A stretch of DNA of 64,000 nt from a bacterium (GTDB lineage: Bacteria > Zixibacteria > MSB-5A5 > GN15 > FEB-12): assembly GCA_043811375.1 (NCBI GenBank), contig JBDRNJ010000057.1, forward strand, positions 1 through 64,000. The letters run 5' to 3'. Below, in pieces: positions 1-64,000 of the stretch; within the stretch, counting starts at the first letter, position 1; each line of letters begins with the position of its first letter. The notes under the pieces were generated by a model, which saw only the letters and a program-made list of their open reading frames with translations, did no database searches and was not told the DNA's origin. Position numbers and translations under genes: made by a program.

Positions 1-97
1 GCTGCCGCGATTTGCCGGATCGAGCACCCAGCGGTACGTAAACGGGCAATCTCGCATCGCTCTTCAATGTTGATCTGAGCATATCTTTGTTCCATAA

Positions 98-118
98 CAA
101 CACCTTAATAAGGTGTTG
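98..118. promoter_or_regulatory. Perfect 10-bp inverted repeat (CAACACCTTA-A-TAAGGTGTTG), possible operator upstream of the fibre gene
   Basis: Seen directly. The 1-nt spacer fits a dimeric DNA-binding site better than an RNA hairpin. Confidence 0.4.
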
Positions 119-154
119 CACTTCGTTTGTGAAGCTAGGGAATCCAGGCCTCTG

Positions 155-180
155 CCGGAATCACAGGGGTTCCGATCTAC
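155..180 (-). repeat. GTAG-type REP-like palindrome, copy 1
   Basis: Minus strand GTAG-ATCGGAACCCCTGTGATTCCGG. A near-identical core (CGGAA[T/C]CACAGGGGTTCCGA) recurs at 18142-18161. Confidence 0.55.
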
Positions 181-278
181 CAGACTGTGCATCATGGCAG
201 GGTGCGCGGCGACGTGGCAATCTCATCGGCAACAATCAGAAAAAACCATACTATCAAACCAACAGAAGGAGTAACACC

Positions 279-2432
279 ATGACACGTATGGTAACACTCA
301 CAGTAACACTCATCGTCGCACTGCTGGCGCTGGTCTCGCTGGCCACTGCCGACGTACCGCAGATGATTAACTACCAGGGCAGACTGACCGATGGCGGCGG
401 CCCGGTCGCGGCGACTGTGGCCATGACATTCACTATTTACGATGCTTCATCCAGCGGCAACTCGAAATGGACAGAGCTTCATCCGTCGGTCGATGTTGTC
501 GACGGCCTGTTTAATGTCATTTTAGGTGATGGCACCCCGGCAGTGCCGATTGAAGACACCGTCTTCTCGGGTGCTGACCGTTGGCTGGAGATAATTGTCG
601 GTGGAGAGACAATAGCACCTCGCTCCAAGCTGGCCTCTAATCCGTATGCCTTTCAGAGCAATTGGACTCTGGTTGGTGAAGTCTTGTACACCAGCGGCGA
701 GTGGGGTATTGCTCGCGGTGGAGCAGATAACATGCTTTACGGTGATTTTGCCAATCGTCACATCAATCTTGGCAGAGCCTGTACAACCGGAACAGACGGG
801 TCTCATGATCAAGATGTGACTGTCAGCGGAGGACATCGGAACTTAGCCAGCGGTGGTGGTAGCACCGTCGGCGGCGGGTCATACAACCAGGCCACCGGCG
901 TCTCCAGCACTGTCAGCGGCGGGGATAGGAATCAAGCCAACGGCGAGGAGGCCACTATTAGCGGCGGGTATTTCAACCGGGCTACCGGGGATTGGACCAC
1001 AATCAGTGGAGGATATGACAACCAGGTTACCTTCAAATTCTGCACGATCGGCGGCGGAGCAAGTAACATAGCAGGAGGGAGCACATGGGGCCGCTCCACC
1101 ATCGCCGGCGGGTATTCCAACAAGGCCACCAAAGACTGCTCCACAGTAGGTGGAGGATACTACAATTGGGCGACTGGTCCTTATAGCACCATTCCTGGCG
1201 GCCGTAACAACGAGGCCACCGGCAATTATAGCTTTGCGGCCGGCCACAGAGCCAAGGCGATTAACGATGGTGCTTTTGTCTGGGCCGACCAAACTGATGC
1301 TGATTTTTCCTCCACTGCCAGCGACCAGTTCCTGATTCGTGCGTCCGGTGGGGTGGGTATCGGCACCAATACCCCCGCAACCGAGCTTGATGTCAATGGC
1401 GACGTGACCGCCACAACTTACTACGGTGATGGTTCTTACCTGACCGGGATTGCCGGTGGAGGTAATTGGTCAGTAACAGACTCAGTGCTTTATACCGACC
1501 AAAGCTGGGGAATAGCCAAGGGTGGGGTTGGGAATGTGTTGTACGGAAACAACACCTTTTCGCATATCAATCTTGGTAGAGCCTGCACAACCGGAACAGA
1601 CGGGAGTAGTAAGAGTAATTGTGCCGTCGGTGGAGGAGAAAGTAACACCGCCAGCAACGATTTCAGCACTGTCGGCGGTGGGGCTCAAAATACTGCCGCC
1701 GGCTCATCCAGCACTGTCGCCGGCGGATTCCACAACACTGCCAGCGGTTATAAAAGTACTGTCGGCGGTGGATCTGACAACGAAGCCAATGGTTATTGTA
1801 GCGTCGCACCCGGTGGCAGAGACAATGTCGCTGACAGCTCCTACACATTTGCTGCGGGACGGCGAGCCAAAGCTATCCACGACGGTGCTTTTGTCTGGGG
1901 TGGTCAAACTGATTCCGATTTTAATTCGCAACGGTCGGAACAGTTCCGGGTACGCGCTGGTGGCGGAGCCCGTTTTGATGTCAACAACGGAAGATGGCTC
2001 CAGATATACGATGACGGCGTTGATGTCATTACTACTTCGATGGGAGCTCATCTCACCGTTGGTGGTGTATGGACTAACGCCTCCGACAGGAATCTCAAAG
2101 AAAACTTTTCACCTGTTGATAGCAGGGAGATTCTAGAGAAGATCGTACAGTTACCAATCACACAGTGGAATTACAGGAGTGAAAACGACAACATCACTCA
2201 CATTGGACCCATTGCGCAAGATTTCCATGAACTCTTCGGTGTTGGTGGTGATGACAAGTCAATATCCACCATCGATCCGGCTGGCATATCCCTTGTAGCG
2301 ATCCAGGAACTGGCCAAGCAGAACCAGGAGATGCGACAACGTATAGACCAACTTGAGGCTCTTGTTGAGACAGTTCTGGCTCAGCAGAAAGATACAAATG
2401 GTGGTAGTGAAGAATTGGCCAACAGCAAGTAA
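279..2432 (+). CDS. Secreted tail-fibre/adhesin-like protein with GGxxNxA beta-helical repeats and a C-terminal peptidase S74 (intramolecular chaperone) domain
   Basis: ATG 279 after AAGGAG. Signal peptide then VPQMINYQGRLTD; many 14-aa S-T-V-G-G-G-x-x-N-x-A repeats; SDRNLKENF...WNY...HIGPIAQDF S74 motif and coiled coil. Confidence 0.85.
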   Translation: MTRMVTLTVTLIVALLALVSLATADVPQMINYQGRLTDGGGPVAATVAMTFTIYDASSSGNSKWTELHPSVDVVDGLFNVILGDGTPAVPIEDTVFSGADRWLEIIVGGETIAPRSKLASNPYAFQSNWTLVGEVLYTSGEWGIARGGADNMLYGDFANRHINLGRACTTGTDGSHDQDVTVSGGHRNLASGGGSTVGGGSYNQATGVSSTVSGGDRNQANGEEATISGGYFNRATGDWTTISGGYDNQVTFKFCTIGGGASNIAGGSTWGRSTIAGGYSNKATKDCSTVGGGYYNWATGPYSTIPGGRNNEATGNYSFAAGHRAKAINDGAFVWADQTDADFSSTASDQFLIRASGGVGIGTNTPATELDVNGDVTATTYYGDGSYLTGIAGGGNWSVTDSVLYTDQSWGIAKGGVGNVLYGNNTFSHINLGRACTTGTDGSSKSNCAVGGGESNTASNDFSTVGGGAQNTAAGSSSTVAGGFHNTASGYKSTVGGGSDNEANGYCSVAPGGRDNVADSSYTFAAGRRAKAIHDGAFVWGGQTDSDFNSQRSEQFRVRAGGGARFDVNNGRWLQIYDDGVDVITTSMGAHLTVGGVWTNASDRNLKENFSPVDSREILEKIVQLPITQWNYRSENDNITHIGPIAQDFHELFGVGGDDKSISTIDPAGISLVAIQELAKQNQEMRQRIDQLEALVETVLAQQKDTNGGSEELANSK

Positions 2433-2452
2433 CGGCGAAGGAGGATTCGATA

Positions 2453-2929
2453 ATGAATAGAATCAACACTCTGATTGCCCTGGCGATACTGCTGTTGTTT
2501 GCTGTCAGTTTTGCTACCGGGGAGAAGGAAGGCGCACCCGCCGAACCGGCCGCTGGCGAAGAGATCAACTGGCAGGTGATATCATCCGGCGGTACGAAAG
2601 GTAGTTCGGCAACCTACGGACTGGAGGGAACCGTTGGTCAGGCAGTTGTAGGCGAGGGCAATTCCGCCACCTACGGCCTTAGCCACGGCTTCTGGCAGCA
2701 GTTCGTGACGATTCCGAACGAGTGCATCATTCGTGGTGATGTCGACCACAGTGGTGCTATCGATGTCGGCGATCTGACCTGGCTGGTGGCGTATCTCTTT
2801 CAGGGTGGCCCGCCCCCGCCATTTCTGGAAGAAGGCGACGTTGACGGCACTGGCGCTATTGATGTTGGCGACCTGACCTGGCTGGTCGCCTATCTGTTCC
2901 AGGGCGGTCCCGCACCACCGCCGTGTTAG
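2453..2929 (+). CDS. Secreted protein with a C-terminal dockerin type I domain
   Basis: Signal peptide; WQVISSGG...GTVGQ...GFWQ segment; two GDVDxxGAIDVGDLTWLVAYLFQGGP repeats. Confidence 0.88.
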   Translation: MNRINTLIALAILLLFAVSFATGEKEGAPAEPAAGEEINWQVISSGGTKGSSATYGLEGTVGQAVVGEGNSATYGLSHGFWQQFVTIPNECIIRGDVDHSGAIDVGDLTWLVAYLFQGGPPPPFLEEGDVDGTGAIDVGDLTWLVAYLFQGGPAPPPC

Positions 2930-2975
2930 GTGACAAGTCACTTATACCTGACGCCTTTTGACCATGAAAATGTGA

Positions 2976-2999
2976 CCGGGTGATCTTCGGATCACCCGG
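2976..2999. terminator. Stable hairpin (C-UUCG-G tetraloop) between convergent genes
   Basis: CCGGGTGATC-TTCG-GATCACCCGG, with no strong U tract. Confidence 0.5.
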
Positions 3000-3081
3000 C
3001 TGATAACAAAACCACACCTTTAGCAACAATTATTGCATATGTGGTCTCGATCTTTGATCGTGGGAGTAAGGGGCGCAGTCC

Positions 3082-3801
3082 CTAATCTTCAAACAGCTTG
3101 ACATCGCCAATGAAATTGTTGGCCGCGATATAGAGTTTGGATTGAGAGCTGTCGTAGTCGGATGACTGATTCTCGACGGTGTTGCTTAATCCGCCGGCCT
3201 GTTGTCCGCAGGCATTGATGTCGCCAATAAAGTTGGAGCAATGGATGTGATAGGGTATGTCACCCGGGATGAAGATACGAATATCGCCGATAAAGCCGGA
3301 TATTATGATACGATTCAGCCCCGAAGCCAGTTGACCGCCATGCAGCCGTATGTCAATATCACCGATACCGGACGATATCTCGATATTTTCCAGACTGACC
3401 CCGCGGCAATCGACAAACAAATCACCCAGAGCCTTGCTATACTTGATTCCCCTGCTGTGACTGTCGGTCTGCGGAGAAGCCGGCTGTTGGTCACCCACGC
3501 CGCTTGATTTGCCGGCAGTTTCCTGGAAGCCACCCGGTCGGACCGTTTCGGTGCTCTGTTGTCGCTGCCGGTCGGTGGCGGCGGTAGTTGCGGAAGAACC
3601 GGATTCCATCTGAACCCGGAGCCTGTCTTCTTGCTGCTTCTTGCGCACGATCATCCAGATTCCGGCAACAATAAAGGCCAGCGGGAGGAGTATCCGCATT
3701 AGGTCGCCGATACCGAAATAAAACAGATCCAGCGAGCGACCCAGAAGGAGCACTCCAATCAGCACCAGCACCAAGCCAAAAACTATTTTTCTGTGACCCA
3801 T
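3082..3801 (-). CDS. LiaF-like cell-envelope stress response membrane protein (DUF2154-like C-terminus)
   Basis: Two N-terminal TM segments; C-terminal repeats of the GDIDI/GDIRI/GDVK type. Confidence 0.75.
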   Translation of the reverse strand: MGHRKIVFGLVLVLIGVLLLGRSLDLFYFGIGDLMRILLPLAFIVAGIWMIVRKKQQEDRLRVQMESGSSATTAATDRQRQQSTETVRPGGFQETAGKSSGVGDQQPASPQTDSHSRGIKYSKALGDLFVDCRGVSLENIEISSGIGDIDIRLHGGQLASGLNRIIISGFIGDIRIFIPGDIPYHIHCSNFIGDINACGQQAGGLSNTVENQSSDYDSSQSKLYIAANNFIGDVKLFED

Positions 3802-3838
3802 AATTTTTGTCGTCCGAACATAAATGCTCTTTTCTCAA

Positions 3839-3863
3839 TACGTAATATGTCGACTTTGGTTGC
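3839..3863 (-). promoter_or_regulatory. ECF sigma (SigW/SigV-like) promoter GCAAC-N16-CGTA
   Basis: Minus strand GCAAC caaagtcgacatatta CGTA, about 40 nt upstream of the liaF-like start. The same architecture occurs before pspC. Confidence 0.6.
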
Positions 3864-4141
3864 CTCCGACAAGAGATTCCTGGTCGAAATCCGGTCTAAT
3901 TGATTGTGCGTCAACATAGAATGACTCCCCGACTGCCTCCGGCTGATGGGTTGCCCGGACACTGTCGGTTGTTTTTAGGACGAAAAAAATAATCGCCGAG
4001 AACCGACATCATCCTCGCCTGCCCTCTGTCCGGCATCGAAGTATCGTCGAGCCGATCTCTCATCTTGACAACGTTGGCCCGGCCATCTTAATTCCACGAA
4101 GTTTTGACCGGTAATAACCTCAATTATACTCAGGAGGACCA

Positions 4142-5044
4142 ATGCCCAGATCATTGTGTCAGATAACCGATCTCTCAGCAGAGGAGTTGGGAAAGGTTTT
4201 CGAACTTTGTTCCAAAATGAAAAAAGGGGAAATTGCACCGCGCCCGCTGGAGGGTAAGTCGGTCGCCTGCATTTTCACCAAGCCGTCATTGCGGACCCGG
4301 GTCTCGTTCGAAGTCGGTATCAACCAGTTGGGCGGCCATGCGGTCTATATTACCGACAACGAAATCAAGCTCGGTCAGCGGGAGAGCGTGGCCGACGCCG
4401 CACAGGTGCTGTCACGCTACCTGGGGTTGATCATGATTCGGACTTTCAAGCAGTCAGATGTCGAAGAGCTGGCCCGGTTTGCTTCGGTTCCGGTCGTAAA
4501 CGGTTTGACTGATCTGGTCCATCCCTGCCAGATTCTGGGCGACTACTTTACCATGCTGGAGCACCTTCCCCGAAAGGATCGCTACACCGTGGCCTATGTT
4601 GGCGATGCCAACAATATCACCAACAGCTGGCTCAACTTAGCCTCGCTGATACCGCTGGACTTTCGGATCGGCACCCTCGCTGACTGTCGGGTTGATGAAC
4701 AGATACTGGCCCGCGCCGAGGCCAATTCCGATAGTTCAGTAATGAAGACCGATGATCCTAAAGAAGCCGTTGCCAATGCCGATGTAGTCTATACGGATGT
4801 TTGGGCCTCTATGGGGCAAAAGCATCTGGCAGAAGAAAAGGCAAATAAGCTGAAGAAATATCAATTGAACAGGACGCTACTGGCCGCAGCCAGTCCTAAC
4901 GCTATTGTGATGCACTGTTTACCTGCCGAGAGGGGTCGTGAGATTACCGATGCCGTCATGGACGGCCCGCAATCTGTCGTCTTCGATCAGGCAGAAAACA
5001 GACTGCACATCCAGAAGGCGATCATGACATTCCTCCTGCAGTGA
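4142..5044 (+). CDS. argF: Ornithine carbamoyltransferase
   Basis: KPSLRTR, HPCQ, DVWASMG and HCLP motifs. Confidence 0.95.
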   Translation: MPRSLCQITDLSAEELGKVFELCSKMKKGEIAPRPLEGKSVACIFTKPSLRTRVSFEVGINQLGGHAVYITDNEIKLGQRESVADAAQVLSRYLGLIMIRTFKQSDVEELARFASVPVVNGLTDLVHPCQILGDYFTMLEHLPRKDRYTVAYVGDANNITNSWLNLASLIPLDFRIGTLADCRVDEQILARAEANSDSSVMKTDDPKEAVANADVVYTDVWASMGQKHLAEEKANKLKKYQLNRTLLAAASPNAIVMHCLPAERGREITDAVMDGPQSVVFDQAENRLHIQKAIMTFLLQ

Positions 5045-5104
5045 GGATTGAGTGAAGGGACCGGCAGCCCGGCAGCGGCTGTGATTCAGGAAAGGAGATC
5101 CATA

Positions 5105-5965
5105 ATGCGCTGGGATAAGGTTGCTTTTGCTCTGGCTGGTTCGCTCCTGGTCGGCTTGCTGGTTTTCTTTGCCGGCTGCGGTTCCGATGACAACACTACT
5201 ACCGGCAGCTCCGTTGATTACAACAATCCGGAGTTCTTGCTGGTCCAGCAGAAAGTTAACGATTTTGTTGACTCCACTCTCAACAACCTCGAGAGCGGAC
5301 TGGAGAACATTTATCAACTGGCTACGGATACTACTATCGACCCCGTTCAGTATGGTTCTCACCCGCCTGACTACGACTCCACCAGGGACAGCGCCAGCGC
5401 CACATACGCTGACGGCTGGCACGTAGTCTATTTTGCTATCCACCGTAACGAGTACGATGCCCACCTGAGGGATTCCATTCGTTTTGTCAAAGCTGGTGTC
5501 CCGCAACAGGTGGCCAGCGGCCTGGACAGCTTGTTGTACAAACGTTTCTGGAGCTACGACGAGACCGATACCACCGTCACCTGCCTTTCGTGCCTGGGTA
5601 ATGCCGGATACTATTTCGGCGGGCTGGATACCGACCAGGCCACGATTTCGGGAAGCGACAGCTGGCAGGTACACTCCAAATTCGTTTCACCGGATTCCAC
5701 CGTCTGGCGTGATATCAGTTTGAACGCCACTGCTGCCGATATCAAGGTCAACAAGTCTATGATCGGCTGGGATCAGGGTTGCCCGGTAAGAGGCTCAATT
5801 TCTGCATCGATACAAATGATCTACCAGAAGGATTCTGCCGTGCCCGATACGTCCAACTGGACTATTGATCTGGGGTTTGTCGGCGGCAGTATGTCGGCGA
5901 TCGTTAACGATGGTTCCTGTGTCTGGACGTATAATACCCAGTTGTGTTCACCGCCGACAAACTGA
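5105..5965 (+). CDS. Hypothetical lipoprotein
   Basis: ATG 5105 after AGGAG; hydrophobic signal ending FAGC (lipobox). Confidence 0.75.
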   Translation: MRWDKVAFALAGSLLVGLLVFFAGCGSDDNTTTGSSVDYNNPEFLLVQQKVNDFVDSTLNNLESGLENIYQLATDTTIDPVQYGSHPPDYDSTRDSASATYADGWHVVYFAIHRNEYDAHLRDSIRFVKAGVPQQVASGLDSLLYKRFWSYDETDTTVTCLSCLGNAGYYFGGLDTDQATISGSDSWQVHSKFVSPDSTVWRDISLNATAADIKVNKSMIGWDQGCPVRGSISASIQMIYQKDSAVPDTSNWTIDLGFVGGSMSAIVNDGSCVWTYNTQLCSPPTN

Positions 5966-5988
5966 TTTCAGAATACACACAGCTTCTT

Positions 5989-6019
5989 AAAAGACCCGGT
6001 AATTACCGGGTCTTTTTTT
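5989..6019 (+). terminator. Rho-independent terminator
   Basis: AAAAGACCCGGT-AATT-ACCGGGTCTTTT followed by a T tract. Confidence 0.85.
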
Positions 6020-6210
6020 GTTCTATCTCAGTTATTGCCTCTTGCGGCTGTTTTGGCAGTTCTGTTCATCCGGTTACAGTATTATTGAAACCAGATTGCC
6101 GGAAATTGCCGGGTACACCCCATAACATCCATTAACCGCCTGCTATTCAATCAATTAAAAAGGTGCGACTACTCTAACCGAGCGGCACCGGGCTTGCTTT
6201 GTCTGTTGGT

Positions 6211-6723
6211 ATGAAAAAACCTGATTGGCCGATTAAGGGTTACACGGCTGCTTTTCACAATCATTCTATCGACCTCGCCCTTGAGCACAGGGGGTTTACT
6301 AAGGGAATGATTGTCTTTGCAGTGCCGGATTTCGGAGTGCTATTCCGGTGTCGGGCGCAGGGTTCGGTAATAGACCTGGAGTTTGGAGCCTTTTTTGCCC
6401 TGCTGAGATTCGTCAAAACCCGCTTCTCTGATGTCAATGTTGGGCCCCTGCAAGTATTTTCCTCCAACCCGGAGTTTGTTTTTTCATTTACGGGCAAATC
6501 CCGCCATCTGACACAGCAGGACGAGCGGGTACGTTTGCTGGCCGAATACAGCAAGCATTTCAAGCTCTCGGTGGTGTTTGTGGAAGCGATCGAGAACAAG
6601 GCACTGGTGTCTCCGGCTGATTACCCGTCGCTGCCGCGTGGTGCTGAGATTAATCTTAGACCCACCAAAGAAGACTTTGAAAAGAGCGCTTTCCGTCCTT
6701 TCCAGAAGGGGCTGGTACTTTAA
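6211..6723 (+). CDS. Hypothetical protein, possibly a degenerate RNase H-like fold
   Basis: Pattern DLEFGAFFALL...LQVFSSN...VVFVEAIENKA parallels RNase HI motifs, but the catalytic aspartates are missing. Confidence 0.55.
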   Translation: MKKPDWPIKGYTAAFHNHSIDLALEHRGFTKGMIVFAVPDFGVLFRCRAQGSVIDLEFGAFFALLRFVKTRFSDVNVGPLQVFSSNPEFVFSFTGKSRHLTQQDERVRLLAEYSKHFKLSVVFVEAIENKALVSPADYPSLPRGAEINLRPTKEDFEKSAFRPFQKGLVL

Positions 6724-6891
6724 CCTGCCTGACCCCCTTGAAAGAGATGATATTCCCACATATCCGGTTATGGTGGTATTGCTGTTAACGTAAAGTTATT
6801 ACGCGCGGTCAGGAATCCTTTCCTGACAGTACCATGTGCAAGCCGTCACGAATGGATTCGCGACGGTGTAAGAAAAACACACGTCAGATAA

Positions 6892-6965
6892 CACCCCCGA
6901 CTTCGTCGCTCACCCCGACTTTGTCGCTCACCCCGACTTTGTCGGTTCACCCCGACTTTGTCGGC
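6892..6965. repeat. Four tandem 18-19 bp units CACCCCGACTTTGTCG(C/G)N, each with an internal CGAC-TTT-GTCG mini-hairpin
   Basis: Seen directly in the intergenic region between convergent genes. Confidence 0.85.
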
Positions 6966-7023
6966 GGCGAGACCTAACTAAACATTACTATGACACAACA
7001 TCCGGGGAGGCTTCCTGCTGCCG

Positions 7024-8336
7024 CTAAACCTCAAAGACCACTCGTCCGCCAAGGATAGTACGGAACACTTTACCGGACAGTTTCATGCCGATAAAGGCTG
7101 AGTTCCGCGACCGGGAGTGGAAGCGATCGGCACGAACATTCCAACTATGATCGGGGTCGACAATAGTGATATCGGCCGGGGCACCAACAGCAAGTGTCCC
7201 ACCCGGAAGGTTGAGAATGCGTGCCGGGTTGACGGTCATTTTCTTGACGGCGTCGGCCCAGTTCAGGTACCCGCGATCAACGATGAATTTCTTGATCAGG
7301 CCCAGCGTGGTTTCAAGTCCGATGGTGCCGGGAGGAGCCCGGTCGAACTCGCAGTCCTTTTCTTCGGCAGAGTGCGGAGCATGGTCGGAGGCGATACAGT
7401 CAATGGTGCCGTCCACCAGCCCTTCGATCAGGGCTTCCTGGTCTTCCCTGGTTCGGAGAGGTGGATTCACTCTCAGGTTGGTGTTAAACGCCTTACCGAT
7501 TTCTTCGTCGGTAAGAACCAGGTGGTGCGGGGTAACTTCAGCGGTTATCCGGACACCTTCCTGCTTGGCCTGGCGGATAGCGGCCACCGCCCCCCGGGTG
7601 GAGATGTGCTGGAAGTGAAGGCGAGCGCCGGTTATTCGGCAAAGCGTAATGTCACGCAGGACGGCGATCTCCTCGGCCACTGCCGGGGCGCCTTTCAAAC
7701 CCAGCCGGGTAGACTGGTAGGATTCATTCATCACTGCTCCGGCGCATAGATACTGATCTTCGGCGTGCTGCATCACCGGGATGTCAAACATCCGCGAGTA
7801 CTCCAGTGCCCGGCGCATGATCTCGGGGTTTTGCACGTAGTTGCCGTCGTCGGTTATGGCTACCGCGCCCATCTTGACCAGGTCGCCGATTTCGGCCAGT
7901 TCCTTACCGGCAATATCCTTGGTGATGGCACCGACGACATAGACGTGTGCATCGGCATCCTGGCCGCGGTCCTGCACAAACTTGACAGTTTCCTGGTTGT
8001 CGATCCGGGGGGTGGTGTTGGGCATACAGCAGACGGATGTAAACCCGCCGGCCGCTGCCGCCCGGCAACCGGAGGCGACGGTTTCTTCATCTTCGCGGCC
8101 GGGTTCCCGCAGGTGTACGTGCATGTCAATCAGCCCGGGGATCACGATTTTCCCGGTGGCATCGATTATCAGTGAGGCATCGATCCCGGCCGGTTTCTTG
8201 CGGCCGGTTTTGGGTTGGGCGGTAATCTCGGCGATAACGCCGTTTTTGATAAAGACGTCAGCATCGATACCGAATCCCAGGGCCGGATCAATGACATGAC
8301 CGCCCCTGACTACCAGTTGCAGTCGGCTATCGTCCG

Positions 8337-8340
<4 letters not shown>
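7024..8340 (-). CDS. pyrC: Dihydroorotase
   Basis: DMHVHLREPG, CMPNT, VNPPLR and SDHAPH motifs; adjacent to pyrB. Confidence 0.95.
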
Positions 8341-9966
<1,626 letters not shown>

Positions 9967-10080
9967 TAGCCGGTTTGTCACCTGTCGGCGAGTGACGATG
10001 ATTTCACCGGTGGCCTACTGAGGGACAATGATAGTCGATCTGAACCGATAGTCAAGTACTATCGGGCCGAAAAGAGTTCT

Positions 10081-11589
10081 CTACGTCACCATATTCAGGT
10101 GGTGATCCGAAGGAGGTGACACTACTCCGACCCAGGTTTTATCACAGAAAAACTCGTCCGTCGATAGCCGGCTCCACCGAGAGTCATTGGTCAGAATGAT
10201 CACTTTGTCGGTTAATAACTTAATGATATCACCATCGTGGGAAATAATAATCAGCCCGACTCCCCGCTCTTTGAGAACCCGCCCCAGCCTGATGAAGCGG
10301 CCTACTCCCTCCTGGTCCAGAGCGCAGGTCGGTTCATCGAAAACCACCACCCGGGGAAACATCGAAAGCACCGCCGCAAAGGCCAGCCGCCGTTTTTCAC
10401 CTCCCGAAAGGATGAAGGGGTCTTTCCCTCGGAAGGCTGTCGGTTGCAGGCCAACCATGGCTAACAGGGCATCGACATGAGTCTGGTCGACCTGTTGATG
10501 CAGGTTTTTGGGTCCGAAGGCAACTTCCTCTGAACAAGACGGCAGAAAGAACTGCCGCTCCGGTTGCTGAAAAACCGCTGACACCTGACCGATAGTCTGC
10601 TCCGGAGGTATCGGTTGCCGGTGGTCGTCGATGTATTCAATCGAACCGGAGTCAGGCTTGAGCAACCCACACAACAGTAATCCCAGGCTGCTCTTGCCGG
10701 AACCGGACGGTCCCACCAGACCGATTGCCTCTCCCGCCTGAAGGTCGAAGCTGATGTTCCTCAACACATCGGACGCTGCGCCCGGATAGCGCAAACAGAC
10801 CCGGCGCAGCACCAGCCCGGACAGGATTACCGGCGGTTCGGCCTGTGGGTGAGACAGTTGGGGGGGGATGGCTATCTGACGGTGGTCGTTCAATGAAAAC
10901 AAAAGCCCGGTCCTCAGGCAGAGGTCCAGGTCCCGGAATATCTCATCAGGTACCCCATCGGCTGCAATAGTTCCGGCATCGAGGACAACCAGGCGGCGAT
11001 AACGTCGGGCCATAGAGGGGTATTGAGTAATGTGAATCTGGATCATAGAACGGTTTTCCGTCCGCAGCTTCTTAAGCTCTCTTTCCAGGTCGGCTTTTCC
11101 GCTCTCATCGAGGAATGAATCCGGCTCATCCAGTACCAGCACCGGCGGTCGGCAGACCATAACTCCGGCCAGAGCCACCCGCTGTTTTTCACCGCCGGAC
11201 AATTCACCGGTCAGTCGCGTTCGCAGGTGTGAGATTGAGAATCTTTCGAGTGTTTCGTCGACCAGTTGTTCCATTTCGGGTGGCGGTACTCCGAGATTCT
11301 CCAGCGCAAAGGCGATTTCCTTCTCGACGGTAACCGAAACTATCTGGTTGTCGGGATTTTGAAAGAGAATGCCCACCGGCAGCGGCGAACGGCTGTCGAC
11401 ATCGATCTTCAGACGCCCCTGCCTGACTTCCAGCAGCCCGGCAATTATCCGGGCCAGGGTGGATTTGCCGGAACCGTTGGCGCCCATGATGCAGACCGAC
11501 TCGCCGTCCCTGATCTCCAGACTCAGGTTGCGCAGCACCGGGGGGCCATCGTCCCGATAACGGCAGGTGACCTCTTCAAAGCGTATCAT
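10081..11589 (-). CDS. Fused tandem ABC ATPase of the ECF transporter (EcfA-EcfA') type
   Basis: Two Walker A motifs (GANGSGKS, GPSGSGKS); FQNPDNQ; two LSGGEK signatures. Confidence 0.88.
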   Translation of the reverse strand: MIRFEEVTCRYRDDGPPVLRNLSLEIRDGESVCIMGANGSGKSTLARIIAGLLEVRQGRLKIDVDSRSPLPVGILFQNPDNQIVSVTVEKEIAFALENLGVPPPEMEQLVDETLERFSISHLRTRLTGELSGGEKQRVALAGVMVCRPPVLVLDEPDSFLDESGKADLERELKKLRTENRSMIQIHITQYPSMARRYRRLVVLDAGTIAADGVPDEIFRDLDLCLRTGLLFSLNDHRQIAIPPQLSHPQAEPPVILSGLVLRRVCLRYPGAASDVLRNISFDLQAGEAIGLVGPSGSGKSSLGLLLCGLLKPDSGSIEYIDDHRQPIPPEQTIGQVSAVFQQPERQFFLPSCSEEVAFGPKNLHQQVDQTHVDALLAMVGLQPTAFRGKDPFILSGGEKRRLAFAAVLSMFPRVVVFDEPTCALDQEGVGRFIRLGRVLKERGVGLIIISHDGDIIKLLTDKVIILTNDSRWSRLSTDEFFCDKTWVGVVSPPSDHHLNMVT

Positions 11590-11656
11590 ACAACAGAAAA
11601 CAGCCCCCCCCAGCAACAGGGCAGGGGTGTCGGTAGTAAACCATCAGGATTATCGC

Positions 11657-13105
11657 TTAATCCACGCAGTTGACATCGAGTTTCCGGGCCGCCCCGACCT
11701 CGTCCAGTCGGCGCACCGGTGTGTCGTGCGGAGCGGTAGTGACTGTCTCAGGATCAGTGATGGCTTCCTGCGCGATCTGTTTCATCACCGAGGCAAAGTA
11801 GTCGAGTGTTTCCTTGCTTTCGGTTTCGGTCGGCTCGATCATCAGCGCTTCCGGAACGATAAGCGGGAAGTAATTGGTGGGCGGATGCATGTCAAAATCA
11901 AGCAGGCGTTTGGCGATGTCCAGGGCGCGGACGCCCTGTTTTTTCTGCCGCGATGCCGAAATGACAAACTCGTGCATGCAGGGGATGTCATAAGGCAGTT
12001 CGTAATCCCGGCGCAGCAGTTCTTTGAGATAGTTGGCATTCAGGACGGCGTGTTCCGAGGCTCGCCTCAGACCGGCTCCGCCCAGTGTCCTGATATAAAC
12101 CCAGGCGCGCACTAAGTTGGCGAAATTGCCGTAGAAACTGTGCAACCGCCCGATGGAATGAGGGCGATCATAGTTGAAGTACAGTTTTCCGTCGTTGTCC
12201 TCCTGCAGCAACGGCAACGGCAGGAATTTGTCCAATTCAGCGGTGACACCTAGAGCTCCGGCGCCCGGCCCGCCGCCACCGTGTGGGGTGGAGAATGTTT
12301 TGTGCAGATTGAAGTGCATGATGTCGAAACCGACGTCCCCGGGTCGAAAAATACCCATGTTGGCGTTGAGGTTGGCGCCGTCCATATAAAGCAGGCCGCC
12401 CCGCTGGTGCACGATGTCCGCAATTTCTTTGACGTGGGTTTCAAACAGGCCCAGGGTGTTGGGGTTGGTCATCATGATGCCGGCGACGTCTTCATCCATG
12501 ACCTCGGCCACCGCCGATGGTGAAATAACGCCCTGCTCGTTGGAAGCGATCTGGATAGTGCTGAAACCTACCGACGCTACCGATGCCGGGTTGGTGCCAT
12601 GGGCCGAATCGGGGATAATGATATTACTCCGCGGTTGACCCCGGTCAATGTGACAGGCCCTCATGATCAGCAAACCGGCAAACTCGCCGTGGGCGCCGGC
12701 TACCGGTTGCAGTGAGATACCGGCAAAGCCTGAAATTTCCGACAGGAACTCCTGTAGTTCCCACATCAATTGCAGCAACCCCGGAGCCGAGCTGCATGGC
12801 GCCAGCGGGTGGTGACTGCGAAAGCCCGCCAGTGCCGCCGCGGCCTCGTTGGCCCGGGGGTTGTACTTCATGGTGCACGACCCTAGCGGATAGAAACCCT
12901 TATCTATGTGATGGTTCTTGACCGACAACCCGATGAAGTGACGCATCGCTTCACCTTCCGTCACTTCCGGTAGCGCCGCCGGCTGCGAGCGCCGGTGTAC
13001 CGCCGGAATAGCCGCCAGTATCTCCGATTCAGTTTTCATCGTTGACGGCAGTGTGTACCCGGTGCGACCACTTACCGACTTGTCGTATATCAATATCTTC
13101 TGCAT
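11657..13105 (-). CDS. gcvPB: Glycine dehydrogenase (decarboxylating) subunit 2
   Basis: PLGSCTMKYNP, SAHGTNPAS, NLHKTFSTPHGGGGPG. Confidence 0.96.
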   Translation of the reverse strand: MQKILIYDKSVSGRTGYTLPSTMKTESEILAAIPAVHRRSQPAALPEVTEGEAMRHFIGLSVKNHHIDKGFYPLGSCTMKYNPRANEAAAALAGFRSHHPLAPCSSAPGLLQLMWELQEFLSEISGFAGISLQPVAGAHGEFAGLLIMRACHIDRGQPRSNIIIPDSAHGTNPASVASVGFSTIQIASNEQGVISPSAVAEVMDEDVAGIMMTNPNTLGLFETHVKEIADIVHQRGGLLYMDGANLNANMGIFRPGDVGFDIMHFNLHKTFSTPHGGGGPGAGALGVTAELDKFLPLPLLQEDNDGKLYFNYDRPHSIGRLHSFYGNFANLVRAWVYIRTLGGAGLRRASEHAVLNANYLKELLRRDYELPYDIPCMHEFVISASRQKKQGVRALDIAKRLLDFDMHPPTNYFPLIVPEALMIEPTETESKETLDYFASVMKQIAQEAITDPETVTTAPHDTPVRRLDEVGAARKLDVNCVD

Positions 13106-13139
13106 TTCGTGCCTTGTTGCTGCCGGTGACGGCGACCGG

Positions 13140-14003
13140 CTACTTCTCCGCCTCGATTTCTCCCTTTAGTCCGGCTATCTGTTTCTGAGCGTACTCGACG
13201 TCTTCGGATTCAGGGTAGTGCTTTACGAACTGCTCGAAGGTCTCGATGGCCGCAGCGGTATCTCCCATCTGGCGGTAGACTATAGCTTTCCAGACTTCGG
13301 CGTTTTCAGCAAACATGGAGCCCTCAAAATCAGTCATGACGGTAGTGAAAGTCTTAAGGGCGGCATCGTACTCTTTGTTGCGACGATGCACATCGGCTAT
13401 GGCCAGAAGGCATTCACCGGACAGTGAATCATGTGGGTCACCGGCAGAAATAACTTTGTTATACCAGGCCGTCGCCTTCTCGGTGCCGCCGCGGTAGTGA
13501 TACTTCTCTGCTATCCGGTATGCCAGAGAGCGATCATTGTTGGTCTCAGCCTGAGCCAGCAAGTCGACCAGAGTACCGATCCCGTTCTTGTAATTGGTCA
13601 GTTCAATCAGCAGTGAATCGGGCGGCATATAACCGACCACCCGATCTACCTCGGCGCCCTGCGGATCAACCAGAACCAGTGTGGGGTAGCCCATGATATG
13701 GTAGGCGGCGGCCAGGGAGGTGTCCTGTTTGCCGTCTATTTTGGCCATAACCATTTCATTGGTGAAGAAGTCAATGACTTTCTGATCAGTCAACACGACC
13801 GTGTTGATCGTATCACACCACCTTCACGTCGGCGAATAAAAGTAGACTACGGCGTGCCGGTCATCGGCGGCCGCCTTGCTGATGGCCAGATTGGCGTCAG
13901 TTACGTATGGTGCCCTGGCGATGTCGTCCGTTACCCCGGCAGTAATTGTGACGGTAGCCGTCAGTACTACCACCATCATGACAATAAGATGAACTTTGCT
14001 CAT
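13140..14003 (-). CDS. Exported thioredoxin-fold + TPR protein; probable selenoprotein (UxxC)
   Basis: Read by hand from ATG 14003: signal peptide ... AVVYFYSPT-TGA-RWC ..., in frame with the 13140-13796 ORF; GYPT cis-Pro motif; C-terminal TPRs; 287 aa with Sec at residue 60. Confidence 0.85.
13790..13807 (-). promoter_or_regulatory. Bacterial SECIS-like hairpin
   Basis: UCAACAC-GGUC-GUGUUGA; the loop begins 23 nt after the UGA at 13826-13824. Confidence 0.75.
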
Positions 14004-14027
14004 AACTGTTCCCTGTATACGTATTTT

Positions 14028-14420
14028 TTATAGTCCGTTACTTTCTTCCGGTTGAATCAACTCGTCACCCAGGACGGCTTCGAGAATCAATGCCGCCGCT
14101 TCGCGGTACTCACGGGGCACCATGATGATATTCCCGCCACCCGAGAGAGCGGCCAGGCCCAAATGATTATCGATTCCGCGGCCATAGGCGGAGAAACTCG
14201 AGGAGAGTATTACCGACGGGATATTGTTTGAGTCCAGCGAACCGCGTGCGATGTCGGACTTCATGTCACCGGCGACCTGACCCACTATTGCCCATGAATC
14301 GTCCGGTGTCATCGCGGCAGTACCGGTTTCGGGAAGCCGGTCGACGAGTTCTTCGTCGCAGTCGGGGCAAACCCTGATGCCCGTTTCATATTCATATCGA
14401 CAGGCGGGACAGAAGGACAC
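14028..14420 (-). CDS. Zinc-ribbon + DUF2007-like putative signal-transducing protein
   Basis: CPAC...CPDC; A..L.SNNIP...I.VP pattern. Confidence 0.7.
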   Translation of the reverse strand: MSFCPACRYEYETGIRVCPDCDEELVDRLPETGTAAMTPDDSWAIVGQVAGDMKSDIARGSLDSNNIPSVILSSSFSAYGRGIDNHLGLAALSGGGNIIMVPREYREAAALILEAVLGDELIQPEESNGL

Positions 14421-14768
14421 TCAGTTTTCCTTTCTTCGCCACTTATCACCCACGGTCATATCCAGCACTTCGCAGGCTTCTTCGTGGAGGGCAGCCGGCA
14501 CCAGTATTTCAAAAGGTGCTTCATCACCCCGGTAAAATGGCCGCAGCGGTAAACCGATATTGCCGAAAAAGCCGTTTTTGCATCGAAGCATCGCCGGGAT
14601 GTTTGAGGAGACCAAGGCTTCGCGGGCCATGTCGGCGAATACTTTGTTTTCCAGTGTACCCAGCACGATCCACTCGTCTGTCGCAGCGTCGGGCAGTTTG
14701 TAGCCGCAGATGCAGCATTCACCGGAATCCCCCGGCAACTCATGTTTGCATTTGGGACAGAGTGCCAC
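14421..14768 (-). CDS. Zinc-ribbon + DUF2007-like protein (paralog of neighbour)
   Basis: CPKC...CCIC; ADMAREALVSSNIP...ILVP. Confidence 0.7.
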   Translation of the reverse strand: MALCPKCKHELPGDSGECCICGYKLPDAATDEWIVLGTLENKVFADMAREALVSSNIPAMLRCKNGFFGNIGLPLRPFYRGDEAPFEILVPAALHEEACEVLDMTVGDKWRRKEN

Positions 14769-16101
14769 CGGCTATTAACTCCCTGAGACCGTCGACCAAA
14801 TCGCCGATCTCCTGTTCGGTTCGTTTCTCGGTGAGAGCCACAATCAGACAATCGTCCATGCCCGGATACCAGCGGCCGGCAGCGATGCCCGGCAGAACCC
14901 GGCGTTGAACCATGGTGCGGATCAGTTCCCGCGCCGATACCGGTATCCGCAGCGCAAACTCGCGGACAAACGGTTGGTCGAAATAAAGCCGGCAGCCCTC
15001 AAGTTCTTCAAGTGCTTTAGCTGCCTGCTGCGCCTTTTCGGCCGACAGCAGGGCTACCTGTCTGAGACCACTCCTGCCCAGTAGCGTCAGGTATACTGAC
15101 GCTGCGGTTGCACACAGGGCCTGATTGGTGCAGATATTGGAGGTTGCTTTTTCACGCCGTATATGTTGTTCCCGCGTTTGCAACACCAGGACAAACCCGG
15201 TTTTGCCGTCGACATCGGTGGTCCGTCCGGCGATGCGTCCGGGCAGGCTGCGAACCAGTTCCCGGCGAGCGGCAAAGAAGCCCAGCAGCGGGCCGCCGAA
15301 GGAGAGCGGCAGACCCAGCGGTTGCCCTTCGCCGACCACGATGTCGGCTCCGTACTCGGCGGGAGTTTTCAGCAGAGCCCCAGCGATCGGGTCAATGGAC
15401 ACGATCAATTTGCCGCCGACGTTGTGAATGATCTCGGACGCCGCCGCCATATCTTCCAGGCAGCCGAAGAAGTTCGGTTGACTCATCAACAGACAGGCCG
15501 TCCGGTCATCCACGGCCGCCTGCAGGCGATCCAAATCACACAGTCCCTCATCCATGGGAATTGTAATCAATGAAGCATCGCGACCGGAAAGATAGGTTGT
15601 AATCACCTCACGATAAAGGGGGCTGACTGTCTCGGCGACGATCACGTTGGGACGGCGCGTGCTCCTGGTTGCGATTACAGCCGCCTCGGCGGCGGCGGTG
15701 GCTCCGTCGTACATGGAAGCGTTGGCCACGTCCATGCCGGTAAGACGGCAGATGTGTGTTTGAAACTCGTAGATAACCTGCAACGTTCCCTGCGACACCT
15801 CCGGTTGATAAGGCGTGTAGGCTGTCATAAACTCCGGGCGGCTGATAACCGATCCGACAGCTGCCGGGATATAGTGATCGTAGACGCCGCCCCCGGCAAA
15901 ACAGGCCAGGCCGCTCAGGTTGTTCTGCGACAGCTTTTCCGCTTCGCGCAACACTTCCATCTCGGAGTGTGCCGGTATATCCAGCGGGCGTTGCAGCCGC
16001 AACTCGGTGGGTATGGAAGACAGCAGTTGTTCGATATCCGCCGCACCGATCTTTTGCAGCATGGTCAGGCGGTCGTTGTCGGTGTGGGGAACGTATGGCA
16101 T
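14740..16101 (-). CDS. gcvPA: Glycine dehydrogenase (decarboxylating) subunit 1
   Basis: TAYTPYQPEVSQG, NASMYDG, REQHIRREKATSNICTNQ. Confidence 0.96.
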   Translation of the reverse strand: MPYVPHTDNDRLTMLQKIGAADIEQLLSSIPTELRLQRPLDIPAHSEMEVLREAEKLSQNNLSGLACFAGGGVYDHYIPAAVGSVISRPEFMTAYTPYQPEVSQGTLQVIYEFQTHICRLTGMDVANASMYDGATAAAEAAVIATRSTRRPNVIVAETVSPLYREVITTYLSGRDASLITIPMDEGLCDLDRLQAAVDDRTACLLMSQPNFFGCLEDMAAASEIIHNVGGKLIVSIDPIAGALLKTPAEYGADIVVGEGQPLGLPLSFGGPLLGFFAARRELVRSLPGRIAGRTTDVDGKTGFVLVLQTREQHIRREKATSNICTNQALCATAASVYLTLLGRSGLRQVALLSAEKAQQAAKALEELEGCRLYFDQPFVREFALRIPVSARELIRTMVQRRVLPGIAAGRWYPGMDDCLIVALTEKRTEQEIGDLVDGLRELIAGGTLSQMQT

Positions 16102-16154
16102 GACGTAATAACGGGTCCTTTTCGGCCTGCACCGCCGGGGCAGATCGAGGGGTG

Positions 16155-16535
16155 CTACTGCCCGATTATGCCCCTGTAGCCGGCGGCGTCGAGCAGTTCG
16201 TCGAGCTGGGACAGATCAGACATGTCAATCTTAATCATCCAGCCGTCGCCATACGGATCATGATTGATGATCATGGGGTCATCCTCCAGTGCCGAGTTGA
16301 CTGCGAAGACTTTTCCGCTCAGCGGCGAAAACATTTCCGAGACGGCTTTAACCGCTTCAATAGTCCCAAAAGCTTCCATTCTGGTCACCCGGTCGCTCTC
16401 GCCGGGCAGTTCCACGAAGACGATATCGCCGAGTTCACTCTGTGCATAGTCGGTGATACCGACTGTTGCGATATTGTCCTCAACCCTGACCCATTCGTGT
16501 TCTTCGGTATACTTCAGATCAGCCGGTACATTCAC
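16155..16535 (-). CDS. gcvH: Glycine cleavage system H protein
   Basis: HEW, GITDYAQ, EAVKAVS lipoyl-Lys, DPYGDGW. GTG start at 16535 after GGAGG. Confidence 0.95.
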   Translation of the reverse strand: MNVPADLKYTEEHEWVRVEDNIATVGITDYAQSELGDIVFVELPGESDRVTRMEAFGTIEAVKAVSEMFSPLSGKVFAVNSALEDDPMIINHDPYGDGWMIKIDMSDLSQLDELLDAAGYRGIIGQ

Positions 16536-16550
16536 CTGCAACCTCCACAT

Positions 16551-18014
16551 TTACTCCTGACCGCTCTTTGCGGGTACGGCTTTTGCAACTCTATCCACAG
16601 TGTGTTCTTTTTCAGTTGTTTCACGATCCCTCTTGAGCACCAGGGTGGCCTTTGGCTGCGGGGCGGCGGGGGTGCCGCCAAAATGTTTCTCCACGAAAGC
16701 CAGGTCGTATTTCCCGGCCACGAAATCGGGGTGCCGGAAAATCTCCTGATGAAAAGGAATGGTCGTGGGTACGCCTTCGACGATGAATTCGTCAAGGCTT
16801 TGTCGCATCCGTACGACAGCTTCCTGTCGCGTCCGGCCTTTGACCACCAGCTTGCCGATCATGGAATCGTAGTAAGGGGGGATGACATAGCCGGTGTAGA
16901 CGGCGCGGTCAACTCGTACCCCCGGTCCGCCCGGTATGTGCAGGCCGGTAATAGTGCCCGGCGTGGGGCGAAAATCCCTGGTTACATCTTCTGCGTTTAT
17001 GCGACACTCAATAGCCGCCCACCGTGGTTGCAGTTCTTCCTGCCGGTAGGTCAGCTTCTCGCCGAGAGCAACCTGCAACTGGTCCTTGACCAGATCAACC
17101 TCATAGGCTTCCTCGGTCACCGGGTGTTCCACCTGGATGCGAGTGTTCATTTCCATGAAATAATAATCAAGGTTGTTATCGACCAGAAATTCAATGGTCC
17201 CCACGCCGCGATAGTTAACCATTCGGGCGCCGCGGATAGCCGTCTCTCCCATCGTTCGACGCAGTTCGGGGGTCACCACGGGCGAGGGTGTTTCCTCAAT
17301 GAGCTTCTGGTGTCGACGCTGAATGGAGCAGTCGCGCTCACCATAGTGAAAGAAATTACCCTGCTGGTCACCAACCAACTGAATCTCCACATGGTGGGGG
17401 TTGATGATGACTTTTTCCAGATAGAGATCGGGATTGCCAAATGCATTGCCGGCTTCGGCTGAAGCGATATGAAAACCGCGTTCCAGTTCGGCCAGATCAC
17501 GACAGAGGCGCATCCCCTTACCGCCGCCACCGGACACGGCCTTGAGCATCACCGGGTAGCCAATTTCCTGTGCCAGCTGACCGGCTTCTCGAAAGGATGA
17601 AACTACACTTTCAGAACCGGGAATGACCGGCACTCCGGCCTCTTTCATCAGGTGCTTGGCTGAGATCTTGTCTCCCATGCGACGAATCTGGTCCGGCGTG
17701 GGGCCGATAAAGACCAGCCCGCAGGATTCACAGACTTCAGCAAAGTCGGCGTTCTCGGCCAGGAAACCATAGCCGGGGTGTATGGCATCGGCGTTGGTAA
17801 CTTCGGCGGCGGCTATGATGCGCTTGAAATCCAGGTACGATTCGCCGGGCGGTGCCGGGCCGATGCAGACATCTTCGTCGGCAAAGCGGACATGCAGCGC
17901 ATCACGGTCGGCCTGCGAGTATACCGCCACCGTTTTCAAGTCCAGTTCGTGACAGGCGCGTATGATTCGCAGAGCTATTTCGCCACGGTTGGCTATCAGG
18001 ACTTTGTTAAACAA
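16551..18014 (-). CDS. accC: Acetyl-CoA carboxylase biotin carboxylase subunit
   Basis: ANRGEIA, HPGYGFLAEN, GGGGKGMR, EMNTRIQVEHPVTE. Confidence 0.96.
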   Translation of the reverse strand: MFNKVLIANRGEIALRIIRACHELDLKTVAVYSQADRDALHVRFADEDVCIGPAPPGESYLDFKRIIAAAEVTNADAIHPGYGFLAENADFAEVCESCGLVFIGPTPDQIRRMGDKISAKHLMKEAGVPVIPGSESVVSSFREAGQLAQEIGYPVMLKAVSGGGGKGMRLCRDLAELERGFHIASAEAGNAFGNPDLYLEKVIINPHHVEIQLVGDQQGNFFHYGERDCSIQRRHQKLIEETPSPVVTPELRRTMGETAIRGARMVNYRGVGTIEFLVDNNLDYYFMEMNTRIQVEHPVTEEAYEVDLVKDQLQVALGEKLTYRQEELQPRWAAIECRINAEDVTRDFRPTPGTITGLHIPGGPGVRVDRAVYTGYVIPPYYDSMIGKLVVKGRTRQEAVVRMRQSLDEFIVEGVPTTIPFHQEIFRHPDFVAGKYDLAFVEKHFGGTPAAPQPKATLVLKRDRETTEKEHTVDRVAKAVPAKSGQE

Positions 18015-18136
18015 CTATCATCCTTTCAGTGAGCCGGTATCCGAACACAATATTCGGTTCCGGGAAGTCTCACAAACAGTCCGGTAATATACAAGAAACA
18101 GCCGCCTATGACAACCCCAAAGACAACGCACATAAG

Positions 18137-18165
18137 AAAGTCGGAACCACAGGGGTTCCGACTTT
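18137..18165 (-). repeat. REP-like palindrome, copy 2; may also act as a terminator downstream of pilT
   Basis: AAAGTCGGAACC-ACAGG-GGTTCCGACTTT; shares its core with 155-180. Confidence 0.6.
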
Positions 18166-18340
18166 AGACTTGTTTTCGACGGAGATATGCCTTGTCGTTA
18201 CGCGGTTAAAGGCGGTTTGCCACCCGGCCACAGGGGCTTTTATGACAAGTTCCGTTGATCATTTCTCCTGGCAGAGACAAGCCCTGCCACTACGCGGTTA
18301 AATGCGGCTTGCCGCCAGTTGCGCCCGGGGACGGTCTTAT

Positions 18341-19492
18341 TCAGAATTTCGCAAGATCACCGGAAGCGTCCGATGGCTCCTGGTTGTCGGATTGGGTTGA
18401 TTCGTCCTGCCACCTCTCCGAGCTGCCGGTAATACCTTTGGTGCGCAGGTCGAAATCATCCGGGTTGCTGGCGTTTTCCATCGCCTCCTCGAACGAGATC
18501 ATGCCCTGTTTATGCAGTTTCATGATGGCTTGATCGAATGTCTGCATACCGTACTGAACGCCGCCCTGTTCCATCAACTCGATGATATCAATCGTTTTAT
18601 CCGGGTCCATGATGCACTCTTTGACGGCCCCGGAGCTGACCATAATTTCCAGCGCCGGCACTCGTCCGGGCATATCGCAGCGGGCCAGCAGTCGCTGGCA
18701 GACAATAGCTTTCAGTGTCCCGGCCAGCAACAGACGGATCTGCTGGTGCTGGTGCGGAGGGAAGAAGGAGATAATGCGGGTGACTGTCTCCACGACATTG
18801 AGAGTGTGCAGAGTGGTCAGCACCAAATGACCGGTGTCGGCCGCTGTCAACGCTATCGACATCGTTTCCAGGTCACGCACTTCACCGATGAGAATTACAT
18901 CGGGATCCTGTCGGAAGGCGTGACGCAACGCCGAGGCAAACGTCTCCGTATCGCCGCCCACCTCGCGCTGGGTGATTATCGATTTCTTGTCACGGTAGAT
19001 ATATTCGATGGGGTCTTCGACGGTAAGTATATTGTCCTGGCGGGTGGAGTTCAACTGCTCAATCATCGCCGCCAGTGTGGTCGATTTGCCGGATCCGGTT
19101 GTGCCGGTGATGACAACCAGGCCCCGGCGGGTTTTAGCCAGTTGCTGGATGGTGTCGGGCAGATTCAGTTCCTTAAACGATGGTACCGTGGTGTTGACGG
19201 CGCGGATAGCGATACCCGAGGTTCCGCGCTGCCGGAAAAGATTGATACGGAAACGTCCCAGTTTGGCTACTGAAAGAGCCAGATCCATTTCGTTCTTGCG
19301 GAAAAAGCGTTCCCGCTGTTTTTCATTGAGTATCTGGGAGACAACCTGTTCCATGCGGTCAATTGTCATGGGATCGGTGGCGATCTGTTCCAACTGGCCG
19401 TTTACCCTCAAGTGTGGTCGTACGCCGACACGGATGTGCAAGTCTGAGGCCTTGCGGTCAAGCATCTCAACCAGCATTTGCTTCAGATTCAT
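18341..19492 (-). CDS. pilT: Type IV pilus retraction ATPase (PilT/PilU family)
   Basis: ASDLH, GTTGSGKSTT, EDPIE, RQDPDVILIGEVRD, TGHLVLTTLHT, GMQTFDQ. Confidence 0.88.
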   Translation of the reverse strand: MNLKQMLVEMLDRKASDLHIRVGVRPHLRVNGQLEQIATDPMTIDRMEQVVSQILNEKQRERFFRKNEMDLALSVAKLGRFRINLFRQRGTSGIAIRAVNTTVPSFKELNLPDTIQQLAKTRRGLVVITGTTGSGKSTTLAAMIEQLNSTRQDNILTVEDPIEYIYRDKKSIITQREVGGDTETFASALRHAFRQDPDVILIGEVRDLETMSIALTAADTGHLVLTTLHTLNVVETVTRIISFFPPHQHQQIRLLLAGTLKAIVCQRLLARCDMPGRVPALEIMVSSGAVKECIMDPDKTIDIIELMEQGGVQYGMQTFDQAIMKLHKQGMISFEEAMENASNPDDFDLRTKGITGSSERWQDESTQSDNQEPSDASGDLAKF

Positions 19493-19516
19493 TCAATTCC
19501 CTTTCCCGGCTTGGGG

Positions 19517-20002
19517 TTATTCAGGATCAATCAAAAAGATGGTCTGTCCAAACTCCACCGGCTCCGCGTTGCCGACGCAAATCTTCGCCACCCGGCCACT
19601 GACTTCCGATTCAATCTCGTTCATCAATTTCATGGCTTCCACGATGCAGACGACCTGACCGACGGAAATCTTCTGGTTGAGCGAGACGTACGAATCGGCA
19701 TCCGGCGCCGGGGCTGAGTAGAAGGTACCTACCATGGGTGATTTGATTTCAACCAGTCGGTCGGTCTCTTCGGCTGCGGCAGCCTCGACAGTGGATGTCG
19801 TTTGTCCAGCCGGCAGTGGCTGGACCGGTGCCGGGGGAGTAGAGCCCCGCGAAACAACTGTCGGCTGATCGCTGTGGCCGTTGGATGAGGTCGCAACGGG
19901 CTGCGTGATCTTGATCCGACGCCGCCAGGTGGAAATTTCCAGCGATTCTATTTTGGACTCTTCCACCAGCCGTATAAGTTGCCTGATATATTTTTCGTTC
20001 AT
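19517..20002 (-). CDS. accB: Biotin carboxyl carrier protein
   Basis: SPMVGTFY and EAMKLMNEI. Confidence 0.96.
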   Translation of the reverse strand: MNEKYIRQLIRLVEESKIESLEISTWRRRIKITQPVATSSNGHSDQPTVVSRGSTPPAPVQPLPAGQTTSTVEAAAAEETDRLVEIKSPMVGTFYSAPAPDADSYVSLNQKISVGQVVCIVEAMKLMNEIESEVSGRVAKICVGNAEPVEFGQTIFLIDPE

Positions 20003-20092
20003 GTTACTACCTCAGCGGCAATGCGTTCACCATTGAAAGACAGAAAACCCGCCTGCAGCCATGTCCTCTGAAAACAGTATACAGAAATCGGA

Positions 20093-21166
20093 TTACAGCA
20101 CCAACAAGTTTTTTGGAGTCCTGTTGAGTACCTTACAGCTGTTGCGAGTGACAACTACGTCATCCTCTATCCGGACCCCGCCCCAGCCGGAAAGGTAGAT
20201 GCCCGGCTCAATTGTTATGACATTGTTGATCTTCAGTTTATCCTCGGAGGCAGTCGATAGCCGTGGTCCCACGTGGATGAAAAACCCTATTCCATGACCG
20301 GTACCGTGGCCGAAGTTCTTGCCATACCCGGCCCTCTCAATAATATTCCGGGCGGCGGCATCGACTGCTTTGCCGCTGACACCGGCCTTGACCTTTCTAA
20401 TGGCCGCTTTATGGGCTCTCAGAACAATCTGGTAGATTTTTTTCTGTTTTGATGTCGGTTTCCCGACAACGATAGTGCGCGTCATGTCTGAGACATAACC
20501 ATCGACGGTGGCTCCGAAGTCAAAGGTGATGAATTCTCCCTTTTTTACTTTTTTGGCCGAGGCCGCTCCATGTGGCAACGCCGAACGGTAGCCGGAGGCC
20601 ACAATGGTTTCAAAAGCCGGTTTCTCAGCGCCCAGCATCATCATCTGGTACTCGAGTTCCGCTGCCAGCTCTCTTTCCCGAACGCCCGGAGCTACCAGAT
20701 TCAGGACTCGCTCGAAGGCCAGGTCCGAGACAGACACCGCTTTTTTAATGCTGGCGATCTCGCTTTTCTCCTTTACCCAGCCAAGATCAGCCATGAGCTT
20801 GTCCGCCGGTACCATTATGGCGTCAGGAAGAGCCTGGCCCAGTCTGTTTAGCCTGGCAACGGTCAGGTATTCGCTGTTGTACCCATAACGGCATCGTCGA
20901 GCGTTGAGTCGCGGGAAATCCATCAGGCTGTCGACAGGATCTCGTTTGATGATCGACACTTTAGCTCCCTTTACCTGTTGTCGGGCCTGGTCGGCGTAAC
21001 GGAAATCAGTGAAAAAATCGGTTCCACCCGGACCTGTCACCAGCAGACCGGCCGTGCCGGTGAAACCGGTCAGATAACGGACATGGTCGAGATGGGAGAC
21101 GATCATTCCGTCAAGATTGTCGGATTTGAGTTTCTTTTTCAGGTTATTGATTCTCAGAGTCGACAT
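20093..21166 (-). CDS. Xaa-Pro aminopeptidase/dipeptidase (M24)
   Basis: DFG...SDMTRT, HGTGHGIG, TIEPGIY, GVRIEDD. Confidence 0.92.
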   Translation of the reverse strand: MSTLRINNLKKKLKSDNLDGMIVSHLDHVRYLTGFTGTAGLLVTGPGGTDFFTDFRYADQARQQVKGAKVSIIKRDPVDSLMDFPRLNARRCRYGYNSEYLTVARLNRLGQALPDAIMVPADKLMADLGWVKEKSEIASIKKAVSVSDLAFERVLNLVAPGVRERELAAELEYQMMMLGAEKPAFETIVASGYRSALPHGAASAKKVKKGEFITFDFGATVDGYVSDMTRTIVVGKPTSKQKKIYQIVLRAHKAAIRKVKAGVSGKAVDAAARNIIERAGYGKNFGHGTGHGIGFFIHVGPRLSTASEDKLKINNVITIEPGIYLSGWGGVRIEDDVVVTRNSCKVLNRTPKNLLVL

Positions 21167-21803
21167 GGCTAAGTTCCTTATTCTTGATTTTGCTTTCAGC
21201 TAAGGCGAGTTTTTCGCTCAGTCGGGGGGCATTGTTCTCGGCGCACACAACGCGGTAAACCTCTGCTGCCAGCCGGGCGTGCCCCTGTGCCAGGTAGAGG
21301 TCCCCAATGGTCTCGGTAAAAAAGGGAATCCTGTTTGGCCGGACAGGAACTTCGTTTTCAACGGGGGCTGCCGTCAACCGTGCCGGCGCAATTGTCTTCC
21401 GGGCGGTTCGGGTTGACCGTTTCACATCCGACTTCAGACCGCGACAGTGAGCGTCGATTTCGAGAATGCGGCTGTAATTGGCCAGGGCGCTGACCTGGTC
21501 GCCGCCGGCAAACCTGATATCACCGAGATACTTCAATGCCACCAGGTTATCGGGATCGATCGCCAGCACCCGGTAGTACTGCTCGGTCGCGGTTTCAATC
21601 TGTCCCGCCCGATGTAGAGCCAGGGCGTAGATGAGCCGACCGGAAACCGAATGCGGGTGCTGCCCCAGGTGCTCTTTGCAGCTTTCAACCGAGCCTGAGT
21701 ACTTGCCCTCGTCGAGCAACCGGGCTGCCTGTGCCGGAAGGTAACCCTGGGACGACAATTCAGCGGTCAGATCTATCGGTCGCTTGTCAATCAATCGGAA
21801 CAT
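21144..21803 (-). CDS. Tetratricopeptide repeat protein
   Basis: TPR-like helices (VLAIDPDNLVALKYLG); C-terminal TETIGDLYLAQG. Start uncertain. Confidence 0.7.
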   Translation of the reverse strand: MFRLIDKRPIDLTAELSSQGYLPAQAARLLDEGKYSGSVESCKEHLGQHPHSVSGRLIYALALHRAGQIETATEQYYRVLAIDPDNLVALKYLGDIRFAGGDQVSALANYSRILEIDAHCRGLKSDVKRSTRTARKTIAPARLTAAPVENEVPVRPNRIPFFTETIGDLYLAQGHARLAAEVYRVVCAENNAPRLSEKLALAESKIKNKELSHVDSENQ

Positions 21804-21883
21804 CAAGGCATAAATAAGGACGTCGGTGCCGAAAGGCAAGAACTCTTGCGCCGGTGCAGTCCGGGGTTTCACTGTATGGCATG

Positions 21884-21920
21884 AAAAAACCGGTCGGCCA
21901 CGGGGCACGGGGCCGACCGG
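21884..21920 (-). terminator. Rho-independent terminator after rpsA
   Basis: CCGGTCGGCC stem with a U6 tract on the minus strand. Confidence 0.75.
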
Positions 21921-21974
21921 CGAAAACCGGATTGCTTACCGGTAGTACTTTCAGTCAGAGAGGGTGAGCCTTCT

Positions 21975-24134
21975 CTACTCCATCTTCGGTTCGTCCTCAG
22001 CCGGGGTATCCGGGGCAGGCGTTTCCTCCGGCGGGGACGTTTCACCAGCGTCAGCTTCGGATGCCGGTGCCGCCTCGGCTTCAGTCTCGGGTGGGACTTC
22101 GGCGGTTGGCGTTGCGGCTGCGGGAGCCTCAGGGTTCGGACTCTCGACCGGTTCCGCCGGCTGATCGGCTGCGGTTGTCTCCTGCTTGAGCTCCTCCGGC
22201 ATCACGTCAGCCATTGATTGTGTGGTCTCTGACGGATGACTCTGAAGGAACTGATCAAGCTCGGTCCGTTCCCGTTTTTTATAATAGGCTGCCACCGAAA
22301 GCACGATCTTGTGCTGGTTACGATCAAACTCAATCACCTGCAGTGGCAGTTGGTCATTCTCCTTAAAGATGCCGGTGGGATCAGTAAGGTCCTTATGGCC
22401 CAGTTGTGAAACCGGGACAAACCCTTCCACGTCACCGTCGAGACTGACCACCACACCACGATCCAGGACCTTACACACGCTCCCCAGGCATTCCGTTCCG
22501 TTCGAGTATTTCTTGGCTATCTGGGGCCAGGGGTCTTCCTGGAGCTGCTTATAGCCAAGAGAGATGCGGCGGTTGTCGTGGTCGATCTTGATGATTTTAA
22601 CGTCGACCCGGTCACCCTTCTTCAGTACCTCGGAAGGGTGCTGAATACGTTTGGTCCAGGACATATCCGAAATATGAACCAGACCATCAATTCCTTCTTC
22701 CAGTTCCACGAAGGCGCCAAAGGCAGTCAGATTACGGACTTTTCCGGTGACCACCATATTGACCGGATACTTTTCTTCGATGGTCAACCAGGGATCGGGT
22801 TCCATCTGCTTTATTCCCAGCGAGATCTTCTCGTTTTCCTTATCTACCGACAGAACCACCGCTTCCACCCGATCGTCGACACTCATGATCTTCGACGGAT
22901 GTTTTATGTGCTGGGTCCAGGACATTTCGGAGATGTGAATGAGTCCTTCAACACCCTTTTCCAGTTCCACGAAAGAGCCGTAGTCGGTGATGGAAACAAC
23001 CCGGCCGGTTATTTTCTTGCCCAGTGGGTACTTTTGCTCGATGTTTTCCCAGGGGTAGGGAGTCATCTGTTTCAGGCCGAGGGAGATGCGGGAAGTCTTT
23101 TCGTCAAAGTCGAGAATTTTCACGTCGATCTTTTCGCTGAGAGAGGCCATTTCGGAGGGATGACGGATACGCCCCCAGGACATATCGGTGATGTGCAGGA
23201 GTCCGTCAACACCGCCAAGGTCGATGAAGACACCGAAGTCGGTGATGTTCTTGACGACACCCTCGCGTACCTGGCCGACGGATATCTCGTTCAGCAGCGT
23301 ATCGCGCATCTTCGACCGCTCTTCCTCCAGCACGATTCGTCGTGATACCACGATGTTGCGTCGATTCTTGTTGAGCTTGATGATGCGTACATCCATTGCC
23401 TGCGAGATGAGGGCATCGAAATCCGGTACCTGGCGGAGCGCCACCTGCGATCCCGGCAGGAAGGCATCGACGCCCATGATATCCACCACCAGGCCACCCT
23501 TGATGCGGCGCACTACCTTGCCTTCAATGGTTCCTCCGGAGTCGTGCACCTCGCGGATCTTTTCCCAGACCCGCATGAAATCGGCTTTCTGCTTGGATAG
23601 AATCAATTGACCGTGGGAGTCTTCGATCTGTTCCAGGTAGACTTCCAGTTCGTCGCCGATCTTGACATTGAGCGGCGTGCCGAATTCATCGATGTCGACA
23701 ATCCCCTCCGACTTGAAGCCGACATCCACCAGCACATCGTTGCGGGTGACACCGACCACGTGGCCGGCAACGACTTCACCTTCCTTAATGTCCCGGATGG
23801 TGGAGTCGTACATATCGACCATGGCCTGGTACTCTTCGGGATCGTAGACGACACCGGCGACGTCGGTAATGCGTACTTTTCCGACGTCTTGTATAATTGG
23901 CTCGGGGACGCGGGTATCCCTGGTCAGGGCTTTCTCGGCGACACGTTTATGGCGGGTGGTAGTCACCCGTTCGCGTTGCAGTTGTTGGGGCTTTGCGGCC
24001 TCTTTTACTGCTGCTTCAGTCGCTGCCGATGAGGTAATCTTGGTTTTTACCTTTTTGGTTTTTCTGGCGGATGTCGCCTTGCGTTTGGAAAATGTTGTGG
24101 TTGGCCCGGTGGCCGTCTTTTTGGCTTCTGCCAT
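21975..24134 (-). CDS. rpsA: 30S ribosomal protein S1
   Basis: Six S1 domains (GLLHITDMSW, GLIHISEMSW, GLVHISDMSW); downstream of cmk. Confidence 0.96.
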   Translation of the reverse strand: MAEAKKTATGPTTTFSKRKATSARKTKKVKTKITSSAATEAAVKEAAKPQQLQRERVTTTRHKRVAEKALTRDTRVPEPIIQDVGKVRITDVAGVVYDPEEYQAMVDMYDSTIRDIKEGEVVAGHVVGVTRNDVLVDVGFKSEGIVDIDEFGTPLNVKIGDELEVYLEQIEDSHGQLILSKQKADFMRVWEKIREVHDSGGTIEGKVVRRIKGGLVVDIMGVDAFLPGSQVALRQVPDFDALISQAMDVRIIKLNKNRRNIVVSRRIVLEEERSKMRDTLLNEISVGQVREGVVKNITDFGVFIDLGGVDGLLHITDMSWGRIRHPSEMASLSEKIDVKILDFDEKTSRISLGLKQMTPYPWENIEQKYPLGKKITGRVVSITDYGSFVELEKGVEGLIHISEMSWTQHIKHPSKIMSVDDRVEAVVLSVDKENEKISLGIKQMEPDPWLTIEEKYPVNMVVTGKVRNLTAFGAFVELEEGIDGLVHISDMSWTKRIQHPSEVLKKGDRVDVKIIKIDHDNRRISLGYKQLQEDPWPQIAKKYSNGTECLGSVCKVLDRGVVVSLDGDVEGFVPVSQLGHKDLTDPTGIFKENDQLPLQVIEFDRNQHKIVLSVAAYYKKRERTELDQFLQSHPSETTQSMADVMPEELKQETTAADQPAEPVESPNPEAPAAATPTAEVPPETEAEAAPASEADAGETSPPEETPAPDTPAEDEPKME

Positions 24135-24299
24135 TAGGTTTTGAGAACCTCCTTATATAATCAATCCAATGGTTTGGATTTTTCCCGGTGGGAAACCATC
24201 AGATGCTTGCCGCCAAAAACCCCTCGGGGATTCAGCGGCGAATTTTATATATACAATATTGTCGGAAATTGGCAAGCGAATTTTGCCCCCGGAGGAGCG

Positions 24300-24953
24300 T
24301 TATTTCAACGGTCTGCCGCCGGCCATGTCTGATTGTCGTTCGGCCATAATTGCTTCTTTCAGGCGAGCAATCTCGGTCATGATGCCTCGGGCGATTCCCT
24401 GGTAGCCGTCTTTGCTGATCGGAAACGACTTTACCCATTGCGTCGGCAGCGGTTTGCCATATATCAAACGGAGTCGCTGACGACCTTGTAAGCAGCGGCG
24501 AAGTTGGTCAGTCCCAGAAAGATAGGCGGGTACAATGGGGCACTCGGCCTGTCTGGCGATGATACCCACACCCGGTTTTGGGTTGAGCAGTTCCCCCCGG
24601 CGAGATCGGGTTCCTTCGGGGAAAACTGTCAGTCCGTTGCCCTCTTTGATGGTAGCGACAGCAGCCTTGAGAGCCCGACGGTCAATGGTGCCCCGACGCA
24701 CCGGCAGTGCGTTTACCCGCTGCAAAAGGGCGGAGAAAACATGGTTTTCAAACAGTTCTTCCTTGGCAAAAAAATATATGTCACGCGGCACCCAGCAGCC
24801 GACAAAGAGGGGATCATAGTAGGCTACGTGGTTGCTGGCCAGTATGAAACCACCGGTCGGGGGAAGGTTTTCCCGACCCGAAACGCGAGCTCGCAATATC
24901 ATTCCGGACAGGATACGTGATGCTTTCCAGCCAATATAGTAGGGGACGTTCAT
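24300..24953 (-). CDS. plsC: 1-acyl-sn-glycerol-3-phosphate acyltransferase
   Basis: NHxxxxD (SNHVAYYD) and FPEGTRS. Confidence 0.88.
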   Translation of the reverse strand: MNVPYYIGWKASRILSGMILRARVSGRENLPPTGGFILASNHVAYYDPLFVGCWVPRDIYFFAKEELFENHVFSALLQRVNALPVRRGTIDRRALKAAVATIKEGNGLTVFPEGTRSRRGELLNPKPGVGIIARQAECPIVPAYLSGTDQLRRCLQGRQRLRLIYGKPLPTQWVKSFPISKDGYQGIARGIMTEIARLKEAIMAERQSDMAGGRPLK

Positions 24954-25657
24954 CGATCCCCGGCTGCTGCCTGTGCCAGTGATACGATTTTGTCGACCTG
25001 CTGTTCGATGGTGAGATCGGTTGTATCCAGCAAATGGGCATCTTCGGCCCTGGTCAACGGGGAATGGGCTCTATTGGAATCAAACCCATCCCGTCGCCGG
25101 ATTTCCGCAACCTGTTGCTCCAGCGTGCTTTCTATACCCAGTTCGGTAAGGTCGCTCAGGCGCCGGCGGGCACGTTCGCTGATCGAGGCCTGCAGGAAGA
25201 TTTTGACTTGAGCCCCGGGGAACACAACGGTGGTCGTGTCTCGCCCTTCGGTTACCAGGGAACCGTCTTTTCCCAATTGTTGCTGCCTGGCCACCATTGC
25301 CCGGCGCACCAGCCGGTGCGCTGATACTTCCGAAACATGGGCCGTTACCTCAGGGGTGCGAATTTGCCGGGAGATGTCAACGCCGTCAATCAAGACGTGG
25401 TTGTTGCCCTGGCGGTTGTCGAAATCGAGCTTCAACTCCGAAACAGCGGCCGCCAGGCGGCGCTCGTCGGTCGGGTCGATACCGTTGCTGAGGGCGTAGT
25501 ATGTCAGAGCTCGATACATGGCGCCGGTGTCCAGATACCGGTAACCAAGCCGCCGGGCCACCAATAGGGCAGTTGTTGATTTGCCGGATCCGGCCGGTCC
25601 ATCGATGGCGATAATCATCCCGGTCGGAAAGGTGTGATTATTTCTGTCGGCGGTCAT
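24950..25657 (-). CDS. cmk: Cytidylate kinase
   Basis: IAIDGPAGSGKST, LDTGAMYR, EGRD. Confidence 0.95.
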   Translation of the reverse strand: MTADRNNHTFPTGMIIAIDGPAGSGKSTTALLVARRLGYRYLDTGAMYRALTYYALSNGIDPTDERRLAAAVSELKLDFDNRQGNNHVLIDGVDISRQIRTPEVTAHVSEVSAHRLVRRAMVARQQQLGKDGSLVTEGRDTTTVVFPGAQVKIFLQASISERARRRLSDLTELGIESTLEQQVAEIRRRDGFDSNRAHSPLTRAEDAHLLDTTDLTIEQQVDKIVSLAQAAAGDR

Positions 25658-25737
25658 GCCAACGATACTACTCCATGCCGGGGCTGAAGGCAATCGGAAA
25701 ATATCGGTCGCTGTCGGTTAGCCGGTAGCCTGCCGAG

Positions 25738-26541
25738 TCAGGGAGAACCGACAGAATCAGCGGTAACCGGTCTGGAAGGCGGAGAGCCAAACCACCGAGT
25801 ATAGATACTGTCGAAGCGCCCGCTGTCTTTGATTTCTTTTAGTGCCTGGTTTATTTTCTGAAGTTTCTCTGTGTCGCCCTTGCGAACTGCCAGGCCGTAC
25901 TGCTCCTCGGACATTATCTCTCCGACGATTTTGGCGGTGCCGAGCTGCTGGACCAGAGCCTTGGTGGTCGGAAAATCGTTCAGAACAACATCGAGATTGC
26001 CGGCGGCCAGATCGTCAAATGCCTGGCCGATGTTGTCATAGGAGTACACGTGCAGACCTTCCATATCTTGTGCCATCATCTCGCCGGTAGTGCCGAGCTG
26101 AACCCCCACTTTCTTTCCTGTCAGGTCCTGCGCGCCGCTGATGCTGCTGTCTTCCAGAGGCACTGCGATTGACTGACCGGCCGTAAAATAGGCGTCGCTA
26201 AAATCAACCAGTGCCGCCCGCTTCTGAGTGATGGTCATAGCCGAGATGATGATGTCGAAGTCACCGGCTTTCAGACCGTCCACGATCTTGTCAAACGGCG
26301 TTATTACAAACTCTATTTGCCAGTCGTTAAGTCGGCTGATTTCTTTTATGAGGTCGACATCGAAACCGGCCGGCTGATTGGTGGCCGGATTGATGCTCTC
26401 AAACGGCGGGTAAGTGGCGTCGGTACCCACTTGTACAACTGAGGCTGATGTCCGGGTCTGTGATTCTTGCTCTCCCGCGCAGGCGGCCAACAGCAGCACC
26501 GTCAACAGTGCTAACGGCAGAAATCGCATTGCTCTTATCAT
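25738..26541 (-). CDS. Polar/basic amino acid ABC transporter substrate-binding lipoprotein
   Basis: LAAC lipobox; GTDATYPPF, GFDVDL, GVQLGTTG. Confidence 0.88.
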   Translation of the reverse strand: MIRAMRFLPLALLTVLLLAACAGEQESQTRTSASVVQVGTDATYPPFESINPATNQPAGFDVDLIKEISRLNDWQIEFVITPFDKIVDGLKAGDFDIIISAMTITQKRAALVDFSDAYFTAGQSIAVPLEDSSISGAQDLTGKKVGVQLGTTGEMMAQDMEGLHVYSYDNIGQAFDDLAAGNLDVVLNDFPTTKALVQQLGTAKIVGEIMSEEQYGLAVRKGDTEKLQKINQALKEIKDSGRFDSIYTRWFGSPPSRPVTADSVGSP

Positions 26542-26635
26542 AATCTCCCCATGACTGATCTGTATGTTGCTTTCTGCTTTCAAGGAAACCGGATCGGTAC
26601 GGCTTGTCAACTTGTTTGTCGGACGCAACCACAAT

Positions 26636-26664
26636 GAAAACGGGCGGCAGAAGCCGCCCGCTTT
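26636..26664 (-). terminator. Rho-independent terminator
   Basis: CGGGCGGC-TTCT-GCCGCCCG followed by TTTT on the minus strand. Confidence 0.65.
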
Positions 26665-26687
26665 GGAATTGTCCGCAAAATCCGCAT

Positions 26688-27587
26688 TCAGAAAAAGTCG
26701 ATTGAAAGCGATCCCAGCCGATCATCAAGGTTGATTTCTATGTGATTGCCGGCGGAATCAAAACCGCTGGTCATAAAGCCATCATCATCGCTAACCAGTC
26801 CAATACGACTGAGATAGGAGCGGTAGTCCTGCCCCAGTACCTTCAGACCAACGCCGTGGGGTACGCGCAGCCGCAAGTTGGAATCTTCGCCGGCAATATC
26901 GATTTTCACATATGGCTCGAGATCACCCAGTTTGAGGTATACCCGAGCGTCATCAGCCATCAGTTTCAGTTTCTGCAGGGGGGTCGTTGAGAGGTTGAGG
27001 TGCAAATCAGCCCCATTGCCGGTACATTCCAGATTCAACGGAATCTTTTCCGGGAACCGCAGGTACCAATCCTGGGTGTCATCGGTGTTGATTACTATCG
27101 CCCCGCCCAGAAGACTTTGAGAACGACTGATGAAAGTAACCGTAGCTTCATTGTCTCGAACTCGGTAAGTGATTTTGGGTTTACGAGTGAAACGATCAAA
27201 TCGGGCATAGAGCCCGTCCTCACCGGAGTCACGGATAGTCAGGTCGGTTTCGTCCAGTTCCAATACGGCGTGCAGAGTTTCAACGGAGGGATCAAACTCC
27301 TGTTGGTAGGTCGATGCCGAGAAAAAGTTGCCTTCGGATCCGTTCAGACTGCCGGAAGCTGCAATGAACAAACCGCCCAGGAATAATCCGACCGATGTCA
27401 GATAGGAAATGAATCGGACTCTGGTTTTGGCGAAGATTTTCTCAATACCGACGGCTATCAGCACTACCGGGAACCAGATCAGCAGGTCGGGCCAGAAGTT
27501 GTCATTAAAAACGTTGGTATTACGCAGCAGCAGCAAAACTCCCAGCAGGATTAAAAACATTCCCCATCGAAAGCGCGCCGGAGTCAT
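26688..27587 (-). CDS. Membrane protein with a LiaI/LiaF-like (DUF5668-type) TM region and a beta-solenoid-like C-terminus
   Basis: WGMFLILLG...WFPVVLIAVG; overlaps the pspC stop. Confidence 0.65.
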   Translation of the reverse strand: MTPARFRWGMFLILLGVLLLLRNTNVFNDNFWPDLLIWFPVVLIAVGIEKIFAKTRVRFISYLTSVGLFLGGLFIAASGSLNGSEGNFFSASTYQQEFDPSVETLHAVLELDETDLTIRDSGEDGLYARFDRFTRKPKITYRVRDNEATVTFISRSQSLLGGAIVINTDDTQDWYLRFPEKIPLNLECTGNGADLHLNLSTTPLQKLKLMADDARVYLKLGDLEPYVKIDIAGEDSNLRLRVPHGVGLKVLGQDYRSYLSRIGLVSDDDGFMTSGFDSAGNHIEINLDDRLGSLSIDFF

Positions 27588-28033
27588 GATACACCACCGT
27601 TCTGAGTGTTATTCGGCTGCCGGCAGACATCTATGGCCGGTTCCGACTCTGTTTCAGGTCGGTGGCTACGCCGGAATATCAACAGCAGTCCCACGACAAC
27701 CAGGATTACCGGCCAGAACTCATCCCAGTTGAACCAGAACCAGTTTTCGCGTACCAGCAGGATGACGCCGATAGCCATGAGGATGATTCCCGGCAGGTAC
27801 TTGTTCCAGGGTGTGTACTCGCGGTCGATGGGAACCGGCGCCACTTCGGGTGGCCGCATGGGGATGATAATCCAGGCGATAATGTAAGCCAGAATCCCAA
27901 AACCGGTAGCCAGGAATAACAGGACGGTTATGACTCGTACCAGGACGGGGTCGACGTCGAAATACTCGCCCAGTCCGCCACAGACGCCGCCGATGATCTT
28001 GCTGGTGGTGGATCGGTATAGTCGTTTATGCAT
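27584..28033 (-). CDS. pspC: PspC domain membrane protein
   Basis: LYRS...IGGVCGGLGEYFDVDPVLVR...YIIAWIIIP. Confidence 0.85.
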   Translation of the reverse strand: MHKRLYRSTTSKIIGGVCGGLGEYFDVDPVLVRVITVLLFLATGFGILAYIIAWIIIPMRPPEVAPVPIDREYTPWNKYLPGIILMAIGVILLVRENWFWFNWDEFWPVILVVVGLLLIFRRSHRPETESEPAIDVCRQPNNTQNGGVS

Positions 28034-28075
28034 ACCAACTCCTTGCAGGTGGCTATTAGTCTTCTGGAGAAAATA

Positions 28076-28100
28076 TACGGTTTAGCCGGGCAAAAGTTGT
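28076..28100 (-). promoter_or_regulatory. ECF sigma promoter ACAAC-N16-CGTA for pspC
   Basis: Minus strand ACAAC ttttgcccggctaaac CGTA. Confidence 0.6.
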
Positions 28101-28125
28101 TTCAAAAATTCCGGCGCAGGTAGTC

Positions 28126-28157
28126 GACGGCTAAAAAAGCAGACGGCTAAAAAAGCA
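28126..28157. repeat. Perfect 16-bp tandem duplication GACGGCTAAAAAAGCA x2
   Basis: Seen directly, just upstream of the tRNA -35 box. Confidence 0.85.
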
Positions 28158-28185
28158 TTGACAGTCACCTGAAAACAGATATACT
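28158..28185 (+). promoter_or_regulatory. Sigma70 promoter of tRNA-Asn
   Basis: TTGACA-16 nt-TATACT. Confidence 0.7.
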
Positions 28186-28216
28186 GAAAGTTGTTTTTTA
28201 GAGGTTTCGACTGTAC

Positions 28217-28289
28217 TCCCGTGTAGCTCAGTTGGTAGAGCAGCTGACTGTTAATCAGCGGGTCGCTGGTTCAAGTCCAGCCGCGGGAG
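28217..28289 (+). tRNA. tRNA-Asn (GTT)
   Basis: Cloverleaf: TCCCGTG/CGCGGGA acceptor stem, AGCTCAGTTGGTAGAGC D arm, CTGTTAA anticodon loop, GGTTCAAGTCC T arm. CCA is not encoded. Confidence 0.96.
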
Positions 28290-28771
28290 CTATTTGATAC
28301 TCTTTTCGAACTCCATTACCCAAGAACATATATCAGCGACTGGGACTCATCCCGATCCAGCCATGTAACCCGCCTTTTGGTTGCAGGTTAGCGGAGCGCC
28401 GCTTGACCCGACAAGTGGCCTGCATCCCTGGTCCTCGTCGCGTACTGGCCACGAACCGGTGGAAACCGCGCCTAAATGGCCAATGATCTCGATTCCTGTG
28501 ACTTAGATCAAGATCTCAGAACGGACCCGAATGCGGTTGCTCTGCCTACCGTGCCTCAACAAAGTGGAATCAGGTCGCTGAAGTGTGACTTAACTTAAGC
28601 CACCCCACTGTCCACTTTGTTTGAAGACGTACAGTCAAACAACAATCGTCGTCCATTTGCCAGGTTCACAAGACACGTATCCGCGTTACCGAGTGGATAG
28701 AATGTCATTTTATGCATAAGATTCCTCCTCAGAAATGAAGGACGTTTGCCTGATGAGGAAATGCGGTCTAA

Positions 28772-31700
28772 TCATTGCAGCTTGAACCCATCCTTCAGGT
28801 CTTCCAATAGCTTATTGATTTCTTTAGTCGCCTCTTCGGGCGGTACTTCCTTGCCGTCGCCAAATGTGATTTGAACCCGGAATTGCAGCGGTATATTGCT
28901 CTTGGTCTTGATCTCAAGCAGTTGCGGGATGATATCGCCTAAATCCTGAATCTGGGACGGTTCAAGCTCCGCAGCTGCCACAAGGCTCTTGGAGGGCACG
29001 CCCGCTCTTCCAACACCGCCGGTGCCCCCGGCTCCTGCGCCGGCACCGGCTGCTACTTGGAGCTTAACGGATTGGGCGTTTGCGTAGTCACATGGCCATT
29101 CTGTGGAACCGTCGCCCAACTCTATCCAACGAGCGTTAATCGAAGCGGATATGACGTCCTTCACAGTCTTCCAGGGCAGATTCTGGCCAATCTTCTGAGA
29201 CACGGCTGTCGCGATGGAGAACGCTGTTGCTTTATTGTCCTTCCATCCGCCAGGTAAATTTTCAGGAAGGATTTCCGCGGCAGGGGGCGGACTTGGCGGC
29301 ATATGGAGCTTGGCTTCCGCAGTCAGAATTCCAGACGGAATCTCTTCGGCGAGAATGCTCGCTGGTCCGTTTAGTAGCCACAGGCTTCCAGCTTCTACTG
29401 CCGCGCTCACAGCCGATTCCACTGCCTCCTGGCTTGCTTTGGGAATGTGCATAGGCTCTTGGTAGCCATTACGCTGAACTTGAACCATATTCGAGCCACC
29501 AAAATAGTCTGTAACATCTCTAACTTGTATTTCATCAGTAGGCCAAAGGCCGGGCAGTTTATCCTTAATCAAAAGATATGAAGGTACATCTGCCAATTCA
29601 GCTGCCTCAGAGAGAACCAGCTCCAATGCCGGATCGGACAGCGCATTCTCGTCTGGTCGTACAAACCACCACGTCCGGAATGATCCATCGGGGCGTGTTA
29701 GTCTCAAGACAAACGAACCCTGCTCACACCCGTCTACAAGCGTGTCGAGGATTGCTCGGGCTTGTAGCATCTTGGGAAGGTGGGGCAACTGTGCAAAGGC
29801 TCCGGAGAGATCCTTTACGCGCCGTGATGTTTCACCTTCCCGCCAGAGATCATATGGTCCATCCGGCAGTAAGGCTTCGGCGGTGATTGCGGAATCTTGC
29901 ACTCGTGATCGTTGGTCGTTCTTGACGATAGAGAAGTGAAGTTCCTCTGTCACATTGATCTTGAATGCTTGGGTTTCATCCTTCTCCGAAACGGTTACAA
30001 CAATGCAATACGCTTGTTTGATCGATTCCGGAACGCGGCCCTTTGCCTTCTGGATGTTTATCGTGAGGGACTGCATTCGCGCCGGATCAAGATCACCTTC
30101 CTTCTCCTGCTCTTTCAGCTCACCGTACACCTGCTCCCATGCCAAGTGCTCTCGGACCCTTAAAGAGGCAACATCAACGCCATCATGTGATGGTGTCAGA
30201 AGTAGCACTGCATTTCTGTAGACCCTCGGCTTGTCCGAACCGGTTGTTTCATCGAGGAATCGCTTTGCTTCTGGACTTGGTTTACCGGAGTCAGAAGCGG
30301 CGCTCGGCCCCAGTACAGCGTAATGAAAGTGTCCGTCATCTTCAATGTCGCGGGGGCGGGCGGGCAGATTGTGAACCTTCACACCGGCGGCTGAGGCACC
30401 CGATACGAGTGACTTTGCCTTGCCGATTTCATCGAGCAGTCTCGCACGCACGATGTCGTCAGAAATACGACTCGCGGCAACGTTGTGCATTTGCACTAGG
30501 TTTGGGCGATTACCAAGGCGCCAGGTGTTTGGAAGCTCATTCTCATTGACCCCTGTGTATCGATCATCAAGCCAATGGCTAACCTGTGCCCACCGTTTCA
30601 ATCCTTTTTCCAACTCTATTTTATCCGGACGTGTCGGCCCGAGCAACAGGACAAGATCCCGCGTGCGCACACTCTGACCAATCGGCTGTGAGTGCAAAAA
30701 GGTCGCCATGACCGCCTGTTCGATCTCACGGAAGGGAAGACCTACGGCTTCCTTTTGGATGTCTCTGGCTCTTAATAATTCGCCCTCAATAATTCCCGTC
30801 CACGCCTGCTTCTTGCCTTCATGTCCTTCTGTATCTGCAATCGTAACCAGCTCGCGAGTCGCCTCGGCAATACCTTCTCTGTCCGGTGCGTTCAGGAACA
30901 CAGCGGGACCAACTATCGGACTCTGGTCCCACTTCTCTGCTCCCCTGAGTGCAAGGGCGAATGTGCGTAAAACACCGCGTGCCCGCTGGAACCGATCAAG
31001 CTGGGTCCACTTGGTGTAGAAAACTTCGGTAAGGTCAGGGTGGAATGGGTAGCTCTTTACGAATCTCTCTTCGGCCTCAGCACCCTGTTTAGCGGTCTGC
31101 TCGTCAACTGCAAATATGCCCTTGAGCGCTGCCTGCACGTGCTGCCGAAATACTTCTTTGTCTTTCAACGATTCCGGAGTGAAGAACCGTCTTCTGAGCA
31201 GTTCCGCGACATCTTCCTTTACAACGGGTTCAACAGCTTCCTCGCGCTGTCTTTGGAATATGTCGTATAGATCACCCTGCAGCTGACGCCCAAAAGCATC
31301 TGCTTTCTTTGGATCACTCGCTAGAAGTGATGCCACTATGCAGCAACGGTCAACTTTCGCCGCTGCCTGGGTCAGGTACTGGAAAAAGTTGACTATGCGG
31401 TCTTGCCACTGCCTGTCCATCCCGGCCTTTTCACGAACATAAACCAGAACTTCGTCGATCAAGATCAAAACGCCAAGGCCATCCTTGGTGGGTATTTCGA
31501 GAAGTTCCAACAGCAGATTCTCAGCAGGCGCGCTTTCACGTTCCTCAGCCTTCTCTTCCGGATGAAGGAGCTTCAGGCCGTCATCGCCGGCTAGCTGATA
31601 AGCCAAAATACTCCACGGGTGTTTTAGCGTGCGAACCTTACCGTCCGAGCCTACAACAGACATACCCTTTTCAACATCCAGCTTATCAAAGCAGAGCGCG

Positions 31701-32095
31701 ACCACCCTGGCCTTTGGAAGGGGCTGGCCAATCGCCTCTTTGAATTCAGCAACCGATGGCAAATCTGGAAGGTTGTCCGGATCGTGCACAAGATGGCGAA
31801 GTGTGATAAGAGTATGAGTCTTACCACCGCCGTAAGTCAATTCGAGCTGGCGAATGGCTTTGTCGTTCTTGCCGGCTACCCGAAGAACAACATCTCGTAC
31901 AAGCTGACGCAGATTATAAGTCGGGTATGTGAGGGCAAAGAACTCTTTTGGATCCTCATAGACCTTCCGCTTGCCACTCTGCATCATGACCTCGTAGAGA
32001 TCAGCGGCAAACATATTCAGCGTGAGCTTGCCTGATCTCAGCTCATCCCGCAGCTTTACTACTTCGTGCCAACTTTTCCAAGGTAACTTTGCCAT
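28772..32095 (-). CDS. DUF499 AAA+ ATPase (defence-associated)
   Basis: FAADL, FFALTYPT, YGGGKTH Walker A, ILIDE Walker B, SYPFHP, FQRARGVLR. Confidence 0.9.
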   Translation of the reverse strand: MAKLPWKSWHEVVKLRDELRSGKLTLNMFAADLYEVMMQSGKRKVYEDPKEFFALTYPTYNLRQLVRDVVLRVAGKNDKAIRQLELTYGGGKTHTLITLRHLVHDPDNLPDLPSVAEFKEAIGQPLPKARVVALCFDKLDVEKGMSVVGSDGKVRTLKHPWSILAYQLAGDDGLKLLHPEEKAEERESAPAENLLLELLEIPTKDGLGVLILIDEVLVYVREKAGMDRQWQDRIVNFFQYLTQAAAKVDRCCIVASLLASDPKKADAFGRQLQGDLYDIFQRQREEAVEPVVKEDVAELLRRRFFTPESLKDKEVFRQHVQAALKGIFAVDEQTAKQGAEAEERFVKSYPFHPDLTEVFYTKWTQLDRFQRARGVLRTFALALRGAEKWDQSPIVGPAVFLNAPDREGIAEATRELVTIADTEGHEGKKQAWTGIIEGELLRARDIQKEAVGLPFREIEQAVMATFLHSQPIGQSVRTRDLVLLLGPTRPDKIELEKGLKRWAQVSHWLDDRYTGVNENELPNTWRLGNRPNLVQMHNVAASRISDDIVRARLLDEIGKAKSLVSGASAAGVKVHNLPARPRDIEDDGHFHYAVLGPSAASDSGKPSPEAKRFLDETTGSDKPRVYRNAVLLLTPSHDGVDVASLRVREHLAWEQVYGELKEQEKEGDLDPARMQSLTINIQKAKGRVPESIKQAYCIVVTVSEKDETQAFKINVTEELHFSIVKNDQRSRVQDSAITAEALLPDGPYDLWREGETSRRVKDLSGAFAQLPHLPKMLQARAILDTLVDGCEQGSFVLRLTRPDGSFRTWWFVRPDENALSDPALELVLSEAAELADVPSYLLIKDKLPGLWPTDEIQVRDVTDYFGGSNMVQVQRNGYQEPMHIPKASQEAVESAVSAAVEAGSLWLLNGPASILAEEIPSGILTAEAKLHMPPSPPPAAEILPENLPGGWKDNKATAFSIATAVSQKIGQNLPWKTVKDVISASINARWIELGDGSTEWPCDYANAQSVKLQVAAGAGAGAGGTGGVGRAGVPSKSLVAAAELEPSQIQDLGDIIPQLLEIKTKSNIPLQFRVQITFGDGKEVPPEEATKEINKLLEDLKDGFKLQ

Positions 32096-32096
32096 A

Positions 32097-35000
32097 TCAA
32101 TTATCTCCTAAACCCATTGGGTAATGAATGTCTTTCGGTGCACCTTTTGCCTGAACATGGTTACTGAGGCTTTCCAGTATCGAGCGTTCCGAAGAGCCTT
32201 CCGGTGAAAGTTCGATAAACGATTGGAGTAGTCGCTTGAAAAGCTCTTGCCTTCGAAGTCCATTGTCATCAATGTAGTCATCTACTTTCTGAACATCCCC
32301 CGCCTTCCAAAGGTGCATGAGACGATGTATCCGATCTATTAGGGGCACAGGCTTCCCAGCGGGGGCCTCGTATCCCATTGTACGCCCCTTTCGATGTGCC
32401 CAAGTCTTCAGCTTTACAGTGCTTCCTGATCCGGATTCCGAATCAGACTCCGCATCGGGATCACTGTTCTCTTCATCATCATTGGATGACGCTTTGCCAC
32501 CAGTTCGTGCAAGTAAATCCCAAGTCGTTTCAAGATCGCGATCGGATAGTCCACAAGAGACTGCGTATAAGATACAGGTTCCGGATGGCGCCTCTTCCAT
32601 ACCAAAATCATGCCGATGCAAGAGATAATATGCAGTTGGTTCATCGAGTCTATCCACCGCGGCCATATCCGCCCCCTGGCTATCGCCAGCCAAAACTTGC
32701 CCGACGACAAAATCAACTACCATCCGGCGCACGTGATTTAAGAACTCGCCAACAGTCATTACCTCACCTGGTGAATTTGCTTTCTTAACAATGGGATGCT
32801 TACTATAAGCCTCCATCGCAGGCCCTGTTGCAGCCCAAACGAAGTCCGGGCCTCTGATTCCGGCATCCCAAAATTCACGGAGATTCTCAGTAATGTTGTA
32901 TCGCATTTCCTCAAGCACTTTATTGTCCCAACCTGGTTTTGCCTCAATGGGTCTCTTTTTGCAGACAAGCCAAACCGACGATGCAAGGGATGCTGTGGTA
33001 ATTGCATTGGTCCTCACTCCACGCTCAGTCTGAATTGGCCAGCTTCCATTGACTACGAATCCCGCCTTGATAATTGACCCTGCCAACGCCTCCCACGCGT
33101 CAGGCTGCTTATGCGCAAACACGACAACCATTCTGCCATGTGCAGACAGAGCATTATTACAGACATTAAACGCTTTGGCCATTCCTTCTTCATAGGCTCG
33201 TTTAGATTGCTTGCGATTGCCTTCATAAGCACCAGGATCGTCGATCAACTCTCCATCTGCTTCTGATGCATCCCAATTGGGACTTAGTTCAATATTGTTC
33301 TCAGATTCTGAATCATTGTCCCTGTGAGACGTCCGTTTCATCCAGACGTAAAAGAAATCCATCAAATCAGCGTATGGTATGGCGTCGTAATAGGGTGGAT
33401 CAGTGAATACGAAGTCGGCTTGTTTTTGATTACGATATTTTAGCACCGATCTACAATCGACATTACAAACTGAAGATTGTTTGGTTGCCTCGAGGATATT
33501 TGATAATGCCATTACGGTCCATTCAAGAGCTCCCAAGAAACATCCAGCAGAGTTACCGATGGGGTTTGTTTCACAGAAATCCCAAGTCCATGAAAATGCA
33601 AACCTCGCAAATGTTCCTCGAATGGCTTCGAGACCAAGTATCCAAGTCGCCAAAGCACTTCCGTAGTCAGCTGTTTTGTCAATAATTAGAGTAAGGTATT
33701 TTTCTATTGCTTCGTTCCAGTCTTTCGAATAACCGCAATCGCTTCTTTCATTTTGTGAATCCCGGACGCTTTTCAATAGGGCAGCCAAAGCAAGAAGTTG
33801 CCGATTTGTAAATAGCTCTCGCCAAGTCTTAAGCCCGTAACCAGGTAATTGTGAACCTACCGCCCTATGTCGGTCTGCGCTTGGGAGCGGTTCGTCCGGG
33901 ACTCCATACGGAATATGAGAGTAGGCATTTTCAATGTGCTGGTCACTTACAACAGCAACATCTATCTCGTGCTCCGTGAACCGCCGATACTCCTTCCCAT
34001 TATTACCATTCACAACTACCGCAAGGGGGATTGTACCCATAGCTTTGTTCCGACCAATTACCTTCATATCCTGAGTTGTCATGATCGTGCCGCAGCAAGG
34101 ACACTTAGTACCAGATCGCGACATTGTCCCCGACCCTATTCGCTTGTCATGTTCTCGCTTCTGAGCAGCATTACCGCCCTTTATTGGCACATTCTGATTG
34201 ATGCTAAAGGTGACACCGGTGTTATCGTTGTTACGCTGCATTTCAAGCAATACCCGTTTCCTGTCCTTCTTGCAAAGCCAGAGTGTTTTGAGGAGTGGGA
34301 TTTCTGCGCGACAGTTCTTACACGTCACTGTTCGAGCCCAAAGATACGCCACTGGCGGCTTAGACACCCATCTGGGATTTTTCTTATCCTCCAAGTACTT
34401 TTTGTCAAATCGTTCATTCAACGAGTCTATATCAGTCGTACCATCATCCTTTAGTGGGACCAGCTTCATGGACTGCTTTTCGTAGGGTTTGGCTTTCTTC
34501 TTATCCAACGGCTCGAAATCCGCATATGTCGGGTAATACTCTACGAGTTCCTGGCGCGCCTGGGACAACACCCAATGTCCCCATGCCCTCACATGCCAAG
34601 CCAAATCAGCCTTTGGTACACGTCCCGAATCTGGTCTGTCGAATAGACCAGGCTTGTTTTTTTCATTCTCGATCTGCTTTTTTGTCTTTCTTGTTCGATC
34701 TCGCAGGTGAGGATGAGCCCTGTAAAAGGCCTCCATAAAGTCATCATCTTCGAGGATGAAGACCGGTAAAGGGTGTGTTCTTCCGGCCAGTTTCTGGGGA
34801 TATTCCAGAGTACACTTCAGGATGAACCACGCCACCGGATTTATATCTACAGCGGTCGCTTCGCACCCCAACCTCATCGCCTCAAGCGGAATCGCCCCAC
34901 CACCAGCAAAGGGATCGAGCACCTTTGGTGCTCTGCCGTCATATGCTTCGCGTATCTTCTGCCTAAACCAAGCCAGATCCTCAGCATTCTCGGTCTCACG

Positions 35001-35318
35001 CTTCCAGTGAAGGATGCCGCCTTCGGTTTCTTCCTTGATCCTCTCAACGACACGCCCATTTGGCATGCGTTTCTTTTCGACCTTCTTAACGACTTTACCA
35101 CCGATCTTCTCACACAACTTCTGCCGTTCCTCTGGCGTTCCAGGATCAGGCAACAACGTAGCAATCAGAGCCGCCCGGCAAGCTGCCAATGGGCGGCGCG
35201 CAGGCCAGATATGAAGGGTTGATATGTGTCCGTGACGAACATTCTTTTCATGCACCGAATCAAGTGATGCCTGCTTCAGCGGAAAGGCATGCTCAATTAA
35301 CCTTGGCTTATCTTCCAT
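32097..35318 (-). CDS. DUF1156 adenine-specific DNA methyltransferase
   Basis: HIWPARRPLAACRA, DPFAGGG, TDPPYYD; CxxC zinc motifs. Confidence 0.92.
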   Translation of the reverse strand: MEDKPRLIEHAFPLKQASLDSVHEKNVRHGHISTLHIWPARRPLAACRAALIATLLPDPGTPEERQKLCEKIGGKVVKKVEKKRMPNGRVVERIKEETEGGILHWKRETENAEDLAWFRQKIREAYDGRAPKVLDPFAGGGAIPLEAMRLGCEATAVDINPVAWFILKCTLEYPQKLAGRTHPLPVFILEDDDFMEAFYRAHPHLRDRTRKTKKQIENEKNKPGLFDRPDSGRVPKADLAWHVRAWGHWVLSQARQELVEYYPTYADFEPLDKKKAKPYEKQSMKLVPLKDDGTTDIDSLNERFDKKYLEDKKNPRWVSKPPVAYLWARTVTCKNCRAEIPLLKTLWLCKKDRKRVLLEMQRNNDNTGVTFSINQNVPIKGGNAAQKREHDKRIGSGTMSRSGTKCPCCGTIMTTQDMKVIGRNKAMGTIPLAVVVNGNNGKEYRRFTEHEIDVAVVSDQHIENAYSHIPYGVPDEPLPSADRHRAVGSQLPGYGLKTWRELFTNRQLLALAALLKSVRDSQNERSDCGYSKDWNEAIEKYLTLIIDKTADYGSALATWILGLEAIRGTFARFAFSWTWDFCETNPIGNSAGCFLGALEWTVMALSNILEATKQSSVCNVDCRSVLKYRNQKQADFVFTDPPYYDAIPYADLMDFFYVWMKRTSHRDNDSESENNIELSPNWDASEADGELIDDPGAYEGNRKQSKRAYEEGMAKAFNVCNNALSAHGRMVVVFAHKQPDAWEALAGSIIKAGFVVNGSWPIQTERGVRTNAITTASLASSVWLVCKKRPIEAKPGWDNKVLEEMRYNITENLREFWDAGIRGPDFVWAATGPAMEAYSKHPIVKKANSPGEVMTVGEFLNHVRRMVVDFVVGQVLAGDSQGADMAAVDRLDEPTAYYLLHRHDFGMEEAPSGTCILYAVSCGLSDRDLETTWDLLARTGGKASSNDDEENSDPDAESDSESGSGSTVKLKTWAHRKGRTMGYEAPAGKPVPLIDRIHRLMHLWKAGDVQKVDDYIDDNGLRRQELFKRLLQSFIELSPEGSSERSILESLSNHVQAKGAPKDIHYPMGLGDN

Positions 35319-35334
35319 CTATAGTCTCCAGTTC

Positions 35335-38300
35335 CTATGATATTTCGCTTTCAGAAGCTTCCACAATCTGCTTTGCTCCGATCAACATGCTTCCTTTGTT
35401 TTTGGCAAGTAGTCGATCAAAGGGGTCCTGCACCCGAAGAAGACGCGGATTGGAGGTTGCACAATCGTAAACGACATAGAGCCAGTAGTTCTCTTTAAGA
35501 TTGCAGGCTTTAGCCCACTCATTTGCCTTCATTTCGATCTCTCCCGAAGCCAAACGCCCTTTTACCTCCACAGCGATCTTGTCACCTGCAGGCGGTATCA
35601 GTAAGAGGTCAAATCCCGGGTGCGCGGGAAGACCGCCAGCTAGCGCGAGGTCTGGGGTGTGAACATCTACGACCGTTGCACCGGACGCTTCGGCATAGGC
35701 CCATGCCAACTGCATGGCAACTTTCTCTGTATTTGTATCAGACTGCTCGATGTCCCTCGGATCACTGGAAGGCACTACCAGAGCATGTGCGATGAACTCG
35801 AGATCACCGTGCATTATCAATTCTGGTTCGCGTCTGAGTACAGTAATGGCATTCTCTCGTCGCGACGACAGCTCTCTTTGTCGATCCTTGATCCGCGCGA
35901 GTTCTGTTGCGGCCGCCCGACTGCCACCTCGCGCTTTTTGGGACATTTTGGCTCTGGTGGTGGCAAGCTCCGACTCCTGGAAGTCAAAACCGCGAGCCAT
36001 AAAGGCCTCGCGCTCGGGCAGTGATTCCAGCAACTTGTTTCGGTGTTCTACTGCCATACTTCGGCCAACCCGTTCGGCAAGATATGCCTGTGCTTGTTCT
36101 TTGAATTTCTCGGCCGTTGCCGCTAAACGCTGCCCTTCCGCAGGTAACCCGTTGCCACCTTTGAGAATCATAAGGTGTTCGACAGGGCAGAGAGTTATCT
36201 CCGAGCCTTCCGACTGTTTGACTCCGACAAGGCGGCATTCAATAGTCTCGAGCTGTGAAAGTTCGGCAAGATCAGGATCGGCTTGTCGAATGACACTGAG
36301 CCTGGCTAGATGAAAGAGATACGGCTTGATTGTCGTCGGATCGACGAATACCGCACCCCTGCTTGCATCCGAGCCAAGTTTCGCGTTCACAACTGTCCGA
36401 AACTGTTCAAACATTGGTTCGCCAGGATGCATCCAGATGCTTGACTTGCGATCCTTCGGACGAACGACAGTAAGACGATCTCTCTGTGACTCTGAATAAG
36501 CTTCTAATGCTGGCATGAGAGGATCAACGGCACCATGTTGAGCTGGACCTAGCGTAAAGGTTTTCGCTAGGTCTCCTTCTACTTCCATATTGACTAGTGG
36601 CGCCGCAGATTGAATGAAGTTCCTGACGTAGCCGGGAAGCAATCTGTACAGAGTTTCCTGTCCCAAGTCCTCTCTCAGCCGGGGCAATTCCTTCTTTACA
36701 TCACCACCGTCACCGTATATCTGCTTTTCCTTAAACGCCAACGCTATGACCTGTTCTTTAGTCAAACGGCCTTCGAGTTCCTCAGCAATACTATCAGCAT
36801 CGCCAACCATAGCTCGTTCCATGTACTTCTTGATCGATATGTCCGAAAAAACCCGACCGATGCTGTCGAACACCTTGTCTGACTTTAGTTCTTTCCTAAT
36901 CTTCTCCAGCTTATCCAAGAGCGTCTTGAGTACCTTACCCTCACGGGTCGACGGCGCGACGAGGTTCAAGATAATGACCGGATCGTGATCTTGACCATAT
37001 CTGTGGATGCGTCCCATACGCTGTTCCAGGCGTGCTGGATTCCACGGCACATCATAATTGATCATGATCCAGCAGAACTGGAGGTTGATACCTTCACCAG
37101 CCGCATCCGTGCAGACCAGGAATCGGGCGCCACCCTCTTCCAGCGATGAGCGGAAACGCTCAACTTGTTCTTCGCGCTCTGCGTAATGCATGCCCCCATG
37201 AATTTGGGCTATCTGGCCAGTGTAGCCAAGGCCTTCGAGGCGACGCACAAGAAACTGAAGCGTATCTCTATGCTCAGTAAAAACGATCAGTTTCTCTTCA
37301 CGGAATTTCTTGTCAGTAATGACCTCGCGTAGCCGATCAAACTTTGACTCCTGGCCTGCGTCGTACACTTGCTGAGCGAGATCACGCAGCCGTTCTACTT
37401 CTTCTCTTTCAGCTTCCAGGTCTGCGAGAGATGCCGCCACCACTCCTCTCAGTAGTTTGTCCTCGGCAATCTCGTTTTCTTCCCGATCTTGATCCGTAGA
37501 TTCATCGTCTGCCGTCTTGGATTCGAAAATGTCATCCGAATCTGACAACGCTCTTTGCATTTTAAGAAGCTCTTCAAAGGAGAACTTGCCCTGCTGAACA
37601 TCACTAATGATGTTTTCAAGTTTCTCTTTTCTTCTTTCAAAGGAGCAGAGGAGCGCAAATGTAGAACTAGCCAATCGACGCTGGAAGACACCCATCGCTA
37701 GCTGAGCTGCTGACTGGTTTAACATCTGCGCGCGGTTGTATACATTGCGTAAGTACTCTGTAGTTTCATCATATAGCCGCTGCTCACTTACCTCACCCTG
37801 TGTTAGGTCGAACCCGAGTGTATCGGATATCCTCTTTGGATAAAGCGGCTTCCCATCTAGATGAACCATCTCCTCCTTCGTGCGACGAATGAAGTATATC
37901 TGCCTCCTATCAGGAGGAAATCGATCGAAAGCATCCATTGTGCCTAGTATGTCCGGCTCCAGGAGACGCCATAGGGCATAGTAGGGATACTCTTTACCCA
38001 TATGGGGGGTGGCGGTCAGCAATAACAGGTGATGCGTATGCCAATGTAGCCGCCAATCAGGATCAGCGGTTTCAACGCCGGCAATGGCTTCGGCTAGTCT
38101 GTAGCGATCAGTTTTAGTAACACGAAGATCCTTACCTCGGCTGCTGGACAACTTATGGGCCTCGTCAAAAACGACCAAATCGTAGGGCTGGGTATTGGAT
38201 TCTTGCAATCGGGCAAAGACACGGTTACTGGTCATCGTGTCCACGCTGACGATCAGCCTCTCACTGCCATTGCCCATGAATGGGTTGGCTTTTGCTGCAT

Positions 38301-38904
38301 CCGAACCACTAATAATATTGAAATCCAGATTGAAGAGAGTGGAAAGCTCGCGCCGCCAGTTTCCAACTAAGCCGGCTGGTGGCACAATCAGTATCCGGCG
38401 TAAAAGGCGTCGAGTGAGCATCTCTCTGATGTACAAACCGGACATGATCGTCTTACCTGCGCCAGCGTCATCAGCAAGCAGAAAACGGAGGCGTGCCTGG
38501 TGCAACATGTGGTCATAGACGGCGATTCGCTGATGCGGCAAAGGATCTATATTTGCAATCTCAGTGGCAAAGGCAGGGTTGACCAAATGACCGAATGACA
38601 ATCGTTCCCCCTCCACATACGCTTGAACCGCGTCAGGCTTCGCGGTAAAGTCTAGCCGGTCTTGAGCCTCTTGCGAATGGGGCTCTTCTATATACGGAGC
38701 TTCATCTTCTCCGCGTTCGTCGGCGAGCTTGAGTAGCTGACTCCAGGAAAGCTGCGAAGGGCGAGATTTGCCATTCTCCCATCTATTGATCGTTGGGAAA
38801 GACACCCCAAGCTCTTCGGCCAGTGCCACCTGGGTGAAACCGAGCTTGGCCCGAATTTGCTTGACCTTGGTTGGATAATCATCTCCTGGCAAAACTTCCG
38901 GCAT
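35335..38904 (-). CDS. XRE-HTH + SNF2 helicase + DUF3883 nuclease fusion
   Basis: TQVALAEELGVSFPTINRWENG; LADDAGAGKT, DEAH, TATPH, QRMGRIHRYG; GFDL...EVKG. Confidence 0.92.
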   Translation of the reverse strand: MPEVLPGDDYPTKVKQIRAKLGFTQVALAEELGVSFPTINRWENGKSRPSQLSWSQLLKLADERGEDEAPYIEEPHSQEAQDRLDFTAKPDAVQAYVEGERLSFGHLVNPAFATEIANIDPLPHQRIAVYDHMLHQARLRFLLADDAGAGKTIMSGLYIREMLTRRLLRRILIVPPAGLVGNWRRELSTLFNLDFNIISGSDAAKANPFMGNGSERLIVSVDTMTSNRVFARLQESNTQPYDLVVFDEAHKLSSSRGKDLRVTKTDRYRLAEAIAGVETADPDWRLHWHTHHLLLLTATPHMGKEYPYYALWRLLEPDILGTMDAFDRFPPDRRQIYFIRRTKEEMVHLDGKPLYPKRISDTLGFDLTQGEVSEQRLYDETTEYLRNVYNRAQMLNQSAAQLAMGVFQRRLASSTFALLCSFERRKEKLENIISDVQQGKFSFEELLKMQRALSDSDDIFESKTADDESTDQDREENEIAEDKLLRGVVAASLADLEAEREEVERLRDLAQQVYDAGQESKFDRLREVITDKKFREEKLIVFTEHRDTLQFLVRRLEGLGYTGQIAQIHGGMHYAEREEQVERFRSSLEEGGARFLVCTDAAGEGINLQFCWIMINYDVPWNPARLEQRMGRIHRYGQDHDPVIILNLVAPSTREGKVLKTLLDKLEKIRKELKSDKVFDSIGRVFSDISIKKYMERAMVGDADSIAEELEGRLTKEQVIALAFKEKQIYGDGGDVKKELPRLREDLGQETLYRLLPGYVRNFIQSAAPLVNMEVEGDLAKTFTLGPAQHGAVDPLMPALEAYSESQRDRLTVVRPKDRKSSIWMHPGEPMFEQFRTVVNAKLGSDASRGAVFVDPTTIKPYLFHLARLSVIRQADPDLAELSQLETIECRLVGVKQSEGSEITLCPVEHLMILKGGNGLPAEGQRLAATAEKFKEQAQAYLAERVGRSMAVEHRNKLLESLPEREAFMARGFDFQESELATTRAKMSQKARGGSRAAATELARIKDRQRELSSRRENAITVLRREPELIMHGDLEFIAHALVVPSSDPRDIEQSDTNTEKVAMQLAWAYAEASGATVVDVHTPDLALAGGLPAHPGFDLLLIPPAGDKIAVEVKGRLASGEIEMKANEWAKACNLKENYWLYVVYDCATSNPRLLRVQDPFDRLLAKNKGSMLIGAKQIVEASESEIS

Positions 38905-38963
38905 CCATATCTCCTAGGTTTATTTTTTCTTCTTATGACACATCGCGTGCTCATTTTGTTTTC

Positions 38964-38992
38964 AGTATATCATATGATATATTGGACGTAAA
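38964..38992 (-). promoter_or_regulatory. Sigma70 promoter of the defence operon, containing a 16-bp perfect palindrome (candidate operator)
   Basis: TTTACG-17 nt-TATACT with an extended -10 TG; palindrome TATATCATATGATATA at 38966-38981. Confidence 0.7.
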
Positions 38993-39262
38993 GCGCTTTT
39001 TTCGAGTTTCTGTCGTTTCCTGAGCTGAAATGCGAATGGATCACAAAGTGCGTCGTAAGGCATTGATATGTTATTACTTAACGACATCCAGGTGGCCTGC
39101 CCCCCGAATATCGATCCAGTTTGAGAGGTAGTATGTTGGGCTGGATCGAGGAAGGAGGCGGTGACGGGTCGGAAGCGTTACACCGTAGAATCTATTGTTT
39201 GGATGCTTCATGACGTCAGTGTAGCTTTGGCATGGCAGTAAGGTTAACTGAAGTGGAGCGGG

Positions 39263-40030
39263 ATGTTACACTATCGAGACAGTCATGTGAGAGATAAACT
39301 GGTCGAGAGGGGAAGCACCCTTTTCAAGGCACCTAAGCGACCCATACAGTTTACAAAGGTCGTTCCAGCCGATGAGCTTCTAAACGACTTAGTGAAGTTC
39401 CCTCATGCGTTCGTACTGGCCTGTATAATGGATCAGCAGGTCAAGGCGGAGAGGGCTTGGCTGGTTCCTTACAAGATCTCTTCACAACTTGGGGGCTTCA
39501 CTTTGGACCTTCTGCGTCCACTTGATGAACCTGACATAAATAGGCTCATGCGAAAGCCGGAGATATTGCATCGGTTCGTTGACAGGATGAGTAGGTTCTT
39601 CTACTTAGCGATTCGCAGGATTGACTACCAATATGGAGGAGATGCTTCACAAGTCTGGAGCAGCAATCCGTCAAGCGCGGAAGTGGTCTATCGGTTCCTG
39701 CAATTTGATGGTGTAGGGCCGAAAATCGCTTGCATGGCAGCCAATATCCTCGCGCGAGAAATGAAAGTCCCTATGCACGACTACTTCTCTATTGATATTT
39801 CAGCGGACATACACGTCCGAAGGGTGTTCTCACGACTTGGGCTGTGTCCTTCTGATTCGTCAGTAGAGCAGGTCATCTATAAGGCTCGATCATTGTACCC
39901 TGAATTCCCGGGAATAATGGATCTGCCGAGTTGGGAGATCGGTCGGAATTGGTGCAAGTCCCGCCAGCCGCGTTGTGATGAATGTTATATGAGTGACATG
40001 TGCCCGACGGCAAACTCTGTACAGGCCTGA
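39263..40030 (+). CDS. HhH-GPD / endonuclease III-like DNA glycosylase with a 4Fe-4S motif
   Basis: FDGVGPKIA helix-hairpin-helix, ADIHVRRV, C-x6-C-x2-C-x5-C. Confidence 0.85.
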   Translation: MLHYRDSHVRDKLVERGSTLFKAPKRPIQFTKVVPADELLNDLVKFPHAFVLACIMDQQVKAERAWLVPYKISSQLGGFTLDLLRPLDEPDINRLMRKPEILHRFVDRMSRFFYLAIRRIDYQYGGDASQVWSSNPSSAEVVYRFLQFDGVGPKIACMAANILAREMKVPMHDYFSIDISADIHVRRVFSRLGLCPSDSSVEQVIYKARSLYPEFPGIMDLPSWEIGRNWCKSRQPRCDECYMSDMCPTANSVQA

Positions 40031-40688
40031 GACGGTGTGCTGAGGTGGGAGTCTACTCATCTGGTCTGATGACCATAGAACTGTGGGAACATCACCAATG
40101 TGAAACCATCAAACCTCTCAACGCCGAACACACGGACTTTCGCAGTCCGGTCTCGGTGGAACGACTAATCGTCCTCCCTTGGTTGCGTAATAACAAGTAC
40201 TTCGGATTTACGGCGAACTCTTCTGCTGACGATTCGGACGATCCACTATTGATTCATCAGCACAGGCAGTTTGATATAACCGGATTAATGGTGCACAAAA
40301 CCGCCACCGCACCGCCAAGAACGTTATGCATTGTTGGCACTCCGCCCCGCGGTTTCCCTGGCTCGTTTCTCAGTGTCCCGACAAATGCACCGGGAAAGAT
40401 TCCAGTGGTGTTGGGGGATGTTATTGTGATATAGCACCTTACGCAACAAATCCGACTATTCGGTAGATTGCACTTTTAATACTTGCCAATGAGTATTCTG
40501 AGTACCATTATAGGTAAATGTTGGAGTTCTTGCATACTTCCGGCGGACTCGATTGCTGTCTTAGTCCGATCGGAAACGAGCGAGTATGCCTTGGAGAAAC
40601 GCTCCCAACGTCTCTAGTGGCTGCTATGAGGAGTGGGGAGGCGTGCCCCAAGCTGCCGTGCAATGGAGCATTACAGGAGCCATAATGC

Positions 40689-42416
40689 ATGAAGCGTAGG
40701 AATTCGGATGGCGAGAAGCTGTGCACCAACCAGATCAAGGCGTTACAGGCAGTCGAATCCACTTATGGAAAATGGCTTAGCAGTCTCGGACGAACTTACC
40801 GGAATAAGCTTGAGACAGCCCTGGCTACGGCGCAGGAACGGATCATGGATCGGGTGTTTCGATCAACGACCCGACCGGGCGAGAGAATCGACTATGTTCA
40901 CTTCTCTTATCGCTCGCTTGTTCTGGGTCATCGCTGGTACGATACCCATTATGCGGCCGCTCGGGATCCTGAGGAAGGCAGCCAAGTGAGTAAGGTCATC
41001 ACAGTGTCGAACGGCGACAAAGTTGATAGAGCCTGTCTAAGTGAGTTCGCCCAAGAAGTGTACATGTATGAAGAGGCGTACGAAATCCTGCCACCGATCG
41101 ACTGTGAATTCTGTGCTGTCATGCTATGCACCGACACGCCATCGAAAGAAGAGTCCAGAGGGCTAATGAACGTGGGTGTATATCCGCTCAGCCGCCTGGC
41201 CGTTGATTACGTAGTGAATCTCCTTATTAAATGCCAGCAGTGCCCATGGCGAATTCCAAGAGAGGCACTGATCGGCCACACGAAGGAATTCATGCGGCTC
41301 GAAAGAAACCTAGTCTCAGACTGGGAGCGGATCAGAAAGAACACCAGGCGCAGAAGGATTCTGCCTTCAGCCGATCATGTCTTCGAGTTCATTTTGAAGT
41401 CGTCGATTATTACTTTGAATCTCCTCTCCGATCGATTGTTCGAAGAAACGGTGAAATACCGCGTGACCAAGGACCAACGGTCGTGGGAGCCGGGTATGCG
41501 AGTAAGTAAGCTGACCACACGGTCAGAGCTTCGCACTCTGCGGAAAAAAGCGCTCCAGGGGTTACCTCGCGGCGACCACCCGAGCTTGCGACGCTGCCTC
41601 TACTTCCTGCCCGTCAGACTAACCGCTGATCAGCGAGTTGTGGGACTTCTGGCCTTGGGCAGTGCCGATGCCCTTTCTTACGAGATCGTTCCGTCTCTGG
41701 CCGTGGTGGAACGAGCGGCCTTTCTGATGTGTCGTGAATTCGAACTGACGTTGATCCAGAACCACCTCACAAGCGCCTTAGTGGAGTCGGAAGTCCAACG
41801 GTCCTTTGCCAAGCTCATGGCTCACGAACTATCCCATCCATTAATGCGCATCGACAATCTCGTTACGAGCGTTGGCGATGCCATTTCGACCGGACAAAGG
41901 ACCCTGGAAGCCTTTACTCAAGGGATGTTTACTGAGTTGCTGGCCAAACCGGTCGACCTGCGGGCGGTCCTGCGCGATATAGAACGGCGCCACCAACCGT
42001 TTACTGATGGTAAGGCGGCGATGTCGTTGGAGATCGACGTCTACCGGAAGACACTGGTCAGAGTCAACCGGCAAGTGCTGGAATACACGCTAGGAATTCT
42101 GGTGGGTAATGCTCTCGAGTACGGCTCGTCTCCTGCAAATCTCAGAGCGGAAGTTGATGAGGGACACAAGCAGGTCACCGTTTCGGTGAAAAACCCGGGT
42201 CCCCCTTTACCCAAACCAATCAGGAAAAGCCTTACTGTCAACGGCGCCTCGGGATCTGCGCGAGGCAGGCAACGGCGTGGGCAGGGTTTTGGCCGTGGAC
42301 TGAAGTTGGTTACAGAGATATGTCGTCTGAACAGATGGGAACTGACCTATGAAGAAAGTGCCTTAAGCGAAATGGAAGTGTTGCACCGTTTCGATCTGGT
42401 GCTGCCAGGTGCATAG
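40689..42416 (+). CDS. Soluble sensor histidine kinase (GAF-like domain, HisKA, HATPase)
   Basis: FLPV...VVGLLALG GAF-like strands, MAHELSHPL H-box, GNALEYG N-box, GFGRGL G-box; no TM segment. Confidence 0.78.
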   Translation: MKRRNSDGEKLCTNQIKALQAVESTYGKWLSSLGRTYRNKLETALATAQERIMDRVFRSTTRPGERIDYVHFSYRSLVLGHRWYDTHYAAARDPEEGSQVSKVITVSNGDKVDRACLSEFAQEVYMYEEAYEILPPIDCEFCAVMLCTDTPSKEESRGLMNVGVYPLSRLAVDYVVNLLIKCQQCPWRIPREALIGHTKEFMRLERNLVSDWERIRKNTRRRRILPSADHVFEFILKSSIITLNLLSDRLFEETVKYRVTKDQRSWEPGMRVSKLTTRSELRTLRKKALQGLPRGDHPSLRRCLYFLPVRLTADQRVVGLLALGSADALSYEIVPSLAVVERAAFLMCREFELTLIQNHLTSALVESEVQRSFAKLMAHELSHPLMRIDNLVTSVGDAISTGQRTLEAFTQGMFTELLAKPVDLRAVLRDIERRHQPFTDGKAAMSLEIDVYRKTLVRVNRQVLEYTLGILVGNALEYGSSPANLRAEVDEGHKQVTVSVKNPGPPLPKPIRKSLTVNGASGSARGRQRRGQGFGRGLKLVTEICRLNRWELTYEESALSEMEVLHRFDLVLPGA

Positions 42417-42449
42417 AGCTGGGATTTTGTTGAGAAAGGGGCCATAGAA

Positions 42450-42860
42450 ATGACAAAGAACGATTCGCGGATGATAATCATCGTGGTGGACGATACGGAG
42501 GCGTCATTCTCAAGAGTTAAGAAACTCCTTAAAGACTGCATCCCACATCTATATCTGAACCATATCAAATCTGCCCACGAGCTCGACGGACTACTTCGAA
42601 CTTGCCAAAAACAAGGCGTAGTACCGCACGCATACATAGTTGACATAAGTTTGAGTGAGGACGCCGATGGTATCGACGTAATAAGGAAGATCCGGGCGCA
42701 GTATCCCCAAAGCTTGATAGTTGCTAACACGAAGTTCGCCGAATACCGTGACGAAGCGATCAAGGCGGGGGCGGACAATTTTGTCGAGAAATTCACGCAA
42801 GACAACAGACTGGTGGAGATTCTAGTTGAAAACCTGTCAAGCGGTGAGGATTCAGTATGA
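42450..42860 (+). CDS. Single-domain response regulator (CheY-like)
   Basis: VVDD, IVDI, DGIDV, ANT, GADNFVEK. Confidence 0.85.
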   Translation: MTKNDSRMIIIVVDDTEASFSRVKKLLKDCIPHLYLNHIKSAHELDGLLRTCQKQGVVPHAYIVDISLSEDADGIDVIRKIRAQYPQSLIVANTKFAEYRDEAIKAGADNFVEKFTQDNRLVEILVENLSSGEDSV

Positions 42861-43276
42861 ACGAAAAACAAGCAAGGGGTTCAGGGTACAACATCGCTGT
42901 TATGGTTGAGGATACCGATGCCTCATACGACCTGGTTCGGAGGTTGCTGAGCGAAGTCGCCCCCCCGGTGTACGTCAATCGGGCAAAGAATGTGGAGGCA
43001 CTTGACTTACTCCTTGAGAAGCTGAAGTCGCACGGGACAACACCTTCTGTGTTTATCGTAGACGTGTCCATTAATGAAGACACCGATGGCATCGTTCTGA
43101 TTGATCGACTGCATACGAATTACCCGGAGGTGCCCATAATCGCCTATTCCAAGTTTCCGCAATACGAAAACGAGACGCTGGCGTCTGGTGCAGGATGGTT
43201 TGTGCATAAGTTCACAGAGAAAGCCCCAAGCAGGTTGGCAGAGATCGTCCAGAAGATTGTGCGGGAGGATAGTTGA
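42857..43276 (+). CDS. Single-domain response regulator (paralog)
   Basis: MVED, IVDV, DGI, AYSK, GAGWFVHK. Confidence 0.85.
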   Translation: MNEKQARGSGYNIAVMVEDTDASYDLVRRLLSEVAPPVYVNRAKNVEALDLLLEKLKSHGTTPSVFIVDVSINEDTDGIVLIDRLHTNYPEVPIIAYSKFPQYENETLASGAGWFVHKFTEKAPSRLAEIVQKIVREDS

Positions 43277-43278
43277 GT

Positions 43279-44340
43279 ATGGAAGGCAGCACGCAAAACC
43301 CAAGGAAGAGTAAAAAGAGGGAGCGAATCATTGAGTACTTGTGGTTCAAAGCGACCAAGAAAAGGACTCTGCTTGTTTATTGGCACCCGTCGCTGTGCTG
43401 GAGCCTTCTGCTGAACGCCCTAAAAATCCCAATCAGATGGTACCAGGAATACTATTATGCACCTTTCAATCTTACTGGGACCTTTTACTTGCACACTGCT
43501 AGGAGAATCACCCAACTGATGTTCATAGTAATGTGCTACCTGACCTATCGGTATGGTTTGGGCGTTGGGTTTCTCTGGGTCGTCGGGCTGTTTTTTGTCC
43601 TTGTGCTAGTCGACTGTGTCGTGGCTCAGTGGACCGGGCTTCTGACGTTATCCTATGTGACCGATTCAACGCTGTTGGCGATCATTGCGTCAAACTACAG
43701 GAATCTCAGGTCACTACGTAGCTTAAGGGATATAGTTGCTAACAACCTTCTTGGTGACCACCCCGCTATGAATACACCCGAGGGAATGGTGCAAGAAGAT
43801 CAGGGTTTCAAGGAGGGTGTTGCCGAGATCTCTGAGGAGATTCTCATACGCCCGAATAAACAAAGAGTAGAAGTATTCAAGTTGGCCCTGCTTCCCCTGG
43901 GTCATGTGTTCAGTCTGCTGGTGTTCTGGGCGTTCATGGTGATTGCCATGCAAGCGGCGTGGGGCGGCTATGCCTTCAGGGGACTTCACCTGGCGAATGA
44001 GGATACCAGGTCGGTCAAGTCCTTTGGTCTCGATATGATCGACTGTGCCTACTTTTCTGCCGTCACGGTATCTACCATAGGCTACGGCCTGATCTTACCG
44101 GATGCTGCACCCGACGAGAAGGTGCGGACGGATTGTACACAGCGGATGCCCCAGACCACGTGGGTGCGATTCATAACTCTCGGCGTAATGTTGGTTGTGA
44201 TTATTACGATTATTGGCACCTTCAACCTGACCTTTCAATCGGTGCAAGCGGTAACGCAGGCTCTCGGGGATTCAGATCGTGTCCAGCGAGTAGTGAGGCT
44301 CTATGCGATAGATGAAATCAAGTACCCGTTGGTGAGATAA
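43279..44340 (+). CDS. Potassium channel family membrane protein
   Basis: Several TM segments; AYFSAVTVSTIGYG pore helix and selectivity filter flanked by two TM helices. Confidence 0.8.
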   Translation: MEGSTQNPRKSKKRERIIEYLWFKATKKRTLLVYWHPSLCWSLLLNALKIPIRWYQEYYYAPFNLTGTFYLHTARRITQLMFIVMCYLTYRYGLGVGFLWVVGLFFVLVLVDCVVAQWTGLLTLSYVTDSTLLAIIASNYRNLRSLRSLRDIVANNLLGDHPAMNTPEGMVQEDQGFKEGVAEISEEILIRPNKQRVEVFKLALLPLGHVFSLLVFWAFMVIAMQAAWGGYAFRGLHLANEDTRSVKSFGLDMIDCAYFSAVTVSTIGYGLILPDAAPDEKVRTDCTQRMPQTTWVRFITLGVMLVVIITIIGTFNLTFQSVQAVTQALGDSDRVQRVVRLYAIDEIKYPLVR

Positions 44341-44363
44341 CCAACATCATGGAGGATTTGAAA

Positions 44364-45548
44364 ATGTATTGTCGAATCAAAGCTATGTGGGTCCTCGTGG
44401 GGCTGGTGGCCGTTGTGGTCATGCTGGCCGGCTGCTCCAAGGAGGCCGGCAGGCAACAGGAGTATAAGATTGCAGCCATTCTCCCGATCAGCGGTCCTAA
44501 CGCCGCACAGGGAATAGGAATGATGAACTCGTGCAAGGCAGCCATTGACGAGTTGAAGCGTACCGGCAAGCTAAAGGACATACAGTTGAAACTGATGGAG
44601 CTTGACGACGAGTCTAAGCCGGAGGCAGCGGTGCGAGCCGCCGAACGTGCGGCTCAAGATCCGAAAGTTGTGGCCGTTACTGCCCATTGGAACAGTGGCT
44701 GCGCTTTGGCGACCAATCCGGTGTTTCACAGCCATGGTCTGGCCAATCTGGTACCTGCCGCGATCAATTCGAAGATCACCCTTGAGCAGGAGGGTGATGA
44801 GATATTTCGCATCGATCCCCATGACCTGATCATCGTGGAGTACGCAGCCCGATTCGCCGTCACGAGAGAAGACTGGAAGCGGGTCTACGTCATCGATGAC
44901 AACACTTTTTATGGCAAAGAGCTGGCGCGCAAGTTCCGCGGATTCTATGAACAGGATGGCCGAACTGTGATTGGCCAGGACGCCGTCAACGTAGGGGAGC
45001 AGGACTTCACCGCACTGCTGACGCGGATCGACGGATCCTCGCCCGACGTAATCTTCTTCGGGGGCGTGGTGGCCGAGGCAGCCCTGATTCGTCGACAAAT
45101 GAAGACAGTGGGTATGGAAGCTGATTTCATCAGCCTCACCGGGATATTCACGGAGTCGTTCATAAAGGCCGCCGGTCCCGCCGCGGAGGGTGCATTCTCG
45201 GTTACGGTGGTGCCACCGATCGATCTGCTCCCGGGATCGGATGAGTTTCTTGCCGCCTATGAGCGCGGCAAATACAGTCATCCCCATGAGGCGTGGGGTG
45301 TCTATGCATACGCATCTATTCAAGTCTTGGCGGAGGCCATTAGTCGATCGCTGCCAAACCCGGACCGCCGTACCGTTATCGATCAGCTAAAGACAGGCGA
45401 GTTTGAGACTGTGCTGGGCGATATGCGCTTTGATAGCGACGGGCAAACGACTCTCGTCACTCTGTTCATATACGAAGTCACAGATGGTCAATGGGTACCC
45501 AGATACTATGTTGCGGGATCTGGTGAGTTGGCTCCATTTGAGAGTTAG
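44364..45548 (+). CDS. LivK-like branched-chain amino acid ABC substrate-binding lipoprotein
   Basis: LAGC lipobox; PISGPNA, AHWNSG, YGKELA, DFTALL. Confidence 0.88.
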   Translation: MYCRIKAMWVLVGLVAVVVMLAGCSKEAGRQQEYKIAAILPISGPNAAQGIGMMNSCKAAIDELKRTGKLKDIQLKLMELDDESKPEAAVRAAERAAQDPKVVAVTAHWNSGCALATNPVFHSHGLANLVPAAINSKITLEQEGDEIFRIDPHDLIIVEYAARFAVTREDWKRVYVIDDNTFYGKELARKFRGFYEQDGRTVIGQDAVNVGEQDFTALLTRIDGSSPDVIFFGGVVAEAALIRRQMKTVGMEADFISLTGIFTESFIKAAGPAAEGAFSVTVVPPIDLLPGSDEFLAAYERGKYSHPHEAWGVYAYASIQVLAEAISRSLPNPDRRTVIDQLKTGEFETVLGDMRFDSDGQTTLVTLFIYEVTDGQWVPRYYVAGSGELAPFES

Positions 45549-46460
45549 ATGGAACTTCAACAACTGTTAAACTTTCTCACTCTGGGATGCGTCTATACCA
45601 CCGTGGCCCTGGGTTTTACTCTGTACTTCGGAACCGTAAACCTGATAAACTTCGCTCACGGTGAGTTGTGTATGCTGGCCGCCTTCGGAGCCCTGATGGC
45701 CACTCGGCTTTTCGATCTGCATCTCGGCCAAATCGGCTGGGGCTGGATTCTGGTGACTACCGCCGCAGGTATGCTGTTGACCATTGGTGTCGGCTGGCTG
45801 TCGTATTGGTCCATCTTCCGGAGAATCAGGGGGCGTCCGCTGATCGAAGGGCTCCTTGTATCCATCGCGCTTTCAATGCTGCTCCGTGAACTGATACTGC
45901 ACCTGTATCCGAACGGGGGAAATCCGCAGCCGTTTCCGGACCCCTTTCACCTGGAGTATCTACAGATCGGTGATATTACGATCTCCTACATGCGGTTGAC
46001 CGCGCTTCTCATTTGTGGTGGTTTGACGGTGCTATTCTACTTCTTGGTCCTGCGAACGGATGTGGGCCGCGTCATGAGGGCCATTTCCCAGGACCCCGAA
46101 GCGGCCGTGATGATGGGTCTACCCGTCGAACGAATCATCGGCTGGTCATTCGTGATTGGGTCCGCTCTAGCCGGCATTGCCGGCATCATGACAGGAGCTC
46201 TTTACGGCAGCGTGAAATTCGATATGGGAATAATGCTGGGCGTAAAAGGTTTTGTGGCCGCCGTCGTCGGAGGGCTCGACAACCCTAGGGGGGCGCTTAT
46301 GGGGGGACTGATGGTTGCCGGCCTTGAGGTCTTTGTGGTGGGATCGTTTGCCGGTGGTTCGGCATATCGTGATATAGTGGTCTTCGCCGTCTTGATCGGA
46401 TTGATCCTGATTCGCCCCCAGGGGCTTCTGGGAAGGAAAGTGGCCCTTGGCAGCAGCTAG
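45549..46460 (+). CDS. LivH-like ABC permease
   Basis: ALGFTL...INFAHGE; GRVMRAISQD; KGFVAAVVGG. Confidence 0.9.
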   Translation: MELQQLLNFLTLGCVYTTVALGFTLYFGTVNLINFAHGELCMLAAFGALMATRLFDLHLGQIGWGWILVTTAAGMLLTIGVGWLSYWSIFRRIRGRPLIEGLLVSIALSMLLRELILHLYPNGGNPQPFPDPFHLEYLQIGDITISYMRLTALLICGGLTVLFYFLVLRTDVGRVMRAISQDPEAAVMMGLPVERIIGWSFVIGSALAGIAGIMTGALYGSVKFDMGIMLGVKGFVAAVVGGLDNPRGALMGGLMVAGLEVFVVGSFAGGSAYRDIVVFAVLIGLILIRPQGLLGRKVALGSS

Positions 46461-47595
46461 GACTATTGCGGTCAACGTGATCGGCGCGGCCGTCCTGGTG
46501 GGTGCGCTGGCCGTTATAATGGCCACCAAGGATACGTACGTTGGGTACGGCCTGATTGCCGTCGCTGTATTCCTGCTGGCTTCTTACCGACTTCGCCTCA
46601 AGACCGCAAGTGGTCAGAAGTCGATCTTACGGGTTAATCCCCGTTCTTCGGGGTTCGTCATTGCATTGGTGGCATCGCTGGCATTACTGCCGTTGCTGCA
46701 GGTTGATCAAACCTATTCCCTCTACATTGAAACCAGGATGTTGGTCTTGGCGGTCAGCCTGCTCGCCTTTTCGGCCACCCTCGGCATGACGGGAATGGTG
46801 GATATCGGAATCGGTGCCTACTTGGGTACCGGGGCATACATATCTGCCCGCTTGAGCATGAGCCTTGGCCTGCCCGTACCGGTTGCGGTCACCGTCGCCA
46901 TACTAGCTTCTCTTCTGCTTGGTCTTCTACTGGGGCTGATAGTGGTGCGATCCCGCGGACACTATTTCGCCCTGGTCACTCTTGGGCTGGGACTAGTCTT
47001 CTATCATGTATTCGTTCAGGCTGAGGCGGTTACCCTGGGCGTGGATGGAATAGCGAATGTCCCCCGCTTCTCATCATCAATCTTCCAAGCGATCGACGCT
47101 GCGGACTCAACCCAGCTGATCCGGCGCGATTACGCCCTCGACTTCTACACTGCCCTGGTCATCTTTGCATTGGTTCTCGTGTTTATCCTTCGGCTTGATG
47201 CCAGTCAGTTGGGACGAGATTTGAGAGCGACCAAAGATGATGAAACAGCAGCCACGAGCGTTGGATTGGATGTTTTGCGCCTTCGCGTTTTGGCCTACGC
47301 CGTCAGTGCGGGGATTGCCGGCCTAGCTGGGGCTATGCATGCCCATACCGTGGGTTACATTGCACCCGGCGATTTTGGCTTCAAACAGTCGGTCTTTCTG
47401 ATCGCGATTGCAGTCCTCGGTGGTTCGGGCAGTCCGATGGCATCGGTTGGTGCCGCCTTTGGAATACTGATACTCGAGGAGAAGCTGAGGGGATTCGGCG
47501 ATTTGCGTATTATTCTGATCGCCTGTTCCATCCTGGCTATCATTCTATACCGAGCGAGGATTCGCTCCGCAGGTCGATATGAAACCCAAAGCTGA
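46447..47595 (+). CDS. LivM-like ABC permease
   Basis: RGHYFALVTLG; GRDLRATKDDE; AGLAGAM. Confidence 0.88.
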   Translation: MAAARTIAVNVIGAAVLVGALAVIMATKDTYVGYGLIAVAVFLLASYRLRLKTASGQKSILRVNPRSSGFVIALVASLALLPLLQVDQTYSLYIETRMLVLAVSLLAFSATLGMTGMVDIGIGAYLGTGAYISARLSMSLGLPVPVAVTVAILASLLLGLLLGLIVVRSRGHYFALVTLGLGLVFYHVFVQAEAVTLGVDGIANVPRFSSSIFQAIDAADSTQLIRRDYALDFYTALVIFALVLVFILRLDASQLGRDLRATKDDETAATSVGLDVLRLRVLAYAVSAGIAGLAGAMHAHTVGYIAPGDFGFKQSVFLIAIAVLGGSGSPMASVGAAFGILILEEKLRGFGDLRIILIACSILAIILYRARIRSAGRYETQS

Positions 47596-48385
47596 CCAGC
47601 CTATGTTGTTGCGGGTATCGGGACTGGGAAAGTCCTTTGGCGGACTGATGGCTCTGAGGGACTTTCATCTGTCTGTTCCCCAGGGTGAGATCTGCGGTAT
47701 CATGGGTCCCAACGGTTCGGGGAAAACGGTTTTTTTCGATCTTGTTTCCGGATTCATCACCCCCGATACGGGACGGATTTTCTTCGGCGAGGCGAACCGG
47801 GACATCACGAGATTGCCGTCCCACGCCCGAACCACCCAGGGGATCGCCAGGACCTTTCAACACCAACGGTTGTTCAGCAGTCTGACTACCGAAGAGAACG
47901 TAATAGCCGGTCTCGGATCTCGATCGGCCTGGGAAAACCTGAAGGAGATACTGCTGCCTCCAAACGCCAGGGCGTTGAGAGCAGTTCGAAGATCGAAGGC
48001 GGAAAGGATCATGCGCCGTTTTCCGGACCGCCTGATGCCACGTCGTCACGAGTCCTGCCTTGCCCTGTCATATGCCAATCGCCGGCGCTTGGAGATTGCG
48101 CGAGCCTTAGTCGGGCATCCGAGGCTGGTGCTTCTGGACGAGCCTACGGCGGGGATGAACCCTCGAGATACTTACGAACTGCAAACCCTGATTCACCACA
48201 TGAAATCCGAAGGTGTTACCTTTGTGATTATCGAACACAAGCTGTTCTTCTTTGAGGACCTCGCCGATCGCATAGTCGTGCTGGATCAGGGCACCAAGAT
48301 CGCTGAGGGACGAATACAGGACATCCGTCGTAACGCTGACGTTAGCGCAGCCTACCTGGGAGTGACCAATGCTTCTGACAGTTGA
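47579..48385 (+). CDS. LivG-like ABC ATPase
   Basis: FGGL, GPNGSGKT, ARTFQ, LLDEPTAG. Confidence 0.9.
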   Translation: MKPKADQPMLLRVSGLGKSFGGLMALRDFHLSVPQGEICGIMGPNGSGKTVFFDLVSGFITPDTGRIFFGEANRDITRLPSHARTTQGIARTFQHQRLFSSLTTEENVIAGLGSRSAWENLKEILLPPNARALRAVRRSKAERIMRRFPDRLMPRRHESCLALSYANRRRLEIARALVGHPRLVLLDEPTAGMNPRDTYELQTLIHHMKSEGVTFVIIEHKLFFFEDLADRIVVLDQGTKIAEGRIQDIRRNADVSAAYLGVTNASDS

Positions 48386-49088
48386 GGGACTATCGGTCAG
48401 TGTTGGTGGCTTTCCGGTCCTCAAGGAGGTCGACCTGGAAGTGGCCCAGGGCGAAATAGTAGCCCTGTTGGGGGCCAACGCATCAGGTAAGACCACGACC
48501 TTGAAGTCAATCTTGGGGATGTACAATCCGACGGCGGGGCGCATCCTATTCAACGGTGCCGTCATCACGCACCTTAGTACGAAGGAACGAGTTGGATTGG
48601 GAATAGCCATCGTGCCTGAAAACAGGCGTCTGTTTCCGGCATTGACCGTACAGGAGAACCTCAGCCTGACTCGCCGGTACCTGCCGGACTCCCGGCGTGA
48701 CGAGGTTGAGTCGTTCTGCCGCGATCGGTTTCCGTTATTTCAGACCGAACGGAGAATGAGTCAATTGGCCGGAACGCTCAGCGGTGGCGAACAGCAACAG
48801 GTAGCCATGGCCCGAGCGCTCATGCTCAATCCGCGCCTGTTGCTGTTGGATGAACCGTCGATGGGGATGTCCGTGAAATTGGTGCATGAAAACTTCGCGA
48901 TTCTTCAAGATGTGGCCGCCATGGGGATCGGCGTGCTGTTGGTCGAACAGAATGTGAGCATGTCTTTGAACATTTCAACGCGGGCTTACGTTCTCAGAGA
49001 TGGTGCCGTGATACTTAGAGGCGCCTCTGGTAATCTGTTGAGTGATAGAATGATACAACGGTCATTCATGGGTGATTTCGTTTCGTGA
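48369..49088 (+). CDS. LivF-like ABC ATPase
   Basis: GANASGKTT, LSGGEQQ, LDEPSMG, LVEQN. Confidence 0.9.
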   Translation: MLLTVEGLSVSVGGFPVLKEVDLEVAQGEIVALLGANASGKTTTLKSILGMYNPTAGRILFNGAVITHLSTKERVGLGIAIVPENRRLFPALTVQENLSLTRRYLPDSRRDEVESFCRDRFPLFQTERRMSQLAGTLSGGEQQQVAMARALMLNPRLLLLDEPSMGMSVKLVHENFAILQDVAAMGIGVLLVEQNVSMSLNISTRAYVLRDGAVILRGASGNLLSDRMIQRSFMGDFVS

Positions 49089-49148
49089 AGTGGTATATTC
49101 AAGTTTTCCCCGGCCTTGACCGAAACAACATACAGAGGTGTATCAGTT

Positions 49149-49964
49149 ATGAGAGTTGATGCGAGTAGACAGTATGACCAGGAGACAGCCGTGATGAAAC
49201 CCATTCGCAGGGAAGAGCATCGACTACCATTGTTCTCGTGCCGAGGCTTGGCCACATACCGGGTTCATGATTTGGACATACGTCTTCAAATGACTCCTGA
49301 TAATGTGTTCCCACCGAGTGAGACGAGCCTTGTTCTTGCAGAGATCGTGGCACAAACGCCGGTCGAATCGGCGTTGGACATCGGTACCGGATGCGGCGTC
49401 CTGGCGATTTCTCTGGCGTTGACAGGATGCCGCCAAGTGACGGCGATTGACTGCAACAGTACGGCCATAGCGTGCGCCAGAGAAAACGCCCGTTTAAACG
49501 GCTTGGAGAACCGGATTGAGTTCCTTGCCGAGGACGCTTATGCCTATCAGCCCGAATCTAGGTTTGATCTGGTTGTCACAAACCCTCCGTTTTTGCCGAT
49601 TATTCCGGGTCGTCGGTTTAGGTCAGACAAGATCATGCAGGCCATAGATGGAGGGGCTGTGGGTGCCGACCATATCGTCGGATTTGCCCGGCGTGCAAAA
49701 GATCTTCTCGCACCCACCGGCAAATTCGTTGTAGCCGTTCCTCACTTCGTGTCGTTGGACCTGGTCTTAAGCAAATTGAAGGAACTGTACAGCCTTCGAC
49801 TCCTAAGGCAGGAGCCGATCCGATTCTGGCTGGCCGAGTATGACCCTGACTATCGAAATCACATAATCGCTTTGGTAGCCAAGGGAGTGTCCGAAGCCTC
49901 GGAGTCACGTGAAGGTCTTGTGATGAGTAAGCTCTCCGTATTCGAGTGTTCACCTTATTCGTAG
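49149..49964 (+). CDS. Class I SAM-dependent methyltransferase, PrmC/HemK-like (NPPF)
   Basis: VFPP, LDIGTGCG, AID, VTNPPF, DGG. Start uncertain. Confidence 0.85.
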   Translation: MRVDASRQYDQETAVMKPIRREEHRLPLFSCRGLATYRVHDLDIRLQMTPDNVFPPSETSLVLAEIVAQTPVESALDIGTGCGVLAISLALTGCRQVTAIDCNSTAIACARENARLNGLENRIEFLAEDAYAYQPESRFDLVVTNPPFLPIIPGRRFRSDKIMQAIDGGAVGADHIVGFARRAKDLLAPTGKFVVAVPHFVSLDLVLSKLKELYSLRLLRQEPIRFWLAEYDPDYRNHIIALVAKGVSEASESREGLVMSKLSVFECSPYS

Positions 49965-50007
49965 ACAGTCATGACACTAGGGACGAACATACCGTGTAAC
50001 GGTGTGC

Positions 50008-50297
50008 GTCACAGAATCGTCACAGGTTTCTTTGAGACCCTTTCAACCCCTTGACGGAGTGAATATTGTCGGATGCATGCTTGTGCCGTGAATTCGAGTC
50101 ACGTTTTTCATCGACTGCGGTACACTTCGTCAAGAGATTGACGGTAGGTTCGTACGTTGGGAAACCCCGCTCAGGACTGGCGATTTCGGGTCCGATCGAT
50201 TAATGCGAACAAGAGGTGATGCGTATTTTGATCGACTTCGAGACTCGTGGTGGGAGTTCGCGTCCGCTGTCATAGATCGCTGTGACAGATTTGTGAC
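50008..50297. repeat. Two GTCACA-N5-GTCACA direct-repeat boxes in inverted orientation (50008-50024 and 50281-50297)
   Basis: gtcaca gaatc gtcaca, and tgtgac agatt tgtgac. Confidence 0.65.
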
Positions 50298-50344
50298 ACT
50301 CCGGGGTTGATAAGACTCGAACCCCCGCGAACCACAGACTTCAC

Positions 50345-51931
50345 TCAATTGGGCATACTAGCGTCTTTTACGCGAAAGGTCAGTACCACCTCCCTGCGCT
50401 CAGGATCATAGGAAATCGATTCGAGCAACTCACGTATCATTTTGGTCTTCTCGCGCTCTACCAGCACTTCCCACAACGATCCAAACCGCGCCAGGGCATC
50501 GATCAAGTGATCCTTGTCGACAGTCTCTGATGCAACTTGATCACGTTCCATGTCGATTTCGTTGATCCTGTGATCCAAACGGCCCAGGAGTTTTTCTGAC
50601 TCTTTCAACCGTTCCCCAACCGTTGTAAGGGGCGTGTCGGAAGAGGCAATGGCCGCGACCAGACGTTCAATCTTCTCCTCGAGTCGGCACTTCTGCTCGG
50701 AGAGCCGCTCGCGATCCTGCTTCAGCTTTGTGGCATGGCGTTCTCTTCGCTTCACAGCTTCGGCAAACGCTTGCTCCCTTAGACCCGGATCTTCTCCGAT
50801 ACGTCCGATCATTGCCACCACATGGTTCTCGATCTCCTGTGCAGGCAGTGGCCGGGTATCACAGACTTCCCGACCTCGCTTCTGCTTTGTTGTGCAGAGG
50901 TAATAACGATAGAGCCTGTTCTGCTTCTTGGCATACGTGTGGGCCATAGCAGCACCGCAGTTTCCGCACTTCATTAGCCCCTTCAACAGTCCCATATGCG
51001 GGTAACGGGTGGCTTTCTTACCGGCATGCGTGTTCTTCCGGATCAGTGCTTGGACTTGATCGAAAACGGACATGTCAATGATAGCCGAGTGTTCGCCCGG
51101 CAATATCTGACTCTTGTGGTTTACCTGACCGTTATAGGTCACATTAGTCAGGATTCGTTGGAGTCGGGCCTTGTCGAAAGGCACCCCCTTGCGCAGGGTA
51201 CCTTTCTTGGTGAGATGAGATTTTGTCTTCCAGCCTCGACGATTAGCCTCTTGGGCCACTTTCAGCATCGATTTCTTCTCTAAGTACAGGTCAAACAGAC
51301 CCCGCACTATCTTGACCTCCTCCGGGTTGAGCACCAGTCGCTTGCGGTCACGGTCGATGTCATATCCGAGCACCGGCGGCCCCCCCAGCCACTTCCCCTT
51401 GCGCCGCGCGGCACACATTTTGTCCGACGTCCTCTCCGATATTATTTCCCGCTCAAATTGAGCAAAGGACAGAAGGACGTTAAGAACCAGTCTCCCCATC
51501 GACGTTGCGGTATTGAACTGTTGTGTGATCGAGACAAACGAAACCTGGTTGACCTCGAAGACTTCCATCAATCGGGCGAAGTCCAGAAGCGACCGGGAAA
51601 GGCGGTCTACCTTGTAGACTAGAACGCAGTCGATCCGGCCGCTCTGAATATCAGCAAGCAATCTCAGGAGAGCCGGCCGGTCAGTATTACCACCCGTGAA
51701 GCCGCCATCATCGTACTGGTCCGACAATGGCAGCCATCCCTGTGACCGCTGGCTCTTGATGAACGCCTCACAGGCTTCTCGTTGGGCATCAAGCGTGGAG
51801 AAGTCGGAGTCCAACCCTTCGGTGGTCGACTTGCGAGTGTAGATGGCACAGCGAATTGTCTTCGCCGAAGTGAAGAGCCTCTCGATTTGCCCTCTGCCGT
51901 TATCGTGGCGTTGACTGGCAAGTGGGGTCAA
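50345..51931 (-). CDS. Large serine recombinase (resolvase + recombinase + zinc ribbon)
   Basis: YTRKST catalytic Ser, KVDRLSRS, FAQFERE, GGxPxLGY, CGNCG...YYLC. Confidence 0.95.
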   Translation of the reverse strand: MTPLASQRHDNGRGQIERLFTSAKTIRCAIYTRKSTTEGLDSDFSTLDAQREACEAFIKSQRSQGWLPLSDQYDDGGFTGGNTDRPALLRLLADIQSGRIDCVLVYKVDRLSRSLLDFARLMEVFEVNQVSFVSITQQFNTATSMGRLVLNVLLSFAQFEREIISERTSDKMCAARRKGKWLGGPPVLGYDIDRDRKRLVLNPEEVKIVRGLFDLYLEKKSMLKVAQEANRRGWKTKSHLTKKGTLRKGVPFDKARLQRILTNVTYNGQVNHKSQILPGEHSAIIDMSVFDQVQALIRKNTHAGKKATRYPHMGLLKGLMKCGNCGAAMAHTYAKKQNRLYRYYLCTTKQKRGREVCDTRPLPAQEIENHVVAMIGRIGEDPGLREQAFAEAVKRRERHATKLKQDRERLSEQKCRLEEKIERLVAAIASSDTPLTTVGERLKESEKLLGRLDHRINEIDMERDQVASETVDKDHLIDALARFGSLWEVLVEREKTKMIRELLESISYDPERREVVLTFRVKDASMPN

Positions 51932-51933
51932 CG

Positions 51934-52446
51934 CTACTTACTCCCTCTCTTTGTCAGTCCAAAGAACAGAAACCCATTCCAGATTGAGCCGGTGATATGT
52001 CTGGCCAGAGCCGACAGCGACCGGAACTGTTGACCGGCGTATTCAAATCCGTTCTCAAGGACCCGCACGTTGATTTTCTTGCCCTTATAAGTCTTGGTAA
52101 TGGTGGTCCCGACCTTGGGCAGTCGGGGATCGGTGGCACCCAAAGGGCGAGATTGTCGCTTCCTGGGCTGCTTCGCACTGCCTTTGGCCTTCGTGGAATT
52201 ACGCACCAGCCGCTTGCGCTTCGGATTGAACTTAGATGTCAGCGCCGAGTCGGATGACCCTTTTGACTCCGCCTGCCCGCTGGCCGCCTGTAGTTTTTTG
52301 GCTATGGCAGCGTAGAGATATTTACGGCTGCGAGATTTTGACTCCTTTCCGAAGATTTTGGCGTATTCTTCCCTCAATTCTTTCAGCCCCATCTTTTGCA
52401 GAGCAGAGATGCGCTGCCAATTCTGGTTCGTCTGGTCGTCCTTCAT
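51934..52446 (-). CDS. DUF2924 domain protein
   Basis: GTTITKTYKG...GFEYAG...SLSALARHITGSIWNGFLFFGL; ATG 52446 after AAGGAG. Confidence 0.85.
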   Translation of the reverse strand: MKDDQTNQNWQRISALQKMGLKELREEYAKIFGKESKSRSRKYLYAAIAKKLQAASGQAESKGSSDSALTSKFNPKRKRLVRNSTKAKGSAKQPRKRQSRPLGATDPRLPKVGTTITKTYKGKKINVRVLENGFEYAGQQFRSLSALARHITGSIWNGFLFFGLTKRGSK

Positions 52447-52741
52447 GCGATAACTCCTTGTTATAAAGTCAGTTAAGTGTTGCTTGGACACCGTACTGAA
52501 TCGCTGAGAATGAGGAGAAGTCAAGCGGAAAGATGGCCGATCGAGTACTTTCTGGACGCCAGAAACGGCACGTAATCCGTTGTTTATCAGGAACATGGGG
52601 CAGTCCTTGAGTGCTCGCATGTCACTAAACCAGACGGCGCCTGACCATCAGGCGGCAGGCGAACTTATACTATGTGGCAGGGAGGACTGCCGCCCGCAGG
52701 AGGTAGCAGGGACCGATCTCTATCCCGTCAAAAAAAAGCGC

Positions 52742-52770
52742 TTGACAAACGTTTTTACATTTTGTATTGT
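52742..52770 (+). promoter_or_regulatory. Sigma70 promoter
   Basis: TTGACA-17 nt-TATTGT. Confidence 0.65.
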
Positions 52771-52806
52771 ATCCAACAGACAATTTACAAACGGAGCCCA
52801 TGTATT

Positions 52807-53298
52807 ATGGATAACCTGAACAAGATTCGCGAACTCATCGATCAGATCGATGATGCCAAGCTGGTCGATCTCATCTCTTCCCAGCGGAAACGACTTCAGC
52901 TGGCCAGGCAGGAGGTGAAGGAGGCCAAGGCGGAACTGGACTTTCTGGAGCAAGTGTTCCAGTTCAGACATGCCCGCCGGGCCGGAGACCCCATCGTGAG
53001 AATCACTGATCCCAAGGATCCTTTGCAGAAGATCGAGGCTACCGAGTTCAAGCGTGACAACATGGTCACGGCCGTCGAGAGAATCCTGACTAAGGGAAAC
53101 CGCACTCTAACTGTGGACGAGATCGTGCACTGCCTGAGATTGGGCGGTTTCCCCTTCCGGGTCAAGGATCCCGCCACTTCTGTGGAAGTCGTCCTCAATC
53201 GCAATAAGGACAAATTCTTCCGAGAAGAGCCACATGTTTTCAGGCTCAGGGATGATGGTAAGAGGGGCGAATCCACACCGGCGTCCCCTGATGAGTAG
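52807..53298 (+). CDS. Coiled-coil + winged-helix DNA-binding protein
   Basis: ATG after GGAG; heptad region, then AVERIL...LTVDEIV..L...SV...L...F wHTH pattern. Confidence 0.65.
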   Translation: MDNLNKIRELIDQIDDAKLVDLISSQRKRLQLARQEVKEAKAELDFLEQVFQFRHARRAGDPIVRITDPKDPLQKIEATEFKRDNMVTAVERILTKGNRTLTVDEIVHCLRLGGFPFRVKDPATSVEVVLNRNKDKFFREEPHVFRLRDDGKRGESTPASPDE

Positions 53299-53351
53299 GG
53301 GAGCAGGCATGTGGCAGACAGTGACATTGAAAACCAAGGAAGGATTTAACA

Positions 53352-54686
53352 ATGAAAAACAGTGCAAATGACGGCGCGGCATCAGGGCGGGGCCGAAACC
53401 GCCCCAAGAAAGGTGGCCAGGAACCCGACCGAGCCCAGAACCCTGGTCTTTTCAAGGTCGAGCTGATACCGATCCAGCAACTCCGCCCTAATCCAACTAA
53501 TCCGCGGCACAATGATCACGCCGTAGATGCCGTGGCCAGATCCATTCAGGCGTTCGGGTGGAACTGTCCCATCATTACGGATGCCGATTTGAATATCGCG
53601 GCTGGCCACACCCGGCTCAAGGCGGCCAAAAAACTCGGTTTCACAAAAGTCCCCGTGATTCGGGTGCCGGGGCTGGTCGGAGCGAAGCTGATCGGCTATG
53701 GCATCGCCGAAAACAAGGTCGCGGAAATAGCAGACTGGGACGAGGAGTCTCTCCAGCAGCTAATTGCTGAACTCAATGAGGACGTAGATTTTGACCTGAA
53801 CGCCCTTGGTTATGATGATAACGAACTGACTAGGCTGCTGGACCAGGGATTCCCGGGCAGTTTAGAGAAGGAGGATGAAGCACCTCCTTTACCGGAGCAA
53901 CCCATCACCAAAACCGGTGACCTCTGGCTGCTGGGACAACATCGATTGCTCTGCCGCGATGCTACGAAGATTGAGGATGTCCGGCAGTTAACAGATGGAC
54001 AGCGCGTTGACTGCCTTCTGACCGATCCGCCATATGGTGTCAATTACAGCAGCCGAGGCCGAAAGAAACAAGCCTGGGGCGGAATCCAAAACGATAACTT
54101 GGATCCGGACCATCTGGAGAAATTCCTGGTGACAGCCTTCAAAAACGCGGCTGCAGTAAGCCGGCCGGGTGCGACTGGTTATGTTTTTCACGGAATAAGT
54201 AAGGCCGGCATTCGGATAGCCTTCGAGCGGGCCTTCCTCGGTGCCGGGTTTCAACTGGGATCGACGATCATCTGGGTGAAGCCGTCAGCGTCCATGGGCT
54301 GGGGAGACTACCGTGAGCAGCACGAACCGATTCTATATGGCTGGCTGGGCAAAGATCATCGGAGGATCAAGGACCGTACCCAGACCACCGTTTGGCAAAT
54401 CGGTCGGGATGGAGATTACCGTCATCCAACTCAGAAACCGGTGGCGCTAATATCTCGAGCTTTGAGAAACTCCACCATCCGTGGAGAAGTAGTACTTGAC
54501 CCTTTTGTAGGCTCGGGCACCACCATCATAGCCTGCGAGCAGCTAGGCCGCCGCTGTTTTGCCATGGAGGTTGACCCTCGGTATTGCGATGTCGCGGTTC
54601 AACGGTGGGAATGTTGTATGGGGAGGAAGGCTAACATGATTAGCCCCAGCACAAAATCAGACACGGAGAACGGTAATCATGAATAA
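53352..54686 (+). CDS. ParB/Srx N-terminal domain + N6/N4 DNA methyltransferase
   Basis: NPR...AGHTRLKAA; TDPPYG; HPTQKP; DPFVGSGTT. Confidence 0.92.
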   Translation: MKNSANDGAASGRGRNRPKKGGQEPDRAQNPGLFKVELIPIQQLRPNPTNPRHNDHAVDAVARSIQAFGWNCPIITDADLNIAAGHTRLKAAKKLGFTKVPVIRVPGLVGAKLIGYGIAENKVAEIADWDEESLQQLIAELNEDVDFDLNALGYDDNELTRLLDQGFPGSLEKEDEAPPLPEQPITKTGDLWLLGQHRLLCRDATKIEDVRQLTDGQRVDCLLTDPPYGVNYSSRGRKKQAWGGIQNDNLDPDHLEKFLVTAFKNAAAVSRPGATGYVFHGISKAGIRIAFERAFLGAGFQLGSTIIWVKPSASMGWGDYREQHEPILYGWLGKDHRRIKDRTQTTVWQIGRDGDYRHPTQKPVALISRALRNSTIRGEVVLDPFVGSGTTIIACEQLGRRCFAMEVDPRYCDVAVQRWECCMGRKANMISPSTKSDTENGNHE

Positions 54687-55104
54687 TCAGAATCGTTATG
54701 TGAATGAAACTGAACAGCAGAAGCAGGCCTTTGAACTCTACTACCGCCTGGGCCTGAAGCGGAAATATGCCACGGTAGGGGAGAAGTTCGGCAAATCGAT
54801 CAGCACCATCAAGAACTGGTCGCGTGCCTTTAACTGGCGGCAAAGGATCGAAGAGCGCGAAGCCGAACGGATGCGAGTGGTGGGGGAATCGCCCGGCTCG
54901 GATAAGCTCCAGCTTGCGAAACGGTTGCTGGCCTTCGTACAGGGGGCCCAAGGCAGCACAATGAGGGATCTGGCTGAGGGTAAGACTAAGCCTGCCGGCA
55001 GCATGTTCTGTGATGCCCTGGAGGAGAGGATAGCTCTCGAGCCGGGTTTTGATGAAAACAATCCTCTGCCTGTCTTCCCGATCATATACGACCCTGGCAA
55101 GTAA
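54679..55104 (+). CDS. HTH protein, terminase-small-subunit-like
   Basis: AFELYY..G.KR...VG...STIKNWSRAFNW; paralog of the next gene. Confidence 0.6.
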   Translation: MNNQNRYVNETEQQKQAFELYYRLGLKRKYATVGEKFGKSISTIKNWSRAFNWRQRIEEREAERMRVVGESPGSDKLQLAKRLLAFVQGAQGSTMRDLAEGKTKPAGSMFCDALEERIALEPGFDENNPLPVFPIIYDPGK

Positions 55105-55197
55105 GCGAGTCATCCAATTATATTGCGCCGCTGGCCACTGGATCATCGTTGCGCGGCGCACGGCATGTGAACAACAGCGTAGCTGGCGGGAAAACCA

Positions 55198-55830
55198 ATG
55201 AATGACAACCGACCGACAGATGACTTCGGCCTCGCTGAAGGAGAGTCGAGTAGACGGGGCAGACAGCCAACCGGCAGGGTCGAGCTCAGTCACCATAAGC
55301 GAGCCTTTCAGTTCTACTGTGGCATGGGATCAAGACGGTCCTATCGAGCTGTGGCCCACAAGCTTGCAGTGTCGCACAGCACTATCAAGAACTGGTCGCG
55401 GTGGTTCCGATGGCGAGACCGCCTCCAGGAATGGGAAGCCGTGCAGACCCGGCAGATGATAGAGCAGACTGATCAACATGCACAGGACAGCCTCGATGCT
55501 AAACGAAAACTCCTCGATAGGCGGCTGGCCTGGCTGGTCAAGTGCCTGACGGAGGGCAAAATCCGCTTCTCAGCTAGCAATTTGAGGCGACTGCAATCCC
55601 TTGCGAAGCAACTGCAGCCATTGGTTGACCACTTAGAGAATCCGAGTCTACACGGGACAGTTATCACGTTCGCCTTAATTCCTGACAACAAGCGCGACCC
55701 AAGTATAACGCCCATACCGGAATCGCAACTCGATGACTTTAAAGCCAGTGTCCTGAGAGATCCCACGCTTTATTATGATTACAATGCCAAAAAGTGGAAA
55801 ACAACGTGGAGAAGAAAGCGAGAAGAGTAA
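55198..55830 (+). CDS. HTH protein, terminase-small-subunit-like (paralog)
   Basis: AFQFYC.MG.RRSY..VA...STIKNWSRWFRW. Confidence 0.6.
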   Translation: MNDNRPTDDFGLAEGESSRRGRQPTGRVELSHHKRAFQFYCGMGSRRSYRAVAHKLAVSHSTIKNWSRWFRWRDRLQEWEAVQTRQMIEQTDQHAQDSLDAKRKLLDRRLAWLVKCLTEGKIRFSASNLRRLQSLAKQLQPLVDHLENPSLHGTVITFALIPDNKRDPSITPIPESQLDDFKASVLRDPTLYYDYNAKKWKTTWRRKREE

Positions 55831-55841
55831 GCCGCCCGGCT

Positions 55842-56203
55842 TCACCGCCGTTTACGCTTTTCAGCCAGCGCGTTCTCATACAAGTGCAACGTCCTCAGGG
55901 TATCGTCAATGAAGTAGTGCTGCTGGCCGCGAAACTGTGAAGCGATTTCGGACATTAGATCCGGAAACCTCCAGATAACAATGCCGGCTTCCTTAGCCTC
56001 TTTGAACACGCCATCTTCATATCCCCATGTCACTATGACCTTCTGGTAGTTCTTTCCCTTAAAGCCGTACTCCGCGAGTGTCAGGAGGACCTCGGGAGCA
56101 CCGAACTTCCGGTCGGCAAAATAGCCCAGCGTATGTTGGGAATAGTCGCCCATTTCCTGACATATCGAACGTAGGCTTCAACTATCTTTTCGGTGGTTTC
56201 CAT
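55842..56203 (-). pseudogene. Frameshifted, probably internally deleted, restriction-endonuclease-like gene
   Basis: AGGAG + ATG 56203 gives METTEKIVEAYVRYVRKWATIPNIR. The coherent C-terminus (TLGYF...YQKVIVTW...GIVIWRF) is in another frame. Confidence 0.55.
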
Positions 56204-56338
56204 ATAATCCGTTTCTCCTGTCGTATCAGATCTATGATATGCCGTATCCCGTGATCCTGGTCGTTAGCTATTATAGCGTCCTTAGTAGAGCTTCGTAAGG
56301 GGTTTTTCCATGTTCCGATTGTCGGCGTCTCGGCTGAC

Positions 56339-56428
56339 CTTGAGCCCTTCCAGCACAATGCGAATCTTCTCGGAAGAGTATTCCCGCCTTGTGTGCCGAC
56401 GAATCTCCTTGACCACTGACTCCGCTTT
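56339..56428 (-). mobile_element. IS3-family transposase OrfA fragment
   Basis: Translates to KAESVVKEIRRHTRREYSSEKIRIVLEGLK, resembling the IS3 OrfA N-terminus; truncated. Confidence 0.7.
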
Positions 56429-56677
56429 ATGTATTTCTACATATATAGAGGCAAAACTAAAACGAAATAGTCGCTGTTGACTTTGGCAGGGGCGTATACG
56501 CTATCTGCTGTCCTGTGAATCTCTTCTTCTTCGCTGCGCTGTCCTCCTTCCAGGAACTGCCTACAGTGAGATCCTTAAGCTCATATCGGTCGAGTTTTCT
56601 GGAAAGTAGTCTCCAGTTTCAGAGTATATACGTGTCGTCACAAAACCTACAGCAGCGATGCCCTCTCTCCGTCCTCT

Positions 56678-59600
56678 CTATTTTGCCGGGAATTCACCCG
56701 ACTTATCGAGATTCCACGCGTCATTCCCTGAACTAACAGGAAAGGCCGAACCGTTCACTTTAAGAAAGCCTACGTCATAGTCAACGACAGATGTCCCATC
56801 CATCTCATTGCTTTCATGTATCCACAGCTCGAGGATTTCAGCTATCGTAGGTGCAACATCAATGATGCGCACGTTGTCCACAACGTAGTGGCTCTTGAGT
56901 AGGTGGCTGAACAGCACAAAAGTGTTGCGTGTCGTATAGAGAAATCCGTGGTGGCCAGCTTGCGGGTGAGCTTGGTTAAAGGGCTGCGGCAAATTGATCT
57001 CGGGAAGTTCAAAGAATGGTATATAGTCGACCCATTCTGGAAAGTAGTCACCGACATCGATTGGATAGGAATCCGGCTTTGGGGGACTTCCGAATTTCTC
57101 TTTGCCGTCTGCGGACGCAACCAGCAGAACGTCGGGAAACGATTCACTGTCTACGGCACCCTTGACGAGCATGCCCAGTCTCTTGTCGGGCACAGCGAGA
57201 GCATCCTGTACGACCGCATTGCCCCATTTGTCCAGCGTAATCAGTGAGACATTGGTTGTTTTCACCCATTTGTCCTGAACTGTGACCCACTCACGACGCA
57301 ATGCGAAGAGAATTCTGCCCTCGGCATACTCCATCAGACGCTCGACTGTTTCCTGTGAATACCACCCGTACAGGCACGCCGTCCCGCCGTCACGCTCCTG
57401 TCTGTAGTACGGCGAGCCTGTGAATCTCTCGAATTCAGCTCGTACTTGCGTCGGACTAGCTTCACTTACGTCTAACCCGAAATGCTGAGAGGGAAACCAC
57501 ACTTTGAATTGGTCGATTTTGTCTTGCCCCCCCAGGTACTGGCCCAAGTCCTCGAGCATCCTGTCGGGCCAGCCGGCCCATTCCCAAATGTAGTCCCACT
57601 CTATATAGTTGCCGTCGGAGTAGGCTGCGGCATTACTGCCGGGATCAATCTCTGTCAGAGAGTGGTCGGATACAACCAGGACGTTCAATCGTCTCCGGAC
57701 GGATTCTGGGATCGCAAGGTATAGATCGTGAAGATCAGAGTCTATCTTGTTCAGGATGTCCCAGGGATTTACGTAGTTCCCGTGTTCACCGGAGGGGCCG
57801 CCGAGATGTGCTGCTGCGTCGATGGCAGAACAGTAGATTGTCATCAGGTTTGGAAGGCCTACCCCCTCTTTCCTCCATTCCCATATATCGGATTTGGCAT
57901 TACTGAACGCCACTTCATCTAAGTGTTTGTAGTAGACAGCGGGGTTGTTGTTTCCGCCCACCAGCCTATAAGCGTAGTCGTCGATAGCCGGGACCGTCCA
58001 TCCGTCGTACAGATCGTTGCTTGACCAGAATTCCTCGGGGTAGTCCGGTCCGGGGTGTCTTGCTCCGATACTGAAAAAGTGATTGTAGACATGGCTGCTC
58101 TTACGGTTGTTCAGAACGTGTTGGTAGATCGTCTTGACATCTCTCTTATGAAGGTAGTGGTCCAGCGTACCGCTACCGGAACATATGTGTTGAGTGCCAT
58201 TGATTGCACCGAACCACGGCGCTCCGTCGTCAAAGTGATCCCAGAATCCCATGATACCCAGCATTATTGCGGGATCGGCCCAATTGCGCGCTACCAGACC
58301 CGTATTATCTCCCACCTTAGGCCATTCATAGTACCGGGTCGAGATGATTCCGGTACGATCCTGCCACATGCCAGTGACGAGACTGGCCATGTTGGAAATT
58401 GTGTGGGAGGGGAAGACTCCCTGAGAGTTTCTTGCAACGATACGACCTCGTCCCTCGGACACGAGCCAGAAGCCACTTTTGTTGTTGTTCTGGTGTTTAT
58501 CCAGATACTCCATGAAGTGGTCGGGATGCAGGCCGTCTATTATCAGCAATAAGAGGTATTCCTGGTGGCACACCCGTACCTCCAGTGCTTCCGCACCGAG
58601 ACACCCGTTCAGGGATTGAGCGATGGTCAGAACGTCACCATTATTCAAGGACCGGATCAACCCCACTTCTGGAGGCCAATAGGCACCAAGCAGTTCGCCA
58701 CCCTCGTCGCGGACTATGATCCTTGCACCGGGAACTGACTTTGTGATGAAGATACGGTAGTCGCCCGGTTCGGGAAGCATGATCTCAGGCGCCTTCATCT
58801 CCGAGCAATCCAGGGTCGTGAAGGTCAATGGGGGACCAGTGCTCCCGGGGCACAGCATCTGGTCAAGCTCGTAACTGCCTGTGACAAGGTCTGTGTTAGG
58901 GAACGTAAACCATGATTCGGTGGTTGACATTTGTGCCTTACTCACGAATTCGAGCTGTCCCGTCCCCGGATCGGCTCTCTTCAACGTGACCACTGCGCCG
59001 GGAACGAGACCAGATAGTCTTACCGCCGCCTGGCCCTCGTACACCTCTTCGTGTTCGAGAACTGGTTCCGGCAACTTGGGATACGGGTATGGCACTATGT
59101 CGGCCCACTCCGTCTCCGGACCAGGGTCGCCGCATATCGTCGTGCGCACCTGAGAGCGCATCCCGAGTTGGTAGGACCAATACACCTCATCGAACGGCGT
59201 CGACCAGGATTCGTTCCAATAGTGGACGTCCTGCTGGATAGTCTGCCTGTTTTCCTCGAAGTCCCCGTAATCGTCATGGGTCGCTTTCAGCCACCACTCG
59301 CGATCCGCATTGGGTGAACAGTTCTTGATTCTTGCAGCTTGACCGCATTCATAGAGTGGGTACTCGAACCTGGGCGTTGGGCGACCGTTTGGGTAGACTT
59401 CGGAAGTTGTGTTAACCTTCCCCCAATTCGACGTGAAGTTACCCGATTCAATCTGTACTTCCGCTCGAATCCACTGGCCCGGCACCAGCGGAGGAACCTC
59501 CAACCGGTGAAAACGCTGATACTGTACATCCGGTAGGGAGGACAAAATATCAAAAGCTGAACCATCTGGAGGTGGACTCTCACTGGTGGAAGAACTGCGC

Positions 59601-59911
59601 TGTACGAATACATCGGCACCAGGGATGGCACCTGAGACCAACACGTACCTCTGGCACTCCATCAAAGGTCCTATACGCACCGACGGTTCTGATGTGAACG
59701 TCAAATCGTCCCGGAAGTCGTCGGGAAGTGGAATGGTGCGGATGAATTCCCCTTCAGGTTCACTGTTGGATGGGTCTTGTCCGTAGCAATCAAACCATGG
59801 AAAGGCGGCGGCCACAATGGCAACTGCCAGCAGAAGCCCTCGGCCTCGCAGGCGGATTGCGGACACTTGAATAGGATCAGACAGACACTTGGAATGCACT
59901 TGGGATATCAT
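56678..59911 (-). CDS. Large secreted protein: repeated Ig-like modules + alkaline-phosphatase-superfamily (NPP/phosphodiesterase) domain
   Basis: GGAGGAGG RBS, signal peptide; about four V.G..PGA.V repeats; IDGL, FPSHT nucleophile, DAAAH, SDH and GHHG metal ligands. Confidence 0.82.
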   Translation of the reverse strand: MISQVHSKCLSDPIQVSAIRLRGRGLLLAVAIVAAAFPWFDCYGQDPSNSEPEGEFIRTIPLPDDFRDDLTFTSEPSVRIGPLMECQRYVLVSGAIPGADVFVQRSSSTSESPPPDGSAFDILSSLPDVQYQRFHRLEVPPLVPGQWIRAEVQIESGNFTSNWGKVNTTSEVYPNGRPTPRFEYPLYECGQAARIKNCSPNADREWWLKATHDDYGDFEENRQTIQQDVHYWNESWSTPFDEVYWSYQLGMRSQVRTTICGDPGPETEWADIVPYPYPKLPEPVLEHEEVYEGQAAVRLSGLVPGAVVTLKRADPGTGQLEFVSKAQMSTTESWFTFPNTDLVTGSYELDQMLCPGSTGPPLTFTTLDCSEMKAPEIMLPEPGDYRIFITKSVPGARIIVRDEGGELLGAYWPPEVGLIRSLNNGDVLTIAQSLNGCLGAEALEVRVCHQEYLLLLIIDGLHPDHFMEYLDKHQNNNKSGFWLVSEGRGRIVARNSQGVFPSHTISNMASLVTGMWQDRTGIISTRYYEWPKVGDNTGLVARNWADPAIMLGIMGFWDHFDDGAPWFGAINGTQHICSGSGTLDHYLHKRDVKTIYQHVLNNRKSSHVYNHFFSIGARHPGPDYPEEFWSSNDLYDGWTVPAIDDYAYRLVGGNNNPAVYYKHLDEVAFSNAKSDIWEWRKEGVGLPNLMTIYCSAIDAAAHLGGPSGEHGNYVNPWDILNKIDSDLHDLYLAIPESVRRRLNVLVVSDHSLTEIDPGSNAAAYSDGNYIEWDYIWEWAGWPDRMLEDLGQYLGGQDKIDQFKVWFPSQHFGLDVSEASPTQVRAEFERFTGSPYYRQERDGGTACLYGWYSQETVERLMEYAEGRILFALRREWVTVQDKWVKTTNVSLITLDKWGNAVVQDALAVPDKRLGMLVKGAVDSESFPDVLLVASADGKEKFGSPPKPDSYPIDVGDYFPEWVDYIPFFELPEINLPQPFNQAHPQAGHHGFLYTTRNTFVLFSHLLKSHYVVDNVRIIDVAPTIAEILELWIHESNEMDGTSVVDYDVGFLKVNGSAFPVSSGNDAWNLDKSGEFPAK

Positions 59912-60138
59912 CTCTTCCTCCTCCAATTTGAGAGTACAATCTCTTAGGCTGAAATGACCTCATTGTACGTCTTCAAACAATCCGGACAATTGTAGCTAGA
60001 ATCTAAGACACAGTTTGTCTGATGGCAAGGGCCTTTTTGTAGTCTCGTTTCCTCATTTTCATAGTTCATACTTTGATTCGATTTCTTTCTTGAAGTATCC
60101 GCGCAGCAGTTGACCAATGTGGTAGATTGGTGTAGACA

Positions 60139-60161
60139 TCACTGACAGTTTCTGTCAGTGA
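60139..60161. repeat. Inverted repeat TCACTGACAG-TTT-CTGTCAGTGA between divergent genes
   Basis: Seen directly. Confidence 0.6.
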
Positions 60162-60773
60162 CGCGCATATCTGATCTTGTTGACGCCACTGTCCCATAAT
60201 GGCTTTTTCTCTTCCAGTATCAGGGTGAGGGTCTCAGTGAACATCGGAGGGCAAGTACCCGTTCGCCCCATGCATATTGTGGCGATGAGTCAAGTCTAAC
60301 GCCCCCGCCAAGGGAAATCGAGCCGAAATATTGGGCCGGATCTATCTGAAATCACGACTACATAGATGCCCTTTGTTAGGGAAGATACGGCAGCGGGTGA
60401 CAACGGAGAGGAGATCTGATTCCATTCGTATCTGATGTCGGCGATTACTTTTGCAGTATTCGGGAATATCGTGATCCAGATTGTGCTTGACACACGCCGG
60501 GCAATGAAGTAGACTCCCTTAACTGTCATCATTGCACGACTTCTAGCAGGAAACACATGCAACCGGGGACCGAAGCAATCGCATAGTTGTGGGCGCGCGG
60601 TGCCTACGAGGAGTGGGAAAGGCTGCTATCCAAAACGATGCCAGGTCGCCTCAGACCTTGCATGGGGCAAGGCATGGCGCGCAGAGTGTACTCTATTTGA
60701 GGAGGGACTATTGTGGAGTCAGGATTATTCAGGGATAACCCTATTTTGACAGATCAATCTGCAGGGAGAACGT

Positions 60774-63700
60774 ATGGTGTGTAGTCTACCAAAGTTCGCA
60801 AATAGGTGTTCGATAGTGCCTATATGTACGGTGCTTCTGTTCCTTATTCTCTCGATATCTATAGCCTTCGCTGTTACTTCCGGGCCGGATGATCCGAACA
60901 TACAATCGATATCTGCTGTGGATGTCGACCAGTATGTGGACCTGTACACTGGTGATCTGAACTACAAAATCCCTCTGTTTGATTTGCAGGGCCCAAATGG
61001 AAATTACCCCTTTGTGCTTACGTACAGTTCAAACATAACCATGGACCAGGAAGCTAGTTGGGTGGGTCTCGGCTGGAGCCTTAGTGCAGGTGCTATCAGC
61101 CGACAGATGCGTGGGCTTGCTGATGACTGGAATGGGGCACGAGTTAGGAAAGTGCGCGACGTCAAGCCCAACTACACGTGGGGCGTATCAGCGGGGGGGA
61201 GTCTAGAGTTAATCGGTGCGGACAACAAGAAAGGAGGCAAACTCTCGGGCAGTGCCGGCATCACGGCTTACTACAACAACTACAAGGGTTGGGGGCAGAG
61301 CAGGGACATTGGATTCGGTTACAAAAATGTGGGAGGAACCTCGCTCACTGCGGGATTGGGGCTGAAGCTGGACACACAGGGCGGCTTGACTCTAAGCCCA
61401 TCGTTGGGACTCGGCTGGTCACTGGAGCGCAAGGAATCTGAGTTCCAGGTCGGTGCAAGTGCCTCAGCTGCCTTCAATTCCCGACAAGGGTTGTCTTCTC
61501 TCTCTCTTGGCTACTCGGGGAAAGTCGTCAAGACAAAGCCAACAGGTGACCAAGGTAAACGCAGTCCAACTGACATTATGGGCCTTGCTGGACAAAGTAC
61601 GCTTTCGTTTGCCCGATCCGCATATGTGCCGTACTACGAAATGCCCATGACTGGATGGAATGTATCGGCGACGTTCAAATTGGGAGGCGAATTTCTCGGT
61701 GTTCACCCTAACCTCTACATCCGAGGATTCTACAACCGCCAGTGGCTGAAAAACCGAGCTAAGGTGACGGCCAAGAGCGCATTTGGCTATCTGCATCTTG
61801 AGGGTTTCGGCACCTCTGAAACCAGTGGCAGAATCATGGATATCAATCGCGAGCACGATGGGATGATACGTAAGGAGTCCCCCAACCTGCCGATACCCTC
61901 TCTCACACACGACATTTACACCGTAACCGGAACAGGAATGAGCGGGGCTTTTCGACCGTACCGCAGAGAGATCGGAGTGGTCTATGACCCGGAAGTGAAG
62001 TCAAGCATAACCGGTGGCGGCCTAGGTGTGGAAATCGGTGGTGGAAATGCGGTTCACGTAGGGATTGACGGAAGCCTGAATCACTCGGTGTCAGAAAGTA
62101 AGCCCTGGCTGGATCCCACACTCAGCGAAATATACAAGTTCAAAGGGGCAATGGGCGAGAGTGCCCAATTCAAACCCTATTACTTCCGATTCCTCGGGGA
62201 GCACACGGCACAGGATACATCCGTTCTATCCCACGTAGGGGGAGAACGCGCGGTTCGTGCCGAGTTGGCCACGAGCGGTCTGAGCGAAATCGTTGATGAA
62301 GCAGTCGACCTTGACTTTGAACTCTTTTCCCCTACTGGACAGCTGACTGACGCTTACGGCATTGCCACACCAGCAGCCCAGACAGAGTCTGACGCAGCTG
62401 AACCGAGGTCACGGCTCATTCAGAGTTTCTCAAATGCGGACCTCATAGATGCTGATGCCTTCACCAACCAGCACCTGCACGTCACATTCTACGACGTCAA
62501 CGAAGACGCGCATGTTCTCGAACGATCTGGGAGAGACCATGATGATATTGCTGCTTTTGTCATTACGGGCACCGACGGTGTGCGTTATATCTATGCACTT
62601 CCGGTGTACAATAATGAACATGTGGAATACGTGTTTAGTGTCGAAGCTACCGGCCACGAATGTGAACCGACCTATCCACTCTCGCAACTCGGCGGATCAC
62701 CTGGCTCCGAGTATTATAAGGTCAGCAACTCGGAGGAGTATTACCGCCGCACAGAACTTCCTCCGTACGTGTACTCCTACCTTCTGACTGCAATAGTCGG
62801 ACCAGACTATGTCGACGCTGATAATATTCCCGGGGCATCGGCAGGCGACTTCGGTCATTGGGTGAAATTCACATACACGAAGTGGGAAGAGGACTACAAA
62901 TGGCGGGCACCGTTTGTGGACGCGAACTTCAATCCGGGGATGCAAACGCCGCGCGATGATAAAGCATCGTTTATGTATGGAAGCCGACAAGTATACTGTC
63001 TTCGAACAGCAGAAACAAAGACCCAGATCGCGCAGTTTTTTGTGAGCGAACGTCGAGACGCCCGAGGTGCGGTCGATTCAATGCAAACTGCTAATAGTAG
63101 CAGTTGTTTAGGGGCATCGTTGTTTCAGCTTGACAAGGTATCCCTCTTTTCGCGAAATAGTCGGCTCATTCACTCAAGTGAAGATGAGGTCAATGAACTA
63201 CCACTGAAAACAGTCCATTTTCGCTATAGAAATGAGTTGTGTCGCGAATTGCCAAATGGTCAGCCGTCGAGTGGATACACCCAGGTGGATGACACAGTCT
63301 CGGGAAAGCTGACTCTCAAGAGGCTCTGGTTCACTCATGAAAGAAGCACGAGGGGGAGCTTATCGCCATATGTCTTTGACTACGATTATGCAGATCCAGA
63401 CAGGAATCCCAGGTACGAAAGTCATCACCAAGATGCATGGGGCAGCTATAAACCATGCCTTGACAACTACAAATGTTGGCAGATGGACGTCGCATCGCCG
63501 CATCAGATTGATGGCTCAGGCAGTTTTGATCTAGGGGCACTAAACGCTCATGCCACGGCGTGGCGTCTTCGTGCGATTCATCTTCCGTCGGGTGGATCGC
63601 TCCATATCGACTACGAGTCGGATACTTACTCTCATGTGCAGAATAAGCCTGCAACGTATATGGCACGGATTATTGACCCTGACGGCAACGGAAAGATCGG

Positions 63701-64000
63701 GAGTTTTGAGGATTGGCAGGTAGTATTTCCTCTGGTTCAGCCAATTTCAAAATCTACCTCTCAGGAAGCACTCGCCGAGCTTCTGCAAAGATACGCACGG
63801 AAACATGAACAGGTGTACTTCAAGGCACACATGTATCTCAAGGATCACTCACAATCAATATCGGATATCGTAGCCGGGTTTGCTCGAGTGGATAATGTAG
63901 ATGTTCTGGATGCACCCGGGCCTGGCCCGTACACGCATGGTGTTATTACGGTTAGATCTGATAATGGAAAGCGAGATCACCACCCGATAACGGAGGCTGC
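60774..64000 (+). CDS. Very large secreted RHS/YD-associated-type protein, partial (runs off the window end; absent from the ORF track)
   Basis: GGGAGA RBS + ATG 60774, signal peptide, VDLYTGDLNYKIPL...ITMDQEASWVGLGWSL...RQMRGLADD. The frame is still coherent at 63540 (AWRLRAIHLPSGGSLHIDYESD). Confidence 0.85.
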   Translation, partial: MVCSLPKFANRCSIVPICTVLLFLILSISIAFAVTSGPDDPNIQSISAVDVDQYVDLYTGDLNYKIPLFDLQGPNGNYPFVLTYSSNITMDQEASWVGLGWSLSAGAISRQMRGLADDWNGARVRKVRDVKPNYTWGVSAGGSLELIGADNKKGGKLSGSAGITAYYNNYKGWGQSRDIGFGYKNVGGTSLTAGLGLKLDTQGGLTLSPSLGLGWSLERKESEFQVGASASAAFNSRQGLSSLSLGYSGKVVKTKPTGDQGKRSPTDIMGLAGQSTLSFARSAYVPYYEMPMTGWNVSATFKLGGEFLGVHPNLYIRGFYNRQWLKNRAKVTAKSAFGYLHLEGFGTSETSGRIMDINREHDGMIRKESPNLPIPSLTHDIYTVTGTGMSGAFRPYRREIGVVYDPEVKSSITGGGLGVEIGGGNAVHVGIDGSLNHSVSESKPWLDPTLSEIYKFKGAMGESAQFKPYYFRFLGEHTAQDTSVLSHVGGERAVRAELATSGLSEIVDEAVDLDFELFSPTGQLTDAYGIATPAAQTESDAAEPRSRLIQSFSNADLIDADAFTNQHLHVTFYDVNEDAHVLERSGRDHDDIAAFVITGTDGVRYIYALPVYNNEHVEYVFSVEATGHECEPTYPLSQLGGSPGSEYYKVSNSEEYYRRTELPPYVYSYLLTAIVGPDYVDADNIPGASAGDFGHWVKFTYTKWEEDYKWRAPFVDANFNPGMQTPRDDKASFMYGSRQVYCLRTAETKTQIAQFFVSERRDARGAVDSMQTANSSSCLGASLFQLDKVSLFSRNSRLIHSSEDEVNELPLKTVHFRYRNELCRELPNGQPSSGYTQVDDTVSGKLTLKRLWFTHERSTRGSLSPYVFDYDYADPDRNPRYESHHQDAWGSYKPCLDNYKCWQMDVASPHQIDGSGSFDLGALNAHATAWRLRAIHLPSGGSLHIDYESDTYSHVQNKPATYMARIIDPDGNGKIGSFEDWQVVFPLVQPISKSTSQEALAELLQRYARKHEQVYFKAHMYLKDHSQSISDIVAGFARVDNVDVLDAPGPGPYTHGVITVRSDNGKRDHHPITEA

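Follow-up and report, generated by a model that had tools for sequence, protein, structure and literature searches.

The gene at positions 14003..13140 (-) of the window, the 64,000-nt stretch of Zixibacteria DNA that was analysed, is almost certainly a single intact gene in which a UGA at codon 60 encodes selenocysteine (Sec). Comparison with homologues supports it well as a selenoprotein gene and assigns it to the known class of thioredoxin-fold UxxC proteins as a variant in domain make-up, with a predicted signal peptide in front of the thioredoxin-like domain and TPRs behind it.

Reading frame, domains and distribution of the gene

The coding sequence (864 nt, 287 aa) begins with ATG at 14003, ends with a TAG at 13140, and has just one in-frame TGA. 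This is codon 60 (13826-13824 (-)), embedded in VVYFYSPT-TGA-RWC (SPT-U-RWC). In the table-11 ORF list, the gene begins at GTG 13796, which yields a product of 218 aa; a sequence-only reading had extended this frame upstream to ATG 14003, and both its coordinates and the 287 residues were confirmed. The features of the gene are as follows.

13140..14003 (-): predicted full coding sequence, 287 aa, Sec at residue 60 (reading frame; full-length homologues in 61/61 genomes)
14010..14014 (-): Shine-Dalgarno-like AGGGA, 6 nt before ATG 14003 (from the sequence; function presumed)
13938..14003 (-): predicted signal peptide, residues ~1-22 (hydrophobic 10-mer mean 3.2; residues 1-25 with pLDDT <50)
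13587..13916 (-): predicted thioredoxin-fold domain, residues ~30-139 (Pfam PF13098 and PF00085, AlphaFold2 model, structure matches)
13824..13826 (-): TGA read as Sec60, attacking position of UxxC (TGA 79, Cys 61, no motif 6, in 146 copies)
13815..13817 (-): Cys63, putative resolving residue of U-R-W-C (Cys in 24/24 aligned Sec copies)
13790..13807 (-): predicted SECIS hairpin, 7-bp stem, GGUC loop at 13800-13797, loop 23 nt after the UGA (conservation and covariation)
13680..13691 (-): G-Y-P-T loop including P107 (P107 and T108 invariant in 67 sequences)
13167..13571 (-): predicted helical TPR domain, residues ~145-279 (Pfam TPR_6/TPR_14/TPR_12; BamD and YbgF structure matches)

The expectation that standard gene callers would split the gene is borne out by the databases. 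Among 120 listed homologues, 79 begin after the UGA, are shorter than 270 aa and lack the CxxC region, and 41 are full-length. The truncated products (218-222 aa) miss both the signal peptide and the active site and carry GenBank names such as TPR protein or BamD. None of the 120 listed homologues contains a U, which is displayed as C there, so that a U-bearing record could be masked. A scan for promoters and terminators returned 7 and 13 sites, compared with 3.9 and 7.3 in shuffles, and nothing interpretable. A search for RNA data sets with the gene listed none, which speaks neither for nor against its expression.

The proposed fusion of a thioredoxin to TPRs in one 287-aa product is upheld by Pfam domains and by the predicted model. 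PF13098 (Thioredoxin_2, 46 bits) and PF00085 (Thioredoxin, 40.6 bits), both above cut-off, cover residues 45-132, and TPRs (TPR_6/TPR_14/TPR_12) lie at residues 161-271; with NCBIfam models, the protein as a whole stays below every family cut-off. In the AlphaFold2 model (pLDDT 91.4, pTM 0.83), a thioredoxin fold (residues ~30-139) is followed by eight helices (residues 145-279). Both the UxxC thioredoxin domain and the conserved proline loop are present; the latter most commonly reads GYPT (69/140 copies), and we take its P107 to be the predicted cis-proline of the thioredoxin fold. The N-terminal extension had also been read as a signal peptide, in agreement with a hydrophobic 10-mer (mean 3.2) from residue 6, as judged by a hydrophobicity rule alone. 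The same rule, which is our own and has no negative control, finds a hydrophobic N-terminal stretch in 139/140 copies and a lipobox-like motif in 36. The protein is, on this predicted N-terminus, very likely exported.

The named homologues belong mostly to Candidatus Zixiibacteriota. A search profile built from 67 sequences detects the family in 279/285 Zixibacteria genomes and in 198/198 genomes of the phylum that are at least 90% complete. A protein library clustered at 50% identity contains 380 proteins at E <= 1e-30, and the named clusters among the 20 examined are from Zixibacteria; the Atlas also lists Acidobacteriota Trx-TPR clusters at 0.94-0.95.

The active-site codon was read in 146 copies from 144 loci, a non-random sample in which related copies are not independent. 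The set consists of the best hits of two genome searches and 60 hand-picked genomes of other orders; it includes the window's own copy and a paralogue (L080) and leaves out 58 named loci, six loci that were duplicates, and three weak hits to unrelated sequences. Column 60 holds TGA in 79 copies from 14 families, Cys in 61 (TGC 39, TGT 22), and a degraded motif in six, and at least 215 open codons follow it in 139/140 copies. All 41 full-length database proteins have Cys at this column, among them P0004 (59% identity; SPTCTWC), and the second position of the motif, residue 63, is Cys in 24/24 aligned Sec copies. The sequence-only reading had placed the TGA (13826-13824) at the attacking Cys of a CxxC and had anticipated a Cys/TGA pairing at residue 60 among homologues; the aligned cysteines and the split of 61 Cys and 79 TGA among the 146 copies agree with both, and the recurrence of TGA in 79/146 copies rules out a sequencing error. 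Short contigs from two runs of two studies (X1 and X2, depth 2-3) cover position 13824 with no difference listed; one of them may be the source sample. Run X4 does not reach the codon.

In the six copies without the motif, one cysteine or both are gone (CPWS, CPYS, WGEWC, WSAYS), which means that not every lineage needs dithiol chemistry; these copies (L190, L197, L226, and L229 of family f16, L210 and L225 of f17) remain in the gcv block described below. Several other loci depart from the common pattern. Tandem duplicates (L042 in G015:C3, L057 in G017:C4) pair one copy that has TGA and a SECIS core with one that has Cys and no core. Two paralogues outside the gcv block (L080 in G036:C54, L252 at G274:C4:493512) have a U-G-S-C motif; in f20 genomes, Cys is found in the copy linked to gcv and 1 TGA in a paralogue (the second hit); one copy (G100:C184:313-1119) has TAG instead of TGA inside the match.

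The SECIS hairpin and the selenocysteine machinery

The 7-bp stem with a GGUC loop starting 23 nt after the TGA, noticed from the sequence, was found as described: positions 13807-13801 pair with 13796-13790 and close the loop at 13800-13797. The published model of bacterial SECIS elements comprises a loop of 3-9 nt whose first two nucleotides include a G, a stem of 4-16 bp, a spacing of 16-37 nt, and an energy <= -7.5 kcal/mol (PMC13188914). With its 4-nt loop, 7 bp, and spacing of 23 nt, the window's predicted SECIS fits this standard model in geometry; the bare stem has an energy of -7.3 kcal/mol against the limit of -7.5, and the surrounding 45-nt region reaches -12.7 in a minimum-energy fold that uses another register than the 7-bp stem.

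Folding stability alone is unremarkable (z -1.29 and -1.16, equalled by 23 and 26 of 200 shuffles) and was rejected as evidence, because it is not beyond chance. A loose filter for GGU hairpins passes 158 of the 36,396 TGA triplets in the genome, mostly by chance, so that searching a genome for TGA followed by a GGU hairpin is of no use for finding selenoproteins. Since the hairpin by itself folds no better than shuffled sequence and hits of the chance type are this numerous, the case must rest on comparison.

Among the members of the window's family (f1), Sec copies use the hairpin codons ACG (24/24), GTC (24/24), and GTG (23/24), and none of the other columns among the 58 that are comparable is as constrained (median 0.40); in the set's 14 Cys copies, the codons at these places are mixed. 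In a larger f1 set, the 8-nt core of the hairpin is present in 36/36 Sec copies and in 8/25 Cys copies. Across 35 distinct f1 Sec copies, the seven pairs are formed in 99.6% of 245 cells, a pairing that none of 500 shuffles matches and that drops to 27-52% in slid controls; 14 cells have changed on both sides of the stem, 13 of them by one C-G/G-C swap. Kinship inflates such measures of covariation, but the synonymous constraint is tied to the TGA state. When the published geometry is coded as a rule of our own (after PMC13188914, section 5), a G-loop hairpin at <= -4 kcal/mol is found in 64/79 Sec copies versus 8/61 Cys copies. Judged by this comparison among homologues, the pairing of Cys with TGA, the invariant synonymous positions, and the covariation lift the predicted hairpin above chance.

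The genome (G000, 95% complete) encodes all four parts of the Sec machinery for which a search had been suggested, each above its cut-off: selA (C68:55732), selB (C68:57096), selD (C27:74133), which itself has an in-frame TGA, and the tRNA-Sec gene selC (C9:69471). Within the order, selA was found in 58/61 genomes; the three without a selA hit are G003 (85% complete, Cys copy), G026 (56%, TGA copy), and G054 (93%, TGA copy). Loss of the Sec machinery was rejected as the cause of nearly all Cys copies, given selA in 58/61 genomes.

General reassignment of TGA was likewise rejected, because TGA serves as a normal stop in the rest of the genome and is the commonest stop of long coding ORFs (427/1016). 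That the TGA of the window's gene really ends translation, in a split gene, a pseudogene, or a misassembly, or that a different code has it decoded as Trp or Gly, is extremely improbable. Gene callers do report a product of 218-222 aa after the TGA, and 79/120 listed homologues are of that kind, but a stop would not be expected at the same catalytic column in 79 copies of 14 families, nor with synonymous constraint linked to TGA and with covariation; the reading as Trp or Gly is opposed by the aligned residue, which is Cys, and by the ordinary use of TGA as a stop.

A motif scan of the same genome found further TGA genes of known Sec types with G-loop hairpins: SelD and what we take, from their motifs, to be a HesB-like protein and two UGC/DUF1573-like proteins. 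The probable Sec codons lie at C72:221768 (+) in the HesB-like protein (FG-U-GG), at C51:3534 (-) and C44:53043 (-) in the U-G-C proteins, and at C27:74163 (+) in SelD, and the hairpin loops at these four codons differ (UGGAU, GUCC, GAAAA, GUU). Another in-frame TGA, in a response-regulator-like frame (C65:37009 (-); SDIKMH-TGA-LDGMGLL), has no hairpin and is probably a nonsense change. A scan by coding score returned 794 noisy candidates, of which 26 passed a motif and hairpin filter and about five are recognisable.

SECIS position and Sec/Cys switching among relatives

The hairpin is found at different distances from the UGA in the relatives. In Sec copies, the best G-loop hairpin by our rule starts at +16 (families f9, f10, f11, f18), +18 (f15), +20 (f14), +23 (f1, f3), or +36 (f8). 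The 16 Sec copies without an in-range G-loop hairpin belong to f2, f5, f7, and f19, together with one f8 copy dropped by a stricter filter. Of these, 14 have a hairpin with an AGUU or CGUG loop at +44, +52, or +64 (<= -4 kcal/mol), compared with 2/63 other Sec copies and 10/61 Cys copies, a contrast to which four families contribute and whose thresholds were set after the data had been seen. The copies with a distant hairpin are L063-L066, L171, L201, L213, L185-L214 (the f5 Sec copies), L191, L195, and L222. An intervening hairpin without the G has a perfect stem in 3/4 copies of f2, 5/5 of f5, and 1/3 of f19, and imperfect stems occur in most others.

These distant hairpins are candidate non-canonical SECIS elements of the relatives; all three of their positions (+44, +52, +64) lie beyond the 16-37 nt of the published model. 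By the BSepDB account, 87.4% of bacterial selenoprotein genes have a canonical SECIS and ~13% do not. The matched near and distant candidates provide a handle on what these non-canonical ~13% use.

Switching between Sec and Cys was traced on a quick IQ-TREE tree of 140 copies, in which the column of codon 60 was masked. The Sec/Cys label needs 30 changes on this tree (shuffled mean 45.7), of which at least 17 are forced by starred branches; f1 alone needs 17 on a tree with many weak forks, and the counts carry no direction. Cys copies at five points on the tree still have the SECIS core (L029, L035, L048, L152, and the group of L147), and L152 and L157 form a Sec/Cys pair of near-identical proteins. 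A contig from run X3 that is ~91% identical to the window's gene (53 differences over 599 nt, at a depth of 6.6) has TGT as codon 60; it has no listed change in the hairpin core, with 12 differences not shown, and apparently represents, as a single contig, a very recent switch with an intact core. The SECIS core is identical in all f1 Sec copies and persists in Cys copies; together with the TGT of the X3 contig, this suggests that several of the f1 changes ran from Sec to Cys. Genomes with switched copies keep selA wherever it is findable.

Sec-to-Cys reversions have been called rare outside FdhA and SelD (PMC13188914, section 10). Remnants of SECIS elements are already known to persist after reversion. 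As reported by Zhang et al. 2006, 15 Sec-to-Cys events in four families stand against 33 Cys-to-Sec events (PMC1794560). The matched Sec/Cys pairs make the frequency of Sec-to-Cys reversion in thiol oxidoreductases testable. A broader scenario, in which this exported enzyme of the phylum core had its SECIS rebuilt at eight spacings (+16, +18, +20, +23, +36, +44, +52, +64), the three distant ones working because a spacer hairpin pulls them closer to the ribosome, and Sec, contrary to the published view, reverted to Cys many times in Sec-competent genomes, is put forward tentatively, at slightly less than an even chance.

Genomic context, proposed function and known systems

The gene lies in a block with the order accC-gcvH-gcvPA-(two small zinc-ribbon/DUF2007-like ORFs)-Trx-TPR gene-gcvPB. 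Its nearest neighbours are as follows.

14028..14420 (-): small zinc-ribbon/DUF2007-like ORF, 130 aa, upstream neighbour (Atlas neighbours carry PF09413; no Pfam hit by hmmscan)
14421..14768 (-): second small CxxC/CxxC ORF, 115 aa, clusters with the first (no hit to Pfam or NCBIfam models)
14740..16101 (-): gcvPA, first subunit of the glycine cleavage P protein, upstream (PF02347)
11657..13105 (-): gcvPB, starting 34 nt past the stop of the Sec gene (PF21478/PF02347)

Upstream gcvPA is present in 130/144 loci and downstream gcvPB in 131/144 (both in 123, either in 138), and many of the missing gcv neighbours are contig ends. Among 20 longer stretches from across the phylum, 16 keep accC-gcvH-gcvPA ahead of the gene, most of them also pepQ, accB, and pilT; the remaining four represent copies at other genomic sites. 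The two small CxxC-x-CxxC/DUF2007-like ORFs precede the gene in 91-94 of 144 loci, and the zinc ribbon of one weakly matches a selenoprotein DG model (23 of 130 bits). A gene for what we take, from its sequence, to be a pilT-like ATPase (18341-19492 (-)) lies between accB and accC, an order kept across much of the phylum.

The position between gcvPA and gcvPB, one or both of which flank the gene in 138/144 loci, would be explained by a direct role in glycine cleavage, such as the transfer of electrons from the lipoyl H protein. This is very unlikely: glycine cleavage is a cytoplasmic process, and 139/140 copies have a signal-like N-terminus; the genome has normal L and T proteins; the entire pepQ-accB-pilT-accC-gcv block, with its unrelated functions, is equally conserved; and the Sec copies of f7 and f8 and the paralogues of f20 sit away from gcv. 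Because genes of unrelated function share the block and the protein seems to be exported, we infer that the linkage reflects conserved gene order and shared transcription. A stand-in for the glycine cleavage L protein was rejected, since the L protein is present, and a stand-in for BamD because a separate BamD is encoded at C87:18254. The genome also encodes a DsbD of 646 aa with its catalytic cysteines.

The function that we favour is that of a reductase, which seems probable by analogy with the closest characterised thioredoxin domains; the full explanation, an exported Sec60 enzyme that would be recharged by DsbD and reduce disulfides in the envelope with TPRs for docking clients, is only marginally less so. 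The complex of SelB and tRNA(Sec) would bind the GGUC hairpin and recode UGA as Sec60, and the N-terminal peptide would direct the protein to the periplasm, in many orthologues as a lipoprotein. Sec60 would attack a disulfide or an oxidised cysteine of an envelope protein, Cys63 would resolve the resulting selenylsulfide, DsbD would re-reduce the enzyme, and the BamD/YbgF-like TPRs would dock the client or a partner.

In a wide structure search, the thioredoxin part matches best (Z 15.1-15.4) a Thermus thioredoxin, DsbH (Z 15.2), and DsbD-gamma (Z 15.1), and the TPRs match BamD (Z 17.0-17.3) and YbgF (Z 16.5); a shared fold does not in itself show a function. DsbH of Chlamydia pneumoniae (PDB 2ju5; NF043050) and DsbD gamma are the closest characterised structures of the thioredoxin domain (17-21% identity), and DsbH is reported to act in the periplasm as a reducing dithiol oxidoreductase (PMC5193440). 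However, the matched DsbH structure has no TPR domain, and DsbH is not listed as a selenoprotein; the window's protein scores 33.1 bits with NF043050 against a cut-off of 190 (Cys orthologues 26-47 bits).

Formation or shuffling of disulfides in exported proteins by a selenoprotein of the DsbA/DsbC/PDI type, as opposed to their reduction, is improbable. PDI-family chains rank high in the sequence hits, and an extra helical domain that binds clients is typical of isomerases, but the 50 best structural matches comprise DsbH, DsbD-gamma, and thioredoxins and no chain of the DsbA or DsbC type, and the W-[U/C]-x-W-C motif is thioredoxin-like.

A selenoprotein that acts mainly as an envelope chaperedoxin, whose TPRs hold unfolded or oxidised proteins and whose Sec or Cys forms protective mixed bonds like the cytoplasmic CnoX, is also unlikely, if less so. 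CnoX/YbbN (PDB 3qou) shares the order of an N-terminal thioredoxin and TPRs at a similar length and takes the first three places in the Foldseek ranking; all 198 good genomes retain the gene even though 6/146 copies have lost the dithiol, and CnoX is described as joining holdase and redox-protective roles (PMC11241051). The similarity is low, however (TM 0.28-0.30, 13-15% identity, rmsd over 21 A; 0.28 and 13% for 3qou), the TPRs fit BamD and YbgF better, and the full [U/C]xxC is retained in 140/146 copies. Moreover, CnoX works with DnaK/GroEL, to which it passes its clients, and with thioredoxin reductase (PMC11241051), and DnaK/GroEL would be out of reach of an exported protein. A chaperedoxin of the CnoX type would lack an export signal, whereas the hydrophobicity rule finds a hydrophobic N-terminus in 139/140 copies of the present family, and the window's protein combines a signal-like peptide with UxxC.

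Thioredoxin-fold selenoproteins with UxxC are a known class (PMC13188914 Table 1, PF00085 and PF13098), and two of its entries, the PF13098 'Thiol:disulfide interchange protein' (WP_011366075.1) and the PF00085 Sec-thioredoxin, share with the window's protein the Pfam domains for which it scores above cut-off, the UxxC, and a SECIS just 3' of the UGA. Unlike the catalogued UxxC families, the window's protein adds a C-terminal TPR domain, best matched in structure by the periplasmic TPR proteins BamD and YbgF (CpoB), and a predicted signal peptide. Scores remain below the family cut-offs for BamD (TIGR03302, 46.6 bits against 81.4) and for the selenoprotein TsoB (NF045694, a rhodanese/DsbD fusion), which the thioredoxin part alone matches with 50.1 bits against 805. 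No TPR fusion figures among the 119 prokaryotic selenoprotein families catalogued in the main text and table of PMC13188914 (2026), which mention neither TPRs nor signal peptides nor the periplasm; the main texts of the BSepDB and deep-Sep papers do not mention TPRs either. At the level of listings and abstracts, a literature search found no description of the Zixibacteria Trx-TPR family. BSepDB, as outlined in its paper, searched genomes by tblastn with known families and has at least 7 Zixibacteria rows, and some copies may already be included under a thioredoxin label.

The full-length reading repairs the annotation of a core gene of the entire phylum, most of whose listed homologues begin after the UGA. 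The main weight of the finding lies in the phylum-wide reach of the family, the repeated switching between Sec and Cys, and the shifting SECIS of the relatives, and the architecture, which is new to the catalogue, points to selenium chemistry in the cell envelope.
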